IMG/VR virus record: IMGVR_UViG_2563366947_000002
DNA length: 64,000 nucleotides
Direction: 5' to 3' (one strand)
From: a virus
Lineage: Duplodnaviria; Heunggongvirae; Uroviricota; Caudoviricetes
Shown here: one piece after another, positions 1 to 64,000 of the stretch
How positions within the stretch are numbered: the stretch's first letter is position 1
How the letters are laid out: each line of letters opens with the position of its first letter
Made by a program: the position numbers and the translations under genes
Notes under the pieces: model-generated
What the model was told of the DNA's origin: nothing
Databases searched by the model: none
Seen by the model: only the letters and a program-made list of their open reading frames with translations

Positions 1-577
1 CGGTGACAGCTATATTTTCCCCATTAACATTGATGTTGTTGGCTGATTTGACGTTAACACTCCCTCCTGCATTCACGATTACATCAGCCGGACCAATGAT
101 ATATATCTGCCCGGACTCATTCATGCCAATCCTTGCGCCTGCTGCCGTATTGGCAATTTCATAGCCGCCACCAGCAGTTCGTACTTCAAGAATATTGTTG
201 CGGTGAATAACGAAGTCTTTCGTTGCTGAGATTTGGGGGCGGGGAGGTGCTCCATCTACTTCCGGCGGCGTCCAGCCGTTGCCTTTGCCAGATGCTTCTG
301 GTGCAACGTTTGGAATTCCTCCCGGTGCATCCTGAGCGGCACCAACTATCATTGGGCGTCTGGTGTCTATTCGACCGTTAACATCTAAATAAGGAAACTC
401 TACCCAGACCAGGTCACCTTTGACTGTGGGTACAAAAGCGTTTCCGATGGGTAACAGGTATTCCGCCCAGGGTAGATCGTCATCAGGAACGCCATTCCAG
501 TCAGGTAAAACACGGACTTGAGCACGCATAAGCCCTGCCGGGTGCACAGTTCCAACAATTTGCGCTCTACGCTTCAT
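1..577 (-). CDS. baseplate hub/spike-like protein, N-terminal part (gene continues past left edge)
   Basis: Minus-strand frame open to window edge; ATG at 577 overlaps stop of upstream gene; N-terminus MKRRAQIVGTVHPAG with GDLVWVEF-type motif reminiscent of gpV/gp5 spike OB-folds. Confidence 0.35.
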   Translation of the reverse strand, partial: MKRRAQIVGTVHPAGLMRAQVRVLPDWNGVPDDDLPWAEYLLPIGNAFVPTVKGDLVWVEFPYLDVNGRIDTRRPMIVGAAQDAPGGIPNVAPEASGKGNGWTPPEVDGAPPRPQISATKDFVIHRNNILEVRTAGGGYEIANTAAGARIGMNESGQIYIIGPADVIVNAGGSVNVKSANNINVNGENIAVT

Positions 578-1554
578 TTGTTCGGCACTCCCAATATCAT
601 TCGTGTTGTGTAGCCTACGCGGTCTTCAAAGTGCGCAACATTTTTTACTATCAGCTTACGGGGCATTGATTCATCAATGCGGTTTTCCTGGTCATAGCGG
701 TATACGATAATCTCTATCACCATCCCCGGTTTTATATCAGGATTGCCTGCGACTTCTATATCCATTTTGGGGACGAGAGACAGCTGCATATTGCGAAGAG
801 TTTCCATATCAGAGTCGGATATATAACGCACTGGGAGTGAGCTATCGCCATATTCGACGTAGCCATCGGTCATGGAATACCCAACAAAACGATATTGATT
901 CTTTGCTGTTGTCGCATGTTCCTGTTGGAGTAGGCGCATTTTGGACAAAGTGTATTCTGCTTTAGGGTTATTCCCCTCGTAGGTAAATGATGGCGTTTGC
1001 TTCATCAGATCAGCCAGGGTGTAAAAGTTAAATTCCCCCCGGCATACCCAACATAATGCACCTTTGTCTCGCGCTATCTCCGAAAGCATTTTTGACGGTT
1101 TGTCACCGGCATTCAGATGATATGTAACTGCGCGTTTTAGCACGCTGCTGGTAATTTTAAGCTTGCCGGAATATGCCTTGAATATAGCGTCTGGTGTTTT
1201 GTTGGTATGTAAATTTGTGCGCGGGGAGGGGATCTTAAACCTGCGCACGTCTTCACTGACAGCAATAACGGTAACAACATCACCAGCCAGCATTGCAGAC
1301 GTAACAAAGAAATCTGTTTTAAAAGTGCCTGCATTACCGTTTGGATCGCCCATTTCAGCCACCAGCGATGCACCGTATTTGGCTTTCCAGTCATCAATTA
1401 CGGTGCCGGTAGCGTCATGAATTTCCAGTTTTAGCAAAGGGGCTTTGAGGCTGGTTTTTTCTACATATACTGCGGTAAAAATCCAGTCTCGTGGCACTTT
1501 GTTATCGTTAATGAGCACTGACTGTAGAAAATATTGTTGTAACTCCTGGGCCAC
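574..1554 (-). CDS. hypothetical phage tail/baseplate protein
   Basis: 326-aa ORF in a tightly packed minus-strand operon with overlapping stop/start codons. Confidence 0.4.
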   Translation of the reverse strand: MAQELQQYFLQSVLINDNKVPRDWIFTAVYVEKTSLKAPLLKLEIHDATGTVIDDWKAKYGASLVAEMGDPNGNAGTFKTDFFVTSAMLAGDVVTVIAVSEDVRRFKIPSPRTNLHTNKTPDAIFKAYSGKLKITSSVLKRAVTYHLNAGDKPSKMLSEIARDKGALCWVCRGEFNFYTLADLMKQTPSFTYEGNNPKAEYTLSKMRLLQQEHATTAKNQYRFVGYSMTDGYVEYGDSSLPVRYISDSDMETLRNMQLSLVPKMDIEVAGNPDIKPGMVIEIIVYRYDQENRIDESMPRKLIVKNVAHFEDRVGYTTRMILGVPNK

Positions 1555-1557
1555 TTA

Positions 1558-2325
1558 TCACCCCATAGATATCGAGGTTTCGGTAATAATACGTTTTGCG
1601 TCCAACTCCCATGCTGTGATCACGTCTGCAATCACACTTATCGGCGCTTGTGTGGCATAAATACGCTCTTCTCCAATTGGTGCTGAAACATCCGTAAAGC
1701 CGACTTCTTTGGCATCCTGTATCGAGCAAATCAGCGGGACCGGGACACGAACAAGGTGAGTGGTTGCTTCAAATTGTGTACCTGTCATCAGGCGAAGCCG
1801 TGCGCCCAGCGAATTACACATCAGACTCATGGTCGCTTTATCAGTTGCCATTAACGTAACGTCATACGTCAGAATGGCCTGGGTGTATTCCAGTTCTGCT
1901 AAAGGCATTCCGGTATCCGGTTCGCAAAAACTGGCTACTTTTTTGCGGTCAATCTGCTGATCATCGTTGATATAATTGATATCCATAGTGCGTGAGATAT
2001 TGACCAGGGGGAGAGCATCCCGGTTAATGTTCTGGTTTTCAGGTTTTCTCCCTTGCCCGGCATTTGCGCGACGAACTGCTTTAAGAAACTCGATCGCATT
2101 GTCGAAACGGGCCACATAGACACGCTCTGCTGGTGGACGATTCAGGAATGACGCAAAGCGTTTTTCTTCCGGCGCGGGGGCCACAAGTAAGATATCAGAA
2201 AAAATGTTGCTGATTAGCGTCGCAAACGCGTTATCCACGTTTTCAAAGCCCGTGGTCTGGAATTTTCCTGTGCGTGAGGTTTGCCATTCACCTGTTCGCG
2301 CCAGGAGGGTTTTATTTGAAGTCAT
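1558..2325 (-). CDS. hypothetical phage tail/baseplate protein
   Basis: 255-aa ORF, same operon, 4-bp spacing/overlap with neighbours. Confidence 0.4.
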   Translation of the reverse strand: MTSNKTLLARTGEWQTSRTGKFQTTGFENVDNAFATLISNIFSDILLVAPAPEEKRFASFLNRPPAERVYVARFDNAIEFLKAVRRANAGQGRKPENQNINRDALPLVNISRTMDINYINDDQQIDRKKVASFCEPDTGMPLAELEYTQAILTYDVTLMATDKATMSLMCNSLGARLRLMTGTQFEATTHLVRVPVPLICSIQDAKEVGFTDVSAPIGEERIYATQAPISVIADVITAWELDAKRIITETSISMG

Positions 2326-3125
2326 TCGATCACTCCGTTTTGAGTCGTATCAAAATTCCTGGCAGGTATGCAGTAGTAAAGCGAACCAACATGCTGTGTG
2401 CCGTAGCTAAAAATACGGTGCACGTACCACCAGCGGCGCGCTACGCCGTTTACCATCTCTTCATTCCATTCAAGAATTGAGCCGACGGGGACGTTATTTG
2501 CTGCAATACGCAGAATCAGAACATCATCGGTTAAGCCATCCTGCTCACCGTCTGCGTCAATCGCATGGAAAGAGTCACGCCCGTCAGGGTTATCCAGCAC
2601 ATAAACGATTTCAGGTTCCTGGTAAGTCAGTTCGCGTTGGTTGTTATCCAGTTCAGTGAATGACTCTTCTCCTGTTTCGTCGCTGACTACCCCATATGTG
2701 CCAACATCTGGTCGATATAAGAGAGCCTGAAACGCGTCTGGGCTGGATTCAATAATCAGCATCCAGTCTGCGCGGATTTGGTCGTTAAAGGCTTTATGCC
2801 CGTTATAGCGTGCTTTTAGCTGTGGAGTTGATTCTCTGCCAGCCAGGGAAGGTGGAAGTATGGCTATATCTGATTCGCCAGCATCCGGAGTAAGGCCACC
2901 GTTGCTATCAGCAAAATTATCATGGCTATCAGCTTTGGCGGCGGGTTGCTCTTCCAGAATGCTGAATGAATCCGAACCGGTATTGCCATGTTCCGGCGCG
3001 CCTCCTGCATTCACTTCAATCGGCGCTGGCGTTTCTCTCTGCGTGCTGTCATGTTCTGACTCCTTACTTGCCAGGTTTGCATCGTCAGCAAACCATTCGT
3101 CAAAACGGCCCATAAGCATCCTCAA
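2322..3125 (-). CDS. hypothetical phage structural protein with acidic N-terminal region
   Basis: 267-aa ORF, first gene of minus-strand operon, overlaps next gene by 4 bp. Confidence 0.4.
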   Translation of the reverse strand: MRMLMGRFDEWFADDANLASKESEHDSTQRETPAPIEVNAGGAPEHGNTGSDSFSILEEQPAAKADSHDNFADSNGGLTPDAGESDIAILPPSLAGRESTPQLKARYNGHKAFNDQIRADWMLIIESSPDAFQALLYRPDVGTYGVVSDETGEESFTELDNNQRELTYQEPEIVYVLDNPDGRDSFHAIDADGEQDGLTDDVLILRIAANNVPVGSILEWNEEMVNGVARRWWYVHRIFSYGTQHVGSLYYCIPARNFDTTQNGVIE

Positions 3126-3275
3126 AGGTCGATCTGTCAGGTATCGAAAGGAAGATTTTCGGGAGATTGTGATTTTGGATGAAGGAGGGGAAATTCATAA
3201 AATGCACTTGCGCACAGTGCGACGGTGCGCTATAGTTATGGCATTCGGTAATCATCACGGAGGATCAAATGACTA

Positions 3276-3578
3276 ATGACCAAAAAAATTAACATAAAGG
3301 ATTTCAGGGATGCGTGGCTTGATGATTTTTTTGAATTTTCAACACCACATAGAAAGATACCTCCTGATATTCATATGACATTGTCACGGAAGTTGGACAT
3401 TATCAATGCCGCAACTACCTGTAAGGATTTAAGATCACCACCAGGCAATCGGTATGAGGAACTGTCAGGGAAGCTAAATGGCTATTCATCAGTAAGGGTG
3501 AATAAGCAATATAGGTTAATTTTTAAGTGGGTTAACGGAAAGGCCGAGGACTTGTATCTCGACCCTCACAAATACTAA
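3276..3578 (+). CDS. higB: HigB-type toxin (RelE/ParE superfamily)
   Basis: 100 aa; C-terminal YRLIFKWVNGKAEDLYLDPHKY matches HigB killer-protein pattern; followed by HigA-type HTH gene. Confidence 0.7.
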   Translation: MTKKINIKDFRDAWLDDFFEFSTPHRKIPPDIHMTLSRKLDIINAATTCKDLRSPPGNRYEELSGKLNGYSSVRVNKQYRLIFKWVNGKAEDLYLDPHKY

Positions 3579-3648
3579 AACAGATACCCGGTTACGGACC
3601 GGGTTCTGACCAGAGTCCACTTAATACGCACGCTAGTAAGGGCAAAAA

Positions 3649-3987
3649 ATGAAACAGGCAACCAGAAAACCGACGACCGTAGGTGATATCCTGCTGTACG
3701 AATACCTGGAGCCATTAGAGCTGAAGATCAACGAGTTAGCAGAAATACTTCATGTTCATCGTAACACCGTAAGTGCTCTTGTTAATAATAATCGTAAGCT
3801 AACGATGGATATGGCATATCGCCTGGCAAAAGCATTCGATACTTCTGTAGATTTTTGGATTAATCTTCAGACCGCAGTAGATCTGTGGGAAGTCGAAAAT
3901 GATATGCGCGTTCAGGAAGAGTTAAGTCGTATCAATACTGCTGAAAAATTTATTTCTCAGCGTAACCTGAATAAAAAAGCAGCCTGA
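3649..3987 (+). CDS. higA: HigA-type antitoxin (XRE-family HTH)
   Basis: 112 aa; VGDILLYEYLEPLELKINELAEILHVHRNTVSALVNNNRKLTMDMAYRLAKAF matches antidote-protein HTH pattern; downstream of higB. Confidence 0.7.
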   Translation: MKQATRKPTTVGDILLYEYLEPLELKINELAEILHVHRNTVSALVNNNRKLTMDMAYRLAKAFDTSVDFWINLQTAVDLWEVENDMRVQEELSRINTAEKFISQRNLNKKAA

Positions 3988-4006
3988 TATAGTAAAACAC
4001 ATACAA

Positions 4007-4038
4007 AAAGCCCACTTAGCAAGTGGGCTTTCCTTTGT
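4007..4038 (+). terminator. rho-independent terminator after higA
   Basis: AAAGCCCACTT-agc-AAGTGGGCTTT hairpin followed by T-rich tract. Confidence 0.6.
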
Positions 4039-4043
4039 AATTA

Positions 4044-4403
4044 ATGAACATTAAACCTATCCGTACAGAACAAGATTATGAGGCCGCACTGCGTGCGGTC
4101 GAACCGATGTTCGATAACGAACCGGAAATGAATACTCCGGAAGGTGATTTCTTTGAGGTTATGAGTCTTCTCATTGAGGAGTACGAGAAGAAACATTACC
4201 CAATTGAGCCACCATCACCTATTGAGGCCATTAAATTCCGTATGGAACAGCAAGGGCTGACCGTGAAGGATCTGGAACCGGCAATTGGTAAGTCAAACCG
4301 TGTTTACGAAGTGCTTAATGGGACACGAAATTTGACGTTACCTATGATTCGTCGTTTACATGCCCAGTTTGGTATTCCACTGGAAAGTCTGGTTGGTGTT
4401 TAA
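4044..4403 (+). CDS. second HigA-family antitoxin-like HTH protein
   Basis: 119 aa; N-terminal IRTEQDYEAAL and C-terminal NGTRNLTLPMIRRLHAQFGIP HTH resemble E. coli K-12 type HigA antitoxins; no obvious cognate toxin directly upstream. Confidence 0.5.
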   Translation: MNIKPIRTEQDYEAALRAVEPMFDNEPEMNTPEGDFFEVMSLLIEEYEKKHYPIEPPSPIEAIKFRMEQQGLTVKDLEPAIGKSNRVYEVLNGTRNLTLPMIRRLHAQFGIPLESLVGV

Positions 4404-4453
4404 GTTTGGCGGTCTGGAGGACCGCTTTTTATCTAAAATAAAAATTAGAAGGT

Positions 4454-5203
4454 TTGATAGCTTGTATGGGCAAAAATTCATCAACAGAAAACACATCTAC
4501 AATTGACTCAATCAAGGGCACAATGGATGAAGCCATAAAAGATAAATTATTTAATAAATTATTTGCATATGTGGTGGTTTCATTTTTTGTCGTTAATTGG
4601 CAAGAAATACTAATTTTGTTTAAATCTAAATATGATATATACACAACACTGTCTATAGTATGGGTAGGGGATAAATATCAAATCCCTTATTTTGGAACCT
4701 TCATTGTATCTCCGTTTTTAGCTCACTTTGTTATGCCGTTTATATATGGCACTATTGCGTCCATAGTAATGCCTTATATTACTATGCGTATATCAAAACT
4801 AACTGGTAGAAATTATGCGCAAATAAGATACATTGACCATGAATTTGACTCAGAAGAGAAAGCAAGAGTAAAGGCGTTACTGAGAAACCTAAAGAAAAAA
4901 GAGGAAGAGCTTTTAAAATTAGAGGAACAAATAGAAGGTCAACAAAAAATACTGAATACAATCGAAGAAAAGAAGAGAGAGATTGAGAGTGCCAGAGTGG
5001 CTCTGTATCACGGTATAAAAGTAATTGTTGATATATATAAAGCAAAAGATAAAAGGATTTCCACCAAAGAAGATTTTGCCGATTTATTAAAAGCAATTGA
5101 AGGAAGTGATTTTTATAAAGACACTGGGTTGTGGGGTATTAATAATTTAATAGATGACGTGGAGACAATATATGAGTCTCAATCGACATCAAAGGACAAG
5201 TAA
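4454..5203 (+). CDS. AT-rich membrane/coiled-coil protein of unknown function
   Basis: 249-aa ORF, markedly AT-rich versus surroundings, hydrophobic N-terminal half, charged coiled-coil C-terminal half; likely start at a downstream in-frame Met (MGKNSS...). Confidence 0.45.
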   Translation: MIACMGKNSSTENTSTIDSIKGTMDEAIKDKLFNKLFAYVVVSFFVVNWQEILILFKSKYDIYTTLSIVWVGDKYQIPYFGTFIVSPFLAHFVMPFIYGTIASIVMPYITMRISKLTGRNYAQIRYIDHEFDSEEKARVKALLRNLKKKEEELLKLEEQIEGQQKILNTIEEKKREIESARVALYHGIKVIVDIYKAKDKRISTKEDFADLLKAIEGSDFYKDTGLWGINNLIDDVETIYESQSTSKDK

Positions 5204-5206
5204 TAT

Positions 5207-5233
5207 AAAAGGCGGGATAACCGCCTTTGTTGT
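5207..5233. terminator. bidirectional terminator between convergent genes
   Basis: GGCGG-gataa-CCGCC hairpin flanked by A-run and T-run. Confidence 0.6.
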
Positions 5234-5236
5234 AAA

Positions 5237-6433
5237 TTAAGAACCTTTCTTCACATACTCCATAAACATTTTTTCAGCTTGCTCAGGTGACGTTCCTGCC
5301 ATGACAAGCGCATCAATGAACGCCTGCTTCTTCAGTGCGAACTGATCGGCAAGGCGTTGCTGAAGCTCCTTGTTTTTCTGTTTCTCACGTTGCAAGGCCG
5401 CTTCTTTTGCTGCCGCCCGTTTTTTCTGTGCGTCTGACAACTTTCTGGCTTTGGTCAATTGGTCACGTAGCTTGTCAATTTTGCCGTTGTCCTTTGCCAG
5501 TTTTGTGCTTAAAGCGGCCTGGCGCTTCTGATAGAGCCTCCATTCGCGCTTGGCAGCGTCAACGTTTGTTTTACTGTTGCGATTGCGATTAAACTCCCTC
5601 TCGTCTTCTTTTGAGAAGTGTTTGGTTGTACGGCGGCGATCGTCACCAAATGCAATTTGCGTTGCGGCCTTTTGTAACGCACGAGCAATACTCATTTGCC
5701 AACTAGCGGACTGTAACCGCGTCATTGAGTGGATCACGTGTTTACAGGCGACGCCTTGTAGCTTAGGGTTACGAACTTTTGGATAGGCGTATTCTTTTGG
5801 CGGGGCCAGGGCAAAGTTACCCGCAGTAGCGATGTAACGATACCAGTATTGATGACGACCACAGTCACAATCGAAAGACACCCGCCCGGCGCACAGTGAT
5901 TTAGTGATTTTCAGAGCTGATTTATCGTCTTCTGCGATGTCATCGACCATCTGATCCCATTCTTCAAAGCGTATCCGGACGATATGGTGCTGGTGGACGG
6001 ATATATCCGATGCTTCTACGCGGATATTAATCACGTTGTGGCGAAGAGATACGGGTGTAGCTCTTTTGATACCAGATCCGTCATCCACGGCGTTATTTGC
6101 ACGCTTAATATCGATTGCTTGGCTGGATGCCACCAGCTGGGCGTATGTGATGCCAGCCGTCTTGCTGTCATATTTTTCGCGTGTTTTACTCCGTAGCTTT
6201 TCGAAACCTTTCAGGTCGTCTCGCGTGAAGAACGTGCCGCCTTTTTTCTTCCCTAACTTGAGAATATCTTCGGCGGATTTGTTCCTCAGTCTACCTGGCG
6301 TCAGCGTCCGGTGAGCTTGTCGGCGCTTACGGGTTTGTTCTTTCCTGATAAGGTCGAATAAACGCGTGAAGTCCTTAGAGGACAGGCCGTCAGTGATATA
6401 GCGCCCGTCCTGGTTTTTCAGGAAATCAGGCAT
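5237..6433 (-). CDS. hypothetical protein with SWIM-like zinc finger and coiled-coil C-terminus
   Basis: 398 aa; CDCGRHQYWYRY...ACKHV resembles CxC...CxH SWIM motif; overlaps upstream 109-aa gene by 8 bp. Confidence 0.45.
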   Translation of the reverse strand: MPDFLKNQDGRYITDGLSSKDFTRLFDLIRKEQTRKRRQAHRTLTPGRLRNKSAEDILKLGKKKGGTFFTRDDLKGFEKLRSKTREKYDSKTAGITYAQLVASSQAIDIKRANNAVDDGSGIKRATPVSLRHNVINIRVEASDISVHQHHIVRIRFEEWDQMVDDIAEDDKSALKITKSLCAGRVSFDCDCGRHQYWYRYIATAGNFALAPPKEYAYPKVRNPKLQGVACKHVIHSMTRLQSASWQMSIARALQKAATQIAFGDDRRRTTKHFSKEDEREFNRNRNSKTNVDAAKREWRLYQKRQAALSTKLAKDNGKIDKLRDQLTKARKLSDAQKKRAAAKEAALQREKQKNKELQQRLADQFALKKQAFIDALVMAGTSPEQAEKMFMEYVKKGS

Positions 6434-6755
6434 TTTCTATCTCCGGTTCCGCGCTCGCGTAATCACGGATCTTGTTCCTCAGCCATGCCACATCAGGAAG
6501 AGTTAACGTGGTCCCGGCGGGCATTTCTTCCATTTCTGACTCATGGCCCACCAGCACCCGGAATACCCAGCGCAAATCTGCATTGCCATACGCCCTGTAG
6601 GCTGCAAGGTCTGAACGATATACTTCATCAATCTTTATCGTGTACTGGAAATTATCAGAGTGATACTCCGATACCCGCTTAATCATTTCCTGGTGAAACA
6701 GCGCACGAAAAATATCGTCTTCAATGTACCTATCGTCGAGTCTGCTATAGCCCAT
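6426..6755 (-). CDS. hypothetical protein
   Basis: 109-aa ORF overlapping start of downstream gene. Confidence 0.4.
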   Translation of the reverse strand: MGYSRLDDRYIEDDIFRALFHQEMIKRVSEYHSDNFQYTIKIDEVYRSDLAAYRAYGNADLRWVFRVLVGHESEMEEMPAGTTLTLPDVAWLRNKIRDYASAEPEIENA

Positions 6756-6948
6756 AACAAAGCCTCTCAGTCATAACCTGGGGGAAACTGTATGCAGGGT
6801 GTGAAATGCGAGAAACAGACAGGCCACCAGTTCAGGGGGATGTGGTTCATAAATTCCCTCACTGGTGACAAGTGACTTTCATTAATCTTTATGCGGGGGC
6901 CAGCTTCATTTGCTGGCATTAGATTAAAAATTAAACGGAGTGAATGAC

Positions 6949-7083
6949 ATGGATGTTATCTTCGAATTATTAATGCTAATTGATCTGTTTATGAACGCTT
7001 CATTGACCACTCAAATACTCGCGTCAATATTTTTGTTACTCTTCTACCTGGTATTGAGGGAGTTAACAAAGCTACTAATGTGA
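6949..7083 (+). CDS. small hydrophobic peptide (44 aa), unannotated in ORF track
   Basis: ATG with GGAG 8 nt upstream; MDVIFELLMLIDLFMNASLTTQILASIFLLLFYLVLRELTKLLM; stop abuts stop of convergent gene. Confidence 0.3.
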   Translation: MDVIFELLMLIDLFMNASLTTQILASIFLLLFYLVLRELTKLLM

Positions 7084-7737
7084 TCAAAGTATCACGGTAT
7101 CTTCATCAACTTCTTTCCCAGTCAGTGACTTTGGCTGGGAGGTGCCTGCTTTAACTTTTTCATGCCCAATAATGGACAGGAACGAAGCGAGTATGCCTGT
7201 TTTTTGCTCTTTCTCGACTGTACCGGTCATCTGCTCTACGTAATCCGCACTGGCAACATTGTGGTATACGGTCGCGTAGCAACACAGGATCATCAAAATA
7301 TGCTCCGGCCTGATATCCTGCCAGTTCACCCGGTAGACTTCTTCTCCGTTACCGTTGTATTCGGTGTCAACGATGGAGTCAGGGATTTCGAAAGCACCTT
7401 TGTTATTTTGCGGCAGGGATAATAGCTTCTGGAGTTTTAACTCTCTGTATCTTTCCATCCCGACGATGATTGCTGCTCTGCCATCGGCATGACGGGTCTT
7501 GAGAGTCACCTGGCTTGCTCCGGTGCCAGCGGAGATCGTTGGCGTAATTTCGTCTACCAGTACCTTAAATTTGCTTTTCCGCAGGGCTGCTATAGCTGGA
7601 GGAATTTTTTGCTTTTGCTCCAATGCTGACGCGGGAAGGGGTTTTACTTCGTTAATAATGAGAGCACCGTCTTTCAGTATTGCAGTGAGCATTTGAGGCT
7701 TGCTGGTGGTCAGGCTGAATATTGCGATCTTTTCCAT
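7084..7737 (-). CDS. hypothetical protein
   Basis: ORF track 7084..7779; start moved to ATG at 7737 (MEKIAIFSL...) which has a GGAGG Shine-Dalgarno; upstream Met lies inside a terminator hairpin. Confidence 0.45.
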   Translation of the reverse strand: MEKIAIFSLTTSKPQMLTAILKDGALIINEVKPLPASALEQKQKIPPAIAALRKSKFKVLVDEITPTISAGTGASQVTLKTRHADGRAAIIVGMERYRELKLQKLLSLPQNNKGAFEIPDSIVDTEYNGNGEEVYRVNWQDIRPEHILMILCCYATVYHNVASADYVEQMTGTVEKEQKTGILASFLSIIGHEKVKAGTSQPKSLTGKEVDEDTVIL

Positions 7738-7763
7738 TGTCCTTCCTCCACGGATGACGGATA

Positions 7764-7789
7764 CAAAAAAAGGCCGCACATGGCGGCCT
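7764..7789 (-). terminator. minus-strand intrinsic terminator/attenuator upstream of 7737 gene
   Basis: AGGCCGC-acatg-GCGGCCT hairpin followed on minus strand by T7 run. Confidence 0.5.
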
Positions 7790-8020
7790 GCTTTGGCGTT
7801 ATGACTCCCTACCGCGCTTCGGCTGAAAGTTAATCGTCAAAAGAACCTTCAACGGGAGCCGTTAGCGCGATGGATTATGTGTAGTTTGTGATTTCCAAAA
7901 TAGTGTCAACCACTTTTTGTGGATTTTATTTTTTGACCGAAATTTGGCCTAAATCATGTTGATGTAGTTAATTATTTTTATAACATAAAACTTCATTTTG
8001 TTTACATGAAGGATGGTGTA

Positions 8021-8629
8021 GTGAAGTTAAGGGTTTTAGGGGCCGCGCTCGCGGCTATGTTGGGATGCGTATCTGTTAATACTGCCAATGCAACTGCGTT
8101 ACCTGCACAATTCAGGGCAGGGCAGCAGGTTATGAATAACGCTGGTGGGGATCATTCACAAGCGGCAATTATGGACTTTTGCAAGAGGGAGGGCATTCCA
8201 TTACGGCCTGTTGGAACTCAGTTTATTGGTAAAACTGACTTTTGCGTTTTTGCATATACAGCATATCTGACGGACAAAGCTATAACAAAAACAGGTTATT
8301 CAACCAAAGATACTCTTTCCAGATTAAGTCAGGGATGGCAGCAATTCGAAGTGTATCGCCAGCAAGGATTAGGTGAGTTATTGCAACCACTTTTTATGCT
8401 TGCGTTGGTGCCAGAGGGGCAGCAATTTTTGGTTAAAAAGGGAATGCTTCGCCAAAGTGATATTGCCGGGTTCGATAGCATGATGGCTTATGAGCGCAAA
8501 CTAACCGAGCAGCGAAATAAAAAACCATCTGCTTCATGTGTGCAAAGTAAAACAGCAGAATACAGTGCAGTAGCCGGGCCTTTAGCCAAACAAATGGCAG
8601 AGCAATGGTGTAAAAAATACGGGCAATAA
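8021..8629 (+). CDS. secreted protein of unknown function
   Basis: GTG start with AGGA SD gives MKLRVLGAALAAMLGCVSVNTANA signal peptide; ORF track starts at 8006. Confidence 0.5.
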   Translation: MKLRVLGAALAAMLGCVSVNTANATALPAQFRAGQQVMNNAGGDHSQAAIMDFCKREGIPLRPVGTQFIGKTDFCVFAYTAYLTDKAITKTGYSTKDTLSRLSQGWQQFEVYRQQGLGELLQPLFMLALVPEGQQFLVKKGMLRQSDIAGFDSMMAYERKLTEQRNKKPSASCVQSKTAEYSAVAGPLAKQMAEQWCKKYGQ

Positions 8630-8649
8630 GTTACGCCGCGGAGGCAGAA

Positions 8650-9042
8650 TTGAAAAGATTGGCTATTGCTTTACTGGCGTCTTTCCCTTTGATCGCGAGC
8701 GCCGGAAATTTACAAGTTAAGTGCGGTCGGTTTGATATAAAAATCTATCCAGATGCCATATTTCTGAATGGGAATAAGGTTGATAACGCACACCGAAAAA
8801 CTGAATCTGACGTAATGAGCTATGTGTTCCAGGAGTATGCGGAGATGGGGGGAACTTACACGCTGTACTCGCTGGATGTTCCTTCTCGCGGTGATATGAC
8901 ATTATCCCATCAATGGCAGAACGCCGATGGCGAAGCTCTGCGCGAGGTTAAAACAGAAAAATGTGGCACTTTCCATTCTTTTAAAGGGAAAGCGCCAAAT
9001 GTTAAATCTGTGCTTGAAAAACAGCGCGCAGGTGATTTTTAA
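8650..9042 (+). CDS. secreted protein of unknown function
   Basis: 130 aa with N-terminal signal peptide MKRLAIALLASFPLIASA. Confidence 0.5.
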   Translation: MKRLAIALLASFPLIASAGNLQVKCGRFDIKIYPDAIFLNGNKVDNAHRKTESDVMSYVFQEYAEMGGTYTLYSLDVPSRGDMTLSHQWQNADGEALREVKTEKCGTFHSFKGKAPNVKSVLEKQRAGDF

Positions 9043-9064
9043 ACTGCGTTAGAACTTTGAACAT

Positions 9065-9108
9065 GGCGACAACACATCTTGGTGGCTGCGTTGTCGCTGT
9101 ATGCTTTT
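9065..9108 (+). terminator. possible terminator hairpin
   Basis: 8-bp GCGACAAC/GTTGTCGC stem with 16-nt loop followed by short T-run; weak. Confidence 0.3.
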
Positions 9109-9130
9109 ATAATATAAAGCATTAAAGTTT

Positions 9131-9748
9131 TCATTTTTGTCGGATCTTTTCCAGCATATTTAATTCATTATCACTTTCTGCTGCTGAGACGGTTGGCCTC
9201 ACATTTCCGAAATATTTCCTGTGAGACTCATGACTTATGTATTCACCGACAGTTTCATTCTTGAATATACGAATTTGACATATGCGAGATCCAACAATAA
9301 GTTCTACAGGGCTATTCCCATGATTAAATAACTCTAAAGATATACAGCCTCTGTACCCTGGTTGTATCATGGTATTTAATGAAAGACCAAGCCTTGTATA
9401 GCTGCTTCTGGACAATACATCAGCGTAGCAATCTGGTGGCAAACAAACATATTCTAATGTTGTTGCCAGTACCACTTGATTCGGGTAAACAATGAATCTA
9501 TCCCCAAGATCTCTCCTTGTTTCCTGGAAAAATGTTCTGATTGGTTGATGAGTATCATTGTTTTTAGAGGGAATTAACTCTATTGACGGCTTCCTTGTCA
9601 TAATAGACACTAAAAAATCGTAACCAAGTCTAAGGTCTATGGTGAAGTTCCCAATTTGGTTTTTATTTAGAAGAGGTTCAATGAACAACGACTCAGGTTC
9701 TTCTGATTCATAATATTGCAGCAATTCAGCTTTGCTTAGGAGATTCAT
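9131..9748 (-). CDS. dCTP deaminase (Dcd) family / dUTPase-fold protein
   Basis: GYRGCISLELFNHGNSPVELIVGSRICQIRIF and IDLRLGYDF align with E. coli Dcd motifs; start ATG at 9748 overlaps upstream stop (ATGA). Confidence 0.7.
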   Translation of the reverse strand: MNLLSKAELLQYYESEEPESLFIEPLLNKNQIGNFTIDLRLGYDFLVSIMTRKPSIELIPSKNNDTHQPIRTFFQETRRDLGDRFIVYPNQVVLATTLEYVCLPPDCYADVLSRSSYTRLGLSLNTMIQPGYRGCISLELFNHGNSPVELIVGSRICQIRIFKNETVGEYISHESHRKYFGNVRPTVSAAESDNELNMLEKIRQK

Positions 9749-10818
9749 TGTGCACTCCATTTTTCAAGAATCATTACGTTTCGAATCGATTTTTCAACCA
9801 AATCATTTATAGTTTTTTCTATGGCTTCTTTTGACAACCCAGACCATATACCCGTAGGTTTTTCCCATTCAGAGCATAAGTACTGCCAGCTGCTGTTAAT
9901 AAAAGCATGCATTTCATTGTGGTCGCGAATAACAAAAGGACGCACATTATCAAAAGCTGATTTCACATCAAGCAAAGGTGTCGGCAATGTCAAACAAGGA
10001 GAAATAATCTGCCCACCCTTATGTAAGGCTGATATCACAGCATTGAACATGCCAACAACTGGATTTTCCACTTTGTTCAAAAAGTCGCTTACAATTTTAA
10101 CTCTATCTTCTGTGGATGGGTGAGTATAGCTTGCAGGATGAGAGCCAGCTAATTTGTATAAGAAATCTACCCCACTTTTTCCAATAAATTGGGCACTAAA
10201 TAGATCTGCAAAATATTCTCTGCAATGATTTATCCAAATAACATCAGGTAGATTACTCCATTCTGGTCCAGGAAGTGTGCCTTTGTCCTTGGAACGATAG
10301 TTAAGACAGGCAAGCTCAGAAATACCTTTGCTAATATCAACGAAATGTCCCAATTCGTGATATAAAGGTATAGAGCATAATGGTCGTCTTCTGTACATTT
10401 CAGGTAATGAAATCTGGATTAATTCGACCTCGAATTTGACATTTAAAACTTCATCAAATAAAGAATACAAATTCTTGTTTACAGACTTAAAATAAAACCC
10501 ATGCATATCTGGAGATAGGGCAGTGGTTATAAGTGTTTTTTCACTTATCCATTTTTTACAGGCATCATTTAAGCAATAAACAATCTCGTAGGGAATTTTC
10601 TTTGTAGTACTGCCAGTGAAAAAATTAACTGCATCGGTGATAAAAAAAGTACAATCCGCAATTATTTTATCAGCAACATTCACATGGTTTTCATAGAGCT
10701 TATCTACCGCTTCTTGTAGAACAGCAAGATATTCATGCATGTCTTTAGAAAAATAGGGAGATTCTGATATCTCCCTTAGCTTATTTCGAACTAATGTAAG
10801 TTGTGTAAATGCAAGCAT
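9745..10818 (-). CDS. HExxH metallopeptidase-like protein (ImmA/IrrE-type motif)
   Basis: 357 aa; SIPLYHELGHFVD followed about 40 aa later by REYFADLFSAQFIG, the HExxH...E pattern of ImmA/IrrE peptidases; TAATG overlap with upstream gene. Confidence 0.5.
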   Translation of the reverse strand: MLAFTQLTLVRNKLREISESPYFSKDMHEYLAVLQEAVDKLYENHVNVADKIIADCTFFITDAVNFFTGSTTKKIPYEIVYCLNDACKKWISEKTLITTALSPDMHGFYFKSVNKNLYSLFDEVLNVKFEVELIQISLPEMYRRRPLCSIPLYHELGHFVDISKGISELACLNYRSKDKGTLPGPEWSNLPDVIWINHCREYFADLFSAQFIGKSGVDFLYKLAGSHPASYTHPSTEDRVKIVSDFLNKVENPVVGMFNAVISALHKGGQIISPCLTLPTPLLDVKSAFDNVRPFVIRDHNEMHAFINSSWQYLCSEWEKPTGIWSGLSKEAIEKTINDLVEKSIRNVMILEKWSAQ

Positions 10819-11123
10819 TAAATGTACTCTAATACATTCCGGGCCATTACGGGTTCTAACATATCTTCGCTAGTTACTTTGGTTAGCACCTGGGCGAGCG
10901 CCTTAGTGTGGCGTATCTCTACCGCGAGCGAGATGGACTCTCTGTGAGAAGGAATCTGTAATTGATCACCTTTATCTACACTTAAGTTTGAGGCTTCTCT
11001 GATCACCTCATAAACCCGTAACTTTAACTGCTGTGACACTTCTTGTTGAGATGCTATAAGCTGAAGTACAGTCTTGATTAACTTCAAAGAATCAGAAGCT
11101 TGCTGAGGAACCGCATAGAGCAT
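10818..11123 (-). CDS. small protein of unknown function, first gene of three-gene cassette
   Basis: 101 aa; strong AGGAGGGG SD; translationally coupled to downstream gene. Confidence 0.45.
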   Translation of the reverse strand: MLYAVPQQASDSLKLIKTVLQLIASQQEVSQQLKLRVYEVIREASNLSVDKGDQLQIPSHRESISLAVEIRHTKALAQVLTKVTSEDMLEPVMARNVLEYI

Positions 11124-11259
11124 AACCCCTCCTTTTCCCTTATCTATAACCGCTTTCTTTTTTCTGTGGATGTTAAAAGTAGAAGCGGTTTTTACCTTTT
11201 ATAATATATATAGTGTCTAAAACTAATTTTGGCACTATATATGGCATGATATCTATGTT

Positions 11260-11305
11260 TTAAAGACACAAAAGCTCTGTTAAAACAGAGCTTTTGTGTC
11301 TTTAA
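11260..11305. repeat. perfect 20-bp inverted repeat with 6-nt spacer
   Basis: TTAAAGACACAAAAGCTCTG-ttaaaa-CAGAGCTTTTGTGTCTTTAA read directly from sequence. Confidence 0.9.
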
Positions 11306-11449
11306 CTTGATCATTTTCTCGCTGAAGTGTATGTCAGGCTTAGCTCATAATCAAGTTGCTTCCAAGCTAAAAATGAGCTATTTCACTGAAACACCAAGAG
11401 CGGGATGTTTCATTTATTTGCGTTGGGCCTGACGGGGTGCAGATGAGTT

Positions 11450-11737
11450 TTAGCTCATCACACTATAACGACGGGGAACGGAATTCTCCATCAGGTCACG
11501 AATTACTCCCGCTTCATGTAGTTCCTCTGTCTCCCAGTATCTGTTTGTCACCAGATCGAGGCTGGCTATGACCTTGTGCCGGTCATTCGGCATAGCCAAT
11601 TTTTCTGCTATAACCATCAGTGAAAACTCTTCATCCAGTAGAATTTGATACCAGACTTTTGACAGTTCCAACTCTCTAATGAGGGTGAAGCGCCGCTCAA
11701 GTGTGGCGGCAGAATAAGTGAAATCTATTTTTTTCAT
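11450..11737 (-). CDS. hypothetical protein
   Basis: 95-aa ORF downstream of antirepressor-like gene. Confidence 0.4.
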   Translation of the reverse strand: MKKIDFTYSAATLERRFTLIRELELSKVWYQILLDEEFSLMVIAEKLAMPNDRHKVIASLDLVTNRYWETEELHEAGVIRDLMENSVPRRYSVMS

Positions 11738-11796
11738 CGTGCGGATAATCCGATTATTTGGCAGTTAAATCCCCGGAGTCGCCGGGGATGCAGCAT

Positions 11797-12738
11797 TTAA
11801 CTAACAATCCAGTCCATAGCAATAACATCCTCTGGAGCTAAATCAATAGCATGGATTTTCCCGTCCCGGATGGTGCGCCAGTGCTTTCGTGATCCACCTT
11901 CGGGCCATACCCATACACCTTCAGGCCAGGAAGAACGACGACACACTGTTGCGTATCCAGTCCTGATCTTCTCTCTGGCGGTATGTAGTGACAGATTATC
12001 CTTTGGGCTTTCAGGCACAGGATGGTGGATTGCCTGAAACATCCCCATCTTTGGATGATACCAGCGTTTATTGCGTGGTTCTGCCTCCGACATCACCTGC
12101 TTAAAGGCTTTCCGGAAGGGGGCTAGGGCCACAATGGAGCGTCGCGCAAGCAAACCATCTGGAGTTAAAAACTCATGCGTATCGGTGGGAATCCGGTAAG
12201 CGTTGACCAGGTTTCGGCATTTGGCTTCAGTCAGGCCGCATTTCGCCGCCAGCTGGCGGTAGCCAATGTAGCCTTCCGGCATATTGCCTTTCTTTATTTG
12301 CTCGACGGTTTCAGCGACTTTGGACACTTGTGCCGATACTTCGGCTACCTGGGCATTAACAGCGTTGATCCGGCGTTCATGCTCAAGATGCATTTGCGCC
12401 ATTTCAGCCAGGATTTCGGCTTTTGATTTTAACGGTCCCCTGGCATTCTCCAGTTCGCGCCAGCGGTCCACCAGCCGGGCGGTGAATTCCGGAGAGAGCT
12501 GTGCGACGACAATGATACTATCGCGCTTGCCTTGTTCGCCTTCGAAGACATAGGCTTTTGTGTATTTATTAGGGCTAAGTGATTGATTATTCTCAACTGT
12601 AGCCAATGGCGTATGTTGGATAACACCTTTAGCAACAAGTCTTTCGATGCTGCGTTTAACATCAGAGTGACGACTTCCCACCAGTTTCGCGATCTCAATA
12701 CTGGTCATTGTCGCTTTGCGAGAGATGGGCAGATTCAT
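11797..12738 (-). CDS. antirepressor-like protein with C-terminal small RR..W..G..W / DW-ending domain
   Basis: 313 aa; ATGA overlap with upstream icd-like ORF; paralogue of 49085..49792 plus 48888..49088. Confidence 0.45.
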   Translation of the reverse strand: MNLPISRKATMTSIEIAKLVGSRHSDVKRSIERLVAKGVIQHTPLATVENNQSLSPNKYTKAYVFEGEQGKRDSIIVVAQLSPEFTARLVDRWRELENARGPLKSKAEILAEMAQMHLEHERRINAVNAQVAEVSAQVSKVAETVEQIKKGNMPEGYIGYRQLAAKCGLTEAKCRNLVNAYRIPTDTHEFLTPDGLLARRSIVALAPFRKAFKQVMSEAEPRNKRWYHPKMGMFQAIHHPVPESPKDNLSLHTAREKIRTGYATVCRRSSWPEGVWVWPEGGSRKHWRTIRDGKIHAIDLAPEDVIAMDWIVS

Positions 12739-12953
12739 CAGTGCACCTCCACGCAGTTCATCGGCAGATTCCAGTAATTGAGGATCTCCATCGCATCAAG
12801 AGTGAAGCGTGCGGCAAAAATGCAGGGTTCTTCAGGAAGGTATGAACGAGCTTCTGCTTCGGTAGCAGCCATTACGCAGATATACAGGTGTTTTTGGCAG
12901 GAATAGAAACGCCAGATAAATTCAGAATGAGTTGGGGTAGGGATAGTAGCCAT
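12738..12953 (-). CDS. Icd-like small protein (positional)
   Basis: 71 aa with EFIWRF motif shared with paralogue at 49792..50015; AAGGAGG SD. Confidence 0.4.
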   Translation of the reverse strand: MATIPTPTHSEFIWRFYSCQKHLYICVMAATEAEARSYLPEEPCIFAARFTLDAMEILNYWNLPMNCVEVH

Positions 12954-13133
12954 ATTGGCAGCCTCCTTTTGCTAATTTAAGGAGCTACCGCGTGAGGTTC
13001 CAATCTCAATGGCGGTAGCACTGACTGGGTTGGAACTACCGGCGCAAAAGGGAACCGGCCTGCCTTTCGGCAGCCCAGCCAGCACTACCATTGATCTCTG
13101 AGCTAAACGCTACGTATGGCTGTGCGATGGCAT

Positions 13134-13175
13134 GACACAAAAAAAGACGCTTTCGGCGTCTGTGTCGCCTTTTGC
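13134..13175. terminator. bidirectional intrinsic terminator in icd/ant leader
   Basis: GACGC-tttcg-GCGTC hairpin with A7 upstream and overlapping GGCG...CGCC hairpin with TTTT downstream. Confidence 0.55.
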
Positions 13176-13265
13176 ATTATCCGGGGTTCCAATCCCGGCA
13201 CCCGTTTTTCTAAGGTGCCGTAGAAATATACCCCACGATAATGCCAGGGCGCAACAGTCAGTATT

Positions 13266-13433
13266 TTATGCTTTGGCGGATTTTTTCCGGGCTTGCTTGC
13301 AGGCGTAGGCCATTGCTTTAGCTTTCACTTCATCCAGCTTCCCGGTGATCACTTCTTTTCCGAGAGTGACAAACCAGTCATAGCAACCGCCAGTAATGTT
13401 CTTGATTTGAAAGTTGAGGTAGCGAACAGTCAT
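13266..13433 (-). CDS. small protein (55 aa), unannotated in ORF track
   Basis: ATG with GGGGG SD; MTVRYLNFQIKNITGGCYDWFVTLGKEV...; ends upstream of terminator at 13134. Confidence 0.3.
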   Translation of the reverse strand: MTVRYLNFQIKNITGGCYDWFVTLGKEVITGKLDEVKAKAMAYACKQARKKSAKA

Positions 13434-13753
13434 TTTGACACCCCCAGCGCGAGTAAAGAATGCAGATTATCGCGTGAGTGGTGGACGACGAGTGATGGGA
13501 AAAGACTGTAGTTGTTCATAGTGTAGTGACTCCTTGCTTTCGGAGCCGCCATCGACTGTTCCACGGTCTGGTGGCGGCGCAATAAAGGCTGGAACACCGT
13601 GAGTCAACGGGGGCTTTTCAGCCACCTATATTGCACCGCCATAGGTATGGCGGCGGCAATAATACGAAAAACTAAACAGTTTGTCTCAAAAAGTTGACCG
13701 GTGTGCCAATCGGTAGTGAATGTACATCGGGGAAATTCACAATTCAACTTAAA

Positions 13754-13771
13754 ATGTTAGAAAACTAATTT
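13754..13771 (+). promoter_or_regulatory. putative repressor operator (17-bp motif copy)
   Basis: ATGTTAGAAAACTAATTT; one of 11 or more related copies. Confidence 0.5.
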
Positions 13772-14343
13772 ATCATTTCAATCTCCATCTGATACAACGC
13801 CATTTCATCGGCATTGTGCCGTATGAAATCTGCTTTTCCGCCTATTTTTCCATCAGCATGAACAGGGACCAGCCAGGGATATTGTTCTCGGACCTCGGCT
13901 GGCGCTGCGTACTGGTGGTGCCATTTACACAAAGGGAGGACATATTTATGCGCGTTCTCTGCCGTTCTCCCGAAGATATGGTGCAGGGATACTACTGGGC
14001 TATGTTGCCCGTGAATATGGCAGGCAATGCAGGGGAGAGTACCGATAGCGGTCTGTATCCGGCGTTCATCGGCTGTGAGTGATCTGCCCTTCAGGCCGCG
14101 TGACGTGCGTGTTTTTTTGGACGGAGCGGATACAGCTTTCTCTTTTCTCCGCTGGTCATATTGCTTTGCTTTTTCAATTTTTTTTTGCCGATATTCAGGC
14201 GATGCGGCTTTTTCTCTCGCTCGCTGCTGCTGGCGTTGAGCTTGTTGAAGGCGCTTTGCCCTTTGTTCCTCTCGCCAGGCTGGGTCAGCCAATTTTTGCA
14301 TGGCTTTTTGTCTCTGTTTCTCCCAATAACTCTGTTTCTGCAT
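13765..14343 (-). CDS. Ref-like HNH endonuclease with basic low-complexity N-terminus
   Basis: 192 aa; K/R/Q-rich N-terminal 90 aa then CIACHIHGQHSPVVSLHHIFGRTAENAHKYVLPLCKWHHQ HNH motif. Confidence 0.5.
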   Translation of the reverse strand: MQKQSYWEKQRQKAMQKLADPAWREEQRAKRLQQAQRQQQRAREKAASPEYRQKKIEKAKQYDQRRKEKAVSAPSKKTRTSRGLKGRSLTADERRIQTAIGTLPCIACHIHGQHSPVVSLHHIFGRTAENAHKYVLPLCKWHHQYAAPAEVREQYPWLVPVHADGKIGGKADFIRHNADEMALYQMEIEMIN

Positions 14344-14391
14344 GATGGCTGCCTCTTACTTATCAGCGATTTTTTTATGATTGATCAATAT

Positions 14392-14425
14392 CGTTAGATA
14401 ATCAAAATTGATTTTCTAACACAAA
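14392..14425. promoter_or_regulatory. putative operator pair (inverted) in divergent promoter region
   Basis: CGTTAGATAATCAAAATTGATTTTCTAACACAAA; two motif copies head-to-head. Confidence 0.5.
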
Positions 14426-14615
14426 ACATTAATATCTTCGCTGATAACTGTTTGGAGGACATGATGCTTATAGCTTTAAGTGCGATCCACCAGCCATCTG
14501 TGAACGAGATCGGTCTGTTCTATGTGCTGTTTTTCGGGGCGTTGGCGCTACTTGAACTTGGTATTGAGCTTTTTGCCGTGCTGATGTTTTGCGTCACGAT
14601 GCTGGGGAAATTTTG

Positions 14616-15239
14616 ATGGTGAAACGTGTTTTGAAAATTTACATCGCGGGGCCGATGACTGGTTATCCAGATTACAACCGTGCGGCGTTTGATGCGAAAG
14701 CGAGCGAGCTGATGGCTGAAGGGCATATCGTTCTGAATCCAGCTGTGTTACCTGGTGGCCTTTGTCAGAGTGAATACATGGATATTTGCCTGGCAATGAT
14801 GCGTTCTGCTGATGCGATCTATCTGCTTAAGGGATGGGATGTGTCCGCAGGAGCACGTGCAGAACACGCTCTGGCTGAAAAACTGGGGTTGACGGTAATT
14901 TATGAAGCACCATCTGACACAGATTGCAGAATGGCAGCGCATCTTTACCGTGAACTGGTCGATGCGTTACGTGATGTTGCTATTGAATGTCACGGCACGG
15001 ATCAGCTTCGCGCCCGCTTAAGCAATACCCTTTCCAGTTACCTGTCTTTAGCTGAAGGATACAACCTCCGGCAGCGGAGAATGGTCAAATTAATCACGCG
15101 TTTATCTCAATCCCTGGCAAATGCCGAACCAACTAATCCGCTACCTAATGACGCAATGAATTATCTGAAGTCATGCGGCGTTGTTTCTGAAGATGCAGTT
15201 CGTTTTGTGGAGTTTATGTCTCAGAGGATGTCGGCGTGA
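14616..15239 (+). CDS. nucleoside 2-deoxyribosyltransferase-like (DUF4406-like) protein
   Basis: KIYIAGPMTGYPDYN Rossmann-like N-terminus; ORF track starts at TTG 14589, ATG at 14616 has SD. Confidence 0.45.
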   Translation: MVKRVLKIYIAGPMTGYPDYNRAAFDAKASELMAEGHIVLNPAVLPGGLCQSEYMDICLAMMRSADAIYLLKGWDVSAGARAEHALAEKLGLTVIYEAPSDTDCRMAAHLYRELVDALRDVAIECHGTDQLRARLSNTLSSYLSLAEGYNLRQRRMVKLITRLSQSLANAEPTNPLPNDAMNYLKSCGVVSEDAVRFVEFMSQRMSA

Positions 15240-15553
15240 GCTGGCGGGGGTGGGGAAGGGCAGGAATCATGATACTCCGCCAGTGCGCCGGAACTATGAC
15301 GGTCGAGAGTATTGGGAAGCTGATCGGTCGTACCGGTGATGCCGTCAGGACTAAAGCGCGAGAGCTTGGGATCAGCATGATTCTGAAAGGTGACTTTCAC
15401 CAGTCAGCCAAATACCGGCAGAGCGATATAGAGCTGGCGCGGCAGCTTCATCAGTGTGGCGTTCCCCGCCGTGAGATCGCAGAAAAACTCGAAATGCCCC
15501 TGGGCATGATTAATCAGTACGTTTATTTCGAAAGGAGAGTGTATGAAGTCTGA
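15236..15553 (+). CDS. putative HTH DNA-binding protein
   Basis: 105-aa ORF; start uncertain. Confidence 0.35.
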
Positions 15554-15902
15554 AGGTTTAACGCCCGCACAACTGGCAGAGCGTAACGCTGAATTACCCA
15601 GGATTACCCAGGAAAAAGCCTTCCACATACTCGAACGATTAGAAACGCTCGCTACGGAGGAGGATATATCCCCGGAGAAACTGGTTGAGTTCAGCCGTGT
15701 GATATTGCGTCGCAAGAACGATATGGAGCGGCTGACATCTGGCGCTCCATCCTTATCAGTCAGTCCAGCGCTTTATTGCAGCTTCTGCAACAAATCCCAG
15801 CACACCGTTAAAAAGTTAATTGCTGGGGACGCCGTTTTCATCTGCGACGAGTGTGTGGATGCGTGCAACAACGTTATCCGGGAAGAGGACTTAAGAAAAT
15901 GA
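15543..15902 (+). CDS. ClpX N-terminal zinc-binding-domain (ZBD) homologue, standalone
   Basis: C-terminal [40 protein letters not shown] closely matches E. coli ClpX residues about 12-50 (C4 zinc ribbon); no AAA+ domain follows. Confidence 0.7.
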
Positions 15903-15978
15903 ATGACGAATTTGACCGCTTTGAATTTTAACGGGGCGCACCGTCGCCCCGCATGGGAGGGGGATACGATGAAAAAAG

Positions 15979-16269
15979 ATGAGGCAGAATCCAATGAATA
16001 TCGACACGACAATAACGATCGATACGCTCCTAAATTCCGGTCTGGCACTTCTCGGTTGGTTTTACATCATGTTCAGTGCGGGGAAGTGGGCGGCCTCTGT
16101 TTTTCTAAAGCAGTGGGGAAAGCGCCGCAAACAGGAAAAACGCCAGAAAGCGTTGGAGGCGTTCTATGACGCATTTGAACTTAGCCGCATTGAACCAGGC
16201 ACAACAGCCAGGATAGCGACAAAAGGCGACCTGATGATAGTGATGTTCAGACAGGAGAAAACCAAATGA
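15979..16269 (+). CDS. small membrane protein
   Basis: 96-aa ORF with hydrophobic N-terminal helix. Confidence 0.35.
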   Translation: MRQNPMNIDTTITIDTLLNSGLALLGWFYIMFSAGKWAASVFLKQWGKRRKQEKRQKALEAFYDAFELSRIEPGTTARIATKGDLMIVMFRQEKTK

Positions 16270-16490
16270 CAGAACAGACGATGACAAATCGCGAACTTGT
16301 TGATGCCGCGATTGAACTTGCTGGCGATTTTTATTCCATGATGGGGTACACGCATCGCCCAGGCTTCAAATATTGGGAGTCTCCGCACCCGCAAGAGCAA
16401 CGGGTATTTCAAATGGCCTGTCGCGCTTTTGAAGTTATTCGCGGTTCTGATGTGATGGACGCGGTTGCTGATTTGGAGGATGAAGAGTGA
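16266..16490 (+). CDS. hypothetical protein
   Basis: 74-aa ORF, 4-bp overlaps with neighbours. Confidence 0.35.
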   Translation: MTEQTMTNRELVDAAIELAGDFYSMMGYTHRPGFKYWESPHPQEQRVFQMACRAFEVIRGSDVMDAVADLEDEE

Positions 16491-16798
16491 ACACAATTAA
16501 AGAAATGCCGGTAGAACGTGATGAATATGGCTGCTGGACACATCCGGAGTATGAAAAGTTTTGCGCAGGTCGTGAATATATATCCACTGAGGAATTTGAC
16601 GCCTGGATGAAGGAAAATAATCTTCAGTGGACTATTCGCAGTATGGATGAAGATGATTTTGATCTGGACGCAGCTGGTCCCGATATTGCCGTCTGGGAAC
16701 CGGAGCGACCAGAGGGTGAAGGCTGGTTTGTTGGCTCTATTCATGACACTGAAGATGGTCCAGTTTGTATCTGGCTGCGGGAGAAGGTTGCCGCATGA
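16487..16798 (+). CDS. hypothetical protein
   Basis: 103-aa ORF, stop overlaps start of phosphatase gene (ATGA). Confidence 0.4.
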
Positions 16799-17487
16799 TC
16801 CAGGCTCTGCATGAAGTGAATTTATATAGCCGTATTGATGGTTCAGGCTACAGAAACATATGGGTTGTTGGTGATTTGCACGGTTGCTACACCCTACTTA
16901 TGAATGAACTCCATCGTGTGGATTTTGACCCGGCGCAGGATTTACTGATATCGGTCGGCGACCTTATCGATCGCGGTACTGAAAATGTCGAATGTCTGGA
17001 ACTATTGCAGATGCCCTGGTTCAGGGCAGTGATGGGGAACCATGAGCGGCTGATGATTGATGCGTTAAGTCCAGATGGCAACGTGAATAACTGGCTAATG
17101 AATGGCGGACAATGGTTCTTCATGCTGGACACTGATCAGGAAATATTAGCCTGGGCGCTGGTGGAGCTGGTAAAGCGTCTGCCCTATATCATTGAGTTGA
17201 ACACCGGGCATGAAACTATCGTTATAGCCCATGCCGACTATCCAGGTGGAGAGTACCAGTTCGGTAAGGATGTGTCGCTTTTTGATGTTGTCTGGTCGCG
17301 CAGTCGCGTCGGTGATTCGATAGATGGCATTGGTGGAGAAATCACAGGCGCAGATCGCTTTATCTTTGGGCACACACCGGTACGAAGACCAAAAGCATAC
17401 TGGAATCAGCACTACATAGACACGGGCGCGGTTTTTTGCGGAAATCTGACGCTAATGCAGGTGAAGGGAGGGCAGCTTAAAGTCTGA
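16795..17487 (+). CDS. Ser/Thr protein phosphatase, lambda PPase family
   Basis: [49 protein letters not shown] motifs align along full length of lambda phosphatase. Confidence 0.85.
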
Positions 17488-17511
17488 TCAAATCATTTAC
17501 GCACTCAAAAT

Positions 17512-17545
17512 ATGTTAGAACATTGATTTTAGTTTTCTAACATAT
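17512..17545. promoter_or_regulatory. putative operator pair (inverted)
   Basis: ATGTTAGAACATTGATTTTAGTTTTCTAACATAT upstream of 17585 gene. Confidence 0.5.
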
Positions 17546-17584
17546 TATTTTACCGCTCGGAACAAAACAGAGTCGGTATACATT

Positions 17585-18580
17585 ATGAGTGCAATAATCA
17601 CACCTCATTTCGTAAACGGAGCTGGTGTGGCTGTCTTTCCGGTAGACAAGCCCACCAGTAACTACATTGGCGCAGGTCGCCGTTTCATTATCTCCCCACT
17701 TCCGCGCGAACAGGCTGAAAACACGCCAGATGGCGTAGTGGATCTGAATTATTCGCTGGTTGCCAACCAGTCTCTGAAACCGTTTTTTCAAAGCGAGCGC
17801 GTATTTAACGCGTTGGGCGGTGAAGATTCGCTTGTTCATTGGGTAAGTTCCAATATCCACGATTGCCAGGCGCACGATAAGCGCGATTGCAGCCACCAGC
17901 TAACCACTCATTTCTATAACGGCTCTGCCGTTCGCCTGTGCTGGAAGCATGATGCGGAATACATGATGAAGGGGTACAGCAAGCTGGACGACCAGTTATC
18001 CCTGAATCGTGCCAACTGGGTTATGAACTGGGCTGCGAGCGAGTTAAAACTACCGCCAGAACGCGATCTGAGCATGGTTGAACTCACTTTTTGGGCCATT
18101 CGCCGGAATCTGAAAGATGAGCTGCCAGATGAAGCCGGTCGCATTGCATTTTGTCAGCCAAAAAATGAAATCCCTACCGGTACGCTGAAAGAATCAGATA
18201 TCACCTGGGAGCACAGTACCCGCGAGCTGGTGGACATAACCGCAGAGCAGATCGTCAACCTGTCTGTAGATGAGGATTCCGGCCTGCTTTATATGCGCCG
18301 ACCAAAAGCGGTCCTCGGTAAAAGCCCGGCTTATCTCCGGTTTGTGGTTTCTCGTCCGTGTATCGGATGCGGTGGCAAAGTTAACCACCCGTTCATGTAC
18401 CGCGCCCGCTCGTTAAACGAACACGACCGCTGGGCTGTTCCTCTTTGCGATGACTGCGCCAGAAGCGCAGAAAACGATGTCCGGGCATGGGAAAAAGCAC
18501 ATGGCATACGCCTTTACGTAGCCGCTAACCAGCTTTTTGACTTCGCCATCGAGCGCGGAGTGATCACTTTCAATAACTGA
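17585..18580 (+). CDS. hypothetical protein with C-terminal Cys-rich region
   Basis: 331-aa ORF; CIGCGG...CDDC possible zinc site. Confidence 0.4.
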   Translation: MSAIITPHFVNGAGVAVFPVDKPTSNYIGAGRRFIISPLPREQAENTPDGVVDLNYSLVANQSLKPFFQSERVFNALGGEDSLVHWVSSNIHDCQAHDKRDCSHQLTTHFYNGSAVRLCWKHDAEYMMKGYSKLDDQLSLNRANWVMNWAASELKLPPERDLSMVELTFWAIRRNLKDELPDEAGRIAFCQPKNEIPTGTLKESDITWEHSTRELVDITAEQIVNLSVDEDSGLLYMRRPKAVLGKSPAYLRFVVSRPCIGCGGKVNHPFMYRARSLNEHDRWAVPLCDDCARSAENDVRAWEKAHGIRLYVAANQLFDFAIERGVITFNN

Positions 18581-18584
18581 TGAG

Positions 18585-19286
18585 GTGGATCAAAAAATGA
18601 AAGAACGCGGGATGATTTTTAACGATGAGATGGTCAGGGCCATCCTCGAAGGAAGGAAGACGCAGACTCGCCGACCTGTAAAAAATGTCAGGGCCGATAA
18701 CTGCCTGGTTATCCGTAAACCGACAAAGAAACGCAATGGTGTCTATACCCACGTTATGGATGCACCTGAACATGGTTTATGCCCGTTCGGTAACGTTGGT
18801 GATCGCATATGGGTCCGTGAGGCGTGGGCGATATTAGGCAATGAGGATGGTTGCAGTGTGGACTGGAACGACAACCTTTGTCGTGGCGATGAGAAGAACG
18901 CAGCAAGGATTTATCGGGCCAGTTGTGAGCAAAAGCCGGGTGATTACGGCTTGTGGTCGATACCCGATGATGCCGACTGGAAACCTCACACTGTGAATGA
19001 AAAATTTGATGGCGGGTGGTGTCCATCAATTCACATGCCGCGCTGGGCATCGCGCATTCTTCTGGAAATTACCAACGTGCGCGTTGAGCGGTTGAACGAT
19101 ATCAGCGAATGCGATGCAAGGGCTGAGGGCGCACCAACAGAATCGACCCTCATTGGCGATAAGCATTACCCATGTTTCCGTAGCCTATGGAAATCAATTT
19201 ATGGCGAAGATAGTTGGAACGCTAATCCTTGGGTGTGGGTAATCGAGTTTAAGCGTATTCAGGGGGCAACCAGTGAGCAAGATTGA
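18585..19286 (+). CDS. hypothetical protein
   Basis: 233-aa ORF. Confidence 0.4.
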   Translation: MDQKMKERGMIFNDEMVRAILEGRKTQTRRPVKNVRADNCLVIRKPTKKRNGVYTHVMDAPEHGLCPFGNVGDRIWVREAWAILGNEDGCSVDWNDNLCRGDEKNAARIYRASCEQKPGDYGLWSIPDDADWKPHTVNEKFDGGWCPSIHMPRWASRILLEITNVRVERLNDISECDARAEGAPTESTLIGDKHYPCFRSLWKSIYGEDSWNANPWVWVIEFKRIQGATSEQD

Positions 19287-19920
19287 TTATCAAAAGCTTC
19301 GTGAAATCGCTGAAAAAACAAAAATTGCTGGTGAAGCACCTGTAATGCCTTTCGATCAGCGAATTAATGCGCTTAACGATTTTATGAAGCACTTTTCGCC
19401 AGATATCGCGCTGGCATTGTTGGATGAACGGGAAAGAAACCTGCAATACATCAAAAGCCGCGATCAGGAGAACGAGGATATTGCGCTAACGGTAGGGAAG
19501 CTGCGTGTTGAGCTGGAAGCAGCAGAGAACAACCTTATTGATAGTGAATGCCATGTTGCTGAACTGGAAGAAGCTCTACGCGATAAGCAGGCGTTACTTG
19601 AAGCATCAGAAAAGCGCATAGCAGAACTGGAAGCACGGGAAATAAAACCAGCCAAAGGTGAAGTTCTTGTCGTTGTTTCTGGTTTTACTGGTTGCGGAAA
19701 AAGCGCCATCGCCGGGGAAATAGAAATCGCGATGAAGGCTATTGGTGTACCGGTTAAGTGGACTAATGGCGATGCAGAAAAGCGCATGACTGGCGCTGAC
19801 TGGCTGACAGCGATTGAGATGTACAAACCAACAGTGCGCATCGTGGAAGTTAATGTGCCACGCGTCGCTGGCATTTGCATCAAAGGAGACGCAGGAGAGC
19901 AAAACGATGAAAAACCGTAA
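19273..19920 (+). CDS. coiled-coil protein (Ea22-like, tentative)
   Basis: 215-aa ORF with central coiled-coil segment. Confidence 0.35.
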   Translation: MSKIDYQKLREIAEKTKIAGEAPVMPFDQRINALNDFMKHFSPDIALALLDERERNLQYIKSRDQENEDIALTVGKLRVELEAAENNLIDSECHVAELEEALRDKQALLEASEKRIAELEAREIKPAKGEVLVVVSGFTGCGKSAIAGEIEIAMKAIGVPVKWTNGDAEKRMTGADWLTAIEMYKPTVRIVEVNVPRVAGICIKGDAGEQNDEKP

Positions 19921-20099
19921 AGCTAAGATGCTTATCTCCCGTGTATACAGACTTTGCTATCCCAGCCAGTGGTTGAGAGTTAGCAATCGTCGTGTGGTGT
20001 TGTTTTCATTTTCTGGAATTGCCAGAGAGGGAGTCCGAGATAAGGGCAGCGCGGCGCAAAACCGCTGGAAAAACCACCTGCGCACTAAAGGAGACTGAT

Positions 20100-20315
20100 A
20101 TGGCTATTGCCGCAAGTTACACCATGCATCTCTACTGTGATTGTCGCCAGTGTACAAATGGTAAATATCAAACGCCAGACTTCGGTGAGTATATCGGTAC
20201 GTCATGGGCTGGCTGTGCAAAAGAGGCGCGCAAGGATGGCTGGCGAATAAGCGCCGACAAAACGCGTGCTTTTGCGCCAGGTCATAAAATTTTGAGGATC
20301 AACAAAGGAGAGTGA
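20100..20315 (+). CDS. small Cys-rich protein
   Basis: ATG with AGGAG SD; MAIAASYTMHLYCDCRQCTNGKY...; ORF track 19992..20315. Confidence 0.35.
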   Translation: MAIAASYTMHLYCDCRQCTNGKYQTPDFGEYIGTSWAGCAKEARKDGWRISADKTRAFAPGHKILRINKGE

Positions 20316-20316
20316 T

Positions 20317-20772
20317 GTGCCGACATTATTCAGAAAAGAATATCCGCGAAGAAGCAGGGCTATAGAACTCTTGTTTCTCATTCTGTTTATCGTGCTGCTG
20401 ATACCGATATCCTCAATATTAGTGACTGTTCTAGTGGGGAAAGCATTTGAACCGTTAGTTGACCTGTATATCGATATAGTGTGTAAACCATTCGGGGCAC
20501 TACACAATAAAATTAACCCATACAAGGAAACTGATATGGCAACTTTGACAAAAGAAGAGAGTTTTACCAAAAAACAAATCGCCGAGGCAAAAATCCTCGA
20601 CAATAACGGAACCTACTTTATCAACGGCTCCATCCTTCCTGTTTATATCAATGAAAATGGCGACACTTACCTTATTGAAGAGTACGAAAAAGGCAAGCCG
20701 AGCGAACACCTCATTAAAGACTTATTCGCCGACGGCGTTCTTGTTGCTGTTAATCCGATTGGCTACAACTGA
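20317..20772 (+). CDS. hypothetical membrane protein
   Basis: 151-aa ORF with hydrophobic N-terminal segment; GTG start. Confidence 0.35.
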   Translation: MPTLFRKEYPRRSRAIELLFLILFIVLLIPISSILVTVLVGKAFEPLVDLYIDIVCKPFGALHNKINPYKETDMATLTKEESFTKKQIAEAKILDNNGTYFINGSILPVYINENGDTYLIEEYEKGKPSEHLIKDLFADGVLVAVNPIGYN

Positions 20773-20782
20773 GGCATAAATT

Positions 20783-21427
20783 ATGACCGTTTTAACCGAC
20801 AAAGAACTGATTAAAGAAATCAAAGAGCGCATAGGCAGTCTGGACGTTCGAGACAATATTGAGCGCCGTGCTTATGAAATTGCGCTGGCATCGCTGGAAG
20901 CAGAGCCTGTTGGTGAGTTTTATGAATACAAACCGGATGACTGGTATCAGCGTTCGGTCGGGGATAAAGCACCAAAGTGGGTGCCGTTATATGCTACTCC
21001 GCCAGTTCGGGAATTGCAGGCTGATGTCGCGCAAGCAATTGAAAATCTCAAGCAGAAGTTAGTGGAATGCAATCGCTATAACTACTGCGCAGATGCCGTT
21101 AAAGGTGTTGAGGATGCCAGCCGCGTCTTGGCACTCCAAAATCAAAATATGTCAGCGCCGATAACGCCGGAGGCCATTGAAAACGCAATTGAATACATCC
21201 GCAGTATCGCTTTTCACATCGATGAAGACGATTACCACGGCAAACATATTGCGTATTTCATGCGACAAGCATTGGCCTGGCTGGAAGGGCATTCATGCAG
21301 CAACGACAGACTGGGTAAAGCCGATAATCAACCAGTACGCGGCAACCAGGCTGCCGAATCCAATCGCGGTAATGAGTGGACCGGCAATCCTGATATTGAT
21401 ACGCCATCATCATGCTCGATCGCATAG
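20783..21427 (+). CDS. hypothetical protein
   Basis: 214-aa ORF. Confidence 0.4.
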   Translation: MTVLTDKELIKEIKERIGSLDVRDNIERRAYEIALASLEAEPVGEFYEYKPDDWYQRSVGDKAPKWVPLYATPPVRELQADVAQAIENLKQKLVECNRYNYCADAVKGVEDASRVLALQNQNMSAPITPEAIENAIEYIRSIAFHIDEDDYHGKHIAYFMRQALAWLEGHSCSNDRLGKADNQPVRGNQAAESNRGNEWTGNPDIDTPSSCSIA

Positions 21428-21864
21428 ATACGCTGGAAAATTGCGATGATGACCGTATTGAGGCTGTTAAGGCCGTTTTGCGTAGACTGGCTGGCAACTA
21501 TCCGGATATTCCGGATAGTTCGGTGCCAGCGCCAGGAAAGGGCGTCACCGGTGAACGTATCCGCATTAAGCCGCATGTTTATCGCGAACTGGTTAACCGT
21601 CTCCACGATACAGCGATCAAGTGTGCTGGCACCCAGCAATTACGAGAAAGAATTAGCCGTGTTTTGGGCGACGTTATTACGCCATATCATCATAAACAAG
21701 CCGAGAAAAGCGGTCTGGAAAGGTGTCATCTTGAGGCAGCATTAAACATTAAGCCGGGGCATACGCTTGGCATTATTGATGCACTATTGGTTCATAAGAT
21801 GGCCAGGGCTTTATTGCCGCTGGTGGCTGAAAAGCATGAGGCGGACCATGCCAACGAAAGCTGA
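21412..21864 (+). CDS. hypothetical protein sharing C-terminal module with 14616..15239 product
   Basis: HVYRELVNRLHDTAIKCAGTQQLRERIS parallels HLYRELVDALRDVAIECHGTDQLRARLS. Confidence 0.4.
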   Translation: MLDRIDTLENCDDDRIEAVKAVLRRLAGNYPDIPDSSVPAPGKGVTGERIRIKPHVYRELVNRLHDTAIKCAGTQQLRERISRVLGDVITPYHHKQAEKSGLERCHLEAALNIKPGHTLGIIDALLVHKMARALLPLVAEKHEADHANES

Positions 21865-22132
21865 ATTACAGGTGCGCGTAGATGAGCTTGAAAAAGAGAA
21901 CGCGAGCCTCAAAAAAATGCTGTCGCGGGCGGAAAGGGAATTATCAGGCAAATTATTGCCAGAAGAACTGCCACCAGCAGATATACCTGATCGAGTGTCC
22001 TGGTGGATGAAGTATTTCCGTGCACCGTGGGAGGCGTTTTGGTGCTACGACCATCGCAGATGGTGTGATGAACTTGATAGCAGTTTTCCCTACTTTGCGG
22101 AAGGGAACACCTGCCCTCAATGCAGGGGATAG
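21849..22132 (+). CDS. hypothetical protein
   Basis: ATG with GAGG SD; ORF track 21767..22132. Confidence 0.35.
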
Positions 22133-22467
22133 CATTTGACGAAATCGATCACCCTATCCTGAACTTCAGAAAGAAGGTCTTTTTCACGCGCCAGGACGTC
22201 AGGATATTGACGTTCTGGCCTTACTAGATGCCGGAGCTTCCCATTAAGCAGAATGGCCTCAGAAAACACTTTTACGCTGTGCTTTATCCCCTCTGTTTCA
22301 CTTTTCAGCGTCAAAATAAAGCGCAATTGCTTATTAGCCTGATTCAGATTCAATACACGAATTTGCAGTTCGTCTATGCTGTTTCGCAATGGGATTGATG
22401 CCACCACACTGGTGCAGTCTCTGATTGTCTGAATTGAACGGCTAACATTGAGAACGTTATTGTGCAT
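22117..22467 (-). CDS. hypothetical protein
   Basis: 116-aa ORF on opposite strand between + blocks. Confidence 0.3.
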   Translation of the reverse strand: MHNNVLNVSRSIQTIRDCTSVVASIPLRNSIDELQIRVLNLNQANKQLRFILTLKSETEGIKHSVKVFSEAILLNGKLRHLVRPERQYPDVLAREKDLLSEVQDRVIDFVKCYPLH

Positions 22468-22619
22468 GTGCCTGATCCACTAACTCCTGGAGGTTTCTTG
22501 TGTCAGATCGAAATATAGCAGCTAAAAGCCAGGAAGAGCGAGACAAGGTGAACGTAGACCTTGCCGCCAGCGGCGTTGCTTACAAACCCCGCTTTCACAA
22601 ACTATGCCTTTTCAATGTA

Positions 22620-22639
22620 TACTGTATGAATAAACAGTA
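22620..22639 (+). promoter_or_regulatory. LexA (SOS) box
   Basis: TACTGTATGAATAAACAGTA = CTGT-N8-ACAG, 19 bp upstream of humD-like start. Confidence 0.7.
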
Positions 22640-22657
22640 TCATTGAGGTAAAACGCT

Positions 22658-23047
22658 ATGGGCTTCCCTTCTCCTGCGGCGGATTATGTTGAAAGCCGAA
22701 TTTCTCTTGATCAGCAACTAATTAGACATCCATCAGCAACCTACTTCATGCGGGCAGCTGATAGCCATCACCGTGAGGGAATATTGCAGGGTGCTTTGCT
22801 GGTGGTTGATTCCTCACTTACTCCGGTTGATGGCTCACTGCTTATATGCGCTATGGAGGGGGAATATCGCGTAAAAAGATACCGGAAGTATCCGCGCCAG
22901 CACCTGGAGGATTTAAGCACCGGGAAGAAAGAGGCGTTACCAGTAGATGACGATGGTTACACGGGTAGTAATGCTGTTTTTGGTGTGATCACTCATGTCA
23001 TCAATGATGCCCGGAGTGGGGAGTTTGATGATTGTCCGGTCATTTAA
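22658..23047 (+). CDS. humD: UmuD'-like protein (HumD homologue)
   Basis: 129 aa S24-peptidase-like C-terminal domain without cleavable N-terminus; precedes phd-doc as I recall in P1. Confidence 0.65.
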   Translation: MGFPSPAADYVESRISLDQQLIRHPSATYFMRAADSHHREGILQGALLVVDSSLTPVDGSLLICAMEGEYRVKRYRKYPRQHLEDLSTGKKEALPVDDDGYTGSNAVFGVITHVINDARSGEFDDCPVI

Positions 23048-23119
23048 GCTGCAAAGTGCTGGTGCTTTATGCCTGTGAAGTTTATAATTGTGTACACATA
23101 ACGAGTACACGAGGTGTTT

Positions 23120-23341
23120 ATGCAATCCATTAACTTCCGTACCGCGCGCGGCAACCTTTCTGAAGTGCTCAACAATGTTGAAGCCGGGGAAGAGGTTGAA
23201 ATCACCCGCAGAGGCCGTGAGCCAGCAGTAATTGTTAGCAAGGCTACTTTTGAAGCCTACAAAAAAGCGGCGCTGGATGCCGAATTTGCATCCCTGTTTG
23301 ACACCCTGGACTCCACCAACAAGGAACTGGTTAACCGATAA
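23120..23341 (+). CDS. phd: Phd antitoxin
   Basis: [49 protein letters not shown]... matches P1 Phd as I recall it; ATGA overlap with doc. Confidence 0.9.
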
Positions 23342-23721
23342 TGAGGCATATATCACCGGAAGAACTTATTGCGCTTCATGATGCGAATATAAGCCGCTAC
23401 GGTGGCCTGCCGGGAATGTCAGATCCGGGTAGGGCAGAGGCCATTATCGGGAGAGTTCAGGCCAGAGTTGCCTACGAAGAGATCAGCGACCTTTTCGAAG
23501 TCTCCGCCACCTACTTGGTGGCTACAGCGAGAGGGCATATATTCAATGATGCCAATAAGCGTACCGCGCTAAACAGTGCGCTGCTATTTCTACGCCGTAA
23601 CGGGGTTCAGGTATTTGATTCACCTGAACTGGCAGACCTTACTGTAGGCGCTGCGACTGGCGAGATATCTGTATCTTCTGTCGCCGACACGTTACGTAGA
23701 TTGTATGGTTCTGCGGAGTAG
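23341..23721 (+). CDS. doc: Doc toxin (Fic-family kinase)
   Basis: 126 aa matching P1 Doc as I recall it, including [11 protein letters not shown] Fic-like motif. Confidence 0.9.
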
Positions 23722-23923
23722 ATTAATGGCACGTAAATACAACAAGTTGTCCCGTGAAGCGTTAAAGATGCTTCTTGATGGCGTGAGTCGCCGCGAGGTA
23801 AAGCAATACCTGGTTGGTAAGCAAATTGGTGCCAGGACCGCTATTGCTGTGTTATGCCGTCAGGAAATGGTTGTGCTTAAACAGAGAATGCTTGGTAGCA
23901 GACAAAGTGCTTCCAGTATTTGA
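23705..23923 (+). CDS. hypothetical small protein
   Basis: 72-aa ORF overlapping doc 3' end; followed by terminator. Confidence 0.3.
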
Positions 23924-23926
23924 AAA

Positions 23927-23960
23927 GAAGCCCGCCATACCAAGCGGGCTTTTTGTTATT
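23927..23960 (+). terminator. rho-independent terminator of humD-phd-doc operon
   Basis: AAGCCCGC-loop-GCGGGCTT hairpin followed by TTTTGTTATT. Confidence 0.65.
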
Positions 23961-24732
23961 CCACCTCTTCTGCCGCTGTATCATTGGACTGTTCTTCTTT
24001 GGCCCGTTCTGCAATCGCCGCACGGCATTTCGCCCTGGCTGTAGCGATTGCTTCTGCTCGCACATCGTCTGGAATCGTTGACGTGATATACATATCCAGT
24101 TCTTCGGCACGGAATACTGTTTGGTCCAGATATTCGCGTAGCATCCAGGTAAATTCGAAATCACACGCGATAATCTCTGCGCCACATTCTGCACCATTTG
24201 GGAAATGAATAAATGCCTGTTTAGCCAAACCGATAACACGACATGCGGTTGCCAAAACAGCGACAACCAGGTTTACATTTTCACACGCTACGGGCTGATT
24301 AACGCCGGAGATTACTCCATTTAACTGTCGGTTATATGGAAGGTAGTTTGAGATGCGTTCTACGCGCCATGTGCCAGTCAGGCTGCCATTCTTAAAGATA
24401 ATTGGTGTAACGGATAGCCCAAGCTCGCGTATAAGTCGTTGCGCTATAGCAGGATCATTAAACATGTCTAATGCTACACATTCGAAAGACTGTGCAAGGG
24501 TAAACAGTTCTTCCAGAGAGTAGTCTTTGCCCCTGGCGGTGATGTAACGATGAACGCCGCTTTCTGCATCGCTCCATATAGCTACGCCATGCTCTTCATT
24601 CAGTTCTTCATTAAAGCCGAGATATGTCATGATAGTGCGTTCAATCGTGTCAAACGGCAGTGACATGTCGGCGTTAACAGCCACCAGCAGGCCATTACGC
24701 AAGCGGTATTGAATTGCTTTAGTATTTTCCAC
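23956..24732 (-). CDS. hypothetical protein
   Basis: 258-aa ORF. Confidence 0.4.
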   Translation of the reverse strand: MENTKAIQYRLRNGLLVAVNADMSLPFDTIERTIMTYLGFNEELNEEHGVAIWSDAESGVHRYITARGKDYSLEELFTLAQSFECVALDMFNDPAIAQRLIRELGLSVTPIIFKNGSLTGTWRVERISNYLPYNRQLNGVISGVNQPVACENVNLVVAVLATACRVIGLAKQAFIHFPNGAECGAEIIACDFEFTWMLREYLDQTVFRAEELDMYITSTIPDDVRAEAIATARAKCRAAIAERAKEEQSNDTAAEEVE

Positions 24733-24738
24733 GTTAAA

Positions 24739-25179
24739 TCACTCCACCACAAACCAGTCACATGCCAGTAAGTCGCCTACAGAAGGAACCCACGGAACAA
24801 CTACACCTTGTGCATTTTTTAAGGCGAAATAAGCACCATACGGAACGAGGTCGCCGGGGAAATATCCCTTAATGGCTTCCATTCGTGCCGGGTACTGTCC
24901 TTCAGGAACCAGCCAGCAGAATTGGTTTTCGCCGTTCCACCCGCGTCGAGCAACTTTCTTGCCATCCTTCAGCCACATCAGCGCGTCAGAAAAGTCGGCT
25001 GCTTCAAGGTCGATTTCTTCTTGCTGGGTGGTGATGCCACCAGCAGAAATAGTTACGCTCCCGGTAAGATTAATCATCACGCCGTTGTCATCCGTAATGA
25101 TGACCGTGGTTCCATTTTTTTTGTGAGCTTTGTATTTTGGAAGGAACTTAAAAAGCTCTTTCGTTGCCATGTTATTCAT
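24739..25179 (-). CDS. protein with DUF2829-like C-terminal domain (tentative)
   Basis: 146 aa; FSDALMWLKDGKKVARRGWNGENQFCWLV ... DWFVVE pattern as I recall for DUF2829. Confidence 0.4.
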   Translation of the reverse strand: MNNMATKELFKFLPKYKAHKKNGTTVIITDDNGVMINLTGSVTISAGGITTQQEEIDLEAADFSDALMWLKDGKKVARRGWNGENQFCWLVPEGQYPARMEAIKGYFPGDLVPYGAYFALKNAQGVVVPWVPSVGDLLACDWFVVE

Positions 25180-25193
25180 AGTCTTTTCTCTGC

Positions 25194-25688
25194 TTATAAC
25201 TTTTCGTACTGAAGCGGTGAACGCTTAATTTCAAAGTGGCCTTCCGATGTGCTACCAAAGCCACCATCACCACGTTCCGTTTCGTTGAGTTCCTCAACCT
25301 CGACTAGTGAGACTTGTTCAACACGCTCAAAAATTCCTTGCATGACAGCCATTCCAGGCTTGAGACAAACGCCTTCCCCGCCGGGATCAGTAATCAGTTT
25401 TGCCATGATTTCGCCGCGATAATCGGAGTCGATAATTCCTACGCAGTTAGCCAGGCGAGTATGTTTTTTGCAGCCCAATCCGGATCGCGGATAGAGTTTC
25501 AGACACCAGCCGGGCGGGATCTCCATAGCCAATCCGGTGTACACCCACCAGCTTGAGGAAATTGCACCATTGCTATCGACACATGGTTTTATTTCAACAG
25601 CCTCAAAATCCATCGCCGCCGATCCGGAGGTGGCATAAGCTGGAAGTTTTGCTGCCGGATGTAGGCGTTTCACTTTTACGTAAATCAT
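25194..25688 (-). CDS. dut: dUTP diphosphatase
   Basis: YATSGSAAMDF, GIIDSDYRGEI, RGDGGFGSTS motifs align with E. coli Dut. Confidence 0.85.
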   Translation of the reverse strand: MIYVKVKRLHPAAKLPAYATSGSAAMDFEAVEIKPCVDSNGAISSSWWVYTGLAMEIPPGWCLKLYPRSGLGCKKHTRLANCVGIIDSDYRGEIMAKLITDPGGEGVCLKPGMAVMQGIFERVEQVSLVEVEELNETERGDGGFGSTSEGHFEIKRSPLQYEKL

Positions 25689-26161
25689 TGTTTTTTAGCT
25701 CTCTGCGTGAAGGTGTAAACCCGACGTTTGATATGTGGAACGGTTGGAACAGGAAGACAGGAACTTTCAATAACTCCTTGCTCCTCCAGCGATCGCACCG
25801 CCCGCAAGAACTGCGACGTGTCGCCGCCAAACTGGCGGGCATAGGTGCTGCCGTTATGAAGTATTTGAGCTATTACCCGAGCTTTTGTCTGGCTGTCACG
25901 ATATGCGAATAGCCGCACGGCCTCTTCTGGCGCAATCGATAACTGATAGCCTTTACCGGCACGGTGTCGAATGAATCCATGCGCCAGTAGGTTTTTGAGT
26001 TCGTTACGAGTGCGAACAGATCCGTAATCCAGGAAGTGTGGATTGATAACGACTGGCTTAAACCATTCCGTAGGTGCTTTAGCTAATAGAGCTAACAGCT
26101 TCCCGGACAATCCTGGATAGGAAGACGGGTAACAATTCAGAGATGGGTAATAAGTTTTCAC
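25685..26161 (-). CDS. hypothetical protein
   Basis: 158-aa ORF, 4-bp overlap with dut. Confidence 0.4.
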   Translation of the reverse strand: MKTYYPSLNCYPSSYPGLSGKLLALLAKAPTEWFKPVVINPHFLDYGSVRTRNELKNLLAHGFIRHRAGKGYQLSIAPEEAVRLFAYRDSQTKARVIAQILHNGSTYARQFGGDTSQFLRAVRSLEEQGVIESSCLPVPTVPHIKRRVYTFTQRAKKQ

Positions 26162-26514
26162 CGACGCCCCCTTGCCGGATATCGACCTGCATTAGTATCC
26201 GGTGCAATAAAGCCGGTAGTGGGGCGAGTGAAAGCGAGATTAATCTTCTCGACCATAGTGCGATAATTTTCCTGATAGTGGGCCAGGAGTTTTTCGGCGG
26301 CAATGATGGTTACTTTCCGGACGTAGCTTTCTGCTTCCTCCAGATTTCGCCAGTTTTTTTCGAGGGTAAACACAGGGACGGCCTCAAGCCCGGTCATGAT
26401 GCCGAATACAACGACAGCATGACTGTTCTTAACACCAGCGGCGAAGGTTACGGTGTAACCATCCACCGTGAAGCGTCTTGATTCCGTGATTTGACTCTGC
26501 AAAGCACCCTCCAA
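26158..26514 (-). CDS. hypothetical protein
   Basis: 118-aa ORF, first gene downstream of operator at 26558. Confidence 0.4.
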   Translation of the reverse strand: MEGALQSQITESRRFTVDGYTVTFAAGVKNSHAVVVFGIMTGLEAVPVFTLEKNWRNLEEAESYVRKVTIIAAEKLLAHYQENYRTMVEKINLAFTRPTTGFIAPDTNAGRYPARGRR

Positions 26515-26557
26515 AATAGGCGAGGGTACTTTACAGCAAAGATATCAATCTAAAAAG

Positions 26558-26577
26558 ATGTGTTAGAAATTTAATTT
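26558..26577 (+). promoter_or_regulatory. putative repressor operator
   Basis: ATGTGTTAGAAATTTAATTT overlapping cre stop codon. Confidence 0.5.
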
Positions 26578-27604
26578 ATGAATCCATCAAGCGGCTATTA
26601 GCCCCCACAGACACACCGCCACGGCGCAGATACCGCATAAGTGTTTCCGGTTTCTTCCAGGTTCCTTCCTGCATAATCTCCACCATAGACACCTGCTTTT
26701 CAGCCATATCGATAGCGGCCCCGACACGAGCACTATGCCCGGTCCACGTCCGGTATCTCCCTTTGTTTGGCGTGGCATCCCTTTTATTCAGCAACACCCA
26801 GGCGTCGCTGAATATTTTCTCCATTGCAGGTGCAGTAAGGGGCGTTGTCGTAATCCTGGCCTTATTGCTACGGTGTATCGGCGGGAACAGCACCGCGTCA
26901 GGATGTTCACGAAGCCCGGAAACATCCAGCCAGTCATTCAGCACAGCAGTAGTGCGACGGGAAAGCACCTTATCAAGCCCGGCGGCGGTCGTTATTGTCT
27001 TCGTGTGTGAAATATGTAGCGTGACAGTGTCACCTGTTTGGTCCAGATCTCCTACACGAATACGCGAGATTTCCGACATACGCATCAGCGTATTGTATGC
27101 AACAAAGAGAAAAGCCCGGTTGCGCAGGTCCACCAGCCGTTCTGACCTGGACAACAGGACGTCGAGCAGTTTCAGGTCGTCCCATCGCAGCGGTATAGCC
27201 TGGCCTGTTCGTTCGCCTTTTTCCGTTGCCGCTTCGCGCCGGATACGCCGCATAGCCAGAGAAACACTTTTATCATCCGAAAGTGGCGGAAGGCCACAAT
27301 GAGAAAGCAGCATGTTAAGCATGGCGTAGTGCTTATCAATGGTGGTCGAAGCCAGATCGGCATCATGCAACTGAAGAAAATACTCGCGGGCCATTTCTGG
27401 TGAGATCGGAAACCAGGCAAGCTGGCGAGCGTGACACCAGCGCGCCCAGGAATGAAACACCAACCGGAGGTCGCGCAGAGTATTCGGCGCATAAGCACCC
27501 TGATCATTCATGAACCGCATAAAGTTTTCTGCGGCTTCCTGGTACTCTTTGCCAATGTTGCGCAGAAAACCACCGGAACTGCCAGAGATAATTAATTCAC
27601 TCAT
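26576..27604 (-). CDS. cre: Cre-family tyrosine site-specific recombinase
   Basis: 342 aa; blocks SWARWC, VSLAMRRIRRE, YNTLMRMSEISRIRVGDL, GHSARVGAA, LMRYLRR align with P1 Cre including catalytic R, H, R, W, Y positions; roughly 40-45 percent identity by eye. Confidence 0.9.
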   Translation of the reverse strand: MSELIISGSSGGFLRNIGKEYQEAAENFMRFMNDQGAYAPNTLRDLRLVFHSWARWCHARQLAWFPISPEMAREYFLQLHDADLASTTIDKHYAMLNMLLSHCGLPPLSDDKSVSLAMRRIRREAATEKGERTGQAIPLRWDDLKLLDVLLSRSERLVDLRNRAFLFVAYNTLMRMSEISRIRVGDLDQTGDTVTLHISHTKTITTAAGLDKVLSRRTTAVLNDWLDVSGLREHPDAVLFPPIHRSNKARITTTPLTAPAMEKIFSDAWVLLNKRDATPNKGRYRTWTGHSARVGAAIDMAEKQVSMVEIMQEGTWKKPETLMRYLRRGGVSVGANSRLMDS

Positions 27605-27755
27605 GAAACCATTTCACCTCTATATACAGATGACGCTACGCGAAAAATATAAAAATGACAGGGTAGCTATAAGTTAATTTTCAAAATACAAGCCTTTGAT
27701 TGGAGGCACGTATTTTCAGTGATGTCAATACTGTTCATCTACACATGATTATAGC

Positions 27756-27789
27756 CTAACTTTAAATAATGCCAATTATTTAAAGTTAT
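27756..27789. other. lox-like recombination site (13-8-13)
   Basis: CTAACTTTAAATA-ATGCCAAT-TATTTAAAGTTAT; outer ATAACTT/AAGTTAT as loxP, inner arm bases and spacer differ; 150 bp upstream of cre. Confidence 0.75.
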
Positions 27790-27884
27790 AAAATGCCGAT
27801 TTTTTTTAATCCATCATAGATTGATGATGACCAGTAACACGTTGCCTTCATGGTCTTTAATTAGCGAAGTGTGGTTTCTACGGT

Positions 27885-27903
27885 TGGTTTTCTAAAATTG
27901 ATG
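27885..27903 (-). promoter_or_regulatory. weak operator-like motif
   Basis: TTGGTTTTCTAAAATTGATG, partial match to operator consensus. Confidence 0.3.
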
Positions 27904-27969
27904 ACAAAAAATCACAGTTCGATCCTTTACTCACTCTGTTATTCGACATAAATTTGTCATAGTAATTTT

Positions 27970-27986
27970 ATGTTAGAAAACTAAAT
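27970..27986 (+). promoter_or_regulatory. putative repressor operator
   Basis: ATGTTAGAAAACTAAAT, 12 bp upstream of 27999 start. Confidence 0.5.
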
Positions 27987-27998
27987 CGAGTAGGAATA

Positions 27999-29036
27999 AT
28001 GAGTAAGAAGTCGATCGAGAAAGAGTACAAACGGTTCCTGCAAACCGCTGAACGGTGGAAAGAGCTGGTGGTCGCAAACTCTGTTTTCCATGATACCAGT
28101 TATGCTGGCGAGGAATTCCGCCATGTTGCATTAACGCATGACCAAAACATATTAGAAGAAGCTGAAAAATGTCTTGCTGAATGGAAAGCCTTCGTTGACA
28201 TGTGCCGCGATGCCGACGGCAAAGCGTCGAACATTGTTGAGTCTGTATATTCTCCGATCCCATTCATCATTGAGGACACCAATCAAAGCACGCATGTCGT
28301 TGTGCAAAGCGCTACAACAACACGTACATTTACACGTGAACAATTGCTAAAAAAATACGACAAAATCATAAAGAAAAGCCTGAAAAATAGGGTTTTTTCT
28401 CAAATCGTAGGTGCTCTTGAAGAAGAACAGCGCTTCTTTGAAGCTGAGCCTGAAGGCGAGATCTACCGGGCGCGTAAAGAGGCATATACAGATGTTGTGC
28501 TGACAACAAACATCGAAGGCAGCAATGCCCTTTCTCGCTTTAGAGTTGGCGCACATGGCGCATTGGTTTTCGCAAGACAACCGAAGACAACGATCCCCGT
28601 TGTCAATAATGTTGGTGAACGCCGGAGCATTACAATTTATTCTGGCGTCGAATCGGTACCTTGCAGCCTTCTCGGCGATTTTAACTTATATCGTGTTCGT
28701 GACCTGGAAAAACACCAGCCAAGCTACGTTGCGAAGTCGTACATCTTAAGGAACATCGATATTCGCAATGAAAGCCTTAAGCAGAAATCCGCTAAGATGC
28801 TGGAGGATGCCGATCCGGCTATTCGCCATATCATTGAGCGTAAGATACGTACATCACGTGAAGCAATGGCAAGGCTGGATAAAATGGATCTGGAATTGTT
28901 AGACGTAATGATGGCCTCTGGAGACGACCTGACCGGCATTAAACTGAATGAAGCTCGTAAAAAATACGGCAAAGCAATCGAAGAACGTTACGGATACACA
29001 TTCCCCCAAACGCAGTACGCCGCGAAGCTCTGGTAA
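27999..29036 (+). CDS. putative immunity repressor (positional analogue of P1 c1; not recognised by sequence)
   Basis: 345-aa ORF between lox and convergent pacB-like gene, preceded by operator copies, the position c1 occupies in P1. Confidence 0.35.
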   Translation: MSKKSIEKEYKRFLQTAERWKELVVANSVFHDTSYAGEEFRHVALTHDQNILEEAEKCLAEWKAFVDMCRDADGKASNIVESVYSPIPFIIEDTNQSTHVVVQSATTTRTFTREQLLKKYDKIIKKSLKNRVFSQIVGALEEEQRFFEAEPEGEIYRARKEAYTDVVLTTNIEGSNALSRFRVGAHGALVFARQPKTTIPVVNNVGERRSITIYSGVESVPCSLLGDFNLYRVRDLEKHQPSYVAKSYILRNIDIRNESLKQKSAKMLEDADPAIRHIIERKIRTSREAMARLDKMDLELLDVMMASGDDLTGIKLNEARKKYGKAIEERYGYTFPQTQYAAKLW

Positions 29037-29063
29037 TCACAACCGGCCCCGCATCGCGGGGCT

Positions 29064-30572
29064 TTATATATCCAGATCCGGCATTTCGATATCCGCCAGA
29101 ACCTGATCTCGGAAAGTTGCCATTTCGGCACCAATATCTTCATTAGCAGGCACATAGTCCACCAGCATAGTGAAGCAGTAGGTATCCCATCGGTCAGGCG
29201 ATTTGATGTTTAGCTTTTGCCGCATGTGCTCTTTGCGCATCATCGCCATTTTCCCTTCTTCATTCAGTAAAAAGGGGATTTTTGACGCTTGCTCTGCCGT
29301 TTTAGGGTCACTGTCTATCCGCATACGCCCTGACTTTATGGCATCACGCGCCATAATATTTGCGTAGGCACGCTGATTAACAAATCGCTCCCTGTCTTTG
29401 TTCGCAAACATGGGTTTTCCCCACCGAATACGTACCGGGTTCGCACCACGACGCACCAACTGCGCACACGTATCAGAACCAAAACCATCAGCATCAACCG
29501 CGATTGTTATATTCGGGTATTTTTCCGGCGTACATTCGTTATATATGAAGTCAGCAAAGGCCAATGGGTCCATAGTGCCAGGCATCTCCATTACCTTAAA
29601 GTTAACAACGCGCCGCTTATCCCTGTGACCTGATACCTTGCAGATGTTGAGGACCGACTTATCTCGCCCATTACCAACGTCAGCCGTTGCCACCCATCCC
29701 CAGTTTTTCTCCAACAACACCTTGCGGCGAGCAGCGCGATCGCATTCATCACGACCAAGCAAATAGCCGTTAATTTCTCGTGGGAACTGACCAAGCACCT
29801 TGACCATGTACTCAATAGAATCGCGCCCGCCATATTCCAGAAGCTTCTGCTTGATGAATTGTGGTGTGACGAACGGTGATTCTTCCGAGTTAAGAACAAT
29901 TGCTGTCCAGATCCCTTTCGGGTTGTCTGGGGTTTTTGCTTGAGAATGGTGCGAATCGTAGAAATAACCACTTGGCCTTGTTGGCTGGGATAGCATCAAC
30001 ATCCGGTTATCTTCTTCAGTAAGAGCACCGGTCATTACGCCGATCGCCTTATCAGATATACCAGATGCTTCATCCAGAATTAGAAGCAAATGTGCCGCGT
30101 GTTCCCCCGCCAGCGCTTCTTCGTTGCCGAGTCGATAACCTTTGCAGAGAACTTCCCAAATCCCCTTACGGGAGCGCTCATAAAACATGGTGTCAGAGAG
30201 GACAAAATAGGTCTGCAACCACCCATGACGCTTAACTGCATTCGCCCAATACTGTTTAACGTATTTGAATACGCCTGTTTTTACCTGGCCTATCTTGTTA
30301 GCAACAATGATGACACGGGCATCGGGGAACAGGATCATGAAAATCAACAGCAACATCGCGGTAAGGGACGACTTCCCCGTTCCGTGTCCGGACGTGACGG
30401 TCGTCCTACTCCCCGTTTCCTGCACGGACTGAATGATCTGCTGCTGCTGGTGGGAGGGGAACATCCCAAAAATATCGACAACAGCTTGGGTAAAGTTGTA
30501 GCGGTATTTGATTACCATATCGCGCCAGCGTGGATCGCTGGTGACGCATTTAATCTTGCGCCCTCCAGCCAT
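29064..30572 (-). CDS. pacB: terminase large subunit-like ATPase (PacB-like)
   Basis: 502 aa; Walker A TSGHGTGKSS and Walker B LLLILDEASG; downstream of small-subunit-like gene with start/stop overlap. Confidence 0.55.
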   Translation of the reverse strand: MAGGRKIKCVTSDPRWRDMVIKYRYNFTQAVVDIFGMFPSHQQQQIIQSVQETGSRTTVTSGHGTGKSSLTAMLLLIFMILFPDARVIIVANKIGQVKTGVFKYVKQYWANAVKRHGWLQTYFVLSDTMFYERSRKGIWEVLCKGYRLGNEEALAGEHAAHLLLILDEASGISDKAIGVMTGALTEEDNRMLMLSQPTRPSGYFYDSHHSQAKTPDNPKGIWTAIVLNSEESPFVTPQFIKQKLLEYGGRDSIEYMVKVLGQFPREINGYLLGRDECDRAARRKVLLEKNWGWVATADVGNGRDKSVLNICKVSGHRDKRRVVNFKVMEMPGTMDPLAFADFIYNECTPEKYPNITIAVDADGFGSDTCAQLVRRGANPVRIRWGKPMFANKDRERFVNQRAYANIMARDAIKSGRMRIDSDPKTAEQASKIPFLLNEEGKMAMMRKEHMRQKLNIKSPDRWDTYCFTMLVDYVPANEDIGAEMATFRDQVLADIEMPDLDI

Positions 30573-31936
30573 TAATCATCCTCCGGCGGTTCTATCGCGA
30601 TATCATCATCTCCGGCGTCATACCCTGCATCAGATGCATCATAATCACCGTAAATTTCAGCAGTTGCCGAAGGGTCAATATCCAGCTCTTCGTCGTTGGC
30701 CTCGAATTCTCCTGCTTTACGCTCGCCATTGCGGTCGTAATCTCCGCACCCCAATTCTTCAACAATGGTTGCCACATCCGCCCGGCGCTCTGCCAGCCAT
30801 TGCGGATGGTTAGCCTGAAGCGTTGCAAACTCCCTTGCCTCTTTGTCCAGCTGTTCATCATCAACATCATTGACGTCAGAAACAGGTGGTTCGAGAAGAG
30901 TGATAGCTTTCGCCGCGCGCGCCGCGAGGATAGCCGGGACGCTGACACCCTGGCGCTCGATGTATTCAGCAACACCGATATCATCCAGTTCCTCGCGCTC
31001 ACGCATACGTATAGCGGCGGCGATAACTCTGGCTGCGCGTGCGTCAGCGCCAATGCGATATTCAATCTCTTTGCCACGCTGTTCGGCCTGTAGGCGTGCT
31101 AATTCGAGTTTTTCTCTGGCCTCAGCCTCTTTGAATGCTTGCTGGCGAGCGCTCTGACGAAGCTTTTCATCCCCCTGTCGCAGCTTTTGTTCGGACTGAT
31201 ATATAGCTGCCAACCTACTGATAAAATCATTCATGTAGTAGGCCGCGTCACTGATTAGACCGAGAAGGCGCTGCCCAGGGTGCATTCCTTCTGGCTCTTT
31301 ATCGCCCAAGGCGTCTATTTCCGCCTGTAGACGTTCGGCCTCCTGATCAACAATGCTTTGATACTGAAGTGCGCGCTCTTGCGCCATTTGAATTGCTAAC
31401 CGCAGGTGTTCTTCTGCGCCGTTCTTCATCATATCGCGAGCCACATTCGTAGTTGGCAATGTGGCACGCTGCACAGCACCGTCAGGGATCATTGCAGAAG
31501 ATCCCTCAATTTTTGGGGCGCTTTTATCTTCTTCGGGGATCATTTTCGCCATTTTTTCGCGCAATGATCTCCTGACGGATTCTTTTATCTCATTGTTATT
31601 ATTTGAATTATTTTCATGATCCGAAGTTTTCTTTCTCGGCATACTTCGGAAAGAACCTGCGCCCTGCGAATTGTCAATTTCTGTAAATTTTGTTTTTTCT
31701 GCACCCTCTTCCAGCTTTTTTGTTGCTCTTCCCGCCCGTTTTTTTTCAGGTGATTTGGTGCTTTTTTTTGTTGTCTTTACCTGCGACCGCACCTCATTTT
31801 TTTTCATATTGAGATGCTTTCTGGCTGTATTGAAGCTAAGGCCATGCTCCTCACAGTATTCCTTTACAGTGATCCCTTTTTCTTCACGCAACGCCATAAA
31901 GCGGGCGCGGTGCTCCTCCCAATTAACCAGACTCAT
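30572..31936 (-). CDS. pacA: terminase small subunit-like protein (PacA-like)
   Basis: 454 aa; N-terminal HTH-like region, central basic low-complexity, acidic C-terminus; immediately upstream of pacB-like gene. Confidence 0.45.
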   Translation of the reverse strand: MSLVNWEEHRARFMALREEKGITVKEYCEEHGLSFNTARKHLNMKKNEVRSQVKTTKKSTKSPEKKRAGRATKKLEEGAEKTKFTEIDNSQGAGSFRSMPRKKTSDHENNSNNNNEIKESVRRSLREKMAKMIPEEDKSAPKIEGSSAMIPDGAVQRATLPTTNVARDMMKNGAEEHLRLAIQMAQERALQYQSIVDQEAERLQAEIDALGDKEPEGMHPGQRLLGLISDAAYYMNDFISRLAAIYQSEQKLRQGDEKLRQSARQQAFKEAEAREKLELARLQAEQRGKEIEYRIGADARAARVIAAAIRMREREELDDIGVAEYIERQGVSVPAILAARAAKAITLLEPPVSDVNDVDDEQLDKEAREFATLQANHPQWLAERRADVATIVEELGCGDYDRNGERKAGEFEANDEELDIDPSATAEIYGDYDASDAGYDAGDDDIAIEPPEDD

Positions 31937-32325
31937 AAAGCAACACCACGCTTTTTAACGGCGGCATTCCACAGCTTATTCGCCATGTCCACCAGCTCTC
32001 GTTGCTCTTTTCGCGCCTGTTCGACTGATTTCCTGCTACAGTTTTTAACCAGTAAACTGCCGTATTCCGGGGTTCGCCCACGCACCTTGAACTGATATCC
32101 GTTCAGGCCATGCAACCAGTATTTTCGTGGATACACACGATCATCAAGCTCACAGATTGCCCTGCTTGAACGAACAAAATGACGAATGATGTTAGTTACA
32201 CTTACTCGTGAAACATGGAGATGAGGGTATTTTTCTTTGGCGAGAGTGGTAATTTCAGTGACTGTCAGATAGCAGTCAGCCCTGATCATGATATCCGCAA
32301 TTTCTGCGCTGCTGATTTGTTCCAT
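31933..32325 (-). CDS. hypothetical protein (positional analogue of late-promoter activator Lpa)
   Basis: 130-aa ORF directly upstream of pacA-like gene with operator upstream. Confidence 0.3.
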   Translation of the reverse strand: MEQISSAEIADIMIRADCYLTVTEITTLAKEKYPHLHVSRVSVTNIIRHFVRSSRAICELDDRVYPRKYWLHGLNGYQFKVRGRTPEYGSLLVKNCSRKSVEQARKEQRELVDMANKLWNAAVKKRGVAL

Positions 32326-32400
32326 TAATCCCCCGGGCAGGAAATGACCGAGGGGATGATAATGAGAATGTTAAAACTGTATAGACTGGCAAAAAGATGA

Positions 32401-32420
32401 TTGTATTAGAAAATTAATAC
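32401..32420 (+). promoter_or_regulatory. putative repressor operator (variant)
   Basis: TTGTATTAGAAAATTAATAC upstream of 32325 start. Confidence 0.4.
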
Positions 32421-32433
32421 CAAATATCTAATA

Positions 32434-32826
32434 CTACCAGCGAGACAAACGAACAACATGTTTCACTTTTGCGATCCACTGTCCGCGATAACTATTGATT
32501 ACGGCCTGTGCCAGCTTCAAATTGGCTTCAAAATCAGCCTTACTACCATCAGACTCCACCAGCATTCCGCCATCTATTTCTGGTAAACATAGATAATCCT
32601 GCTCAACCTGCAGCGGCATTGATGGCTCTCTGAATGGCGTTACTTGCTCTGCTTTCCAACGAAATCTAACCCTCATCCCCCTGGTGGTCATTACTAGATA
32701 GCCTGTTATAGTGCTTTTATGGCCCACATCAGTACGCGTGGCATTGCATGACACGATCTTACAGTTAGCGATAGACCACTCAATATTGGTGGCCTGTTGA
32801 GTGCTTAATTTGGTAGTCCCGTACAT
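32434..32826 (-). CDS. hypothetical protein
   Basis: 130-aa ORF. Confidence 0.4.
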   Translation of the reverse strand: MYGTTKLSTQQATNIEWSIANCKIVSCNATRTDVGHKSTITGYLVMTTRGMRVRFRWKAEQVTPFREPSMPLQVEQDYLCLPEIDGGMLVESDGSKADFEANLKLAQAVINSYRGQWIAKVKHVVRLSRW

Positions 32827-33401
32827 CAGAAAGCCTCCCAGTCAGTCGCGATAATATCCACACCAGTTGCAAACCAGTCTGTCTGCGCCTGTAAATCACC
32901 ATTCATCATTACCAGGCGAGGCATCACCATCACATCGCACCCTTCCACAATATCGAATGCCTCTTCCGGCAAGAATTCGAAGAGCTTTTCTTTGCTGCCA
33001 ATGCTGCCACGGAACATCGATATATAGCTCCCTTTAGGCCATGATGTCCGCCGGGCATCAAGCCCTTTCATCATCCAGTAAAAAGCCGAGGAAAAAGGGA
33101 TATTCTTTTTGCCAATGATTACATTATTCGCTTCTGTGTACTTCAGGAACTTAACTAACCTTACCATTGACTCGGATAACGCAACGTATGGCTCATGATT
33201 GATTGCTGACACGCTTACACCGTGCAATCCAACGCTTACCACTGTCATATCGCCGCTCTGTGCGGTTTCGATATTGACGCCTTTGCGAACTAATGAGGCG
33301 TAAAGTTCCTCTCGCTTTTGGGTCCAGCGTTCACGCTTCCCTATGAAGTCACTCAAAATGAGATCTTCTTCTGCATATGCGTTATCGTTCGCCATTAACA
33401 T
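32826..33401 (-). CDS. hypothetical protein with DUF2829-like segment (tentative)
   Basis: 191 aa; AFYWMMKGLDARRTSWPKGSYISMF ... ATDWEAF. Confidence 0.35.
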   Translation of the reverse strand: MLMANDNAYAEEDLILSDFIGKRERWTQKREELYASLVRKGVNIETAQSGDMTVVSVGLHGVSVSAINHEPYVALSESMVRLVKFLKYTEANNVIIGKKNIPFSSAFYWMMKGLDARRTSWPKGSYISMFRGSIGSKEKLFEFLPEEAFDIVEGCDVMVMPRLVMMNGDLQAQTDWFATGVDIIATDWEAF

Positions 33402-33855
33402 AACGTCTCCTTTTTTACACGCGCGACTATCCCCCGGAAGTGCCGGTAGTGATGTCGTAACTTCGTATTAATTAAGGGGTACAGCCTGAGCGGCTATATG
33501 ATGAATTGAAAGGAGTTGTGGCGGTGGTGCCTCCACCTGCCAGGTTAGCCACTCCTGGCGACGTCACTTATCAGAACGTAGTGAATGAAAATGGCTTCGT
33601 CACGAGCGCATAGCCGCAATTACCACAACGGAAACGGCGCTCACGCTAATTAAACGCCTTTTCCTGTTGTGCGCCGTGCTCTTCCGGCTGTCACACCGAA
33701 TCGCCAGGATGGTGAATCCTCGGTCCGACGATATGAACGGGGCTTGCACATTCCGGCTACCTGGTTTGTTGCCTGAGCTAGGGGAAAAGGTAACCCCTTT
33801 AACGTCACCAGACCGCTAACGACGCATGTGCCAGACGCCGTGTTACAACCAAATA

Positions 33856-33931
33856 TGGTGGCCCCTACCGGACTTGAACCGGTGACCGTGCGATTATGAG
33901 TCGCCAGCTCTAACCACTGAGCTAAGGGGCC
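33856..33931 (-). tRNA. tRNA with CAU anticodon (Ile2/lysidine-type or Met)
   Basis: 76 nt with encoded CCA; 5' GGCCCCTTAGCTCAGTGGTTAGAGC and anticodon loop CTCATAA closely resemble E. coli ileX. Confidence 0.85.
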
Positions 33932-33940
33932 AATTAGTTT

Positions 33941-34051
33941 TTATTTTCGACGCCTGAGATTCTTCGCTACTTGTTCTACTCCGTATACGATCACAAGCAG
34001 AAATAGCAAAGACCATCCAGGGTTCTTATCAATATACGTCCAAAAATCCAT
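33941..34051 (-). CDS. small hydrophobic peptide (36 aa), third gene of TerB-like operon
   Basis: ATGA overlap with upstream gene; MDFWTYIDKNPGWSLLFLLVIVYG...; not in ORF track. Confidence 0.35.
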   Translation of the reverse strand: MDFWTYIDKNPGWSLLFLLVIVYGVEQVAKNLRRRK

Positions 34052-34215
34052 CATGAGTTCCTGAACGCAGCTTTAATAATCGGCAATAGCAATACCACAG
34101 CTACTGAAACCAGTGCCCCATCAGCCAACACCGACATCACTTTGCTGGTGAAATCCACCAGCACGGACAAAACGAGAAAACCAATGGCGCACGCAATACG
34201 CGCCTTGCCAATCAT
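34051..34215 (-). CDS. small membrane peptide (54 aa), second gene of TerB-like operon
   Basis: TAATG overlap with TerB-like gene; MIGKARIACAIGFLVLSVLVDF...; not in ORF track. Confidence 0.4.
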   Translation of the reverse strand: MIGKARIACAIGFLVLSVLVDFTSKVMSVLADGALVSVAVVLLLPIIKAAFRNS

Positions 34216-34649
34216 TACAGATAATCTTCCACACGAAGGCCCAAACGACGGCCTACTTCTTCCAGTACTTTGTGTTCTGCTGGCTCGATTTCACCGTCCG
34301 CTTCTGCAATCGTCAGCATGTTAACGAATACTTCTTCCGCTTCTTTTGGATCATTTTTGATATCTTCAATTTCGCGAAGGATATTCATGCGACCAACACG
34401 GAAACCAGCTTCCAGTTGCTCAGTAAAACGGGTGATTGTTGCGGTAATTTCGTTGCCAAAATGACTTAAGCGAGGATTAGAGCGGACAAGCTGATCAAGT
34501 TTCGCTGTTTCTTCCTTTTCGATTTCACCATCTGCGGCAGACACCAACAAACAGCCACCGATAATGGCCTCCATCAGATCGCGATTCTCAACCCTTTTCA
34601 GCTCTACTTTTGCTGAAGCGACTTTCTTACCGAAAAATTTACCGAACAT
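34215..34649 (-). CDS. TerB-like tellurite-resistance-domain protein (TciA-like)
   Basis: 144 aa; LMEAIIGGCLLVSAADGEIEKEE and TIAEADGEIEPAE repeats typical of TerB; adjacent to tRNA cluster as tciA is in P1. Confidence 0.65.
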   Translation of the reverse strand: MFGKFFGKKVASAKVELKRVENRDLMEAIIGGCLLVSAADGEIEKEETAKLDQLVRSNPRLSHFGNEITATITRFTEQLEAGFRVGRMNILREIEDIKNDPKEAEEVFVNMLTIAEADGEIEPAEHKVLEEVGRRLGLRVEDYL

Positions 34650-34916
34650 TGGTTATCCCTCAATAAACATGACGTATTTATTAGGTTGCGGTGCCTGGTG
34701 CCTCCAGGTGACGTTAACCAGTTAACAATTAACGCCGGGATTTTTGACTTAACCACTAAGGAGGATTGTTTTAACTGTTCCGCGTGCGCTTAGCCGCATT
34801 CACCGCAATGGTAAGAGCACTTGGCTGGCTGGGCGGCGATGACGCCTGTACGCATTTGGTGATCCGGTTCTGCTTCCGGCATTCGCTTAATTAGCCAAAT
34901 ACTCTTAACGTTGCGC

Positions 34917-35003
34917 TGGCGGAGAGTAATGGAATCGAACCATCATCGCTTGCGCAATGGGACGGTTTTCAAGACCGCTTGAGCACCATGCGCCCTACTC
35001 TCC
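34917..35003 (-). tRNA. class II tRNA, anticodon UGA (Ser-type)
   Basis: 87 nt; 7-bp acceptor GGAGAGT/ACTCTCC, anticodon loop CTTGAAA, long variable arm with GCAA loop, T-loop TTCGATT, encoded CCA; D-arm weak. Confidence 0.6.
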
Positions 35004-35386
35004 GGCCGTTGTGGTGGCCGGTACTGAATCTCCGGCATACGGTGCAGCCAATTAGGACTACGGACGATCACCGCTCGCGAAAGGGAAGATTTGCGGCCGC
35101 ATTTCCCTAACATCCAAGAAAGCTATCGCATCAGCCTGCGAATCCACCACAACGTTGAGAACACTGGTTGTCACGCTGCAACGCAACATTTATTCGTAGA
35201 TTGGGATATGACCCCGTTACGCCAGTGTTCTCAACGTTGTAGTGCCGGTTACGGTTCCGGCCAGGCCTCTTCCTCAACGGGGTGTTCTCCGTACGGACTA
35301 CCGTTTATTGGTCGTTCCTGCGGTTTATGTTGTGAAGCCAGATGCTTATCTTCTGGTTGCTTCAAAGAGCTGCACTTCATCACAAC

Positions 35387-35460
35387 GGTAAGGGTACTTC
35401 GTAGGGATTCGAACCCTCTGCCAAGCTCGGCGATCTCCGACGTCGCAAAATACCCTTACC
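35387..35460 (-). ncRNA. aberrant tRNA-like element
   Basis: 74 nt with 10-bp terminal stem GGTAAGGGTA/TACCCTTACC and canonical T-arm AGGG-TTCGAAT-CCCT but no D/anticodon arrangement I could fold. Confidence 0.25.
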
Positions 35461-35468
35461 TGTTGTGC

Positions 35469-35544
35469 TGGTGCCGATTAACGGACTCGAACCGCTGACA
35501 TCCTGCTTACAAGGCAGGCGCTCTACCAACTGAGCTAAACCGGC
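35469..35544 (-). tRNA. tRNA-Thr (anticodon UGU)
   Basis: 76 nt; GCCGGTTTAGCTCAGTTGGTAGAGC..., anticodon loop CTTGTAA, T-loop TTCGAGT, encoded CCA. Confidence 0.85.
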
Positions 35545-35546
35545 AT

Positions 35547-35622
35547 TGGCGATGATGGATGGATTTGAACCATCGACCCGTTGATTAACAGTCAACCGCT
35601 CTAACCGCTGAGCTACACCATC
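35547..35622 (-). tRNA. tRNA-Asn (anticodon GUU)
   Basis: 76 nt; anticodon stem GTTGA/TCAAC, loop CTGTTAA, T-arm GATGG-TTCAAAT-CCATC, encoded CCA. Confidence 0.85.
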
Positions 35623-36838
35623 ACTTGCCGGGTACGTCTCCGGCGAGGGCTTCCACCTCCGTATGCTTTTCGGCGCACCGCGCCCTGGCTGCAATTCGGT
35701 AACAGGGGATGCACAACCCTGGCTTCCAGCGTGATTAGCGCCTTCAGCATGACGGGATATACCCGTTACAAGAAATTCCCCCAGGATGCCATTAAGCAAT
35801 GGCTGTTACGCGGGAGGGACGTAACAGGTAAGGGCGCTGACCAGAAAGACCTGACCCTTCTCATTCATCTGGTTAATCACACCAGCGCCCTTGCCTGTTA
35901 TGCCTCCCCGTTCCCTAATACACAGACGGGGACACTCTGCGGTCGATTTTTTGACGGGGGACGACTCATACCCCGTGGCGTCTGGCTTCTTAGGCCGCTA
36001 CCATCATCAGATCATCGTTTGCATTTACTTTAATGGTCGGTTTCTAAACCGCCGCAAAGTCGCTAACCATGACGAAAACCCTAAAAAAGCCCACCCGAAG
36101 ATGGGCAAATACGCTACATCTCACACAAGAAAGAAGCCGACTGCCTGAGTTGGATTCACTTTCAAATGCCCGCTGAAAGGGATCACAAGTCGGCTTCTTT
36201 CTTGATGCGGCACTCTCTCCGCCCGTCACCGCTCTGTCTCGGTTGTCGCGTTTGCCACGCCAGCCATAACGAGGTTTAAAGTCTTTTCACGTTCCCATCA
36301 CTCGACTGCCGTCTGTGGCTGTTCGTTGCAGCGGGGGTGCCTCCCCCTGGGGATATCCCCGGCCTTACCCCATTCTTTCAAGACACAATGCAAGGCCACA
36401 TCCGCATAGGTGCATTACTGCAACATTAAGGAGACTCAGGGCAAAAGGTAACCGCCACAAAAATCCCTATGCCTCCTTAATGTTGAAGATGTGCATTGAT
36501 GATTAGATGCAGCATGTACCGTTACTCTCTGCCGGACCATCATCAATGAACACCTTAAAAAGACCTTCCGTGGCTCAACATGTATTGTCGTTTACTCCGC
36601 AAAGTGCTCTCTCTGAAACCACTTTCCGCACTAAACCTGCTGAACTTTTGCCTGCACAGTGCCAAAGCGTGCTCTTGCGTTACTATACTTTTCTAACGCT
36701 TTAATTTGTTAAATGCTGGTGGGCGAACAATAACCAATAAGTGACTATCAAGCCCAGCAAGCGAAACGTGGGTACCGCCCACCAGCAAGGAAAATTCTAT
36801 GTTAAGTTACCTTCACAATCAACACATTCGAATTGTGA

Positions 36839-36857
36839 TTTTAGATTTCTAACACAT
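36839..36857 (-). promoter_or_regulatory. putative repressor operator
   Basis: TTTTAGATTTCTAACACAT (reverse orientation of consensus). Confidence 0.45.
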
Positions 36858-38065
36858 TATTTCCCGTAAAGATCTTCTACACCCCCATTCTTCTTATCCC
36901 ATTCGTTCGCCCATACCCGGCAAGCGTCAATGATTTCCTGACGACGATCTCCTTGCATGAACGGAATGCTTTCATGGAAACAGCTTGGAATGCAGGCCAC
37001 ACTGAATACAGTATCAAACTCCGTCTGCTTGATTGCCTCCAGCGTCTCCGGACGCATTTTTAATTCATCGATTGGCGCATCCTTTGAGTCCATAATCCGG
37101 CGATATAAGCGCGGAAAATCCGTCTCCAGGTACGCCATAATTTTATCTGCGAGACATTCGTCTATGTCGGTATTCCAGTCCTTTTCGAAGCCCGGCAGGC
37201 GATAGTAAAGCGGCGTTCCCCATACCGATGGGATCACATCCATCGTTAACAGGCGATTGGTTCTGATTTGTTGATGGTAATTAGCCGTCAGCAGTGCTTC
37301 GCCACGCTGCCCAGTTTCCGCAACCAGGCCGTGCGGATACTCATGGATGTAGGCAATGGCATCCCTTCCGTCATACATAAGTGGAAATGTCTCTGGTCTT
37401 TGTCCCATGCCACAAGCACGGTTCAGATCGTGACCAAGCTGTGAGCACTCTCGCTTTAATGTTTCGATAATGCTCTGCGCTGTAGCCAACTTTTTACGCA
37501 GTGTGACGCCTTCGCCTTGATAATCAATGCATTGCTGATTGAGCTTGGTTAAACGCTCTTTTAGTTCCCGGCGCTCTCTTTTCAGCGTGCGGTTATCCTT
37601 CTCCGCAACATCCAGCCGCTTTGTCAGGGTGGGCGGATAGTCTTTTTTGTAACGGTTCAAATCGGCTTCAGCAGATTTACGCAGTGTATTTGCCTGTTCA
37701 AGACGCGCTTCCAGATTGCCGATCTCATTACGCATATTCGTGGCAAATTGATTAACTGCATCACCCAGGCTTTCAACTGTCGCTGATACGCCTGTGACTT
37801 GTGAAAAACGGATCAAGCCATCATTAACGGCTTGTTGGTATTCCTCAAACTGATCCACCAGCTTATTGTAATCAACTGCCCCATCATCAAGCAGCTTGTT
37901 GATTTCCGCCACCAGGTTATCTGTAGTGGCAATGACACTCTCGTGCAGTCGCTTTGACAGGTCATCACCAGGATTCCGTTTCTGTATAAGAGCGATTTGT
38001 GTGCGCAGCGTTTCAATTGCTGTCGAGATAATTTCCAGATTAGAAGTATCAGTGTGTTGACTCAT
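36857..38065 (-). CDS. hypothetical protein
   Basis: ORF track 36857..38080 (GTG); ATG at 38065 also possible; operator copy lies just upstream. Confidence 0.45.
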   Translation of the reverse strand: MSQHTDTSNLEIISTAIETLRTQIALIQKRNPGDDLSKRLHESVIATTDNLVAEINKLLDDGAVDYNKLVDQFEEYQQAVNDGLIRFSQVTGVSATVESLGDAVNQFATNMRNEIGNLEARLEQANTLRKSAEADLNRYKKDYPPTLTKRLDVAEKDNRTLKRERRELKERLTKLNQQCIDYQGEGVTLRKKLATAQSIIETLKRECSQLGHDLNRACGMGQRPETFPLMYDGRDAIAYIHEYPHGLVAETGQRGEALLTANYHQQIRTNRLLTMDVIPSVWGTPLYYRLPGFEKDWNTDIDECLADKIMAYLETDFPRLYRRIMDSKDAPIDELKMRPETLEAIKQTEFDTVFSVACIPSCFHESIPFMQGDRRQEIIDACRVWANEWDKKNGGVEDLYGK

Positions 38066-38086
38066 TGCTGTTCCCGTCACTTTGTT

Positions 38087-38106
38087 AAATTAGTTTTCTA
38101 ACATAT
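38087..38106 (-). promoter_or_regulatory. putative repressor operator
   Basis: AAATTAGTTTTCTAACATAT. Confidence 0.5.
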
Positions 38107-38178
38107 TTTATTAGTTTGATGACGGTATCGGAAGATGCAATAAACAAAAAACCCGCTAATTGGCGGGTTTTTATGCAA

Positions 38179-38493
38179 TTACTGTGTTGCAGCCTGATAA
38201 ATAAGATACGCGATAAATACAGGTACGATGGCCCATTGCAGCAATGAAAGTAGCCTCATTACTGTTATTGGGGTAACTCCATCCACGTATTGTTTCTCTG
38301 ACATTTTCCCTAACCAACTAACCGACAACAGTGCCGAGTTTTCACCCAATTCCAGCTCTCTGAGAGCTTCACGGATTAACGGCGCTGTCACAGCCTGAAC
38401 CGGTGTGCTCAACGTGATACTCCGCGTCCTCCCCGCATCGTCAGCGAACGCCAGACTCACATAATATTTTTTGCTCAATGTACAAACTCCCAA
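38179..38493 (-). CDS. small membrane-anchored protein
   Basis: 104-aa ORF with C-terminal hydrophobic helix. Confidence 0.35.
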   Translation of the reverse strand: MGVCTLSKKYYVSLAFADDAGRTRSITLSTPVQAVTAPLIREALRELELGENSALLSVSWLGKMSEKQYVDGVTPITVMRLLSLLQWAIVPVFIAYLIYQAATQ

Positions 38494-38675
38494 TCATCAG
38501 CGCTTGCACTTTCCGGGGTTATGTGAACCTTATCGCCAGTAACAATATTGCGAGCTTCAAAACTTCCATTGATACGTTTCGAGATCTCAATACATAGAGC
38601 CTGCTGCCATGAGCGACGACGAGCGATAGCATTAGTTCCTGCAGGGATAAGTTCTGCCACGTTATGTAAACGCAA
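38475..38675 (-). CDS. hypothetical protein
   Basis: 66-aa ORF between neighbouring genes. Confidence 0.3.
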   Translation of the reverse strand: MRLHNVAELIPAGTNAIARRRSWQQALCIEISKRINGSFEARNIVTGDKVHITPESASADDWEFVH

Positions 38676-38689
38676 AACGATTTCTCCGT

Positions 38690-39184
38690 TTAATCAAGAC
38701 AAACATACTCCGTGATAGCTTTTATGGCTTCAGCGGCACTGCGCGCCTCAAAGCAGTAGTAACCGGCTTCTGTGAGGCGAGTCATCCAGACGAGTTGTTC
38801 GGGAGTCAGGCGATTTCTCCCATGTTTCATCTCAATGCGCATTCCGTGGTATCCCCCACAAGCAAGGTCTATAGAAAGATCGGGATATCCCTTCTTTTGG
38901 CCCTCTGCCACCATTTTTATTGCCGTCCTTATGCCTCGCAGGCCACCGTTTGGAGTGGCGTGAGTATGCTCATACACATAACGCATATTGCGATACATCC
39001 AGTCCAGGACGCGAACCTGCTCGTAATGCTCATGGTTCCTTTTGATTAGATCTGGGTTTTTCTCCAGTTCTCTAAGAGCTGCGGCATGTGGGGATGTTTC
39101 AGAATATTCACTGCGACGCCTTCTCTTTCGCGCTATTTTTCTAACACACCCATTGATAGTAAATATGCGAAATAATAACAACAA
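38690..39184 (-). CDS. VRR-NUC domain nuclease-like protein
   Basis: EQVRVLDW ... GYPDLSIDLACGGYHGMRIEMKHGRNRLTPEQ pattern of VRR-NUC; TTG start in track; operator motif inside first 20 codons so true start uncertain. Confidence 0.55.
   Translation of the reverse strand: MLLLFRIFTINGCVRKIARKRRRRSEYSETSPHAAALRELEKNPDLIKRNHEHYEQVRVLDWMYRNMRYVYEHTHATPNGGLRGIRTAIKMVAEGQKKGYPDLSIDLACGGYHGMRIEMKHGRNRLTPEQLVWMTRLTEAGYYCFEARSAAEAIKAITEYVCLD
39134..39150 (-). promoter_or_regulatory. putative repressor operator
   Basis: TATTTTTCTAACACACC. Confidence 0.4.
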
Positions 39185-39320
39185 CGTTAGATTTGTAAAA
39201 CAAGAGAGATACTACTCAAGGATGGTCTATATGCAACAGGTCGGATTTGCTTTTAGAGTAAAGAGCGACCTTAATCAACAAGGAGGGTAAATCGCATGGC
39301 ATTTACCCAACCTGTTATTT

Positions 39321-39581
39321 TTAAAGGGTTATTTTATCCTGTTCGGATAATTCTTTGATTGTCTTGTCGATTGCGATCAACCAACCTTCATAGGTTAAAT
39401 CATCAACAAGTTCTACCAACTTATCATCGGTGTGAGGAAAGTATATCCAGCTCCAGTTCGCAGGGTTTTCTGCTTTTCGCAGCGTAAAAACCTTCTTGTA
39501 TCGGTGGAACTCAAGGATATACCCCTTCGATATGGAATATTCCTTTAGGTCTTCGACCGTAAACCTACGATTCTTTCGCAT
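39321..39581 (-). CDS. hypothetical protein
   Basis: 86-aa ORF. Confidence 0.35.
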   Translation of the reverse strand: MRKNRRFTVEDLKEYSISKGYILEFHRYKKVFTLRKAENPANWSWIYFPHTDDKLVELVDDLTYEGWLIAIDKTIKELSEQDKITL

Positions 39582-39583
39582 GG

Positions 39584-40018
39584 CTACCCCATAATTCGAT
39601 ATTTCTCTATAGACTCGTCGTAACTTGTGTACACGTATGGCTCTGTATCATCGGCATAAGGTGCGACTTCCAGAGCATGAACAGGATTGTATACCGCGTC
39701 ATTTTCCAGGCGATCGCTCGAATACAGATGCCCAGCCAAAACCGTAAGCGCCGGGCGACTCATTTTGTAGATCTCTGCCACATCACTATCTACCACTTGT
39801 CCAAATGATATGTCGCCGCGCTCCAGCAATAACGTTTTAAGCGCAGGCCACCACGGCCCATAAAGGTGATAAAGCTGTGGATCTCGTTTCAGCCTTTCCA
39901 CCATGCCATTCAGATATGCATCCAGAAACGCCTCTTCACTCCTGCCATTGAGCGCCTGCGGCAAAATGTCCTCAAGGTAGGATTCCGTCGGTTTTACAGT
40001 GTCAATTAATGTCGTCAT
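39584..40018 (-). CDS. hypothetical protein
   Basis: 144-aa ORF downstream of giant gene. Confidence 0.4.
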   Translation of the reverse strand: MTTLIDTVKPTESYLEDILPQALNGRSEEAFLDAYLNGMVERLKRDPQLYHLYGPWWPALKTLLLERGDISFGQVVDSDVAEIYKMSRPALTVLAGHLYSSDRLENDAVYNPVHALEVAPYADDTEPYVYTSYDESIEKYRIMG

Positions 40019-40054
40019 TCAAATTCGGCCCCGGTTGGGGCCGCTCCTTATCTG

Positions 40055-43000
40055 TTAGGCCGCATCGGCGATTATTTTACGCAGTTCATCTACCGAGTAA
40101 CGCGTAGATACCATCCATGCAGGACGGTCAAAGTTCACATCAGCAACCGGGTTTGCTTCAAAATTCCAGAAACGCCCGCCAATCTTCTTAATCGCGTCTT
40201 TGGCGTTCCGTATTGTCGAGGAACCTGGTTGGTCGGCAATGAGATAAACCGCGCCAACGTCCTCGCTGACGCTCCACCAGCGCCCGCGAACACGCGCCTT
40301 AGCGCGAATCGGCTTATCATTAACCACAATGATATAGTCATCATTCGCCGCTTCATCAGCTCTGGCTTCAGCCACTGCCGCCTGCTCTTCTCTTTTGCTT
40401 TCAGCCTGCTCAAGCCTTTCCGCGATCTCTGATTCAGTGGCCCCGCCGTTTTTCAGCGATACATAGTCCTGCCACGTTGACGATTTGAGCGTATCCGGCA
40501 ACTCATTCACATAGTCGCCGTCTTTCAACTCACGGGCGCGGCGGGTAGCCATTTCTACCAGGCGATTAACAGAAACAGCATCAGCAAAATCGTCCTTACT
40601 AATGTGTTTTTCATCAAATGCATTGATGACAGCCCCCACCTTAATCCACTGTGCTGCCGGTGATTCCAGGGGGTTATCAGCCTGAACAATGGCGAGTTTC
40701 GCTCCATCTACCCCATTATTCGCCAGCTGTTCCAATGCCGCCCATCCATCTGCATCACTGAGTGATTTATATTGCTCAAACAATGCATCGCGCCAGGCCA
40801 CCAGCGCAGAACGTGTTTTTTCGATCTTCGCCTTAATTTTCGCGATCTTGACCTGATTAAACATCCGTTCAATATCATCGATATTGCTAAAGGCTTTCAT
40901 CCTGCCCTGGAATAAACGGTATGCCAGCACGGTCCTCCAGAATGATTCCAGACCTTCTCCGGACGGTTTGCGGAACAAGCTAAGAATATCTTCAGAAGTG
41001 ACTTTATTAAGCGAACGACCTGACAGACCACGCCCAGCCATCCAGTTTTCGAACTCCTGGGCAACATCATCCATCGTTGCCTGTGCGCCCCATGCCTGCA
41101 TTCCCTGGATGTAATCATACCCATACAATGCCTGGAGGAATCCCTCGCCGTCCACGATATTCAGCGGGTTATCACTGGCTTGTATTTTTGCCACTTCACG
41201 CTTCAGCGCCTCGTCGTTGCCATCAGGATATATCCATCGCTCAGGTGCTATATCCGATGCTCGCCCGATTTTTTGGCCTATCACGCCATCATAGGCCGAT
41301 GACAGCGCGATCTGACCATCATCTGTGCGATATGCCCAGTATTTAATAGCTGACCCACCGCCCCATGCATTACCAGGTTTACCAGCAATAACATTCATTA
41401 CCCCATTGCGAATAGCATCATAGAACTGATCGCGAGTAAGTATTGTTGATAGCTGGTGGCACTGAACACCTCGCGCAGCCGTTGCGCGCGATTCAGCTAC
41501 CCCCTCTTCAAAAGTTACCGCTTCAATCACAGAGTCAAACGGCAATGTAACGATTGACCCCGGTGCTCGAGCGTAACGACTTGCTCTATCCAGCCAGGCG
41601 ATACGGCAGAGGTATTGTGCTTTTTCACCGTCAATTTTTTCCACCCGGACAATCGCTGTTGTTTCGCGATCATCAATGACTGCACGGTAATAACTACCTT
41701 TATGCAACAGGATATTCTTGTCAGTGCGCATATATTCCTGTGGGTTCTGAATAACATCGATACTGATATCCAGCACACCAGACTTAATAGCGCGCTCCAC
41801 ATCACCACGAGAGCGTTTCATTATGGTATCCGCGTCTTTTGCCCTGGTGATCGCAAACCGCAGCACCCGCGCACGTTTTCTGTAGCTACTCAACTGCTCA
41901 AGCGCGTATTTTTGCCCATTCCTGTTCGTACCCGCTTTTATCAGGTCGTCAAGATTTCGCTGGTAATACTCTATCTGTTCCATCGCGCTTTTCAGTTCTG
42001 TCTCCATCATGCCGATATCTTTTCCGGCGGCGTTTGCCGCTTTCAGGTAGATATCGAGAGCATTGTTGGCCTCGCGCTGTGCTTTCAGTTTCAGACGTTC
42101 TTCACGCTCTTGCGCCTGGCGAGCCATGATTGCGCGGCGTTCTTCCGGGTTTGCCGCCAGCATAATGGCGCGTTCATCAGCATCATCCGCATCACCATTG
42201 GCGATCTCTGACATGTCGGAGGTCATCACCATCTTGATCCAGTCTTTCTTACGTTTAAGCGTATCCAGACGGAAGTCATCGAATGTGCCTTTGCCACAAT
42301 AGTAGTGAACATTGACCTTTTCTTGCGGTGAACCTACGCGCGCACCGCGCCCATTTCGTTGGTCGATACTGGCTGGTGTCCAGGGTAGTGTCAGGTGGTG
42401 GATATCGGTTGTCCCGATGTGCAGGTTAATACCTACTTCAGCCTTCTTGTTACAGATTATGATGCGCGTGCGACCTTCGTTATAGTCGGCGGCAATACCT
42501 TCCATGCCCTCAAGGCCAGCATCATTTTTAGCGGAGAGATAATCCTCATATTGGGCAAGTTTGCTGTAGTAGGTTTCCCATGCCCCTTCTTTGTATTCAC
42601 CGTTTTTGTTTGGAGTAGGTTCGGTCGGCTTATTCACCTTCTTCAGTTTGATGCCACCAGCCTGGCTAACTGTCGTCGCATTGATAATGCCAATCTCCTG
42701 CTCCGGCATTTGCAGTGCACTGGCGATAATACGGCGCAGCTTCTGGTGCTGGGCTTTTTCATCAATAAAGACGATCTGCTTACCGTTCTTCAGACCTTCA
42801 CGAAGATTTTCGATCAGCGCGGCATACTTCGGCGGGATGGGGTGCGATACCTGCTGCATATCAATGCCGGCAGCCGCAATGGCCTTCAGTATTTCAGCTT
42901 CCAGTTCAATGCTGGCACGTATTTCAACATGCGTCGGATGTTCACTAAAAGCGGTCTTCACTACCTTGCTGGTACGCGTACTGACCAGCCCGCCAGCGCC

Positions 43001-46000
43001 GTCTTCCTCGGCCTCATCAACATCATCTGCCACTTTACCGCCAGCTACTTTTGGCAAGGCATCAGCAATAGCTTTTACCTGGTCTGCAAGCTCAACGGGG
43101 AACTGGAATGTAATCGCACTGGCATACAGATCCGGGTCTATAGCAACCTTATCCATGTCACGGATGATGGAGAAGATGAAATCATCCGGTTTGTCGTTAG
43201 TGATATGCCCGTTTTCATCGACTGTCAGCTCATCATTGCGACTTAACTCCTGAGCACGCTTACGAAGCTCTTCATAAGCAGTCTCCTGCTCCCCTGTCAT
43301 CGGGATCTGCAAGGTGTTCTCGATGATGTCGGGAATTTTAACCGTCGCTCCGACATCTGCAGCAGTCTTCAGAGTGGCCCAACGATGGAAAATACCACGC
43401 AGGCCGTCAAGGTTCTGGAAGCCCACCAGCCCCTGCTTCTCTTCCACTTCCCCGGAAATTTTCTGGACCTGAACTGTGGCTGTTTTGCCAAACACACGAA
43501 CGAAATCATCAGGCGTAATGATGCCCATACGCATCCACTCTTCCTGCGGAATGACAGTAGACAGCATGTTGAAGGCATCAATCGGACTGTTCACCAGCGG
43601 TGTTGCCGTCAGCATGACTACACCACGCCCGTTGTTGCGTTTCATCATGTACGCAGCTTTTACAGCCATGTCGCGGGCCATCTTGGATACTGCCGGGTTA
43701 GGCAAATATGCCAGTTGTCCCGCTTCACGCCCGGCATTAAAGGAGTTGCGGTAGTTATGCCCCTCGTCGGCAATCACGCTATCGAAGTTCATATCCTCAA
43801 AGTACGGGATATTTTGCTTCTTCGTTGTACCGGTATTCGCGGCCTGATCCTTAATCTTGTTCTTCTTCTGCGCATCACGGTGTTTACCGGACGCCAGGTC
43901 AAGACGCCCCATTTCCACAGCATTAAAGACAGCTTGCTGTGAGTTCTCCTCGATGGTTTTTTCTCGTAGCGGGATAGACGCGAATTGTTCTTTTGTCATG
44001 ATGACCGTTCGCCAATTTGACGACGGGATCATGTTCATACGCTGAACGATAACGGCGCTGGAGGACTCTTTCACAACATTTCTGGTAAGAGGCTGCCCGT
44101 TACTGTCGAGGCGTGGTTCGCCATTTTCATCAAGCACCGGCGCGGTCAGAATATTTCCGCTGTCATCACGAACTTCATCCAAACCGATAAACATCATATT
44201 GGCGAAGGCGTCAGCACTGTAGAAACTCTGTGCCTCGTGATACCAGTTCTGATAAACCGCCTTCGGAACAACAATACACGTGCGTTTAGTGCGACCTGTT
44301 TCGAAGTTATACGCCTCAAGCGCAAGCGCGGTCGTGGTTTTACCCAGCCCGGTACCAAATCCCATGATGCCGCGCCCATCTTCTGACAAGCGCCGAACTT
44401 CTTCATTCTGATAAGTAAGAGGAATGCGCTTTCCACTAAGCCCTTCCAGGCCAAGCGGTGCGTCAGAATGCGTGAACGGAATGAAACCATTGAATGCGTC
44501 GTTATACTCGCGGGCTATCTGATCAGCCTGCGGGTGAGTGCGTAACCAGTCGTTAAAACTAACTTCCAGTTGAGCAATTTTATCCAGGTACTCGTTAGCG
44601 TTCTGCCCACGCGGTTTAACACCGTTCAGGTAGTTTTCTAACTGGTTCAGGAAGCCGTCTTTATTGTTGGCCTTCTTGAACTCATTCCCGTTTTTGCCGT
44701 TTACGGTTCGTAGCTGATAGCCGGTAAATACCCCGTCCTTACCTTCGTAATCGTCCGGAGATACCAGAATGCCATCGACGACCTTCAGATCAGGTTCAGT
44801 GTACTTAAACTCGTCATAGCCCTGCTCTGCCAGGAACTCTTTTATCAAGCGGCGATCCAGCCAGCGGGCATTCAGATTAACGGTGACTTTATTTAGTGGC
44901 GTGAAAATACGTTTCTCTTCGATTTTCGCCAACTGACGCTCAAAGTTCGCTTTCTGCTCACCTGTTGACGCATCACGCCAGCCCATCAGCAATGCTGTTT
45001 TGGTTGCAATATCGCCGCTGGTGGCGCGGTCCATCGGCAGCAGGCAGCCATACCCATCAATAGCGATATCATCAAATTTCGCCAGGAATTCAAGGGCCGC
45101 GTCGTCGTCCTCTGGCAGTTCACCAGCAAACGCCTCACGAAAGTCTCCCAGCGTTATAGGATTAAGGGCTACATCACTGAAAAGATGTGCTATCACTTGT
45201 TCAGGACGGGTAAAGTCAATACCGGCAGCACCATCCGTTACATCAAGTCGCCCTGCCAGAAGGTCAGAAGTGGAACCATCCTGTTTCACATTGCCAGTGA
45301 ACGTCATCCAGTTTTTAGCGCCAGCTTCAGCAAGCCCATTCAGCTTAATCGCGTGCGGTGGTCCATACTTCGCAACTTCTGCTGCCGCCAGGCGGGATGC
45401 ATCTGCCAGTTTGTCATCAACGTTCGCCCCCAGGTTACGCAAATCAAGTGCCTTGTTGATCAACTGCCCTATCAGCGCACCGCGCATAACGCGCTCTCTG
45501 TCTTTTTCTCGCTGCTTGTCAGCAAAGCGAATCATTGCTGCCACTTCATCACTGACAACCGATGGATAGTCGGACGCGATCGCCGATATCTGGTCCCATG
45601 ACAAAGCCAGAATCCCGTTTGTTGACTGGAACGCGATCTGCAGATCGCCAAACGTCGAAACACCATATCGACTTACATCAAGCGCGGAGGATTTGGTTGT
45701 CGTGTCCTTAACCCATTTCAGACCATCAAACTCATGCCAGATACCGCCTACAAGGCGTTTATCGCCCACTTTCGCGCCCTGCCATGCCTGAGTAGTTACG
45801 CCGAGCAAATCCCAATTGATGCGACTATCAAAGCGACGAGATAGCGCGGTTTTCATCGACTCATTGGATACACGACCGTCTTTTTTCACTACCAGGGTAT
45901 TGCGGAAGCTGGTGCGTTCCATGTCGCCGTAAACAAATCGCTTCCCTTCGGTTGTAAACCATTTCCCTTTGAGGAAGGTATCCCAAAGGACGTTTGCCGA

Positions 46001-46891
46001 TTTGAGCGTTGCATCATCCGTGTCGGGGATCATCTCCAGGAAGGTTTCCGGGTGTTTACGCAATACCCATACGTCCACCACGGTATCTGTACCGGATTCG
46101 CTGAACGTACCAGAAGGCATACGATGTGCGCCCAAAAATTCCGCTTTACGGCTGACTTTATCGCGCAATTTTTTGTATTTCGTACCATCGGTCATGCCAT
46201 TCGGCACCACCAATACAATTAGTCCACCAGGCTTAACCTTGTCGATCGTGCGCAACACAAAGTAATTGCCAACGTTCTTCTCGTTTGCATATGCCGGATC
46301 AAGCCCGGCAACGCCGGAACGCCCTTCACCAAACGGTACGTTACCAACAGCGTGGTCATACATTGCGTCTTTCGCCGCCAGTGCCTCAAACGCCCCGATA
46401 TTCACATCGTCTTCCGGGTGCAAAAGCTGGTTTATTCGACCAGAAATCGGAGACAGTTCGGCGCTGGTCATTATCATGCCCTGCCGTTTTGTCTCCTGGA
46501 AAATACCTGTGCCCGCTGATGGTTCCAGTACGTGCCCGCCATCAATACCGTAGTCAGCAAACAGATCCCATATACCTTCAGCCATAAACTGTGGCGTGTA
46601 GTATTCGTATTGGCTGCCCTCACCATCTGTCAGGCCACCTTCACCGGTATACCCGGCAAGAATCTGACGTTGTTCGTCAGTTAATTTCGCCCCATCGAAG
46701 CCGGGCGGAAGGGAATTAAGAAGATTTACTGCGGCGTTGTTTGCTGCCCGGCGTGTTTTCTGAATACTGACGCCATCGGCTTTCCTGACGCCAAAGGTCG
46801 CAACAGCACGTAATTTATGCAACCGACTAACAATCTCAATCAGTTCGCCTAAGCTGGAGGCTTCACTGATTGAATGAAGTAGTTTGTCCAA
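40055..46891 (-). CDS. darB: giant N6-adenine methyltransferase / SF2 helicase fusion protein (DarB-like antirestriction protein)
   Basis: About 2,278 aa from TTG at 46891 (GAGGGGG SD); MTase motif I VLEPSAGTGIF and motif IV GNVPFGEG near N-terminus; helicase motifs GLGKTT, VIADEGHNYRN, MLTATPLVNSP, QRNGRGAR; ORF-track N-terminal extension to 47080 runs into the IS. Confidence 0.6.
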   Translation of the reverse strand: MDKLLHSISEASSLGELIEIVSRLHKLRAVATFGVRKADGVSIQKTRRAANNAAVNLLNSLPPGFDGAKLTDEQRQILAGYTGEGGLTDGEGSQYEYYTPQFMAEGIWDLFADYGIDGGHVLEPSAGTGIFQETKRQGMIMTSAELSPISGRINQLLHPEDDVNIGAFEALAAKDAMYDHAVGNVPFGEGRSGVAGLDPAYANEKNVGNYFVLRTIDKVKPGGLIVLVVPNGMTDGTKYKKLRDKVSRKAEFLGAHRMPSGTFSESGTDTVVDVWVLRKHPETFLEMIPDTDDATLKSANVLWDTFLKGKWFTTEGKRFVYGDMERTSFRNTLVVKKDGRVSNESMKTALSRRFDSRINWDLLGVTTQAWQGAKVGDKRLVGGIWHEFDGLKWVKDTTTKSSALDVSRYGVSTFGDLQIAFQSTNGILALSWDQISAIASDYPSVVSDEVAAMIRFADKQREKDRERVMRGALIGQLINKALDLRNLGANVDDKLADASRLAAAEVAKYGPPHAIKLNGLAEAGAKNWMTFTGNVKQDGSTSDLLAGRLDVTDGAAGIDFTRPEQVIAHLFSDVALNPITLGDFREAFAGELPEDDDAALEFLAKFDDIAIDGYGCLLPMDRATSGDIATKTALLMGWRDASTGEQKANFERQLAKIEEKRIFTPLNKVTVNLNARWLDRRLIKEFLAEQGYDEFKYTEPDLKVVDGILVSPDDYEGKDGVFTGYQLRTVNGKNGNEFKKANNKDGFLNQLENYLNGVKPRGQNANEYLDKIAQLEVSFNDWLRTHPQADQIAREYNDAFNGFIPFTHSDAPLGLEGLSGKRIPLTYQNEEVRRLSEDGRGIMGFGTGLGKTTTALALEAYNFETGRTKRTCIVVPKAVYQNWYHEAQSFYSADAFANMMFIGLDEVRDDSGNILTAPVLDENGEPRLDSNGQPLTRNVVKESSSAVIVQRMNMIPSSNWRTVIMTKEQFASIPLREKTIEENSQQAVFNAVEMGRLDLASGKHRDAQKKNKIKDQAANTGTTKKQNIPYFEDMNFDSVIADEGHNYRNSFNAGREAGQLAYLPNPAVSKMARDMAVKAAYMMKRNNGRGVVMLTATPLVNSPIDAFNMLSTVIPQEEWMRMGIITPDDFVRVFGKTATVQVQKISGEVEEKQGLVGFQNLDGLRGIFHRWATLKTAADVGATVKIPDIIENTLQIPMTGEQETAYEELRKRAQELSRNDELTVDENGHITNDKPDDFIFSIIRDMDKVAIDPDLYASAITFQFPVELADQVKAIADALPKVAGGKVADDVDEAEEDGAGGLVSTRTSKVVKTAFSEHPTHVEIRASIELEAEILKAIAAAGIDMQQVSHPIPPKYAALIENLREGLKNGKQIVFIDEKAQHQKLRRIIASALQMPEQEIGIINATTVSQAGGIKLKKVNKPTEPTPNKNGEYKEGAWETYYSKLAQYEDYLSAKNDAGLEGMEGIAADYNEGRTRIIICNKKAEVGINLHIGTTDIHHLTLPWTPASIDQRNGRGARVGSPQEKVNVHYYCGKGTFDDFRLDTLKRKKDWIKMVMTSDMSEIANGDADDADERAIMLAANPEERRAIMARQAQEREERLKLKAQREANNALDIYLKAANAAGKDIGMMETELKSAMEQIEYYQRNLDDLIKAGTNRNGQKYALEQLSSYRKRARVLRFAITRAKDADTIMKRSRGDVERAIKSGVLDISIDVIQNPQEYMRTDKNILLHKGSYYRAVIDDRETTAIVRVEKIDGEKAQYLCRIAWLDRASRYARAPGSIVTLPFDSVIEAVTFEEGVAESRATAARGVQCHQLSTILTRDQFYDAIRNGVMNVIAGKPGNAWGGGSAIKYWAYRTDDGQIALSSAYDGVIGQKIGRASDIAPERWIYPDGNDEALKREVAKIQASDNPLNIVDGEGFLQALYGYDYIQGMQAWGAQATMDDVAQEFENWMAGRGLSGRSLNKVTSEDILSLFRKPSGEGLESFWRTVLAYRLFQGRMKAFSNIDDIERMFNQVKIAKIKAKIEKTRSALVAWRDALFEQYKSLSDADGWAALEQLANNGVDGAKLAIVQADNPLESPAAQWIKVGAVINAFDEKHISKDDFADAVSVNRLVEMATRRARELKDGDYVNELPDTLKSSTWQDYVSLKNGGATESEIAERLEQAESKREEQAAVAEARADEAANDDYIIVVNDKPIRAKARVRGRWWSVSEDVGAVYLIADQPGSSTIRNAKDAIKKIGGRFWNFEANPVADVNFDRPAWMVSTRYSVDELRKIIADAA

Positions 46892-46899
46892 AGGATTAC

Positions 46900-48340
46900 C
46901 CCCTCTAAACCGTAAAAATTCCGCTATGCGGTACGGTTGAGAGGGTATGGAGAATGTTATTTTCAGCGAAAACCGCCGAGAACCCTCGCCCAGTGCTGGC
47001 GGGGAGGAACGGCGGAAAAGCCCAAAGGGCTTTAAAAAAATCATTACGGTGTTAGCATAAAAGCCTGTATCAATGAGCAATGACTATGTTAAGAGCGACA
47101 AAAGTACGTATATACCCCACTCCTGAACAGGCTGAATTTCTCAACGCCCAGTTCGGTGCGGTGCGTTTTGCGTACAACAAAGCTCTTCACATCAAAAAAC
47201 ATGCTTACCAGCGACACGGAGTAAATTTAAGTCCGCGTAACGATCTGAAACCGTTGTTGTCTGTGGCCAAAAAGTCCCGCAGATATGCCTGGCTCAAAGA
47301 GTTTGATTCAATGGCATTGCAACAGGCGGTAATTAATCTTGATGTGGCATTTTCCAACTTTTTTAATCCGAAGCTGAAAGCCCGGCTTCCGACTTTCAAG
47401 AGAAAGAACGGCTGGCAATCCAGCTATCACTGTGTCGGGATTAAGGTTCTGGATAATGCCATCAAAATCCCCAAACTTTCCCCGATTGAGGCACGCCTTC
47501 ATCGTGAACTTCATGGAAAGCTGAAAAGCATCACTATCACTCGTTCTGCGACGGGGAAATATTATGCGTCGCTACTCTGCGATGATGGCATGGAAACGCC
47601 AGCCAGACCTTCCATGATATCCCGCGTGACGGGGATAGATATGGGATTATCGCACTATGCCATCAAGTCCGATGGGGTAAAAGTTGCTAACCCTCGCCAT
47701 CTCATCAATGCCAGCCGTAATCTGCGACGCAAACAAAAAGCGTTATCTCGCAAGCAAAAGGGAAGCGCAAATCGCAAAAAGGCCAGAATCCGTCTGGCAG
47801 CGTTACACGAACGGGTAGCCAGTGCCCGTGCCGATTTCCAGCACAAGTTATCTCGCGCAATTGTTGACGAAAACCAAGCGGTAATTGTGGAGACACTGAA
47901 AAAAGCCAACATGATGAAAAACCACAATCTGGCGAGAGCGATAGGTGATGCCAGCTGGCACAGTTTCATCGCAAAGCTGGAGTACAAGGCGATGGAAAAA
48001 GGCGTTCACCTGGTAAAACTCGACCAATGGTTTGCCAGTTCGAAAACGTGCCATTGTTGTGGTTACAAAATGCCGGAAATGCCACTTCATAAACGCATCT
48101 GGCGATGCCCGGAATGCAGTATTGAACATGATCGCGACATCAATGCGGCACTCAATATCCGGCAAAAAGGAATACTGGAACTACAGGCGGCGGGACTCGT
48201 CGTTTCTGCCCATGGAGGCCAGCGTAAATCCGTCATACAGACGGTTGCGGCCTAAGAAGTGGGAAGCCTCGCCCGACAGGGCGGGGAGCAGTCACGGGGA
48301 CGATACTACCGTCAAAATCACATACTCCCCATAGTTTGCC
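46900..48340 (+). mobile_element. IS200/IS605-family insertion sequence carrying tnpB only; boundaries approximate
   Basis: Intact tnpB flanked by subterminal imperfect hairpins (CGCC...GGCG near 46986-47003 and CGCCC-gaca-GGGCG near 48270-48287); no tnpA. Confidence 0.6.
47080..48255 (+). CDS. tnpB: TnpB (OrfB) RNA-guided endonuclease-type transposase accessory protein
   Basis: 391 aa; MLRATKVRIYPTPEQ N-terminus, RuvC-like GIDMG, zinc finger CHCCGY...CPEC, C-terminal HDRDINAALNI. Confidence 0.85.
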   Translation: MTMLRATKVRIYPTPEQAEFLNAQFGAVRFAYNKALHIKKHAYQRHGVNLSPRNDLKPLLSVAKKSRRYAWLKEFDSMALQQAVINLDVAFSNFFNPKLKARLPTFKRKNGWQSSYHCVGIKVLDNAIKIPKLSPIEARLHRELHGKLKSITITRSATGKYYASLLCDDGMETPARPSMISRVTGIDMGLSHYAIKSDGVKVANPRHLINASRNLRRKQKALSRKQKGSANRKKARIRLAALHERVASARADFQHKLSRAIVDENQAVIVETLKKANMMKNHNLARAIGDASWHSFIAKLEYKAMEKGVHLVKLDQWFASSKTCHCCGYKMPEMPLHKRIWRCPECSIEHDRDINAALNIRQKGILELQAAGLVVSAHGGQRKSVIQTVAA

Positions 48341-48370
48341 TACTTATTAACCCATGACCGGGAGAAAAAT

Positions 48371-48856
48371 ATGGCAAACATTGAACCTCGCTGGCTAATT
48401 GAAGCCCGTAAGCACATTGGCCTGACTGAAATAAAAGGCGCTAAACACAACCCTGAAATCGTTCAGTTCTGGCGCGACATCAAGCGCGGCGGAATTAAAG
48501 ACGATGAAACGCCGTGGTGCGCAGCATTTGTCGGTGCAATGCTGGAACGTGTAGGCATCCGCTCAACAAGATTTGAGTCGGCAAAATCCTATCTGGATTG
48601 GGGCGAGAAATTAGATACACCGGCATACGGATGTATCGTTGTATTTACCCGCGTAGGCGGTGGGCACGTAGGCTTCGTTGTCGGACGCCGCGCCAATGGC
48701 GATCTGCTTGTCCTGGGTGGGAACCAGGGGGATGCGGTTAATATTCGCGCATTCCCAACATCAAGAGTGTCTGGCTATCGCTGGCCTGCTGGCGAACCAC
48801 GCAATACCGCTCTGTTACCAGTCGGAGACGCAGCAACCTCAACTAATGAGGCATGA
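48371..48856 (+). CDS. NlpC/P60- or CHAP-like putative peptidoglycan hydrolase (tentative)
   Basis: 161 aa; TPWCAAFVGAML cysteine and GGGHVGFVVG histidine contexts. Confidence 0.4.
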   Translation: MANIEPRWLIEARKHIGLTEIKGAKHNPEIVQFWRDIKRGGIKDDETPWCAAFVGAMLERVGIRSTRFESAKSYLDWGEKLDTPAYGCIVVFTRVGGGHVGFVVGRRANGDLLVLGGNQGDAVNIRAFPTSRVSGYRWPAGEPRNTALLPVGDAATSTNEA

Positions 48857-48879
48857 AAAAGCCCCGGCCAGGCCGGGGC
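48856..48879 (-). terminator. minus-strand terminator hairpin
   Basis: GCCCCGGCC-a-GGCCGGGGC followed on minus strand by TTTTT. Confidence 0.5.
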
Positions 48880-48887
48880 ATCACGCT

Positions 48888-49088
48888 TCAAGTCACCATC
48901 CAATCATTACCGATTATATCAGCCGTCGATAAATCAACTTCCCGGATCTGGAGTCCATTAATACAAAACCATCCGGTAGTAGAGTAATTATCAGGCCAGG
49001 CCCATACACCAACACTCCATGCTTTACGGCGGCACACTTCAGCCTGTCCTTCCCTGATTTTTTTTACCGCCTGCATGATGTCCATCAC
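48888..49088 (-). CDS. small DUF2829-like protein (split C-terminal module of antirepressor paralogue)
   Basis: 66 aa; AEVCRRKAWSVGVWAWPDNY ... NDWMVT aligns with C-terminus of 11797..12738 product. Confidence 0.4.
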   Translation of the reverse strand: MMDIMQAVKKIREGQAEVCRRKAWSVGVWAWPDNYSTTGWFCINGLQIREVDLSTADIIGNDWMVT

Positions 49089-49792
49089 TCACCTCCCCAA
49101 CCGATCACCTGGAATTGCCCCATTTTGGGGTGATACCAGCGTTTTCCTCGGTGTTCAGCCTCCGACATCATCCGGTTAAAAGCATTCATGAAGGGAGATA
49201 AGGCCACGATGGAACGACGCGACAATACCCCCTCTGGAGTTAAAAACTCATGTGTATCGGTGGGAATCCGGTAAGCGTTGACAAGGTTGCGACATTTGGC
49301 TTCAGTCAGGCCGCATTTCGCCGCCAGCTGGCGGTAGCCAATGTAACCATCTGGCATATTGCCCTTCTTGATTTGCTCGACGGTTTCAGCGACCTGGCTA
49401 ACCTTTGACTCAACAGCATGAAGCCGCTTTTGCTGCTGAACTGCATTTGCAGCCATTGCGGCGATCATCTCTATTTCGGTCAACGGCTGGCGTACTTGTT
49501 CTTCCAGTTCGCGCCAGCGGTCCACCAGCCGGGCGGTGAATTCCGGAGAGAGCTGCGCAACGACAATGATACTGTCACGCTTGCCTTGCTCGCCTTCGAA
49601 GACGTAGTGTGAATTTTTAACTTTAAATCCTAAGTTATTGATATTTTCGGAAACCTCCATTGGAGGAAGTGGAATAACACCTGATTTACTCAAGCGTTCA
49701 ATAGTGCGTTTAACGTTATCCGGGCGACTTCCCACCAGCTCCGCGATCTCAATGCTGGTCATTGATGGCTTTTCAAGAATGCAGATATCCAT
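49085..49792 (-). CDS. antirepressor-like protein (paralogue of 11797..12738)
   Basis: ATGA overlap with icd-like ORF; MTSIEIAELVGSR... and central region near-identical to first copy. Confidence 0.45.
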   Translation of the reverse strand: MDICILEKPSMTSIEIAELVGSRPDNVKRTIERLSKSGVIPLPPMEVSENINNLGFKVKNSHYVFEGEQGKRDSIIVVAQLSPEFTARLVDRWRELEEQVRQPLTEIEMIAAMAANAVQQQKRLHAVESKVSQVAETVEQIKKGNMPDGYIGYRQLAAKCGLTEAKCRNLVNAYRIPTDTHEFLTPEGVLSRRSIVALSPFMNAFNRMMSEAEHRGKRWYHPKMGQFQVIGWGGE

Positions 49793-50015
49793 CAATGTGC
49801 CTCCGCAATGCCGGGATTGGTAATATTGCGATACCAAGGATTAGTGTTTGGTTGTGGGGAAGTAGAGAAACGACCAGTAAGAACACCATACTGATCAGGG
49901 ATCAGAGAACGGGCTTCTTTTTCGGTTGCGGCAATTGCGAAGTGATCGCAATGTTTTTGCAGGGAGTGGAAACGCCAGATAAATTCCGGGCGCGAGCAAG
50001 GATTGGCATTAACCA
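49792..50015 (-). CDS. Icd-like small protein (paralogue)
   Basis: ATG at 50015 with GAGG SD; MVNANPCSRPEFIWRF...; ORF track extends into leader. Confidence 0.4.
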
Positions 50016-50360
50016 TAGTTACGGCCTCATTCGTAGGTTTAACAACCTGCGCCCCCGCTGCTAAACGGGTGGCAGGACGTGACGGGGTTAGCAGACTGGC
50101 ACGAATGAAACCAGCAGGCCGAAGCCTCCCCATCACGCCCCACCATAATTCGGGCGTAACGTGGTGTTACGGACACAAAAATACCGCAATATCGGATATC
50201 TGCGGTTGTCCGCATTCGTATTCAGGCTGCTAAACCCGGTCGCAGAATTTGCTACGACGGCATGAATATAAGCCTGAAAACATGGAAGATCAACTAAAAA
50301 TTTCAGCAATGGATGACTTCAGTCGATGATGCAGATCATACATTCCGATTTAGAAACAGC

Positions 50361-50381
50361 AAATTAATTTTCTAACACAAA
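50361..50381 (-). promoter_or_regulatory. putative repressor operator
   Basis: AAATTAATTTTCTAACACAAA. Confidence 0.5.
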
Positions 50382-50431
50382 TCATCGAGCGAGCATTTTC
50401 CGATCATTGGGATGCTTTGTAGACACACAGG

Positions 50432-51394
50432 TCATCCCCTAAATCCCGCAGGGATTGACCAATCCTCCCGGTCAAATTCAGACCGATAGCCACGCTGTTT
50501 CATCAGGTCAAAGGCTTCACCAATGGTTACACACCCCTGGGAGCCAGAATAATCCATTGAGAAATCCAGGGCACTGGATTGTTTAGGCTTATTCACTGCG
50601 GTAGCGGCACTACGTATCCATGCAAATTTTTTTGCCAGCTTTTCAGCGGTACGATACAGAGCCTGCCGTTTTGCGTGCCCCTCGTCTGAACGACGCTTTG
50701 CAGCTCTCGCTTTTGCCGCCGCCAGGCAGTGGTTGGTATGTTCTTCCCTGATTACTGTTTTTTTATCCAGTCCCCCATTATCCGCTTGAGTACTATCTGC
50801 TGGTGAAGCCTTTGGCTGAACCGCGCATGATCTTTCTCTTCTTTTGGCTATAGAGTGACTCTTATTTTCTATTGGCTGTTCATTTTGAACATGGGGGGAC
50901 TTGTTCAATTTGAACAGGGGGTTCCCAGTTTCAAAAAAATAACGAACCTTTGAAATCAACTGCTTAACCAGTTTTGTGGCGTTGGCAAATTTGATGCCCT
51001 GCTTACCCCCTATCTCCATTGCTACATGAATGAAGTGGAGAAATTGTGTCGTAAACCGATATACGTTACACACCTGGGCATTGTTATTCGCTACCTGATG
51101 TTGCTTAACAAGCATTCCGCACTTCGTCGCTTCAGTAAATGCCCGGCGCACAGTAGAAATACTGCGCCCTGTAATCTCAGACATATCAGCATATGAGCGA
51201 CGGATCATGTATTCATCGGTAGCCCCTGCAAGGTTGGCGAACTCGGCAATAATGGCGCTATGTGAAGGGGAAAGAAGACCGCTATGACGAGCAAAAAAAC
51301 TCAACTGATGACCTTTGATTTTTTTGTGGTATTCAGTGTTGTTTTTATACTCAGAAGTGTTGAAAGTTACTGAAACTGAATTTAAAATATTCAC
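50432..51394 (-). CDS. winged-HTH DNA-binding protein (possible RepL-like replication function, tentative)
   Basis: 320 aa; MSEITGRSISTVRRAFTEATKCGML HTH; basic C-terminal half. Confidence 0.3.
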   Translation of the reverse strand: MNILNSVSVTFNTSEYKNNTEYHKKIKGHQLSFFARHSGLLSPSHSAIIAEFANLAGATDEYMIRRSYADMSEITGRSISTVRRAFTEATKCGMLVKQHQVANNNAQVCNVYRFTTQFLHFIHVAMEIGGKQGIKFANATKLVKQLISKVRYFFETGNPLFKLNKSPHVQNEQPIENKSHSIAKRRERSCAVQPKASPADSTQADNGGLDKKTVIREEHTNHCLAAAKARAAKRRSDEGHAKRQALYRTAEKLAKKFAWIRSAATAVNKPKQSSALDFSMDYSGSQGCVTIGEAFDLMKQRGYRSEFDREDWSIPAGFRG

Positions 51395-51456
51395 CAGATA
51401 GTTCCGTGAAAAAATCTATCTACCGTATAAATCTATGCCAGTGGATTTATACACCA

Positions 51457-51489
51457 AAAAGCCGCTTCTCAGCGGCTTTTGCTTTTTTT
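51457..51489. terminator. bidirectional intrinsic terminator
   Basis: AAAAGCCGCT-tctc-AGCGGCTTTT followed by GCTTTTTTT. Confidence 0.6.
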
Positions 51490-51566
51490 GGCAATCGCTA
51501 CCGGAGCAGTGACCGCGATCCTACTCGATCACATCGGACAGGATCAACAGTGTACATAAATACACT

Positions 51567-51584
51567 ATGTTAGAAATTTAATTT
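51567..51584 (+). promoter_or_regulatory. putative repressor operator
   Basis: ATGTTAGAAATTTAATTT. Confidence 0.5.
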
Positions 51585-51594
51585 CATGCAGCGG

Positions 51595-52593
51595 TTATGC
51601 CCGTCGCGAAACGAAGAGTAATGGGGTAGTATTTTTGCTCTCCTTCGGCGATAACTCCGGCTCTTTCTTGCCTGATATCGGCAAGCCATAAGTCGCATTT
51701 GCCCCCATAGATTCAAGCATCGCAGCCACTATGCGAGCATCATCTTCAGACTGCATACGGCAGAGCGCCCGACGCTGTTCTGCGCTGATAAAAACAGGCA
51801 TTTCCTGGATAGCGTCACGCAAAATCCGGCGGCATTGCTTTGCATTTTCCCCCTGGCTTTCCATCATCGCTGTTTGAGCGCGCAGCTTATCTCGAAGCTG
51901 TATGTTTTCCACTTCAAGGAGCATCAATTCTGATTCCAGGGCTTCACGATGTGCAGATTCGAGCATGGCTTGCTGATTTTTCATTGCTGAAAAGTGGTGA
52001 ACCAGATCCGTAGCAGCGTTATCGGTAAAACCTTGTTCGATAAGTGCTGCATGAATAGCCGCATCGCGCTCTTCTGCTGATTCAAGCATCAGGCTTTTCT
52101 TGTCGAGGCTGATATAGTTAGGCACAGTTACGTAATCAAAGCCGTGGAAAGACTTTACCAGGGATACCGATGAATCTGGACCAGATGTAGCCCACGACCA
52201 ACCACCAGCACCAGAATTAATCATGCCCTGAACAATACGCCCGGTGTCTGTATCCAGTATTTCCTGCGTATGAGTAACAATGCCGTTGTCGTCAATCGAA
52301 ATGTCGATAGTCCTGTTTGACGGCACGTTCTCCAATACAACAGGCTTCCCATCTACCATCACAACAGAGACTTCCGGCAAGTTCAGGCTTTTCGTTTTGT
52401 TATAGTGCATCGCCCGGCGACCATGACCGTAATAACCATACATCTCACCCAGCGCGATACGCTCTTTTGTTTCTGGCGAGTTGAATGTGTCTCGTACCGA
52501 CTGAATGACGTAATTTCGGTTGTTCTGCGGTGTGTGTTTGCGGATTTTCTCTACCAGGGAGAAGCGATCCGTAACAGTATTCAGTGATTGCAT
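51595..52593 (-). CDS. hypothetical head-morphogenesis protein (possible prohead protease by position)
   Basis: 332-aa ORF immediately downstream of portal-sized gene. Confidence 0.25.
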   Translation of the reverse strand: MQSLNTVTDRFSLVEKIRKHTPQNNRNYVIQSVRDTFNSPETKERIALGEMYGYYGHGRRAMHYNKTKSLNLPEVSVVMVDGKPVVLENVPSNRTIDISIDDNGIVTHTQEILDTDTGRIVQGMINSGAGGWSWATSGPDSSVSLVKSFHGFDYVTVPNYISLDKKSLMLESAEERDAAIHAALIEQGFTDNAATDLVHHFSAMKNQQAMLESAHREALESELMLLEVENIQLRDKLRAQTAMMESQGENAKQCRRILRDAIQEMPVFISAEQRRALCRMQSEDDARIVAAMLESMGANATYGLPISGKKEPELSPKESKNTTPLLFVSRRA

Positions 52594-52606
52594 TATTTCC
52601 CTCCGG

Positions 52607-54289
52607 TTAATTGCTCATCACAAATTTTGCAAAGTTTATTAACTGTTCTGGCGTCCAGTTTTCCGGATCGTCACCGGACGACAACGGCGCGGATTCGTAC
52701 ATACCATGCTCGTTGTTTTGCTCTGATTCATTCGCCTTAAACTCTTTGATCATGGTGTTGAGAGTGTCATCGTCGATGTGCAACTGCTCAGTGAACAGAT
52801 AACGCATAAACGCGTCGCTACCAGCCAGTTTCGGGTTGTTCTGGATCTGGTCCATAATTTGGGAGATGACAGCAACAAAGTTGGCGCGTGCATCCAGTTC
52901 CCGGTTTTCCTCTTCCTGGATAGCAGTGTTCATTGAGTTGAATTGCACGTCATAAGGACGGTTTTTTTCGGTGTAAACCTTCCCGTATTTATAAGCGAGG
53001 TGAATATCATGAAGCCGATAAATAGTTCGCTGGGCGGCCTGTCTGATCCAGTTCGCACGTAATGCGGCCTGGATAGCTGTTTGCTGCCAACCTCCTTCCC
53101 CAAGTCCACCACTCATCTGATCAGCCCAGCCAAGCATTGTTGCGTCAATGCCTAGGCTTGCAGCAAGCTGCCGGAGGTGAAACATAACGTCTTCGATACC
53201 ACTGATATCTGCGGGTATGGATTGCGTATCAATGGTGATGCCGTTCTTCCCGTCTCCCATAACAGGTATCAGATGGTTAAGCACAGTCGGAATAGCGTTG
53301 GCATTAATCGACCTTTGCGCCACCAGGTCACTATGACGCTTCAATGCCTGGCTGACGCCACGCGTATAGTTCGCCGCATTAACCGGGTCCAGTGTGTTCG
53401 TCGTAAGAGCAATCAGGCGGTCAATTTTGGCTGCATTATTTCGCGTTGATTTCAGCGCGGCGAGCGAAGCACATAAATTAAGGTAAGGTTCATAGCTGTA
53501 TTCCAGGAATGAAGTACCGTAATTCTGCGTCTCCATTAACGGCTTATCAGCCTGATCACTTAACAGTGAGTACCCTTTTGTGCCGTAGCTAACCGGAATA
53601 ACTTTATGCTGTGGCGTCCAATAGGGATTTTTCATGGAAACCAGATTCCACGGTTCGGTTATTACTCTGCGCAAACTATGCGTATCCAGAATGTAATCAC
53701 CACTGAAACCTACCAGCTGGCTACCACGATAAAACTCCTGGACGAAGTGTGGCAGAGTGTAATAACTGGACTCAATGCCTGTTATCCCCCTGCCCTGTTC
53801 AGCATAAGGTCGGACATAAGACACCCCAAAGATAGCCATAATCATGGCCCATGAAGGAAGTCCGTCATTAATCATCGCCCCCAAATCAGCGGTTAACTCT
53901 TCACATCTACTTACTGCCTCAGCATCGGAACCATCCTTTGGCGAAAGGATGAATGCTTGTCCGGTTTTTTTTGAAGGCGCAAGCGCATGTGCAATGTGAA
54001 TGTTTAAAGCCGTCGAGATAGTCGGGCTTTTAGCCATCGTTTCCAGGATGTTGTACTTTTGCAGGCGCTCGCCGGGCAGTTCAGCGGATAAAGAAATTGA
54101 ATCTGCTGCACTCGTCATGCCATCGCTGTTGCTCCCCAGTATACCTGGACGTAAAGCAGACAGGCCGGAACGAGCAACGACACTATGCCCGCTCGTAAAA
54201 ACGACCGGATCGGCGGGCGTAACATCACCACCGTTGAAGGCTTTCTTCAATGCTGACAGAAAGCCTTTGTTTTTGTCTTTCGTTGCCAT
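52607..54289 (-). CDS. putative portal protein (by size and context)
   Basis: 560-aa ORF in structural operon; not recognised by motif. Confidence 0.3.
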   Translation of the reverse strand: MATKDKNKGFLSALKKAFNGGDVTPADPVVFTSGHSVVARSGLSALRPGILGSNSDGMTSAADSISLSAELPGERLQKYNILETMAKSPTISTALNIHIAHALAPSKKTGQAFILSPKDGSDAEAVSRCEELTADLGAMINDGLPSWAMIMAIFGVSYVRPYAEQGRGITGIESSYYTLPHFVQEFYRGSQLVGFSGDYILDTHSLRRVITEPWNLVSMKNPYWTPQHKVIPVSYGTKGYSLLSDQADKPLMETQNYGTSFLEYSYEPYLNLCASLAALKSTRNNAAKIDRLIALTTNTLDPVNAANYTRGVSQALKRHSDLVAQRSINANAIPTVLNHLIPVMGDGKNGITIDTQSIPADISGIEDVMFHLRQLAASLGIDATMLGWADQMSGGLGEGGWQQTAIQAALRANWIRQAAQRTIYRLHDIHLAYKYGKVYTEKNRPYDVQFNSMNTAIQEEENRELDARANFVAVISQIMDQIQNNPKLAGSDAFMRYLFTEQLHIDDDTLNTMIKEFKANESEQNNEHGMYESAPLSSGDDPENWTPEQLINFAKFVMSN

Positions 54290-54353
54290 GAATCACCGCA
54301 AATTGTTTCCAGTTTTGCGGCAGCATAATCAGTATGTGATTTCAGCGGTTGGC

Positions 54354-55751
54354 TTAGTTTTCCATACTGCAATTATTTAGAACTGTAGAATTTTCAAACA
54401 TAGCAAAGTTCAGACCTTTCCCTTCGCCAAATTCACCCTCAATTTCATCAGATACAGCAGACAAAATACGACGCAGATCAACATCGCCACCGCCGAACAT
54501 ATCGCCCAATGCCTGTTGTTTATGAGTCAGCTCGTCGTTGATTTTTTGCGCCATTTTTTTGAATGCGGCGCCCATACGCTTCGCACTGCGATTATTTGCT
54601 ACGATGAATAGCGCCAATGCCTCAGCTTCCGGTGTACTGTCGCCGAATAACCCCCTTTGGGCGATCACTTCTTCAACGGCCTGACCGTTGTCTTTGGCTT
54701 CACGTACAAGATTAATTGCTTCCTGGAGTGCTGCTATCGCCTGTGTATCCAGGCCATTAACCTGCTCTATACCGTCCACTAAGCCTGTTACTGCGTCATG
54801 GTGAGCGTCGCCAGACAGCGACTGCATTTGCGCAAAATCGCTGGCTGCCGTATTTAATGCGGTCAGGATATTACGCATTTCCGGATCTGGCTCTTCCGAC
54901 ACTAGCCGAACAAGCCTTTCATCCTTGTACGCTTTGGCAAAAATTGCATTCTGGATGCGATCGATAAGCTGTTTCGTGGGACGCCCATCGGCAGTAAGCA
55001 AGCCTGCCGTCGCTGTATCGCCAATTTCGCGCAAAAACGCACGAATAAACGCATCATTGGACCGCGCCAGCAGATTTCCATCATCTGAAGGATTAAATAG
55101 CGCCATGACGCTCTCAGTGAGAAATTGCGCATCCGCATACGCTTTTTCACTTGCTGCCATCTCTTGCAGATCGCTAATGTTTGAATCGCGGGCAAATTGA
55201 GCGCGGTCTACATCTGTGAGTCTTTCTCGCACTAGTACGGGCATAGACATTTGCGAAATTTCGTCAGGATTCAGACCAAACTCTTTCGCATGGTCGATCA
55301 GGTACTGGCGATACTCATCCGCCTGTCCTTGCTCATAGGCACGCCAGATACCCATACTCCTTCCGTTGCCGGATTCAACAACGTTGTCCGGACCAACTAT
55401 CGGCGCTCCGTGGCTGCTCATACCGGAATCCGTTAATTGTGCCGGGCGTAAATTGGAGGCAATACGGTTAACCTGGAGTTTGCTGGATAGCCGGGTACGA
55501 TCTCGTGGTTGGAGTTCTTCCGGGAAGGCCGGGTTAATCGTACCGTCAAGGTTGTTCGAAATGATCAGACTGCTGGCATCAACGACCTTAAAAGCCGTCT
55601 TTACCTCTGCACCTTTGCTGGTGACTACGTAGCTACTTCGCCCCAGGCGTGTTTCTTTCCTCTCTAATGAAGAAACCAGAGCAATGACGCTGTTAATATC
55701 TGTGGCCCCGGAAAGCGCAGAAGTAACTGATTTGTTCAAAATACACTCCAA
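54354..55751 (-). CDS. hypothetical virion-associated protein
   Basis: 465-aa ORF. Confidence 0.35.
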   Translation of the reverse strand: MECILNKSVTSALSGATDINSVIALVSSLERKETRLGRSSYVVTSKGAEVKTAFKVVDASSLIISNNLDGTINPAFPEELQPRDRTRLSSKLQVNRIASNLRPAQLTDSGMSSHGAPIVGPDNVVESGNGRSMGIWRAYEQGQADEYRQYLIDHAKEFGLNPDEISQMSMPVLVRERLTDVDRAQFARDSNISDLQEMAASEKAYADAQFLTESVMALFNPSDDGNLLARSNDAFIRAFLREIGDTATAGLLTADGRPTKQLIDRIQNAIFAKAYKDERLVRLVSEEPDPEMRNILTALNTAASDFAQMQSLSGDAHHDAVTGLVDGIEQVNGLDTQAIAALQEAINLVREAKDNGQAVEEVIAQRGLFGDSTPEAEALALFIVANNRSAKRMGAAFKKMAQKINDELTHKQQALGDMFGGGDVDLRRILSAVSDEIEGEFGEGKGLNFAMFENSTVLNNCSMEN

Positions 55752-55810
55752 CTATAGAGAAAGCTGTGAGTGTAAAAAGTGTGTGATTTATGTGAGAACA
55801 GATAAGTGAA

Positions 55811-55833
55811 AGGGGCATTTCAGCCCCTTTTGA
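55811..55833. terminator. putative terminator hairpin
   Basis: AGGGGC-atttca-GCCCCT followed by TTTT on + strand; sits right after stop of minus gene. Confidence 0.35.
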
Positions 55834-56202
55834 TTACCCGGCATAACCGTTAGCTTTCACCCAGCTTATGGTCTGCTCTTTAGCCTGCTCCAACGTAAGG
55901 AACTCGCCAACATAGTTTGAGATCCCACGCAGCGCATCAATAAATTCCATTTGTGTGGACTTTGTGAAGACACCGCCCAGGAAGTCAGTCACTATCTTAG
56001 GGACTTCATCTACAACAGGATCAGTCTGTTGTTGCGGTTCCGCTGCCGGTTGCGCGGCAGTCCCCAGGCCCAATTTCAGCATCACATCAACAATCTGCTT
56101 ACCAATGGTGACGCGTTGCAATACTGGCGCAGTTTTCTGCGCCTGCATTAGATCTGATAGCTCTTTACCTAATTTCAGGCGGTCTAAAACAGAGATGGTC
56201 AT
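55834..56202 (-). CDS. hypothetical protein
   Basis: 122-aa ORF. Confidence 0.4.
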   Translation of the reverse strand: MTISVLDRLKLGKELSDLMQAQKTAPVLQRVTIGKQIVDVMLKLGLGTAAQPAAEPQQQTDPVVDEVPKIVTDFLGGVFTKSTQMEFIDALRGISNYVGEFLTLEQAKEQTISWVKANGYAG

Positions 56203-58127
56203 TAAGCACCTCCCTGCTGAATTTCAGCCAGAATGTTGATCAGGTAGTCAACTGCTGCACCAACAGTGGCTTCGTTCTCGTCGTATCGACCTGCACTGAT
56301 TAGAGCGTTTGCTGCTTCCTGCACATGATCAAGTTCAGCACTGATGACCGTCAGATCGCGGGATGTAAACTGCTCCGGCACGGATTTCAGATACTCCAGC
56401 GCTTTATCTGCCTCCTGATCAGCTTCACTTGCTGATTCACCAGCTTCTTCTGGCTCCGGCTCCTGTTCTGGTGCTGGTTGTGGTTGTGATTCCGGCTCAA
56501 CCACATGCTCTGTTTTTACTTCGCTTGAATGATTTTGAAGGGCGTTATACACGTCCATAATGAAAAGGTTCTCCCCATCACCAAGTGGATACGCCACATT
56601 TGGAAACGCTTTGCGGAAAAGAATTTTCACTTGCGCCTTGAATGTTTTCAGGTCACTGCCAAACAGGTCTACATAGCCATCAATATGTTTCGACATGCTG
56701 GACACAACCAATTGGCCTGCAAAATCTTTCAGCTCATCTTCATCAGGAAGATAGAGCAACTCGTACTGGCTGACTTCTTCATCTGTCAGTTTACGGTCAT
56801 ACGTAATGATACCGTGACGAGCATATTCGTAATACTGATCAGCCTGGTCAGGACGATCAAGCACGGCTTTATTTCCATCCGGCACAGCACCAACACCAGC
56901 CGGGCGAGATTGAAGTGCATAGTGGTATTTACCTACATCTTGGCTCTCTGGTTGTGATACTGGGTTCGTCTCGGGGTCTGTCTGTGGTGGTTCGGAGTCT
57001 TCCTGCTGGCCTGGTAACACATCAACTTTATATTTATCTGCGTTATGCTCTCGGTAGGCTTTAAGTAATTTGGTTGCAGCATCTGCCAAACTGCCTCCTT
57101 TGACAGCACTGGCATCAATACTGAATTTACCTTCAGGTGCTACTATCGTAACGAAATTGTCACTGCCGGACGTGACATAATTAACTTCAGCGCCATTATC
57201 CAGCACTGTTTTTCCGTCAATGGCAAGATTATGTTTTACATGTCGCAGCTGGTCACTAAACGCTCGTTCCTTCGTTTTTTCACCTTTAGCAGACAACAAT
57301 TTATCGCGTTTTTCTTGTAATTCCTCGTTGATGGCTTTCTGGGCATCAAGTTTTTTTTGCATCTCCGTAAGAGCAGCACGCTTTTCAGTCAGCCCACGTT
57401 GCGCAACGTCCACCTGATCAATCATTATTGACCGTTCTTCTGCCAGTTTATCTGCTTCATTGAGATAACTCTCAATATCTGCCTTCATTTTGTCCTGGCG
57501 CTCTTTTGCTTTCTTAAATTTTTCGCTGTTACGCTCAATCAAATTAGATAGCGCCTGGCATACCTGGCTTAAAGAAACATCTCTCCCACCAATCGGGGCG
57601 ACAACGTGAGTTACGTTACGCTTATTAAGTAAAAACTGAAATGCAACAAGCTCGTCGTTACTCTTTATTTTTGCCCCGTCAGCTGTTGGAGAGTGGAAAA
57701 TTATGCTTGTACTCTGCCCGTCAGTAAGCGGTATCTGCGCGGTCAAAACAGGGATATTAGCTACCCGACGTACACGACCGATAATCGCACCACCAATACA
57801 ATTACGTCCATTTTCATCGGTCCCGGCTTCATCAGTCCCTGCCATAATATTCGTACCATTCAGGCCACGATTCAGCGCACGGACGAAAGCTCGCATTGTT
57901 TGAGCTAACCGAATTCTGGTTGTAGTTATGGACTCAAACATAGCTTCGTCAGACACAACCAGAATTTCATTGCCCATATAGGCAAGCTCAATATCTTCTA
58001 AGGTCGCCGCCTCAAAAATCAGGTCATCTTCGCTTAATTCTTCTGAAGACCAGCGACTTGGCATATAGCCGGGGATCGTATCAGCAAAAGTAGACTGAAT
58101 ATTAATTCGTAAAGGATTGTTAATCAT
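56202..58127 (-). CDS. large hypothetical virion protein (DarA-like by size/position, tentative)
   Basis: ORF track 56202..58166; ATG at 58127 has GGAGG SD; coiled-coil centre, acidic P/E-rich C-terminal region. Confidence 0.3.
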   Translation of the reverse strand: MINNPLRINIQSTFADTIPGYMPSRWSSEELSEDDLIFEAATLEDIELAYMGNEILVVSDEAMFESITTTRIRLAQTMRAFVRALNRGLNGTNIMAGTDEAGTDENGRNCIGGAIIGRVRRVANIPVLTAQIPLTDGQSTSIIFHSPTADGAKIKSNDELVAFQFLLNKRNVTHVVAPIGGRDVSLSQVCQALSNLIERNSEKFKKAKERQDKMKADIESYLNEADKLAEERSIMIDQVDVAQRGLTEKRAALTEMQKKLDAQKAINEELQEKRDKLLSAKGEKTKERAFSDQLRHVKHNLAIDGKTVLDNGAEVNYVTSGSDNFVTIVAPEGKFSIDASAVKGGSLADAATKLLKAYREHNADKYKVDVLPGQQEDSEPPQTDPETNPVSQPESQDVGKYHYALQSRPAGVGAVPDGNKAVLDRPDQADQYYEYARHGIITYDRKLTDEEVSQYELLYLPDEDELKDFAGQLVVSSMSKHIDGYVDLFGSDLKTFKAQVKILFRKAFPNVAYPLGDGENLFIMDVYNALQNHSSEVKTEHVVEPESQPQPAPEQEPEPEEAGESASEADQEADKALEYLKSVPEQFTSRDLTVISAELDHVQEAANALISAGRYDENEATVGAAVDYLINILAEIQQGGA

Positions 58128-58740
58128 GCTCATCCTCCAGGCGCGCAATTTCTTCTTTAAGAGCACGTGTCTTAGCTACTTCCTGAGACAAGGCAGCTTT
58201 AACGTTACCCGTATCTTGCATTACTTTGTCTGACTTGCTCTGGAGTTTAGACAGTTTGTCGTTAGCATTAGCGATATCTCCACGGAGTGCATCACGTGAT
58301 TCTTTCGCTTCAGCTAATTTCTGAGCGTTAGATTTAACTCCCTGCTGCTTCTTATTTCCGTCATCAATATTTTTTGCTGCACGAGCAAGTTTTCGAGCTA
58401 ATGACTTCTGGAAAGAAGTTGCTCCGCGATTAAATAAAGCCGCAAGAGATTGCCCCAAAGCCGACATTGTTTTTACTGGCTTGAACGGTACTGTTTTACC
58501 ATTCAGTTTGATCCCAGATATATCACCGGTATCGTTAACCTGAACTTCCATTGTCTGTTCATCAATACCAATAAGGGTAAACGTGCGCGTCATGATCCCA
58601 TCTTTCTTCCTGCCATTACTTGCAGGGATCACCCTCGCTATCTTGTAACCACCTTTGCTGATTTCTTTGACGAGTTTTGCCAGCCCCTTTTCGTTTAACT
58701 CATCATAATTAAGAAGAACATAATTATTCTTATTTGACAT
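58120..58740 (-). CDS. hypothetical protein
   Basis: ORF track 58120..58755; ATG at 58740 has AAGGAG SD. Confidence 0.4.
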   Translation of the reverse strand: MSNKNNYVLLNYDELNEKGLAKLVKEISKGGYKIARVIPASNGRKKDGIMTRTFTLIGIDEQTMEVQVNDTGDISGIKLNGKTVPFKPVKTMSALGQSLAALFNRGATSFQKSLARKLARAAKNIDDGNKKQQGVKSNAQKLAEAKESRDALRGDIANANDKLSKLQSKSDKVMQDTGNVKAALSQEVAKTRALKEEIARLEDEHD

Positions 58741-59176
58741 CCCAGTCTCCTTCACGCTTTTCGATCGTAAACTGGCGCTCTATGCAGTCATTGATAGGGA
58801 AAATGCGATAAAGCGGATTCAGTCGGCAGTTACCGTTAGTCAATGTGACTTTCAGATCCCACTTCGTTGGCTCAAGATATTTCGTATCGATGAGCAAATA
58901 CTCTTCTCTCTCACCGCGTTTTGAGGCGTCAACTGGTCGCGTTTTCCCTGAAATAACCACAGATGGATTTTTCAGGTCTTGCAACCAATATTCGATTTGA
59001 GCATTGCTGACCCAGCTTCGCTTAACACGTAGCGAAACAGGAAATGCTATAGCGGATTCTTTCACTACAGCGTCACCAATACTCAAAATCTCAACACTCT
59101 TGCGACGAAAAATGAAACGGTCAATGATGGCAACAAATGCCATGATAAAAATGAAATAATTTCCAAAGTTACCCAT
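58730..59176 (-). CDS. membrane-anchored protein (possible antiholin/lysis regulator by position)
   Basis: 148 aa with N-terminal transmembrane helix; TAATG overlap with upstream gene. Confidence 0.3.
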   Translation of the reverse strand: MGNFGNYFIFIMAFVAIIDRFIFRRKSVEILSIGDAVVKESAIAFPVSLRVKRSWVSNAQIEYWLQDLKNPSVVISGKTRPVDASKRGEREEYLLIDTKYLEPTKWDLKVTLTNGNCRLNPLYRIFPINDCIERQFTIEKREGDWDVK

Positions 59177-59502
59177 TATTTCTCTCCACCTTTTCCCCCA
59201 TTCGCTATTACGCTTAAGAGATTCAAGACGTTACTAGCTCTGGACTTCAAGCCCTGTAAAATTTCACTACCGTTGTTACTGGCAATCAGAACAACGCAGA
59301 AAATGATGCCTTCAGGCCATTCTTGGCTAACCGCCACCCCATACCCCGCAAGCCCGGCTGTTACCGCAGTAAACAATTCACTCGCAAGATTGAGCAGGGA
59401 CGCAGAAATGCGCCCGTCTCTAACTCCGAGAAGGAATACGCCGGTTCCACTTAGTAGGGATGTTATGACTACTACAGCCAGATTTTCATAATCTGCAAAC
59501 AT
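59176..59502 (-). CDS. small multi-pass membrane protein (holin-like)
   Basis: 108 aa with 2-3 hydrophobic helices and charged C-terminus. Confidence 0.35.
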   Translation of the reverse strand: MFADYENLAVVVITSLLSGTGVFLLGVRDGRISASLLNLASELFTAVTAGLAGYGVAVSQEWPEGIIFCVVLIASNNGSEILQGLKSRASNVLNLLSVIANGGKGGEK

Positions 59503-59607
59503 ACCCCTCCAGAAATAACATCTAATGCGCCACTAACTTAGTCAGTTTGTTATTTCCTTACAGGACATCTTCTAAAATCTCCCCCCTTAACATACAAGGG
59601 GGGACAT

Positions 59608-60168
59608 ATGCTTATTGGATACATTCGCGTATCAACTAATGACCAAAACACCGCTTTACAACGAAACGCCCTTGAAAGCGCAGGATGTGAGCTAATTTTT
59701 GAGGATAAGGCGAGCGGCAAAAAGGCTGAACGCCCAGGGTTAAAAAAGGTTCTGCGTATTCTTTCCAGAGGTGACACCCTGGTCGTATGGAAGTTAGATC
59801 GTCTTGGGCGCAGCATGCGTCACTTGGTTGTGCTGGTGGAAGAGCTGCGTGACAGAGGCATTAACTTCCGAAGTCTCACTGACTCCATCGACACCAGTAC
59901 ACCAATGGGGCGCTTTTTCTTTCACGTAATGGGGGCGCTGGCAGAAATGGAACGTGAGCTTATCGTTGAACGTACACGCGCTGGACTTGATGCAGCTCGC
60001 GCAGAAGGTCGTATAGGTGGGCGTCGGCCTAAATACAAAGAAGAAACATGGCAGCAAATGCGGCGATTGCTGGAGAAGGGCATCCCCCGTAAGCAGGTTG
60101 CAATCATCTATGATGTGGCTGTTTCCACGCTTTATAAGAAGTTTCCGGCGTCATCATTTCAATCCTAA
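59608..60168 (+). CDS. cin: serine DNA invertase (Cin/Gin/Hin/Pin family)
   Basis: MLIGYIRVSTNDQNTALQRNAL... with catalytic Ser near residue 9 and C-terminal HTH; near full-length match to P1 Cin as I recall it. Confidence 0.9.
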   Translation: MLIGYIRVSTNDQNTALQRNALESAGCELIFEDKASGKKAERPGLKKVLRILSRGDTLVVWKLDRLGRSMRHLVVLVEELRDRGINFRSLTDSIDTSTPMGRFFFHVMGALAEMERELIVERTRAGLDAARAEGRIGGRRPKYKEETWQQMRRLLEKGIPRKQVAIIYDVAVSTLYKKFPASSFQS

Positions 60169-60185
60169 ACCTTGGTTTAAGAGAA
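60160..60185. other. invertase crossover site (cixL-like)
   Basis: CAATCCTAAACC-TT-GGTTTAAGAGAA, 12-2-12 architecture like hix/gix; overlaps cin stop. Confidence 0.7.
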
Positions 60186-60316
60186 CTCGGTACCAGTGGT
60201 GAAAAGATCCCCCTGTTGAGTACGGCTAACACATGGAGTGCGCGCCAGACTTTCAACGGCGGGATCACCGGGGCGCTGACAGGGAACGCCGACACCGCGA
60301 CGAAATTGAAAACAGC
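60170..60316. repeat. left inverted repeat of invertible tail-fibre segment
   Basis: About 147 bp nearly identical to reverse complement of 63794..63940. Confidence 0.85.
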
Positions 60317-61280
60317 TCGAACAATCAACGGGGTGGGATTTGATGGTTCTAAAGATATTACACTGACTCCTGAAAATCTTGGCTTGACGGATATAGTGTC
60401 TCAAGCTGGTAACGCCGTTCAGCGTTCCGGCGATAAAATGACCGGAGAACTGAAAATTGGTACGGTGAATGCGCTTCGGATATTTGATGAAGCATTCGGT
60501 CTTATTTTCCGTCGTTCAGAAGATTTTCTTCATTTCATTCCGACGGCTGAAGGACAAGGCGAAAACGGTGATATCGGCCCATTAAGGCCATTCGCTATAA
60601 ATCTGAGAACAGGTGCTATATCTGTCAGCCACGGGGCCAAAATTGAAGGAGGTCTAGCTATTGGTGCTACTGATAACGCACTGGGTGAAAACTCCATTGT
60701 TCTGGGAGATAACGACACCGGATTTAGGCAAGATGGAGATGGTTTTATTAGCATCTTTTCAAATGGTTCGCGCATAGGACATATTGATGAGTTAGGATTA
60801 CATATTTATAAAGATATTGAATCTAATGGCAGCAATTTTAGATTAAAAGGTAATTACCGCCACCACATTACATTCGCCAACGAAGACGGAAGTATTCGTA
60901 TGTTTTTGTGGAAAGATAAAGATGGTGATGGTGTTCATATTAATAATGGTTCAAGCGGTGGCGGTGATTTCGTTTTTAAAACAGATGGGGGATTTGCGCT
61001 GGGAAGTGGTGCGCAAGTTGCGTCTAATGGCGATATTTATGGTTCAGTGTGGGAAAACAACTGGTTAAGCACATGGCTGCATAATCATGTCGTTCGGGAT
61101 ATTCGTCTTGGCAGCATTGAATATAAAAACGTATGGCGCGACTACGGCTTTGGCGATGCGTCAGGTTATGTTTTAACAGCCGCAATTAACAGCAATGCGG
61201 ATGATATTGTCGACACTGTTGCCAGAAGGCCGATTCAGAAATTGATTGGGGGAATATGGTACAACGTGGGGAGTGTTTAA
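60216..61280 (+). CDS. alternative tail-fibre C-terminal variable part (Sv'), currently not joined to constant part
   Basis: Begins inside inverted repeat with same 33 residues as the expressed copy ([15 protein letters not shown]...); would fuse to S constant region after inversion. Confidence 0.7.
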
Positions 61281-61281
61281 G

Positions 61282-61809
61282 ATGATGCACCTGAAAAATA
61301 TTAAGGCCGGGAATCCGAAAACACCGGAACAATACCAGCTAACTAAAAAAGCGGGCGTGGTATGGCTCTTTTGCGAAGATGGCAAAAACTGGTATGAGGA
61401 ACAAAAGAATTTTCAGCCAGACACCATAAAAATTGCTTACGATGAGAACAACATCATCGTTGCTGTCAGTAAAGACGTTTCAACTATTAATCCTGAAGGG
61501 CTAAGCATAGTTGAAGTTCCTGATATTACGGCAAATCGTCGCGCAGACAATAACGGAAAATGGATGTTTCTGGATGGTAAAGTAGTAAAGAGGGAATATA
61601 CAGAACAGGAACTGCAACAACAGGCCGAATCACAAAAGGCCGCGTTACTTTCCGAAGCAGAAAGCGTTATTCAGCCACTGGAACGCGCCGTCAGGCTGAA
61701 TATGGCGACGGATGATGAACGCGCACGACTGGAGTCATGGGAACGCTACAGCGTTCTGGTCAGCCGTGTGGATACAGCAAATCCCGAATGGCCACAAAAG
61801 CCTGAGTAA
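61282..61809 (+). CDS. tail-fibre assembly chaperone (U'-like)
   Basis: [21 protein letters not shown]... paralogous to opposite-strand U; ORF track starts at 61246. Confidence 0.7.
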
Positions 61810-61814
61810 AAATT

Positions 61815-61834
61815 AAGGCCCAATATCGGGCCTT
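61815..61834. terminator. central hairpin between convergent U and U'
   Basis: AAGGCCC-aatatc-GGGCCTT with flanking A/T runs. Confidence 0.5.
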
Positions 61835-61837
61835 GTC

Positions 61838-62371
61838 TCATTCAGGTTGTTCGGGAAATGTTACTGGCAGGCTGGAGGTGTCTGTAGATTCGACTTTCTG
61901 CGCATAGAGCATCCACTCGGTTAATTTTTGTTTATTCTCGTCGGAAATGATGCCCAGCCGTAGCTGTGAGTCCCATAGCTGGGTTTTATCCCTGACAAGT
62001 TGCAACAGGCTTTGCTTTTCATTTTCCGCTTGTTGCCTCTGCTCTTCCTCGGTATAAGTTCGCTTTATCACTACGCCATCTTTGAACATCCATTTCCCCG
62101 AAATATCAGCCCGGCGATTTGCTGTAATATCAGGTAATTCAACGACGCTTGCGCCTTCCGGATTAATTGCTGAAACATCCTTTTCAATGCAAATAATAAC
62201 GCCGTTATGGTCATAGACCATTTTCAAAGTGTCTGGCTGGAAATTCTTTTGTTCCTCATACCAGTTTTTTCCATCATCTGAATAAAGCCATTTGATGTTA
62301 AATTGCTTTGTTAGCTGGTATTGCTCTTTTGTTTTAGGGTTGCCAGCAGTAATATTTTTTAAGTGCATCAT
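61838..62371 (-). CDS. U: tail-fibre assembly chaperone (U-like)
   Basis: 177 aa; MMHLKNITAGNPKTKEQYQLT...; immediately downstream of expressed tail-fibre gene. Confidence 0.7.
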   Translation of the reverse strand: MMHLKNITAGNPKTKEQYQLTKQFNIKWLYSDDGKNWYEEQKNFQPDTLKMVYDHNGVIICIEKDVSAINPEGASVVELPDITANRRADISGKWMFKDGVVIKRTYTEEEQRQQAENEKQSLLQLVRDKTQLWDSQLRLGIISDENKQKLTEWMLYAQKVESTDTSSLPVTFPEQPE

Positions 62372-62373
62372 AA

Positions 62374-64000
62374 TTAAATACTCCCCGCGTTATACCACGT
62401 TCCATTAATGCAATACTGAATTGGCCTTGCCTGTGTTGTATCAATTAATTCATCACGGTTTCCGTTAACTGAACCAGTAACGACATAACCTGACCTGTCA
62501 GACCAGCCGGGACCATTCCATGTCTGAACAGATGACAGACCGCCAAGGCGAATACCTGTAATAAACCTTGAGTTACATTCTGCCTGCGTATATGCACCAA
62601 CATCTCCCGCAGAGGGTTTGCGTGTTGTGGTGTAAAACTCTGACCAGTTAGCTTCAAAGCCATAACCATCACGCGCTGAACGATAAAAGATACCGCCATT
62701 TCTGTAATTCACGCGGAACTGTACAGCAGGGCAACTCCCCGCATTCATATTAAAGTGGAGGATTAATGTCGATGCGCCACTGATATCTGCATCATAAACG
62801 CCGCTATTCCAGTTCCAGCCAACAGCTTTATCATTTGCGACCCTGCGTCCTGTTTGCCCTAAAGCAAATGCAGGCTGCTGGTTTTTCGTGTTGTAGTCTC
62901 GTCGCCAGCCAGGAGCGTAAGCATCACCATGATTAATATAAGTGAATTGAGCGTTAGTGATTCCGCCACCGCTGGACGTGCTCGGCGTGGTAACGCGTAT
63001 GGTCATTGCGCCGCGGGTTCCCATAACCTCAATCACGGCTCCGGCAAGGCAGATATTTCCACAACCGGTATCCGTAATAACCCTGTTTCTGGCATAGGAC
63101 CATGACCCTTTACACATCCAGTATGGATGTCGGAAAGCTCCGTTATTCTCCAGCCACGAGATAAATGCAACTGTCGACCATTCACCTTGTGAACCATCGA
63201 TATCAGTCTGACCGCTAAATGCACGACAGGCCCCTGTGTTTTGTATGAATTTATCTTTATTCGGAATATCTGCACCGTTCTGGTTTTTCTGCAATGCTCC
63301 TGCGGCTAATTCTACGGTTTGCTCAAGATTTAAATCTTCCGCCGTTAGCTCAATGTTTTTAGAACCATCAAACGAGACACCGTTGATAGTACACGCCGTC
63401 TGCAATTTGGTCGCTGTAGCCGCATTACCAGAGGTATCCTGATTCCCTTTGGCATTAACGCCGGGAACTGAATCTTTTGACGTATAGACCTGTGCCCATT
63501 CAGACCAGTTGGCAGAATCAGTATCACGCCGCGAACGGATATGTACGGGCGCATGGTCACCGCTCGAGCCACTCCAGCCAATGAATAATTCACCTTCGCC
63601 AGCAGCGGTGGCACCTTTAAGGTGAAGCACATTGCCATAGGGGGAAGGATAGCCATTGTTGTATGCCTCATACAGCTGAATCCCGGATGTACCCTGTGCA
63701 TTCGCCTCCAGGGCCGTTACGCGACCGCGCGATACCAGAGTATTGATATTAATGTCAGCCGAACCATCGAACCTGACGCCATTAATGTTTATGGCTGTTT
63801 TCAATTTCGTCGCGGTGTCGGCGTTCCCTGTCAGCGCCCCGGTGATCCCACCGTTGAAAGTCTGGCGTGCACTCCATGTGTTAGCCGTGCTCAACAGGGG
63901 GATCTTTTCACCGCTTGTTCCGAGTTCTCTTAAACCAAGGTATTGGATAACAGCAAGGACGCTTGTTTTGGCCAGAATATCGCGACCGACTGACGTTAAG
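62374..64000 (-). CDS. S: tail fibre protein S, constant part continues past right edge; variable C-terminus in current segment orientation
   Basis: Minus-strand frame open from window edge through crossover site into variable part ending 62374. Confidence 0.75.
   Translation of the reverse strand, partial: LTSVGRDILAKTSVLAVIQYLGLRELGTSGEKIPLLSTANTWSARQTFNGGITGALTGNADTATKLKTAININGVRFDGSADININTLVSRGRVTALEANAQGTSGIQLYEAYNNGYPSPYGNVLHLKGATAAGEGELFIGWSGSSGDHAPVHIRSRRDTDSANWSEWAQVYTSKDSVPGVNAKGNQDTSGNAATATKLQTACTINGVSFDGSKNIELTAEDLNLEQTVELAAGALQKNQNGADIPNKDKFIQNTGACRAFSGQTDIDGSQGEWSTVAFISWLENNGAFRHPYWMCKGSWSYARNRVITDTGCGNICLAGAVIEVMGTRGAMTIRVTTPSTSSGGGITNAQFTYINHGDAYAPGWRRDYNTKNQQPAFALGQTGRRVANDKAVGWNWNSGVYDADISGASTLILHFNMNAGSCPAVQFRVNYRNGGIFYRSARDGYGFEANWSEFYTTTRKPSAGDVGAYTQAECNSRFITGIRLGGLSSVQTWNGPGWSDRSGYVVTGSVNGNRDELIDTTQARPIQYCINGTWYNAGSI
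63794..63940. repeat. right inverted repeat of invertible segment
   Basis: Reverse complement matches 60170..60316. Confidence 0.85.
63925..63950. other. invertase crossover site (cixR-like)
   Basis: TTCTCTTAAACC-AA-GGTATTGGATAA, close to hixL TTCTTGAAAACCAAGGTTTTTGATAA. Confidence 0.7.

Follow-up and report, generated by a model that had tools for sequence, protein, structure and literature searches.

The window analyzed here is the whole of a 64,000-nucleotide stretch of viral DNA (IMG/VR record IMGVR_UViG_2563366947_000002). Among phages it is closest to D6 (95% identity), and the window is a D6-like (P1-family) phage-plasmid. The P1 tail genes 25 and 7 are adjacent, 3 bp apart. Between their homologs in the window, and antisense to them, four genes occupy positions 3276 to 5203 of the + strand, each open reading frame lying where the earlier note had placed it. 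The corresponding genes of D6, orf70 to orf73, also lie between homologs of P1 genes 7 and 25 and are annotated as a RelE toxin, HigA, HigA, and a hypothetical protein. The locus is laid out as follows.

2322 to 3125, - strand: left flank, P1 tail gene 7 homolog, from the ORF list and D6 orf69 ("similar to P1 gene 7"); the start annotated in siblings is at about 3113.
3176 to 4036, + strand: putative swapped cassette (promoter region, higB, higA, and terminator), delimited by alignment to the sibling locus L002; in siblings of the cognate type the same slot holds a promoter and a PF09907 higB.
3204 to 3236, + strand: candidate higBA promoter/operator, picked out by eye, with a palindrome GCACT-N7-AGTGC (3204 to 3220), a -35-like TTGCGC (3208 to 3213), and a -10-like TATAGT (3231 to 3236).
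3276 to 3578, + strand: ORF1, predicted HigB toxin of 100 aa, RelE/ParE superfamily, "plasmid killer"/GraT type (PF05015, phrog_3066, PDB 6F8S_B).
3649 to 3987, + strand: ORF2, predicted cognate HigA antitoxin of 112 aa, YbaQ-like (TIGR02607, PDB 2EBY).
4007 to 4031, no strand assigned: terminator hairpin closing the higBA cassette (RNA fold -17.9 kcal/mol, z -4.9), identical in all loci of the orphan type.
4044 to 4403, + strand: ORF3, putative stranded HigA of the K-12/YgjM type, 119 aa (PDB 5IFG_B; PADLOC PD-Lambda-2_B, positions 1 to 119; near-identity to the L002 antitoxin).
4408 to 4426, + strand: terminator hairpin 3' of ORF3 and left edge of the ORF4 cassette (hairpin scan and fold), kept in D6-like ORF3 loci, including those without ORF4.
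4466 to 5203, + strand: ORF4, predicted coiled-coil protein with two membrane helices (phrog_8191, E 4.6e-112; AF2 pLDDT 85; hydropathy).
5208 to 5228, no strand assigned: bidirectional terminator hairpin that separates ORF4 from the convergent gene 25 homolog (fold -15.4 kcal/mol, z -5.1).
5237 to 6433, - strand: right flank, P1 tail gene 25 homolog (D6 orf74, "similar to P1 gene 25"; tblastn, 57% identity to P1 gp25).

The genes are conserved in more than 100 plasmids. This conservation, together with low dN/dS values (0.02 to 0.14 for ORF3 and 0.17 to 0.31 between distinct alleles of ORF4), argues that all four genes are real. Base composition varies along the locus, with 32% GC in ORF4 against 47% in the window and 49 to 50% in the flanking tail genes. 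The region would be a modular accessory-gene hotspot, placed antisense into the P1-type tail operon (genes 25 and 7) of D6-like phage-plasmids and made up of three independent units, each closed by a terminator hairpin. Rfam gave no match at E ≤ 0.1 on either strand between positions 2800 and 5600. A 9-mer of the P1 late promoter LP26, AAATGACTA, which belongs to the "-22" box, does occur at 3269 to 3277. We read it as a chance match, since it has no correctly spaced -10 hexamer on either strand and about 0.5 such matches are expected per 64 kb.

ORF1 matches PF05015 over its full length (profile positions 1 to 91 of 91; E 4.4e-35; 120.5 bits against a cut-off of 27), PDB 6F8S_B (E 2.8e-14), and, in PHROGs, phrog_3066 ("toxin of TA system"). 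ORF2 passes the TIGR02607 HigA equivalog model with 102.5 bits (cut-off 47.7) and matches PDB 2EBY, which is YbaQ, at E 1e-53, with about 77% identity to E. coli YbaQ. The toxin gene comes first, followed by a 70-nt gap, the antitoxin gene, and the terminator. Upstream, the GCACT-N7-AGTGC palindrome was also called as a hairpin in the hairpin scan; the promoter hexamers fall below the consensus threshold of the promoter scan. The pair resembles the GraTA or "plasmid killer" HigBA systems (Pseudomonas putida GraTA, 6F8S; E. coli YbaQ, 2EBY) both in passing the PF05015 and TIGR02607 cut-offs and in having the toxin gene first, but those systems are chromosomal, whereas this one is carried by a phage-plasmid. 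On most E. coli chromosomes, ybaQ is retained without its toxin. ORF1 and ORF2 thus appear to be a complete, self-regulated type II higBA module, in which HigB would be a RelE-fold, ribosome-dependent mRNase and HigA an HTH protein acting as antitoxin and repressor. Judged from its family, the module may provide the plasmid prophage with a second means of addiction.

By their matches, ORF2 and ORF3 belong to different HigA families. ORF3 aligns along its whole length with E. coli K-12 HigA/YgjM (PDB 5IFG_B) at E 1.2e-7 and about 32% identity (query 6 to 112 against chain 24 to 132); its C-terminal HTH_3 domain is barely over the Pfam cut-off. The 56 nt upstream of ORF3 contain no toxin ORF, only the terminator. 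Hence, the earlier note was right to describe a canonical pair followed by a different HigA without a toxin of its own. In the sibling loci L002, L010, L016, L017, and L018, a PF09907 HigB gene adjoins ORF3 on its upstream side; in the window this gene is absent. We therefore regard ORF3 in the window as an orphan antitoxin, not a complete module. Like the K-12 HigB-HigA system (YgjN-YgjM; PDB 5IFG and 6KML), ORF3 has its toxin-binding part at the N terminus and its HTH at the C terminus, and the sibling pairs likewise have the toxin gene first, a 4-bp gap, and a PF09907 HigB that matches K-12 HigB at E 1.1e-7. The window differs in lacking the toxin, the palindromic promoter, and a Shine-Dalgarno sequence, and ORF3 has 119 aa instead of 138. 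The K-12 chromosomal HigB and the sibling-plasmid toxin are 28% identical. With only about 28 to 32% identity between the two pairs, we would not expect ORF3 to cross-neutralize the K-12 chromosomal toxin.

How did ORF3 lose its partner? The L002 locus aligns to the window at 3000 to 3175 (93.8%) and at 4037 to 5400 (99.0%), but not at 3176 to 4036, in place of which it has a PF09907 HigB (E 3.3e-34); the L002-type toxin has the accession WP_021551810. The L002 antitoxin, which follows this toxin, differs from ORF3 by one residue (S41/C41). In cognate-type loci, where the toxin gene is present, the sequence directly 5' of the ORF3 ATG is GGAGTAAATC, which belongs to the 3'-terminal part of the toxin gene, and this cognate leader includes a GGAG. 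All orphan-type loci have instead the identical hairpin followed by CCTTTGTAATTA, which points to a single origin. The L002 alignment and the upstream sequences of the siblings are most simply explained if ORF3 is a remnant left by a cassette swap that removed its own toxin. We propose a single ancestral recombination in which a PF05015 higBA cassette would have replaced the toxin of ORF3, its palindromic promoter, and its ribosome-binding site, with the end point of the replacement 7 nt before the ORF3 start codon. An oddity that was already annotated, the two HigA genes of D6 and its relatives, would thereby be explained as a cassette replacement, by itself a modest result.

Three states of the locus are found in PLSDB, which contains about 115 D6-like plasmids: 21 plasmids carry a PF09907 HigB toxin and an ORF3-type antitoxin 4 bp apart, 18 carry higBA and full-length ORF3, as in the window, and about 75, the commonest sibling lineage, carry higBA and an ORF3 truncated at nucleotide 182. 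The truncated lineage reflects one event that spread clonally, not repeated independent decay. One antitoxin is thus seen in a natural series, as a cognate pair, stranded, and truncated, and the series lends itself to tests of plasmid-borne orphan antitoxins in plasmid-plasmid competition and of the rate at which stranded antitoxins decay. A different plasmid has the toxin and ORF3 pair too, at 86% nucleotide identity; there it lies beside genes for a c1 repressor and an integrase, and ORF4 is missing. The L002 promoter contains two palindromes of the form TCCCA-N3/4-TGGGA, TCCCAGCATGGGAC and GTCCCATGTTGGGA, which we infer to be operators. Across the window, this motif has one match with 1 mismatch, which falls within a gene, where chance alone would give 1.46. 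We therefore rejected the idea that an ORF3 operator lies at some other site in the window, such as 5' of ORF4.

The last gene of the island, ORF4, had been described as an AT-rich, 249-aa membrane protein with a coiled coil. Its composition, its two hydrophobic segments (centered near residues 42 and 90), and its long helix bear this out, but the length probably needs revision: the ATG at 4466 (245 aa), used in the NCBI annotation of siblings, is a more likely start than the alternative TTG at 4454 (249 aa). An AlphaFold model built from 13 sequences was poor (pLDDT 64) and one from 46 sequences was good (pLDDT 85); residues 83 to 194 are modeled as one continuous helix. No family in Pfam, NCBIfam, or PADLOC matched ORF4, and in PHROGs it falls in phrog_8191, "unknown function." When 46 members of the ORF4 family were compared with profile libraries, the matches were scattered and few, mostly to 1 or 2 members per family and at most to 5 of the 46, and we read them as coiled-coil noise. 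Foldseek searches of viral and PDB libraries gave no fold match (E > 0.3). The top PDB matches were to the NaK channel, but at E > 3; the "WVGD" motif of ORF4 vaguely resembles the NaK filter but is not conserved in remote relatives, and we rejected this candidate.

Distinct ORF4 alleles differ at dS 0.36 to 0.81, while the flanks are about 94% identical. Their dN/dS of 0.17 to 0.31 holds in both halves of the gene and gives no sign of positive selection between distinct alleles. To judge from these comparisons, the ORF4 gene is genuine and the diversity of its alleles very old. The family (phrog_8191 and its remote relatives) has 83 representatives at E ≤ 1e-3. Among 11 neighborhoods sampled by hand, relatives of ORF4 were found with umuDC (L007), with tacAT (L023 and L030), or alone (L022, L028, L031, and L033), the solo sites being a lambdoid-type prophage region, genomic islands, and places between housekeeping genes. 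ORF4 would thus be a stand-alone, moron-like gene encoding an inner membrane protein that combines two transmembrane helices with a long stalk of coiled coil and a small helical head.

Prophage morons encode membrane exclusion proteins such as T4 Imm, P22 SieA and SieB, and HK97 gp15. ORF4 resembles these in being a predicted small inner membrane protein whose AT-rich gene, bounded by terminators, belongs to a temperate element and runs opposite to the tail genes. It differs in its long cytoplasmic coiled coil and in showing no resemblance to these proteins in sequence or fold; in Pfam, NCBIfam, PADLOC, and the Foldseek viral and PDB libraries, it had no significant match to described membrane defense, exclusion, or holin families. 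With modest confidence, we guess that ORF4 is a prophage-expressed membrane protein that excludes, or defends against, other phages or mobile elements. The moron-like positions of the family in phage-plasmids and prophages and its very old allelic diversity make it a reasonable candidate for exclusion and defense screens.

Our preferred reading of the whole locus, which we consider likely, is an accessory-gene hotspot in which a higBA swap stranded ORF3 and to which ORF4 belongs as an unrelated, stand-alone gene; overall, the locus reflects mostly ordinary mobile-element mosaicism. ORF3 in the window would then most likely be a weakly expressed leftover, since it lacks a toxin in cis, the sibling palindrome, and its own promoter and has a terminator immediately 5' of it. 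Its truncation in the commonest sibling lineage indicates that it is dispensable. Some observations run the other way. ORF3 is intact, and its dN/dS is 0.06 to 0.10 among alleles so far found only in the orphan context (the window, D6, L006, and L019), which fits a retained function. The upstream hairpin, which ends 12 nt 5' of the ORF3 ATG, has its stronger U-tract on the - strand; as the U-tract on the + strand is weak, ORF3 could be expressed by transcription that starts at the higBA promoter and passes the hairpin. Translation without a Shine-Dalgarno sequence might also be possible from the AU-rich leader.

Perhaps, then, ORF3 is kept for anti-addiction or cross-immunity? With ORF3 beside its own PF05015 higBA, a plasmid could displace incompatible PF09907 higBA siblings without post-segregational killing, and those siblings could not do the same to it. 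The concept of anti-addiction is established, and the chromosomal ccd has reportedly been reviewed as such a case against the ccd of the F plasmid. Orphan antitoxins are also documented in E. coli lineages (PMC10790755). ORF3 is like these in having no linked toxin and in its near-identity to the antitoxin from the addiction module of a competing element, but it is plasmid-borne, not chromosomal, is traceable to a cassette replacement, and has lost its expression signals; any protective role is a candidate one. Differing by a single residue from the L002-type antitoxin, the ORF3 protein, if made, should still bind and neutralize the L002 toxin. A survey of 5426 complete E. coli genomes found the nearest target toxin in 19, always on a plasmid and never on the chromosome, and no complete E. 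coli genome contains two copies of the locus, as expected for mutually excluding plasmids. The 18 plasmids with intact ORF3, at dN/dS 0.02 to 0.14, also fit. Against these points, ORF3 has no Shine-Dalgarno sequence or promoter and sits behind the -17.9 kcal/mol terminator, and the most abundant lineage, the roughly 75 plasmids with truncated ORF3, is clearly successful. Moreover, orphan alleles sometimes lie very close to cognate ones: a single synonymous change separates L005 from L017, and two separate L011 from L002. Recombination with cognate copies can therefore explain the low dN/dS of ORF3 without selection in the orphan context. We consider retention for anti-addiction fairly unlikely. 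Since the toxin is confined to plasmids and K-12 HigB is only 28% identical to it, the target in E. coli would be the toxin of a sibling plasmid and not that of the host; the decoy proposed in the earlier note may thus hold against sibling HigB but, in E. coli, probably not against a host toxin.

ORF3 might alternatively act in phage counter-defense, as an orphan antitoxin neutralizing abortive infection of the host HigB type or the PD-lambda-2 type. PADLOC matched ORF3 to PD-Lambda-2_B at E 3.8e-43, over positions 1 to 119 only of the 402-position model, and the sibling PF09907 toxin to PD-Lambda-2_A at E 1e-41. These strong scores place ORF3 and the sibling toxin in the same wider HigB/HigA-like clade as PD-lambda-2. 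In that system, component B is a HigA-like HTH protein fused to a C-terminal ImmA/IrrE peptidase, component A is HigB-like, and component C is related to a P4 antitoxin (Vassallo et al. 2022, PMC9519451). ORF3 covers only the N-terminal, HigA-like part of B, and the best 120 homologs listed are 113 to 134 aa long. Components A and C are absent from the window: in PADLOC, ORF1 had no PD-Lambda-2_A match and ORF4 matched no model. With neither a fused peptidase nor a component C related to a P4 antitoxin, membership in PD-lambda-2 was rejected. Phage counter-defense of an orphan antitoxin-like kind has been reported (10.1101/2024.07.11.602962), and among the matches listed, 119-aa homologs of ORF3 that are 75 to 92% identical are widespread, and some lie on contigs of megabase size from other Enterobacterales. 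However, ORF3 lies antisense to tail genes and behind a terminator, we saw no lytic-phase promoter for it, and the peptidase domain that PD-lambda-2B works through is missing from it. The history of cassette swapping accounts for its presence without any function, and we regard counter-defense as extremely improbable.

The earlier note had also suggested that the last two genes may form a regulator-effector pair; they could equally be read as an antitoxin-toxin pair. ORF3 and ORF4 are same-strand neighbors, an HTH is found in ORF3, and ORF4, as a membrane protein, could be toxic. However, each occurs without the other (ORF3 without ORF4 in L005 and L017; relatives of ORF4 without intact ORF3 in L003, L007, L022, L028, L031, and L033), which leaves such a pair unsupported. 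A terminator hairpin separates them, no L002-type palindrome or other inverted repeat was found at 4400 to 4470, and wherever ORF3-type proteins have a partner, it is a PF09907 toxin whose gene lies directly upstream. A partnership of ORF3 and ORF4 is thus very improbable. A broader proposal would join the toxin-antitoxin slot to the ORF4-family gene as a three-part unit with interchangeable cassettes, for instance a membrane effector of abortive infection or exclusion gated by the toxin-antitoxin pair. Tripartite defense systems derived from toxin-antitoxin modules do exist, such as PD-lambda-2 and CmdTAC (PMC9519451). An ORF4-family gene lies directly 3' of a toxin-antitoxin cassette in two distinct phage-plasmid backbones: the D6-like backbone carries three types of higBA (the window, L002, and L021), and the second carries either a K-12-like higBA (L025) or tacAT (L023 and L030). 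Yet the partner is swapped freely, terminators stand between the units, and relatives of ORF4 also occur at the solo sites or beside umuDC. Co-location in a shared hotspot is a simpler account, and we consider the three-part unit improbable. Somewhat less so, though still quite unlikely, is that the gene 7/25 slot is a conserved two-part conflict module. It would combine an ORF4-family exclusion or abortive-infection effector of a new kind, its ancient alleles kept by recombination, with a swappable toxin-antitoxin cassette, and the stranded ORF3 would be kept as an anti-addiction weapon to displace siblings with the older higBA. The adjacency of toxin-antitoxin cassettes and ORF4-family genes in two backbones could itself mean a functional link that the hotspot reading does not capture.

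The interval 3276-5203 holds four plus-strand genes, as the earlier note described them, with the start codon of ORF4 excepted. Together with their surroundings, the mapped features are as follows.

2322-3125, minus strand, left flanking gene, homologue of P1 tail gene 7
3276-3578, plus strand, ORF1, 100 aa, PF05015 HigB-like toxin (full-length match, E 4.4e-35)
3649-3987, plus strand, ORF2, 112 aa, TIGR02607 HigA equivalog (102.5 bits against a cut-off of 47.7)
4007-4031, terminator-like hairpin after ORF2
4044-4403, plus strand, ORF3, 119 aa, C-terminal HTH_3 match only in Pfam
4408-4426, terminator-like hairpin after ORF3
5208-5228, terminator-like hairpin after ORF4
5237-6433, minus strand, right flanking gene, homologue of P1 tail gene 25

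The three hairpins mark off three units, and two of the three fold far better than shuffled sequence (z about -5). The region shares 95% identity with phage D6, whose orf70-73 are annotated as RelE-family toxin, HigA, HigA and hypothetical protein and are likewise flanked by homologues of P1 tail gene 7 and P1 tail gene 25; this identity and these flanks place the window in a D6-like, P1-family phage-plasmid. PLSDB has 122 plasmids with related sequence; among 5426 complete E. coli genomes, 102 have it, always plasmid-borne and with at most one copy per genome. In P1 (L014, 4001-5950) the gene order 26-25-7-24-6-5 is contiguous, and only 3 bp lie between genes 25 and 7. Hence, the D6 lineage acquired the island by insertion into the tail operon, in antisense orientation. 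The island (3126-5236) splits that operon and carries minus-strand terminator-like hairpins at 5228-5208, 4033-4005 and 3604-3586, so the gene 7-24-6-5 block needs either its own promoter in 3126-3275 or read-through. We conclude that the feature is real but largely ordinary: a standard higBA module, a stranded antitoxin and an independent membrane-protein gene.

ORF1 and ORF2 are a standard higBA addiction module, one already described for D6-like plasmids (PMC6799933). The closest solved structure to ORF1 is the toxin chain of PDB 6F8S, and ORF2 is ~77% identical to E. coli YbaQ (PDB 2EBY; E 1e-53). Of 5426 complete E. coli genomes, roughly 4800 have chromosomal ybaQ-like sequence, with an upstream RelE/ParE toxin matched in only about 470 records; ybaQ is thus a chromosomal orphan antitoxin in most E. 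coli, and it might blunt HigB addiction by this phage-plasmid. The 9-mer AAATGACTA at 3269-3277, overlapping the higB start codon, is identical to the '-22' box of P1 late promoter LP26. No -10 hexamer was found at the right spacing after it on either strand, so its resemblance to a P1-type late promoter is probably due to chance. A mini-ORF of 7 codons at 3269-3292 (ATG ACT AAT GAC CAA AAA AAT TAA) has its ATG 7 nt before that of higB, in another frame and nearer to the GAGGA Shine-Dalgarno sequence; an effect on higB translation is possible.

ORF3 belongs to a HigA family distinct from that of ORF2 and partnered by PF09907 HigB toxins; E. coli K-12 HigA/YgjM (5IFG_B) aligns with it end to end (E 1.2e-7). 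The related locus on pGMI14-002_2 (L002) can be aligned to window 3000-3175 and, at 99%, to 4037-5400. In place of 3176-4036 it carries a promoter and a 100-aa PF09907 HigB toxin (E 3.3e-34; E 1.1e-7 against K-12 HigB), whose gene ends 4 bp upstream of the ORF3 homologue. One residue separates the ORF3 protein of the window from this cognate antitoxin. On a different plasmid, a PF09907 toxin and ORF3-type pair (86% nucleotide identity) adjoins c1 repressor and integrase genes, without ORF4. Hence, ORF3 is the antitoxin half of a PF09907 higBA module that, in the window, has had its toxin replaced. At cognate loci, where ORF3 directly follows the PF09907 toxin, GGAGTAAATC stands before its ATG and provides a Shine-Dalgarno sequence within the toxin's last codons. 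All orphan loci examined (ORF3 after PF05015 higBA), the truncated one included, have an identical hairpin and CCTTTGTAATTA before the ATG, which points to a single ancestral replacement event. The swap also removed the L002-type promoter with its two TCCCA-N3/4-TGGGA palindromes, and the 64-kb window holds no such sites beyond chance. The earlier note's observation of an extra HigA without its own toxin is confirmed, and the antitoxin was stranded by replacement of a TA cassette.

Among PLSDB plasmids with ORF3-related sequence, 21 carry toxin and ORF3, 18 have the window's arrangement, and in about 75 only the first 182 nt of ORF3 remain after higBA, with one common breakpoint (window 4225) and a different ORF4 allele. 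Since this truncated lineage is the commonest, ORF3 is dispensable. ORF3 alleles are more diverse in the cognate context (86-100% identity), and the equivalent slot holds other PF09907 higBA cassettes both in L021, a D6-like element of greater divergence, and in L025, which has a second phage-plasmid backbone; both observations speak for the PF09907 pair having been there first.

Is ORF3 still used? Its dN/dS is 0.02-0.14 in every comparison, orphan versus orphan included. Selection in the orphan state cannot be given the credit for this low ratio, since some orphan alleles are almost identical to cognate ones: a single synonymous change separates L005 from L017, and two such changes separate L011 from L002. 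The window is itself recombinant, with 99% identity to L002 across its ORF3-ORF4 part, and ORF3 appears to be continually refreshed by recombination with cognate copies. Four orphan loci (window, D6, L006 and L019) share Ser41, so far seen in no cognate locus; their dN/dS of 0.06-0.10 hints at retained function, on the basis of only 2-3 non-synonymous and 8-12 synonymous differences. Function is made less likely by the lost Shine-Dalgarno sequence and promoter, a -17.9 kcal/mol hairpin 12 nt upstream of ORF3, and the success of the truncated lineage. Perhaps ORF3 is a decoy against a host toxin, as had been suggested? The sibling phage-plasmid toxin occurs in 19 of 5426 E. coli genomes, on plasmids only, and K-12 HigB is 28% identical to it (the K-12 HigA sequence used is consistent with the 5IFG alignment). 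If expressed, ORF3 would therefore have the toxin of sibling phage-plasmids as its sole close target in E. coli. The decoy idea narrows to an anti-addiction role against sibling plasmids, possible and, in our judgement, rather unlikely. Since 119-aa homologues (75-92% identical, some on megabase-sized contigs) are widespread in other Enterobacterales, host targets outside E. coli are possible.

PADLOC matched ORF3 to PD-Lambda-2_B (E 3.8e-43) and the sibling toxin to PD-Lambda-2_A (E 1e-41). The original paper (PMC9519451) describes PD-lambda-2B as an HTH with a peptidase fused at its C-terminus, and component C as a relative of a P4 antitoxin. ORF3 spans only positions 1-119 of the 402-position PD-Lambda-2_B model, its best 120 homologues are all 113-134 aa, and ORF4 matched no PADLOC model. 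Hence, ORF3 is related by family, not by system.

The other suggestion, that ORF3 and ORF4 are a regulator-effector pair, is rejected. ORF3 occurs without ORF4 in two sibling loci (L005 and L017), ORF4 stands beside a truncated ORF3 in another (L003), and a 44-45% identical ORF4 homologue follows umuDC-like genes on a Klebsiella grimontii chromosome. That homologue keeps the window's position relative to two neighbours (360 and 109 aa) sized like the gene 25 and 26 homologues, an assignment by size and position only. When 1.8 billion representative proteins were searched by profile, 83 ORF4 relatives were found at E <= 1e-3, mostly 190-380 aa and matched over most of their length. The contexts sampled were these.

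another D6-like element, with a third higBA type
the second phage-plasmid backbone, where higBA or tacAT precedes the gene
a lambdoid-type prophage region
genomic islands, in one case close to an AAA_13 ATPase gene
between housekeeping genes

Such variety indicates that ORF4-family genes can stand alone; judged by its distribution, ORF4 is an independent membrane-protein gene untied from ORF3. D6-like backbones carry at least three different higBA cassettes before an ORF4-family gene (the PF05015 type, the L002 type and one that is K-12-like, with a 139-aa HigA), and the second backbone has higBA or tacAT there. This repeated placement of the family just downstream of a swappable TA cassette in two backbones is notable, but a shared hotspot accounts for it. 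Cassettes lie upstream of an ORF4-family gene at L021 4204-5738, L025 4221-5708 and L023 3781-5714.

ORF4 is AT-rich, as previously noted: its GC content is 32%, compared with 47% in the window and 49-50% in the flanking genes. It has two hydrophobic segments. Its length was put at 249 aa; in sibling plasmids the annotated start is the ATG corresponding to 4466, for a protein of 245 aa. It has no match in Pfam, NCBIfam or PADLOC and belongs to phrog_8191, a family without assigned function. The confident AlphaFold model (pLDDT 85) has a single helix at residues 83-194, then a small helical head. ORF4 alleles differ at dS 0.36-0.81 with dN/dS 0.17-0.31 in plasmids otherwise roughly 94% identical; they appear to be old, functional and traded as cassettes. 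Two similar GC hairpins, GGCGGTCTGGAGGACCGC (4408-4426) and GGCGGGATAACCGCC (5208-5228), flank the ORF4 cassette, and the ORF4-less siblings L005 and L017 have a hybrid of both, GGCGGTCTGTATGACCGCCTTTGTTGT, just after ORF3, which suggests gain or loss by recombination across the hairpins. From its position, base composition, architecture and allelic diversity, our working guess is a prophage-expressed inner-membrane protein in exclusion or defence.

Three related loci (L004 5391-5443, L005 4549-4599 and L016 5310-5365) carry a further gene annotated 'HigA family addiction module antitoxin' just past the gene 26 homologue, where the window (about 6756-7083) has short unannotated ORFs only. A second variable TA slot seems to lie nearby.

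Follow-up and report, generated by a model that had tools for sequence, protein, structure and literature searches.

The window, the 64,000-nucleotide stretch of viral DNA analysed here, comes from an E. coli phage-plasmid and carries a cassette of three coupled genes that appears to be undescribed so far. Always with gene A first, the trio recurs across Proteobacteria and Bacteroidota, in about 50 species overall. The genes encode a small helical protein (A), a predicted zincin metallopeptidase (B) and an enzyme of the Dcd family (C). The explanation that we put first, tentatively and with confidence somewhat short of even, is that the trio is a protease-controlled defence or abortive-infection module which depletes nucleotides by converting dCTP to dUTP. 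We infer both the anti-phage role and the dCTP substrate from domain content and genomic context.

Layout, composition and distribution of the cassette

An ORF check found all three minus-strand reading frames where the initial annotation had placed them (Table 1), and the coupling it described can be read directly from the junctions: the stop codon of A and the start codon of B overlap as TAATG (...ATT TAATG CTT), and the stop codon of B and the start codon of C overlap as ATGA (...CAATGAAT). The ordered trio recurs in about 50 unrelated genomes, a co-occurrence that the same annotation had proposed looking for, and this conservation excludes chance reading frames. An alternative start of C at position 9760 gives a product of 209 aa, and gene callers chose the longer form for the Dickeya homologue. 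The composition is foreign and AT-rich, as had been claimed, with a GC content of 0.374 for 9131-11123 against a window mean of 0.474 (2-kb windows, sd 0.03), and the cassette is the lowest-GC 2-kb stretch within the window. In the surrounding cargo region the Rha/ant-icd operon directly adjoins the cassette, and the higBA pair, earlier described as next to it, lies about 5 kb away (approximately 3488-4199).

Table 1. Coordinates of the cassette, its genes and the predicted upstream elements within the window
Feature	Position	Strand	Details
Mobile cassette extent	9145..11307	-	DNA homology to Dickeya chromosomal copy
Gene C	9131..9748	-	205 aa; family matches
Gene B	9745..10818	-	357 aa
Gene A	10818..11123	-	101 aa; ORF list
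Ribosome-binding site AAGGAGGGG	11126..11134	-	2 nt before A start codon; direct reading
Second inverted repeat	11206..11242		16-nt arms (11206-11221 / 11227-11242), 5-nt spacer, 88%
Predicted sigma-70 promoter of the A-B-C operon	11234..11263	-	-35 TTAAAA, 18 nt, -10 TATAGT
Perfect palindrome	11260..11305		22-nt arms, 2-nt spacer, 100% complementary; 5' edge of cassette

The cassette appears to be horizontally mobile. By blastn, window positions 11307-9145 correspond to positions 5509-7685 of the Dickeya locus (L002), at 68.75% over 2208 nt, and the 9145-11307 stretch is wholly missing from related phage-plasmids; overall, 8 of about 35 related phage-plasmids carry the cassette. In E. coli it is an insertion present in 8 of 5426 genomes, every time on P1-like phage-plasmids. 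Most copies of the trio are carried by chromosomes or islands, some of these islands being integrase-bounded, and it also occurs on large rhizobial plasmids. It does not behave as ordinary phage cargo, as a search of 50,697 phage records gave no match to the cassette and IMG/VR contained 3 trio loci only.

B and C are neighbors in 53 of 55 loci, and wherever the upstream sequence is available it encodes A or a protein resembling A, about 100 aa long. The identity matrices of the three proteins correlate with each other (r 0.82-0.88), C being the most conserved and A, the fastest evolving, the least. Two contigs carry a natural B-C fusion with an A-like gene upstream, which could also be an assembly or frameshift error. 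A, B and C evolve together as one unit, and synteny, co-evolution and fusion strengthen the earlier idea that this unit is a functional one.

The encoded proteins and the upstream region

The assignment of C to the Dcd family is confirmed by scores above the cut-offs of both NCBIfam TIGR02274 (113.4 bits, cut-off 92.8) and Pfam DCD PF22769 (107.1 bits against 27; E 1e-30), and the protein aligns with solved Dcd structures as a single-domain DCD/dUTPase fold. Residues are numbered here by what we take to be the E. coli Dcd reference sequence, which agrees with the 1xs1 alignment over residues 17-156. The equivalents of E. coli R110, S111, R115 and E138 are invariant in 53/53 C homologues; with S112 included, the set is kept in 52-53 of the 53. 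The counterpart of E138 is E139 in the window protein. C is a Dcd-type enzyme that is predicted to retain deaminase chemistry, although it could act on a different nucleotide, for instance CTP or modified dCTP. In motif III, the position of E. coli D128 is where dUTPases and DCD-DUTs have their catalytic Asp, and in the C family it is occupied by Q in 52 of 53 homologues and by His in one. Since replacement of Asp by Asn at the motif-III position ends dUTPase catalysis while leaving binding unaffected, no dUTP hydrolysis is predicted for C (PMC4827122). Together with a three-residue loop deletion, the D128Q change might alter the chemistry of C unpredictably. The family also has a conserved C-terminal motif, Y..RKY..VRP..S...D(D/E)L..L.

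The initial annotation attributed to B an HExxH...E arrangement like that of ImmA/IrrE peptidases. The zincin arrangement is upheld, as H154-E155-x-x-H158 and E201 are invariant in 70/70 homologues, but the likeness to ImmA/IrrE is not: Peptidase_M78 (PF06114) did not match B at E <= 1 and matched 0 of 70 relatives at E <= 0.01. By prediction B is a soluble HExxH...E zincin, remotely similar to M48 and lethal factor, and with all zincin ligand and catalytic residues kept it looks like an active peptidase. Its remotely M48-like core is flanked by helical domains, and the protein is classed as cytosolic, with no transmembrane segment and no 19-mer above 1.2 on the Kyte-Doolittle scale. Where weak matches occur in the B family, they are to M48 and to the lethal factor of anthrax; with Pfam PF01435 (M48; gathering score 20.3), the window protein reaches 16.1 bits, and the same model matches at E <= 0.01 in 15 of the 70 relatives, the best at 2.5e-5. 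Searches of solved structures with the single sequence or with a 70-sequence profile gave no homologue of B, Foldseek gave no match, and the Pfam scan gave no match to the Lit family (U49). B has no HTH domain, and no cognate HTH partner was found among 26 A-family proteins. B and its relatives seem to form a zincin family of their own that has no name yet and comprises, at 50% identity, about 200-550 clusters.

A is a soluble, all-helical protein of five helices (AF2 pLDDT 81.7), whose residues 1-12 are disordered. This disordered N-terminal tail (M-L-Y-A-V-P...) is conserved; M1 and A4 are invariant, and a pattern M-hydrophobic-x-(A/S) is common to Proteobacteria and Bacteroidota. Homology between A and the small first gene of Bacteroidota is weakly supported (hhalign E 1.3e-3), so the latter is taken as A-like on the grounds of position, size and N-terminal motif. 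Profile and structure searches gave no significant fold or family match for A, and no recognisable DNA-binding domain or fold was detected in it. A role as HTH regulator was considered and rejected: a lone LacI match (E 0.09) stood among noise-level matches in 26 A-family proteins, and was itself judged to be noise because it was not reproduced in the 25 other members.

The palindrome reported upstream of the operon is real and perfect, with arms slightly longer than the 20 bp originally given (Table 1). A near-identical 22-nt palindrome precedes the Dickeya trio, where it is 93% identical compared with 69% for the remaining cassette, and Aeromonas keeps its inner core; it was not found on the two related cassette-free plasmids examined (L057, L058). 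The element moves together with the cassette, and its role is probably that of an operator or insulator. The folding energy of its RNA form is -31.7 kcal/mol (z -8.9); an intrinsic-terminator scan did not call it, and it was rejected as a known RNA after Rfam returned sub-threshold noise only. A sequence at 11213-11229 that had been noted as operator-like falls within the second inverted repeat. In a three-way alignment of the window, Dickeya and Aeromonas, the inner arms of this repeat (window sequence ATATATAGTG / CACTATATAT) are conserved and show a single compensatory change, and the sequence between the arms varies freely. The repeat overlaps the predicted -10 and may be an operator-like site. 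The predicted promoter sits between the two repeats conserved in this alignment; it was called by a consensus scan only (9/12 matches), and such sites are not above shuffle expectation in this region.

Genomic neighborhoods, proposed mechanism and alternatives

The genomic setting of the trio appears to be defence-like. Defence neighbors were counted among the two nearest genes per side at about 40 loci, and the counts are raw: RosmerTA RmrA makes up 5-6 of 146 immediate neighbors and Bub E1-JAB 10 of 146. The RosmerTA systems are genuine, separate neighbors of the trio. Type I restriction-modification genes (in one case, L013, a probable assignment from an HsdM-like N-terminus) and type III restriction-modification genes are also encoded beside it, and on Agrobacterium pAt1 a SIR2 gene and a CapH/CapP-like pair are nearby and VapBC adjoins the trio.

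In 9-10 Alphaproteobacteria the trio is located directly downstream of a complete Type I Bub (bacterial ubiquitination-like, '6E/DUF6527') operon, which consists of BubAB (Ubl-E2), BubCD (JAB-E1) and BubE (DUF6527) (10.1101/2024.11.21.623953). In these loci and on Agrobacterium pAt1, it follows BubAB-BubCD-BubE on the same strand after a gap of about 70 nt, and Bub and the trio alike occur in loci of a mobile or defence character that encode CapH/CapP-like regulators. No Bub genes were found in the annotated surroundings (+/-12 kb) of the window cassette, and they are likewise missing beside most other copies. The biological role of these ubiquitin-like operons is still unknown according to the published account, and a deaminase or metallopeptidase partner is absent from the Bub papers, this account included (10.1101/2024.11.21.623953). 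The linkage may be either functional or a mere co-location within islands. Because the trio is joined to Bub at the operon level in Alphaproteobacteria, C is a concrete, assayable candidate for the output of Bub operons. We consider it quite unlikely that the trio as a whole is the missing output module of some Type I Bub pathways, in which Ubl conjugation and zincin proteolysis would gate the deaminase and of which the E. coli cassette would be a minimal, protease-only version. If true, this would define a new immune class with a dUTPase-superfamily weapon and a dedicated metallopeptidase trigger.

According to the explanation that we favor, the cassette would be a self-contained mobile immune or abortive-infection module with the Dcd-fold deaminase C as its effector. 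In the resting cell C would be kept inactive in a complex with B and A, with the catalytic cleft of B recognising A by its N-terminal tail, which is flexible and conserved. Infection, or a shut-off of host expression, would trigger B-dependent proteolysis, either of A or of the conserved C-terminal extension of C, and this cleavage would release or activate C. The enzyme would turn dCTP into dUTP, which we propose that it cannot further hydrolyse because it has Gln where dUTPases have their catalytic Asp, and the collapse of dCTP together with the build-up of dUTP would block or corrupt phage DNA replication. The operon would be driven by its own promoter, with a repressor probably binding the two flanking conserved inverted repeats. 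If this defence function is true, the trio would represent a second, mechanistically distinct route to dCTP-depletion immunity, in which the enzyme has a fold of the Dcd/dUTPase superfamily and not of CDA, control is exerted by a zincin protease and a small adaptor rather than by a kinase-like domain fused to the enzyme or by an sRNA, and a new soluble M48-related peptidase family has a specific partner. The cassette is compact (2.2 kb), has its own predicted promoter and is native to E. coli, which makes it cheap to assay.

A toxin-antitoxin type of addiction or stabilisation module, with C as a replication-arresting toxin, A as a labile antitoxin and B as the protease degrading A, is an unlikely alternative. 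Such a module would stabilise the phage-plasmid or island after segregation and would have no dedicated anti-phage role. A small, fast-evolving first gene and palindromic promoter operators are as in autoregulated type II systems, the host plasmid prophage already carries higBA, and VapBC adjoins the trio on pAt1. A DNA-binding fold was not detected in A, however, and many copies are chromosomal, amid restriction-modification, RosmerTA and Bub genes. Since toxin-antitoxin and defence roles are compatible, this explanation is only partly separable from nucleotide depletion.

We regard as very unlikely the possibility that B is the effector, cleaving a host or phage protein as Lit does, and that C is a nucleotide sensor or signal generator, which might sense phage-altered pyrimidine dNTP pools or make a deaminated nucleotide that activates B. 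The conserved component of defence systems is usually the effector, and here conservation is highest in C, with most of the variation in A and B. Moreover, dUTP is a normal metabolite of the host Dcd and would make a poor alarm signal, and the target protein of B is still to be named. Some observations agree with an effector role nonetheless: the zincin active site is invariant in all 70 sequences, the B-C fusion is equally compatible with a sensor-effector polypeptide, and Kongming provides a precedent for deaminated nucleotides as immune signals (10.1101/2024.12.20.629578).

It is highly improbable that the trio serves accessory nucleotide metabolism, with an extra Dcd raising dUMP/dTTP supply for phage-plasmid replication and with A and B helping in maturation or regulation. 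In its favor, C is plain dcd in the PGAP annotation, and PHROG 1663, 'dCTP deaminase', belongs to phage nucleotide metabolism; however, there is no metabolic rationale for the enzyme being tied, obligatorily and in different phyla, to a protease and a small protein, nor for the family-specific D128Q change, and the neighbors are immune genes and not genes of nucleotide metabolism. The few viral-contig loci (3) and the fraction of related phage-plasmids with the trio (8 of about 35) likewise speak against it. A counter-defence module of the phage-plasmid against host immunity, put forward as an alternative in the initial annotation and consistent with a cargo slot adjoining the antirepressor operon, is extremely improbable, since the trio resides mainly on bacterial chromosomes, in islands or on large plasmids of rhizobia and is nearly missing from viral contigs, lies beside defence genes rather than phage early genes, and has a predicted repressible promoter of its own.

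Comparison with known systems

That the trio corresponds to no recognised system, as initially stated, agrees with our searches. PADLOC scans of A, B and C matched no defence model in any meaningful way, and C had no match at E <= 1, including to the known 'dCTPdeaminase' and AvcD models. The trio is not described in the full-text literature searched, which includes the DefensePredictor, language-model defence atlas, metagenomic selection, BREX-diversity and Bub papers, with subscription papers covered in part.

In gene order, gene size and conserved inverted repeats the trio would fit a type II toxin-antitoxin operon; no DNA-binding fold was found in A. With RosmerTA RmrA, ImmA/IrrE-ImmR and Lit-Gol it shares the combination of a zinc metallopeptidase and a toxic or effector partner, with proteolysis as the presumed switch, although, unlike in ImmA/IrrE modules, the peptidase is not M78 and an HTH is absent. 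B and the M48 and lethal factor (M34) peptidases have in common HExxH, a Glu further downstream that lies within E-x-x-A-D, and also T-H-P...R; HExxH and downstream Glu zinc ligands are common to other gluzincins and are not M48-specific. Peptidases of family M48 (HtpX, Ste24, BepA) typically reside in the membrane or the periplasm, whereas B is soluble, and its N- and C-terminal helical domains are unique with respect to M48 and lethal factor.

In the dCTP-deaminase defence and AvcD enzymes of Tal et al. and Hsueh et al., a kinase-like domain reportedly precedes a zinc-dependent deaminase domain of the cytidine/dCMP-deaminase fold, and these enzymes are said to be encoded as single genes or to have an sRNA antitoxin partner. 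C, a Dcd/dUTPase-fold protein and predicted trimer, has neither the CDA fold nor the kinase-like domain, and its partners within the trio are proteins, namely the zincin peptidase B and the small, helical A. What the trio would share with dCTP-deaminase defence and AvcID is the predicted deamination of deoxycytidine nucleotides, starving phage DNA synthesis; the AvcID enzyme is silent until infection and is found on mobile islands, and the same is predicted for the trio. Precedent comes from two reports, by which deamination of dCTP is established as a strategy against phages (10.1101/2021.04.26.441389, 10.1101/2021.03.31.437871).

C and housekeeping Dcd (E. coli dcd; PDB 1xs1, 4xjc) have the same fold and family, the same deaminase residues and a homologous triphosphate-binding C-terminal lid. 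C is distinguished by Q in place of D128, by the loss of three loop residues (124-126 in E. coli Dcd), and by a conserved C-terminal extension of 12 residues; in addition, unlike its housekeeping relatives, it is always encoded after a protease gene, on mobile, AT-rich DNA.

Gene organisation and carrier plasmid

The cassette comprises three minus-strand genes, A, B and C (together, the trio), which encode a small helical protein, an HExxH...E zincin peptidase and a Dcd-family enzyme, respectively. The open reading frames and direct reading of the sequence bear out the layout proposed in the initial annotation: the TAA of A overlaps the ATG of B (TAATG) and the TGA of B overlaps the ATG of C (ATGA). 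Gene C would encode 209 aa if a further upstream ATG at 9760 were used, and a strong ribosome-binding site (AAGGAGGGG) lies 5' of gene A. The cassette was also correctly described as more AT-rich than its surroundings, with a GC content of 0.374 compared to 0.474 for the window, and it is the lowest-GC 2-kb stretch in all 64 kb. An 8-bp-stem palindrome (AGGGAGATATCAGAATCTCCCT; 10755-10776) within the 5' end of gene B was scored by a scan as terminator-like on both strands.

Features of the cassette in the window, and compared loci (L numbers) in which the trio is linked to Bub operons
Feature	Position	Strand	Description
Gene A	10818-11123	minus	101 aa, ORF
Gene B	9745-10818	minus	357 aa, ORF
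Gene C	9131-9748	minus	205 aa, ORF
Perfect palindrome	11260-11305		22-nt arms, 2-nt spacer
Second inverted repeat	11206-11242
Bub-linked loci	L020, L021, L024-L029, L042 (e.g. L029 2975-7634); L063 6838-11495

The region is 100% identical to ~90-kb circular plasmids of E. coli and Salmonella. Because these plasmids carry tail, baseplate, Ref, Icd-like and Rha/ant genes, we infer from gene annotation that the carrier is a P1-like phage-plasmid. The cassette is present in only 8 of 5426 complete E. coli genomes, always on such ~90-kb plasmids, and was not found in the phage collection searched. In approximately 27 related plasmids the match is confined to the query's first 45 bases, within the neighbouring gene; of these plasmids, the two examined have the slot occupied by one unrelated small gene or empty. 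From this we conclude that the cassette was inserted at the distal end of the icd-ant operon.

The cassette and the Rha/ant gene are separated by a minus-strand 95-aa gene (11450-11737; phrog_7349, unknown function), and the corresponding slot of AR_0119, a related plasmid without the cassette, holds a 312-nt gene. The stretch at ~3488-5206 resembles another accessory cargo slot of the phage-plasmid: a RelE/ParE-HigA pair (~3488-4199) is followed by a truncated HTH gene and by a 243-aa ORF in a patch of GC 0.32 (4478-5206). Outside the window (1-561 of the same-plasmid record L001), the phage-plasmid also carries rdgC and a full-length glutamine-tRNA ligase gene, glnS, which are unusual cargo for a P1-like element.

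The palindrome previously reported upstream exists but is slightly larger than was stated, and the supposed operator-like sequence at 11213-11229 falls within the second inverted repeat. DNA homology to the Dickeya chromosomal copy extends from 11307 to 9145 (69% identity). Its start coincides with the palindrome, within which identity rises to 93%. In Dickeya and Aeromonas the arms of the second repeat are kept, with a compensatory change, and its spacer is not. A consensus-level promoter is predicted between the two repeats, which we read as putative operators of the cassette's own repressible promoter.

Conservation of the trio and of its proteins

A scan using one genome per species gave 50 loci from Alpha-, Beta- and Gammaproteobacteria, one Geobacter genome and Bacteroidota. 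C directly follows B in 53 of 55 loci; of the other two, one lies on a truncated contig and one belongs to a very distant relative. An A-family gene is found 5' of B in all proteobacterial loci with upstream sequence; in Bacteroidota this slot holds a 94-104-aa gene with the N-terminal pattern of A and weak profile-profile similarity to it (hhalign E 1.3e-3). Over 28 loci, pairwise identities of A, B and C correlate at 0.82-0.88, and conservation decreases from C (58%) to B (40%) to A (34%). A natural 631-aa fusion of a B domain and a DCD domain (P0256, L062 2050-3945) occurs on two metagenomic contigs, with a 101-aa A-like gene upstream.

By sequence, C is a genuine member of the Dcd family: it matches Pfam DCD at E 1e-30, scores 113 bits on TIGR02274 (cut-off 92.8), and has best PDB relatives that are all dCTP deaminases. 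The residues with which E. coli Dcd carries out deamination (R110, S111, R115, E138) do not vary among the 53 system homologues, the C-terminal lid that binds triphosphate is also conserved, and there is an additional conserved tail of 12 residues, D-(D/E)-L-x-x-L. The motif-III Asp (D128) is replaced by Gln in 52 of the 53. Since changing the same Asp to Asn in dUTPases kills hydrolysis and spares binding (PMC4827122), C is probably monofunctional, a deaminase from which dUTP would be released. Three residues of the loop beside H121 (124-126 in E. coli Dcd; C residues about 123-128) are also missing from the family. In DCDs this region has been linked to dTTP feedback and to cooperativity, and the deletion might therefore uncouple C from feedback inhibition.

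In B, the invariant residues are H154-E155-x-x-H158, E201 (in an E-Y-F-A-D context) and H233-P234, confirming the HExxH...E arrangement, and there is no transmembrane segment. The proposed likeness to ImmA/IrrE did not hold; the only family signals are weak ones to M48 (15 of 70 relatives) and lethal factor (13 of 70). The B family is rare, accounting for 549 clusters (50% identity) in a set of 1.84 billion representatives. For A, five helices are predicted, and our searches matched it to neither a known fold nor a known family; conservation in A is highest in the disordered N-terminal tail, M-L-(A/Y)-A-x-P.

Genomic neighborhoods

The trio adjoins integrases, type I and type III restriction-modification systems and RosmerTA, with RmrA-type neighbours at 5-6 loci. 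An HsdM-like N-terminus among the ORFs suggests type I restriction-modification at locus L013 as well. The Dickeya trio lies within an integrase/AlpA-bounded island and is directly followed by a RosmerTA-like pair (375-aa HTH+M78 protein and 199-aa protein; L002 7779-9521).

At 9-10 alphaproteobacterial loci the trio is encoded directly 3' of complete Type I Bub (bacterial ubiquitination-like) operons, on the same strand and after a gap of ~70 nt. These operons consist of BubAB (Multi_ubiq+Prok-E2_E), BubCD (Prok-JAB+ThiF) and BubE (DUF6527). The linkage holds despite identities of only 53-93% between the B proteins encoded there. On Agrobacterium pAt1 (L063) the Bub genes are followed in turn by A, B, dcd and SIR2, and a divergent pair of HTH and ImmA/IrrE genes (CapH/CapP-like) lies upstream. 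The role of Bub operons has been stated as unknown (10.1101/2024.11.21.623953), and the Bub papers searched do not mention the trio as a partner. We consider it unlikely that the trio serves Bub ubiquitin-like pathways as their effector arm.

Proposed function and comparison with known systems

The best-supported reading, advanced tentatively, is that the trio is an immune or abortive-infection module in which a protease controls a Dcd-fold enzyme that depletes nucleotides by converting dCTP to dUTP. Phage would be the trigger, B would cleave A or C, and dCTP would be the substrate of C. That the trio is purely an addiction module seems rather improbable, and a combination of protease effector and nucleotide sensor is less probable again. 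A role in accessory metabolism is very unlikely, and one in anti-defence can be given hardly any weight.

We found no description of the trio in PADLOC models, PHROG annotation or the literature searched; PHROG places both A and B in families of 'unknown function'. The trio is well defined, conserved and cheap to test, and the role proposed for the nucleotide-depletion module is a prediction. Its output would be analogous to that of known dCTP-deaminase/AvcID defences, whereas its fold and control differ, and we rate the enzyme fold and the putative protease switch as what would be new relative to known nucleotide-depletion immunity.

What the first reader, a model, noticed from the sequence alone, without database searches (positions are those of the whole stretch)
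11797..12953. Two paralogous icd/antirepressor-like modules, one fused and one split
Locus 1 (12953 to 11797) and locus 2 (50015 to 48888) each encode a small EFIWRF-motif protein translationally coupled (ATGA) to an antirepressor-like protein. In locus 1 the antirepressor carries a C-terminal small domain that in locus 2 is a separate 66-aa ORF (48888..49088). Two such modules in one phage, with a fused/split domain difference, suggest duplication and divergence of an anti-immunity switch.
Basis: seen in the sequence. Interest (0 to 1): 0.55.

Follow-up and report, generated by a model that had tools for sequence, protein, structure and literature searches.

The report
Two orthogonal C4-controlled anti-immunity operons
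This D6-like phage-plasmid carries two complete, independently controlled copies of the P1-type antisense-RNA "anti-immunity" switch. The small domain that is fused in one copy and free-standing in the other has the fold of Tad2, a phage protein family that soaks up bacterial immune signals.

Summary
The window is a D6-like P1-family phage-plasmid, and D6's GenBank annotation already lists both modules.

Each locus is a full immI-type cassette on the minus strand:
- a leader with a1/b1 sites and a terminator hairpin;
- a C4 antisense RNA (Rfam 76.7 and 71.9 bits);
- a2/b2 sites, with b2 over the icd ribosome-binding site;
- icd;
- a Rha-family "Ant", joined to icd by a 1-nt TGATG overlap, not ATGA.

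The two C4 RNAs have different recognition loops, and each matches only its own sites. Across 36 related loci (22 P1-type, 14 IsrK-type) plus P1 and D6, loops and sites change together in nine allele combinations. The switches are therefore functional and orthogonal.

The Ants are 67% identical mosaics and are not homologous to P1 Ant1/2. The split is not a lesion. The 65-aa ORF has its own Shine-Dalgarno sequence and a TGATG junction, and it is intact in about 110 plasmids.

Verdict: a new variant of a known system. The biochemical role of the domain is unresolved.

The parts
13140..13218 (-). Locus 1 leader RNA (IsrK-type). It carries the a1 site TTGGAAC (13192..13186), the b1 site GCAAAAGG (13175..13168) and a terminator hairpin (13161..13145).
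   Evidence: Rfam RF01394 isrK scores 62.5 bits against a gathering score of 50. Sites were located. The terminator-like hairpin AGACGCCGAAAGCGTCT followed by a T-run was found.
13008..13095 (-). Locus 1 C4 antisense RNA. Its recognition sequences are b' CCTTTTGC (13051..13044, in a hairpin loop) and a' GTTCCAA (13036..13030, in a single-stranded bulge).
   Evidence: Rfam RF01695 scores 76.7 bits, E 3e-13. Predicted fold is -46.4 kcal/mol, z -5.46, with a' and b' unpaired. Sites were located.
12965..13003 (-). Locus 1 target sites in the icd leader: a2 TTGGAAC (13003..12997) and b2 GCAAAAGG (12972..12965). The b2 site overlaps the Shine-Dalgarno AAGGAGG, which lies 8 nt before the icd ATG.
   Evidence: Exact complementarity to the C4 loops was shown. 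The sequence was read. Covariation with the loops across relatives was shown.
12738..12953 (-). icd-1, an Icd-like protein of 71 aa.
   Evidence: It is 63% identical to P1 Icd. It scores 49.4 bits on NCBIfam NF033153 against a cut-off of 25. It matches phrog_1426.
11797..12738 (-). ant-1, a Rha-family regulator of 313 aa. It comprises an N-terminal winged helix-turn-helix, a long helix, a conserved second domain and a fused C-terminal Tad2-like domain.
   Evidence: PF09669 scores 32.6 bits against a cut-off of 29.9. It matches phrog_63 'anti-repressor Ant' at E 2.4e-61. The 1-nt TGATG overlap with icd-1 was seen.
11800..11994 (-). The fused Tad2-like (DUF2829-fold) domain, residues 249-313 of Ant-1.
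   Evidence: It is 42% identical to the free-standing ORF of locus 2. It matches phrog_7385 at residues 252-312. pN/pS is 0.13 among relatives.
11771..11787 (-). Hairpin CCCCGG-CGACT-CCGGGG directly after the ant-1 stop codon. It is a possible operon terminator with a weak T-run.
   Evidence: Read from the sequence. The terminator scan did not list it.
50265..50293 (-). Locus 2 promoter-like site, TTGATC-17-TATATT. It lies at the position of P1's P1c4 promoter.
   Evidence: Found by the consensus scan. Its position matches the annotated P1 promoter. Promoter function is not shown.
50213..50271 (-). Locus 2 leader (P1-type c4-a1b1), with a1 TTAGCAG (50233..50227) and b1 ACGAATG (50219..50213).
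   Evidence: Rfam RF03163 matches 50271..50219 at 54.6 bits against a gathering score of 46.7. Sites were located.
50065..50150 (-). Locus 2 C4 antisense RNA, with b' CATTCGT (50107..50101) and a' CTGCTAA (50094..50088).
   Evidence: Rfam RF01695 scores 71.9 bits, E 4.6e-12. Predicted fold is -46.2 kcal/mol, z -5.43. Sites were located.
50027..50064 (-). Locus 2 target sites: a2 TTAGCAG (50064..50058) and b2 ACGAATGA (50034..50027). The b2 site overlaps the Shine-Dalgarno GAGG, which lies 8 nt before the icd ATG.
   Evidence: The layout matches the annotated a2/b2 sites of P1.
49792..50016 (-). icd-2, an Icd-like protein of 74 aa.
   Evidence: It is 61% identical to P1 Icd. It scores 40 bits on NF033153 against a cut-off of 25.
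49085..49792 (-). ant-2, a Rha-family regulator of 235 aa with no C-terminal small domain.
   Evidence: It is 67% identical to Ant-1. PF09669 scores 26.2 bits, below the cut-off of 29.9, and HTH_24 scores 31 bits. It corresponds to D6 orf18.
48888..49085 (-). Free-standing Tad2-like ORF of 65 aa. It is translationally coupled to ant-2 through a TGATG junction with a GGAGG Shine-Dalgarno just upstream.
   Evidence: - AlphaFold2 model with pLDDT 91.5.
- The top 16 Foldseek hits in the PDB are all Tad2, with TM 0.73-0.77.
- BFVD hits are DUF2829 proteins.
- phrog_7385 matches at E 2.5e-49.
- The ORF is intact in about 110 plasmids and in 21 of 22 IMG/VR loci.
48861..48879 (-). Intrinsic terminator after the small ORF: GCCCCGGCC-TGG-CCGGGGC followed by TTTTT.
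   Evidence: Found: 8 G-C pairs followed by a T-run.

Best explanation
The window is a D6-like P1-family phage-plasmid. It carries two complete P1-immI-type cassettes that are mutually orthogonal.

**Layout of each cassette (minus strand)**
- A leader RNA with two sites (a1, b1) and a terminator hairpin.
- A processed C4 antisense RNA whose two unpaired segments (a', b') are complementary to a1/b1.
- A second pair of sites, a2/b2. The b2 site covers the ribosome-binding site of icd.
- icd, then a Rha-family regulator ('Ant') that restarts on the icd stop codon (TGATG).
- A minimal Tad2-like (DUF2829-fold) module. It is fused to Ant in locus 1. In locus 2 it is a separate ORF that restarts on the ant stop codon.

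**How the switch works (inferred from P1/P7 and from Gifsy-1 IsrK)**
- In a lysogen, C4 pairs with a2/b2 and blocks icd translation. Through translational coupling and polarity this also blocks the genes behind icd.
- On infection, or when C4 is titrated by the a1/b1 leader RNA, the whole payload is made together.

**Consequence of two specificities**
- The loops differ: locus 1 uses a TTGGAAC and b GCAAAAGG, and locus 2 uses a TTAGCAG and b ACGAATGA.
- Each C4 should therefore silence only its own operon.
- The element has two independent anti-immunity channels of different specificity. Both also differ from those of phage D6.

**The Tad2-like module**
- It is a genuine part of the payload.
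- The fused/split pair, together with equal-stoichiometry coupling, suggests that it acts with the Rha protein as an oligomerisation, partner-binding or ligand-binding module.
- It is less likely to be a bulk gcADPR sponge, because its canonical ligand site is mostly not conserved.

**Shown versus inferred**
- Shown: the anatomy, the complementarity, the covariation, the fold and the conservation.
- Inferred: repression in vivo, antirepressor activity against the C1-like repressor, and the role of the Tad2-like module.
For: **Identity of the element**
- 90-98% nucleotide identity to phage D6 and 98.5% to plasmid NZ_CP032492.

**RNA parts**
- Two C4 hits plus isrK and c4-a1b1 leader hits, all above their Rfam gathering scores.
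- Both C4 RNAs fold into the canonical shape, z -5.4, with a' and b' unpaired.
- Exact a1/a'/a2 and b1/b'/b2 complementarity exists within each locus and none exists between loci.
- The layout is the same as the annotated P1 sites.

**Covariation**
- The 36 IMG/VR loci (22 P1-type, 14 IsrK-type) plus P1 and D6 show 5 P1-type and 4 IsrK-type loop combinations.
- In every locus where the leader region could be read, loops and both target pairs change together with full pairing.

**Proteins**
- Both Icd proteins pass NF033153 and are 61-63% identical to P1 Icd.
- Ant-1 and Ant-2 match Rha/PF09669 and phrog_63 'anti-repressor Ant'.
- Natural alleles are mosaics of locus-1-type and locus-2-type segments.

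**Split ORF**
- It has its own Shine-Dalgarno and a TGATG restart.
- It is intact at 89-100% identity in about 110 plasmids. There are 122 records with 223 places, so about 100 carry both copies.

**Tad2 fold**
-.
- A sequence bridge runs through P0008, which scores 37.4 bits on PF11195 against a cut-off of 25.

**Link between C4 and the domain**
- In two distant D6-like elements, a c4-a1b1 leader and a C4 RNA sit directly upstream of a stand-alone homologue. No icd or ant lies between them.
Against: - No experiment exists for D6-type modules. Antirepressor function is positional, because the Ants are not homologous to P1 Ant1/2.
- The P1 C1 operator consensus is absent from the window. The C1-like repressor is only 21% identical to a P1-type C1 (that of phage RCS47).
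- The domain falls below the Pfam cut-off on its own: 15.3 bits against 25 for the free ORF, and no hit at all for the fused copy.
- Of the gcADPR contacts of SPO1 Tad2 and HgmTad2 (W-N-G ... W-x-x-S-x-T-D), only the first W and the D are kept in both copies. This mapping rests on the HMM alignment.
- The insertion between beta2 and beta3, which forms the dimer interface and the cyclic-dinucleotide pocket in Tad2, is reduced to about 7 residues.
- The free ORF shows weak constraint, with pN/pS 0.72 based on few substitutions.
- Six or seven of 14 fused-type IMG/VR loci carry frameshifts in ant. The Rha part of locus 1 may therefore be dispensable.
Confidence: 0.72

Rival explanations
1. One anti-immunity module was duplicated within this phage and diverged, and a frameshift or stop mutation split off the small domain in one copy.
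For: - Gene order is the same in both loci, the Ants are 67% identical, and both Icd proteins carry EFIWRF.
- The ant cores are 78-86% identical at the DNA level.
Against: - The c4-icd parts do not align at the DNA level, and the Icd proteins are only 43% identical.
- The locus-1-type c4-icd cassette is 88-95% identical to one found in P1-like RCS47 and JL22. There it is joined to a P1-Ant-type gene. Cassette and payload therefore assort independently.
- The linker regions differ by several codons, with no single lesion. The split junction is a conserved Shine-Dalgarno plus restart.
- Stand-alone DUF2829 proteins are the common form, so fusion is at least as likely to be the derived state.
Confidence: 0.2
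2. The Tad2-like module is an independent anti-defence sponge, for Thoeris, CBASS or Pycsar signals. It rides on an operon that is expressed only early in infection or induction. Its fusion to Ant is incidental.
For: - The domain has the Tad2 fold.
- The Tad2 family is functionally very diverse and binds 3'cADPR, His-ADPR, N7-cADPR, cyclic dinucleotides and cUMP/cCMP (PMC12393519; PMC10680739).
- In relatives, a C4 cassette drives the stand-alone homologue alone.
- C4 control gives early, transient expression, which suits a sponge.
- Replacements in the free ORF cluster in the loops that line the Tad2 pocket.
Against: - The canonical gcADPR residues are mostly replaced: N to S/P, W to V/I, T to A/E.
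- The insertion that forms the dimer interface and the cyclic-dinucleotide pocket is nearly absent.
- A sponge needs high copy number. This module is tied 1:1 to a regulator by fusion or by a restart junction.
- The family is tiny, with 7 hits among 1.84 billion representatives.
Confidence: 0.22
3. One of the two modules is a redundant, decaying remnant with no function in this element.
For: - Frameshifted ant alleles occur in 6-7 of 14 fused-type IMG/VR loci.
- Rare truncated variants of the small ORF exist in the protein database (P0002, P0003, P0007).
- pN/pS is 0.72 for the free ORF.
Against: - In this window every ORF of both loci is intact.
- Loop and target covariation in both lineages shows continuing selection on the RNA switch.
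- pN/pS is 0.13 for the fused domain and 0.28 for split-type ant.
- About 100 plasmids keep both copies.
Confidence: 0.06

Closest known systems
Phage P1/P7 immI region (c4 antisense RNA - icd - ant1/ant2)
   Same: - C4 RNA of the same Rfam family.
- a1/b1 and a2/b2 sites in the same order and with the same spacing.
- b2 lies over the icd ribosome-binding site.
- An Icd homologue (61-63% identical).
- The downstream gene is translationally coupled to icd.
- Allelic loop specificities, as between P1 and P7 (P1: a TTGACAG, b GTTAGTG).
   Different: - There are two cassettes per genome rather than one.
- The downstream gene is a Rha-family protein unrelated to P1 Ant1/Ant2.
- A Tad2-like module is added, fused or split.
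- repL lies upstream of locus 2, not downstream.
- The P1 C1-operator consensus is not found.
Phage D6 orf17-19 and orf82-83 (GenBank MF356679; Gilcrease & Casjens 2018) and D6-like plasmid pYU39_89
   Same: - Both modules sit at the same genomic positions, at 90-98% nucleotide identity.
- A second c4/icd region has already been remarked on (PMC6799933).
   Different: - The window's C4 specificities differ from D6 at both loci. D6 locus 1 has a TTGAGAC. D6 locus 2 has a TTGACAG and b ACTTACG.
- D6 orf17 is annotated 'hypothetical protein', and the C-terminal domain of orf82 is not annotated.
- No Tad2/DUF2829 assignment was found in the annotation or in the searchable literature.
- The D6 paper itself could not be read.
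Gifsy-1 IsrK - orf45 - anrP locus of Salmonella (PMC4825925)
   Same: - The locus 1 leader is a member of Rfam isrK at 62.5 bits.
- It has a Rho-independent terminator and sits upstream of a translationally coupled small ORF and an antirepressor-like gene.
- In Gifsy-1 the short IsrK RNA activates translation of the downstream genes in trans. The a1/b1 leader could play the same role here.
   Different: - Here a full C4 RNA and an Icd homologue lie between the leader and the regulator.
- The Gifsy-1 paper does not relate IsrK to the P1 c4 system (no mention of P1 or icd).
- Rfam does not place isrK in the C4 clan.
Tad2 / DUF2829 (PF11195) immune-signal sponges (SPO1 Tad2, ModTad2, HgmTad2 = AcrIIA7)
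   Same: - Same fold and topology: an N-terminal helix, an antiparallel sheet, a short helix and a last strand.
- The R-R-x-x-W and D-x-x-x-x-D-W-x-V motifs are conserved.
   Different: - It has only 65 residues and almost no beta2-beta3 insertion.
- Four of six canonical gcADPR contacts are replaced in the fused copy and three of six in the free ORF.
- It is fused or coupled to a DNA-binding regulator.
- It is under antisense-RNA control.
- It scores below the Pfam cut-off.
Second c4-icd-ant module of P1-like phages RCS47 and JL22 (between pacB and c1)
   Same: - The c4-icd leader is of the same IsrK-type lineage as locus 1, at 88-95% nucleotide identity.
- These are further cases of two C4 modules in one phage-plasmid.
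   Different: - The payload there is a 371-aa P1-Ant-like protein, not a Rha protein, and it has no Tad2-like domain.

Membership tests
P1-type immI anti-immunity cassette | C4 antisense RNA (Rfam RF01695) with the canonical fold | tested here: met
   The two loci score 76.7 and 71.9 bits against a gathering score of 45. Both folds have z about -5.4, with loops a' and b' unpaired.
P1-type immI anti-immunity cassette | Two pairs of sites (a1/b1 upstream, a2/b2 downstream) complementary to the C4 loops, with b2 over the icd ribosome-binding site | tested here: met
   Exact 7-8-nt complementarity in both loci. b2 overlaps the Shine-Dalgarno sequence. Perfect covariation across nine allele combinations.
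P1-type immI anti-immunity cassette | Icd homologue as the first gene | tested here: met
   NF033153 scores 49.4 and 40 bits against a cut-off of 25. Identity to P1 Icd is 63% and 61%.
P1-type immI anti-immunity cassette | Downstream gene homologous to P1 Ant1/Ant2 | tested here: not met
   BLASTP of Ant-1 against P1 Ant1 gives only a 67-residue low-scoring match, E 0.011. The D6-type genes are Rha family.
P1-type immI anti-immunity cassette | C1-controlled operator upstream of c4 | tested here: inconclusive
   The P1 operator consensus has no match within 3 mismatches. The window's C1-like repressor is only 21% identical to a P1-type C1 (that of RCS47), so its operator may differ.
P1-type immI anti-immunity cassette | Antirepressor activity and C4-dependent repression in vivo | not testable with these tools
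   Needs reporter fusions and induction assays.
Rha family (Pfam PF09669) | Score at or above the Pfam gathering threshold | tested here: met
   Ant-1 scores 32.6 bits against 29.9. Ant-2 scores 26.2 bits, below the threshold on its own, but is 67% identical to Ant-1.
Tad2 / DUF2829 (Pfam PF11195) | Sequence score at or above the gathering threshold | tested here: not met
   The free ORF scores 15.3 bits against 25 (E 0.031), although the match spans the full length. The fused domain gives no hit. Support is indirect only: a profile of the domain finds P0008 at E 3.2e-4 over 1.84 billion proteins, and P0008 scores 37.4 bits on PF11195.
Tad2 / DUF2829 (Pfam PF11195) | Tad2 fold | tested here: met
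Tad2 / DUF2829 (Pfam PF11195) | Conserved gcADPR pocket (SPO1 W25, N26, W73, S76, T78, D79; HgmTad2 W21, N22, W87, S90, T92, D93) | tested here: not met
   By the HMM alignment, W is kept and N becomes S (free ORF) or P (fused). The second W becomes V/I, S becomes S/A, T becomes A/E, and D is kept.
Tad2 / DUF2829 (Pfam PF11195) | Insertion between beta2 and the following strands that forms the dimer interface and the cyclic-dinucleotide pocket; homotetramer | tested here: inconclusive
   The model has only about 7 residues between beta2 and beta3 and no alpha2 helix. Oligomeric state could not be predicted with a single-chain tool. Minimal DUF2829 proteins of 60-66 aa do exist in other phages.
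Tad2 / DUF2829 (Pfam PF11195) | Sequestration of an immune signalling nucleotide; inhibition of Thoeris, CBASS or Pycsar | not testable with these tools
   Needs binding and infection assays.
IsrK sRNA (Rfam RF01394) | Covariance-model score at or above gathering, with a Rho-independent terminator at the 3' end | tested here: met
   Scores 62.5 bits against 50 at 13218..13140. The terminator lies at 13161..13145. Trans-activation was not tested.

The most novel reading that the evidence does not exclude
The minimal Tad2-like module is a ligand-binding sensor, not a sponge. When fused or bound to the Rha-type regulator, it would couple a nucleotide signal in the host cell to the lysis-lysogeny switch. 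The signal could be a TIR- or cGAS-type immune messenger, or c-di-GMP. The plasmid prophage would then induce, or an infecting phage would commit to lysis, when host immunity fires. The two orthogonal C4 channels would give two independently gated versions of this sensor.
Probability: 0.1. Interest if true: 0.85.

Novelty: new variant of a known kind. Interest (0 to 1): 0.5.

Why it matters
C4-type antisense switches decide whether P1-like phage-plasmids stay silent or turn lytic, and they set heteroimmunity between relatives. These elements are common carriers of resistance genes in E. coli and Salmonella.

- **Orthogonal switches.** One element carries two orthogonal switches, and the population holds many loop/target alleles that co-vary perfectly. 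This gives a natural set of orthogonal RNA regulators. It also points to an arms race over superinfection immunity.
- **A Tad2-fold payload.** A Tad2-fold protein is a recurrent payload of these switches. It occurs fused to the regulator, coupled to it, or alone behind C4. This ties the immunity switch to a protein family known so far only for anti-defence.
- **Testable outcomes.** The module may be a new minimal sponge, or a new non-sponge use of the DUF2829 fold. Binding and induction assays can distinguish the two.

Tried and rejected
- **Word-indexed homologue search with the 65-aa ORF.** It returned only 3 close hits. The same search with P0008 returned only P0008 itself. I therefore could not assemble a DUF2829 alignment for a profile-profile test.
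- **Exhaustive HMMER search.** It found only 7 relatives, so the family is very narrow at sequence level.
- **tblastn of the fused domain against the phage collection.** It hit only D6.
- **Full-length Ant-1 structure.** pLDDT was 54.9 and the model was unusable. The alignment was too shallow.
- **AFDB fold library.** Not available.
- **Genome-collection scans.** With P0006 and with the domain alignment they found nothing useful.
- **P1 C1-operator consensus.** No match in the window.
- **The D6 genome paper (Gilcrease & Casjens 2018).** Not held in the library. I cannot say how far it discusses the two modules.
- **Plasmid pSa1423-160k (L006).** It looked like an intermediate (56% identity). 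The record is full of frameshifts, so I discarded it.
- **The 81-aa 'transcriptional regulator' next to cre in IncY plasmids (L008).** I first suspected a P1 gene. It is a truncated C-terminal fragment of a fused Ant.
- **A coding error of my own.** My first pN/pS run for the free ORF used a wrong frame for the window copy. The corrected run is.
- **Pseudogene reading for the split ORF.** Rejected. It has an intact, conserved junction, and this window shows no lesions.
Full report
**What the window is**

Both loci match Escherichia phage D6 (MF356679), at 90.5% for locus 1 and 97.7% for locus 2. The first 25 kb of the window match about 90-kb E. coli and Salmonella plasmids at up to 98.5%. The window is therefore a D6-like, P1-family phage-plasmid.

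D6's GenBank annotation already lists both modules:
- orf83 'icd' and orf82 'putative anti-repressor';
- orf19 'icd', orf18 'putative anti-repressor' and orf17 'hypothetical protein'.

[quoted passage not shown] The D6 genome paper itself is not in the library.

**Check of the observation**

- The two Ants share 67% identity over 238 aa.
- Residues 249-313 of Ant-1 align end to end with the 65-aa ORF of locus 2, at 42% identity and E 3e-18.
- The Icd proteins are 43% identical to each other and 61-63% identical to P1 Icd. Both pass NCBIfam NF033153.

All three gene junctions are TGATG, a 1-nt overlap, not ATGA. At the DNA level only ant (86% over 278 nt, 78% over 320 nt) and an 82-nt core of icd align.

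Rfam finds a C4 antisense RNA upstream of each icd, at 13095..13008 (76.7 bits) and 50150..50065 (71.9 bits). It also finds a leader element upstream of each C4: isrK at 13218..13140 and c4-a1b1 at 50271..50219.

I used the annotated P1 sites as a template. Each locus has the full set of sites:

| Element | Locus 1 | Locus 2 |
|---|---|---|
| a1 | TTGGAAC | TTAGCAG |
| b1 | GCAAAAGG | ACGAATG |
| a' | GTTCCAA | CTGCTAA |
| b' | CCTTTTGC | CATTCGT |
| a2 | TTGGAAC | TTAGCAG |
| b2 | GCAAAAGG | ACGAATGA |

In both loci b2 overlaps the Shine-Dalgarno sequence, which lies 8 nt before the icd ATG. Neither locus contains the other's sites. Both RNAs fold as expected, at about -46 kcal/mol and z -5.4, with a' and b' unpaired. 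Both leaders carry a hairpin with a T-run between b1 and C4. The terminator scan flagged it for locus 1. For locus 2 it is seen directly in the sequence and matches P1.

**Evidence that both switches are under selection**

I fetched 36 related loci from IMG/VR and extracted loops and sites from those with readable leaders, together with P1 and D6.
- P1-type cassettes show five loop combinations.
- IsrK-type cassettes show four.
- In every locus, a1, a' and a2 change together, and so do b1, b' and b2, with full pairing.

This three-way compensatory change is strong evidence for function.

It also shows that the window differs from D6 itself at both loci. D6 locus 1 has a TTGAGAC. D6 locus 2 has a TTGACAG and b ACTTACG. 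By analogy with P1 and P7, whose heteroimmunity rests on c4 specificity (established knowledge of that system), the window's element should be heteroimmune to D6 at the immI level. Each of its two C4 RNAs should silence only its own operon. This last step is inference.

**The 'antirepressors'**

Both are Rha-family proteins. Ant-1 scores 32.6 bits on PF09669 against a cut-off of 29.9, and Ant-2 scores 26.2 bits. The best PHROG is phrog_63, 'anti-repressor Ant'. Ant-1 shows no meaningful similarity to P1 Ant1/2. The immI membership feature 'Ant homologue' therefore fails, and antirepressor activity is a positional inference.

The window's repressor candidate (28017..28709) is only 21% identical to a P1-type C1, that of RCS47. 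The P1 operator consensus is absent.

Natural alleles of the 301-313-aa fused protein are mosaics. For example, P0120 combines the locus-2-type N-terminus and coiled coil with the locus-1-type C-terminal half. The two loci therefore exchange segments in the population.

**Duplication or separate origin?**

The locus-1-type leader, C4 and icd are 88-95% identical to a second, partly unannotated module in the P1-like phages RCS47 and JL22. That module lies between pacB and c1 and drives a 371-aa P1-Ant-like gene. The c4-icd cassette and its payload are therefore exchangeable units. The two D6 modules are old paralogues at the cassette level, with partly homogenised ant genes. They are not a recent in-genome duplication.

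**Fused versus split**

I found no single lesion linking the two states.
- The fused linker is I-HHPVPESPKDNLSLHTARE-KIR.
- The split version is I-GWGGE-stop, then MDIMQAVK-KIR, preceded by a GGAGG Shine-Dalgarno and using the same TGATG restart as the other junctions.

The architecture icd(74)-ant(235)-ORF(65) is found in 21 of 22 split-type IMG/VR loci. The ORF is full length at 89-100% identity in about 110 plasmids, and about 100 of them also carry the fused copy.

Constraint differs between the copies:

| Region | pN/pS |
|---|---|
| Fused domain | 0.13 |
| Split-type ant | 0.28 |
| Free ORF | 0.72 |

The free-ORF value rests on few substitutions. Its replacements cluster at residues 24-26, 34, 45, 51 and 57.

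Six or seven of 14 such loci have frameshifts in ant. It is intact in this window.

**What the small domain is**

- *Sequence searches.* Pfam gives the free ORF a weak but full-length match to PF11195, 'Thoeris anti-defense 2-like' (15.3 bits against a cut-off of 25). An exhaustive profile search of 1.84 billion representatives found only 7 relatives. One of them, P0008, scores 37.4 bits on PF11195.
- *Model.* An AlphaFold2 model of the ORF is confident, with pLDDT 91.5.
- *Foldseek against the PDB.* The top 16 hits are all Tad2 structures (SPO1 Tad2 and ModTad2), with TM 0.73-0.77 and probability 0.99-1.00. The next hit drops to probability 0.28.
- *BFVD.* The hits are DUF2829/Tad2-like viral proteins. 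They include 60-66-aa minimal forms and longer multi-domain forms.

The fold assignment is solid. Function is not.

The gcADPR contacts in SPO1 Tad2 are W25, N26, W73, S76, T78 and D79. In HgmTad2 they are W21, N22, W87, S90, T92 and D93. By the HMM alignment they map as follows:

| HgmTad2 contact | Free ORF | Fused domain |
|---|---|---|
| W21 | W | W |
| N22 | S | P |
| W87 | V | I |
| S90 | S | A |
| T92 | A | E |
| D93 | D | D |

The insertion that forms the dimer interface and the cyclic-dinucleotide pocket is reduced to about 7 residues. No paper in the library links DUF2829 with Rha proteins or antirepressors.

**An unexpected link**

The two nearest stand-alone relatives outside the D6 clade are P0006 (68 aa) and P0005 (96 aa). 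They are 38% identical to each other. Both lie on 88-90-kb contigs of distant D6-like elements whose capsid gene is about 77% identical to D6 at the nucleotide level.

In both contigs the gene follows a c4-a1b1 leader and a C4 RNA directly. No icd or ant lies between them (Rfam). In L045 the sites a TTGACAG and b CACTCAAGA occur in the leader, in the loops and just before the start codon, and a terminator follows the gene.

The Tad2-like protein is therefore a recurrent payload of C4 cassettes, in three architectures: alone, coupled to a Rha gene, or fused to it.

**Interpretation**

*Well supported:*
- two complete, orthogonal C4 switches;
- a payload of Icd, a Rha-family regulator and a DUF2829-fold module;
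- both the fused and the split forms are maintained.

*Inferred:*
- C4 represses through a2/b2 and coupling, as in P1.
- The leader RNA can antagonise C4, as IsrK activates anrP in Gifsy-1 (PMC4825925).
- The Rha protein counteracts the C1-like repressor.

For the module, the fused/split pair and the 1:1 coupling favour a role together with the Rha protein. The C4-only architecture and the family's known versatility keep an independent anti-defence role open. I put about 0.22 on a sponge function. I put about 0.1 on the more novel idea that the module senses a nucleotide signal and feeds it into the switch.

**Verdict**

The finding is real and the paralogy holds, but the two-module arrangement was already annotated in D6. 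New here are:
- the demonstration of orthogonality and covariation;
- the recombination between the loci;
- the Tad2-fold identity of the small domain;
- its recurrent association with C4 cassettes.

It is a new variant of a known kind of system and is of moderate interest.

Noticed in passing
L045 3746-4207 and L047 3752-4291: In two distant D6-like elements, a c4-a1b1 leader and a C4 RNA sit directly upstream of a stand-alone Tad2-like gene (68 and 96 aa). No icd or ant lies between them, and in L045 a terminator follows the gene directly.
   Followed up: partly
window 46967..48291: A 1,325-bp insertion relative to phage D6 lies between the darB end and the peptidoglycan-hydrolase gene, next to locus 2. 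It carries a 391-aa ORF (47080..48255) that resembles an IS200/IS605-type TnpB. That identification is by eye and no family search was run.
   Followed up: partly
L004 (RCS47 record 103405-103807) and L005 (JL22 record 96407-96736): The P1-like phages RCS47 and JL22 carry a second c4-icd-ant module of the locus-1 (IsrK) type between pacB and c1. It drives a P1-Ant-like gene. In RCS47 nothing is annotated under the matched c4-icd stretch.
   Followed up: partly
L039-L042, L037, L038, L044: Six or seven of 14 fused-type loci in IMG/VR have frameshifts inside ant. Four contigs from different samples share the same one, which gives overlapping 212-aa and 120-aa ORFs. C4, icd and the C-terminal domain stay intact. 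These could be real decay or sequencing error.
   Followed up: no
window 13140..13218 and 50219..50271: The Rfam families isrK (RF01394) and c4-a1b1 (RF03163) hit equivalent leader elements of the two cassettes. Both carry a1/b1 sites and a terminator hairpin upstream of a C4 RNA. Only c4-a1b1 is filed in the C4 clan, and the IsrK paper does not mention the P1 c4 system.
   Followed up: partly
L008 2453-2698 (plasmid CP057196.1): An 81-aa 'transcriptional regulator' lies next to a cre-like recombinase gene and IS903B in IncY P1-like plasmids. It is a truncated C-terminal fragment of a fused Ant that still includes the Tad2-like domain.
   Followed up: partly
window 28017..28709 (+): The only C1-repressor-like coding region in the window is 21% identical to a P1-type C1 over 242 aa. 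No P1-type C1 operator consensus occurs anywhere in the window.
   Followed up: no
window 33859..33931, 35472..35544, 35550..35622 (-): Three tRNA genes were found by Rfam. This is the tRNA region known from D6-like plasmids.
   Followed up: no
window 48888..49085 and relatives L009-L030: Amino-acid replacements in the free Tad2-like ORF cluster at residues 24-26, 34, 45, 51 and 57. Several of these lie in loops that line the ligand pocket in Tad2. pN/pS is 0.72, against 0.13 for the fused copy.
   Followed up: partly
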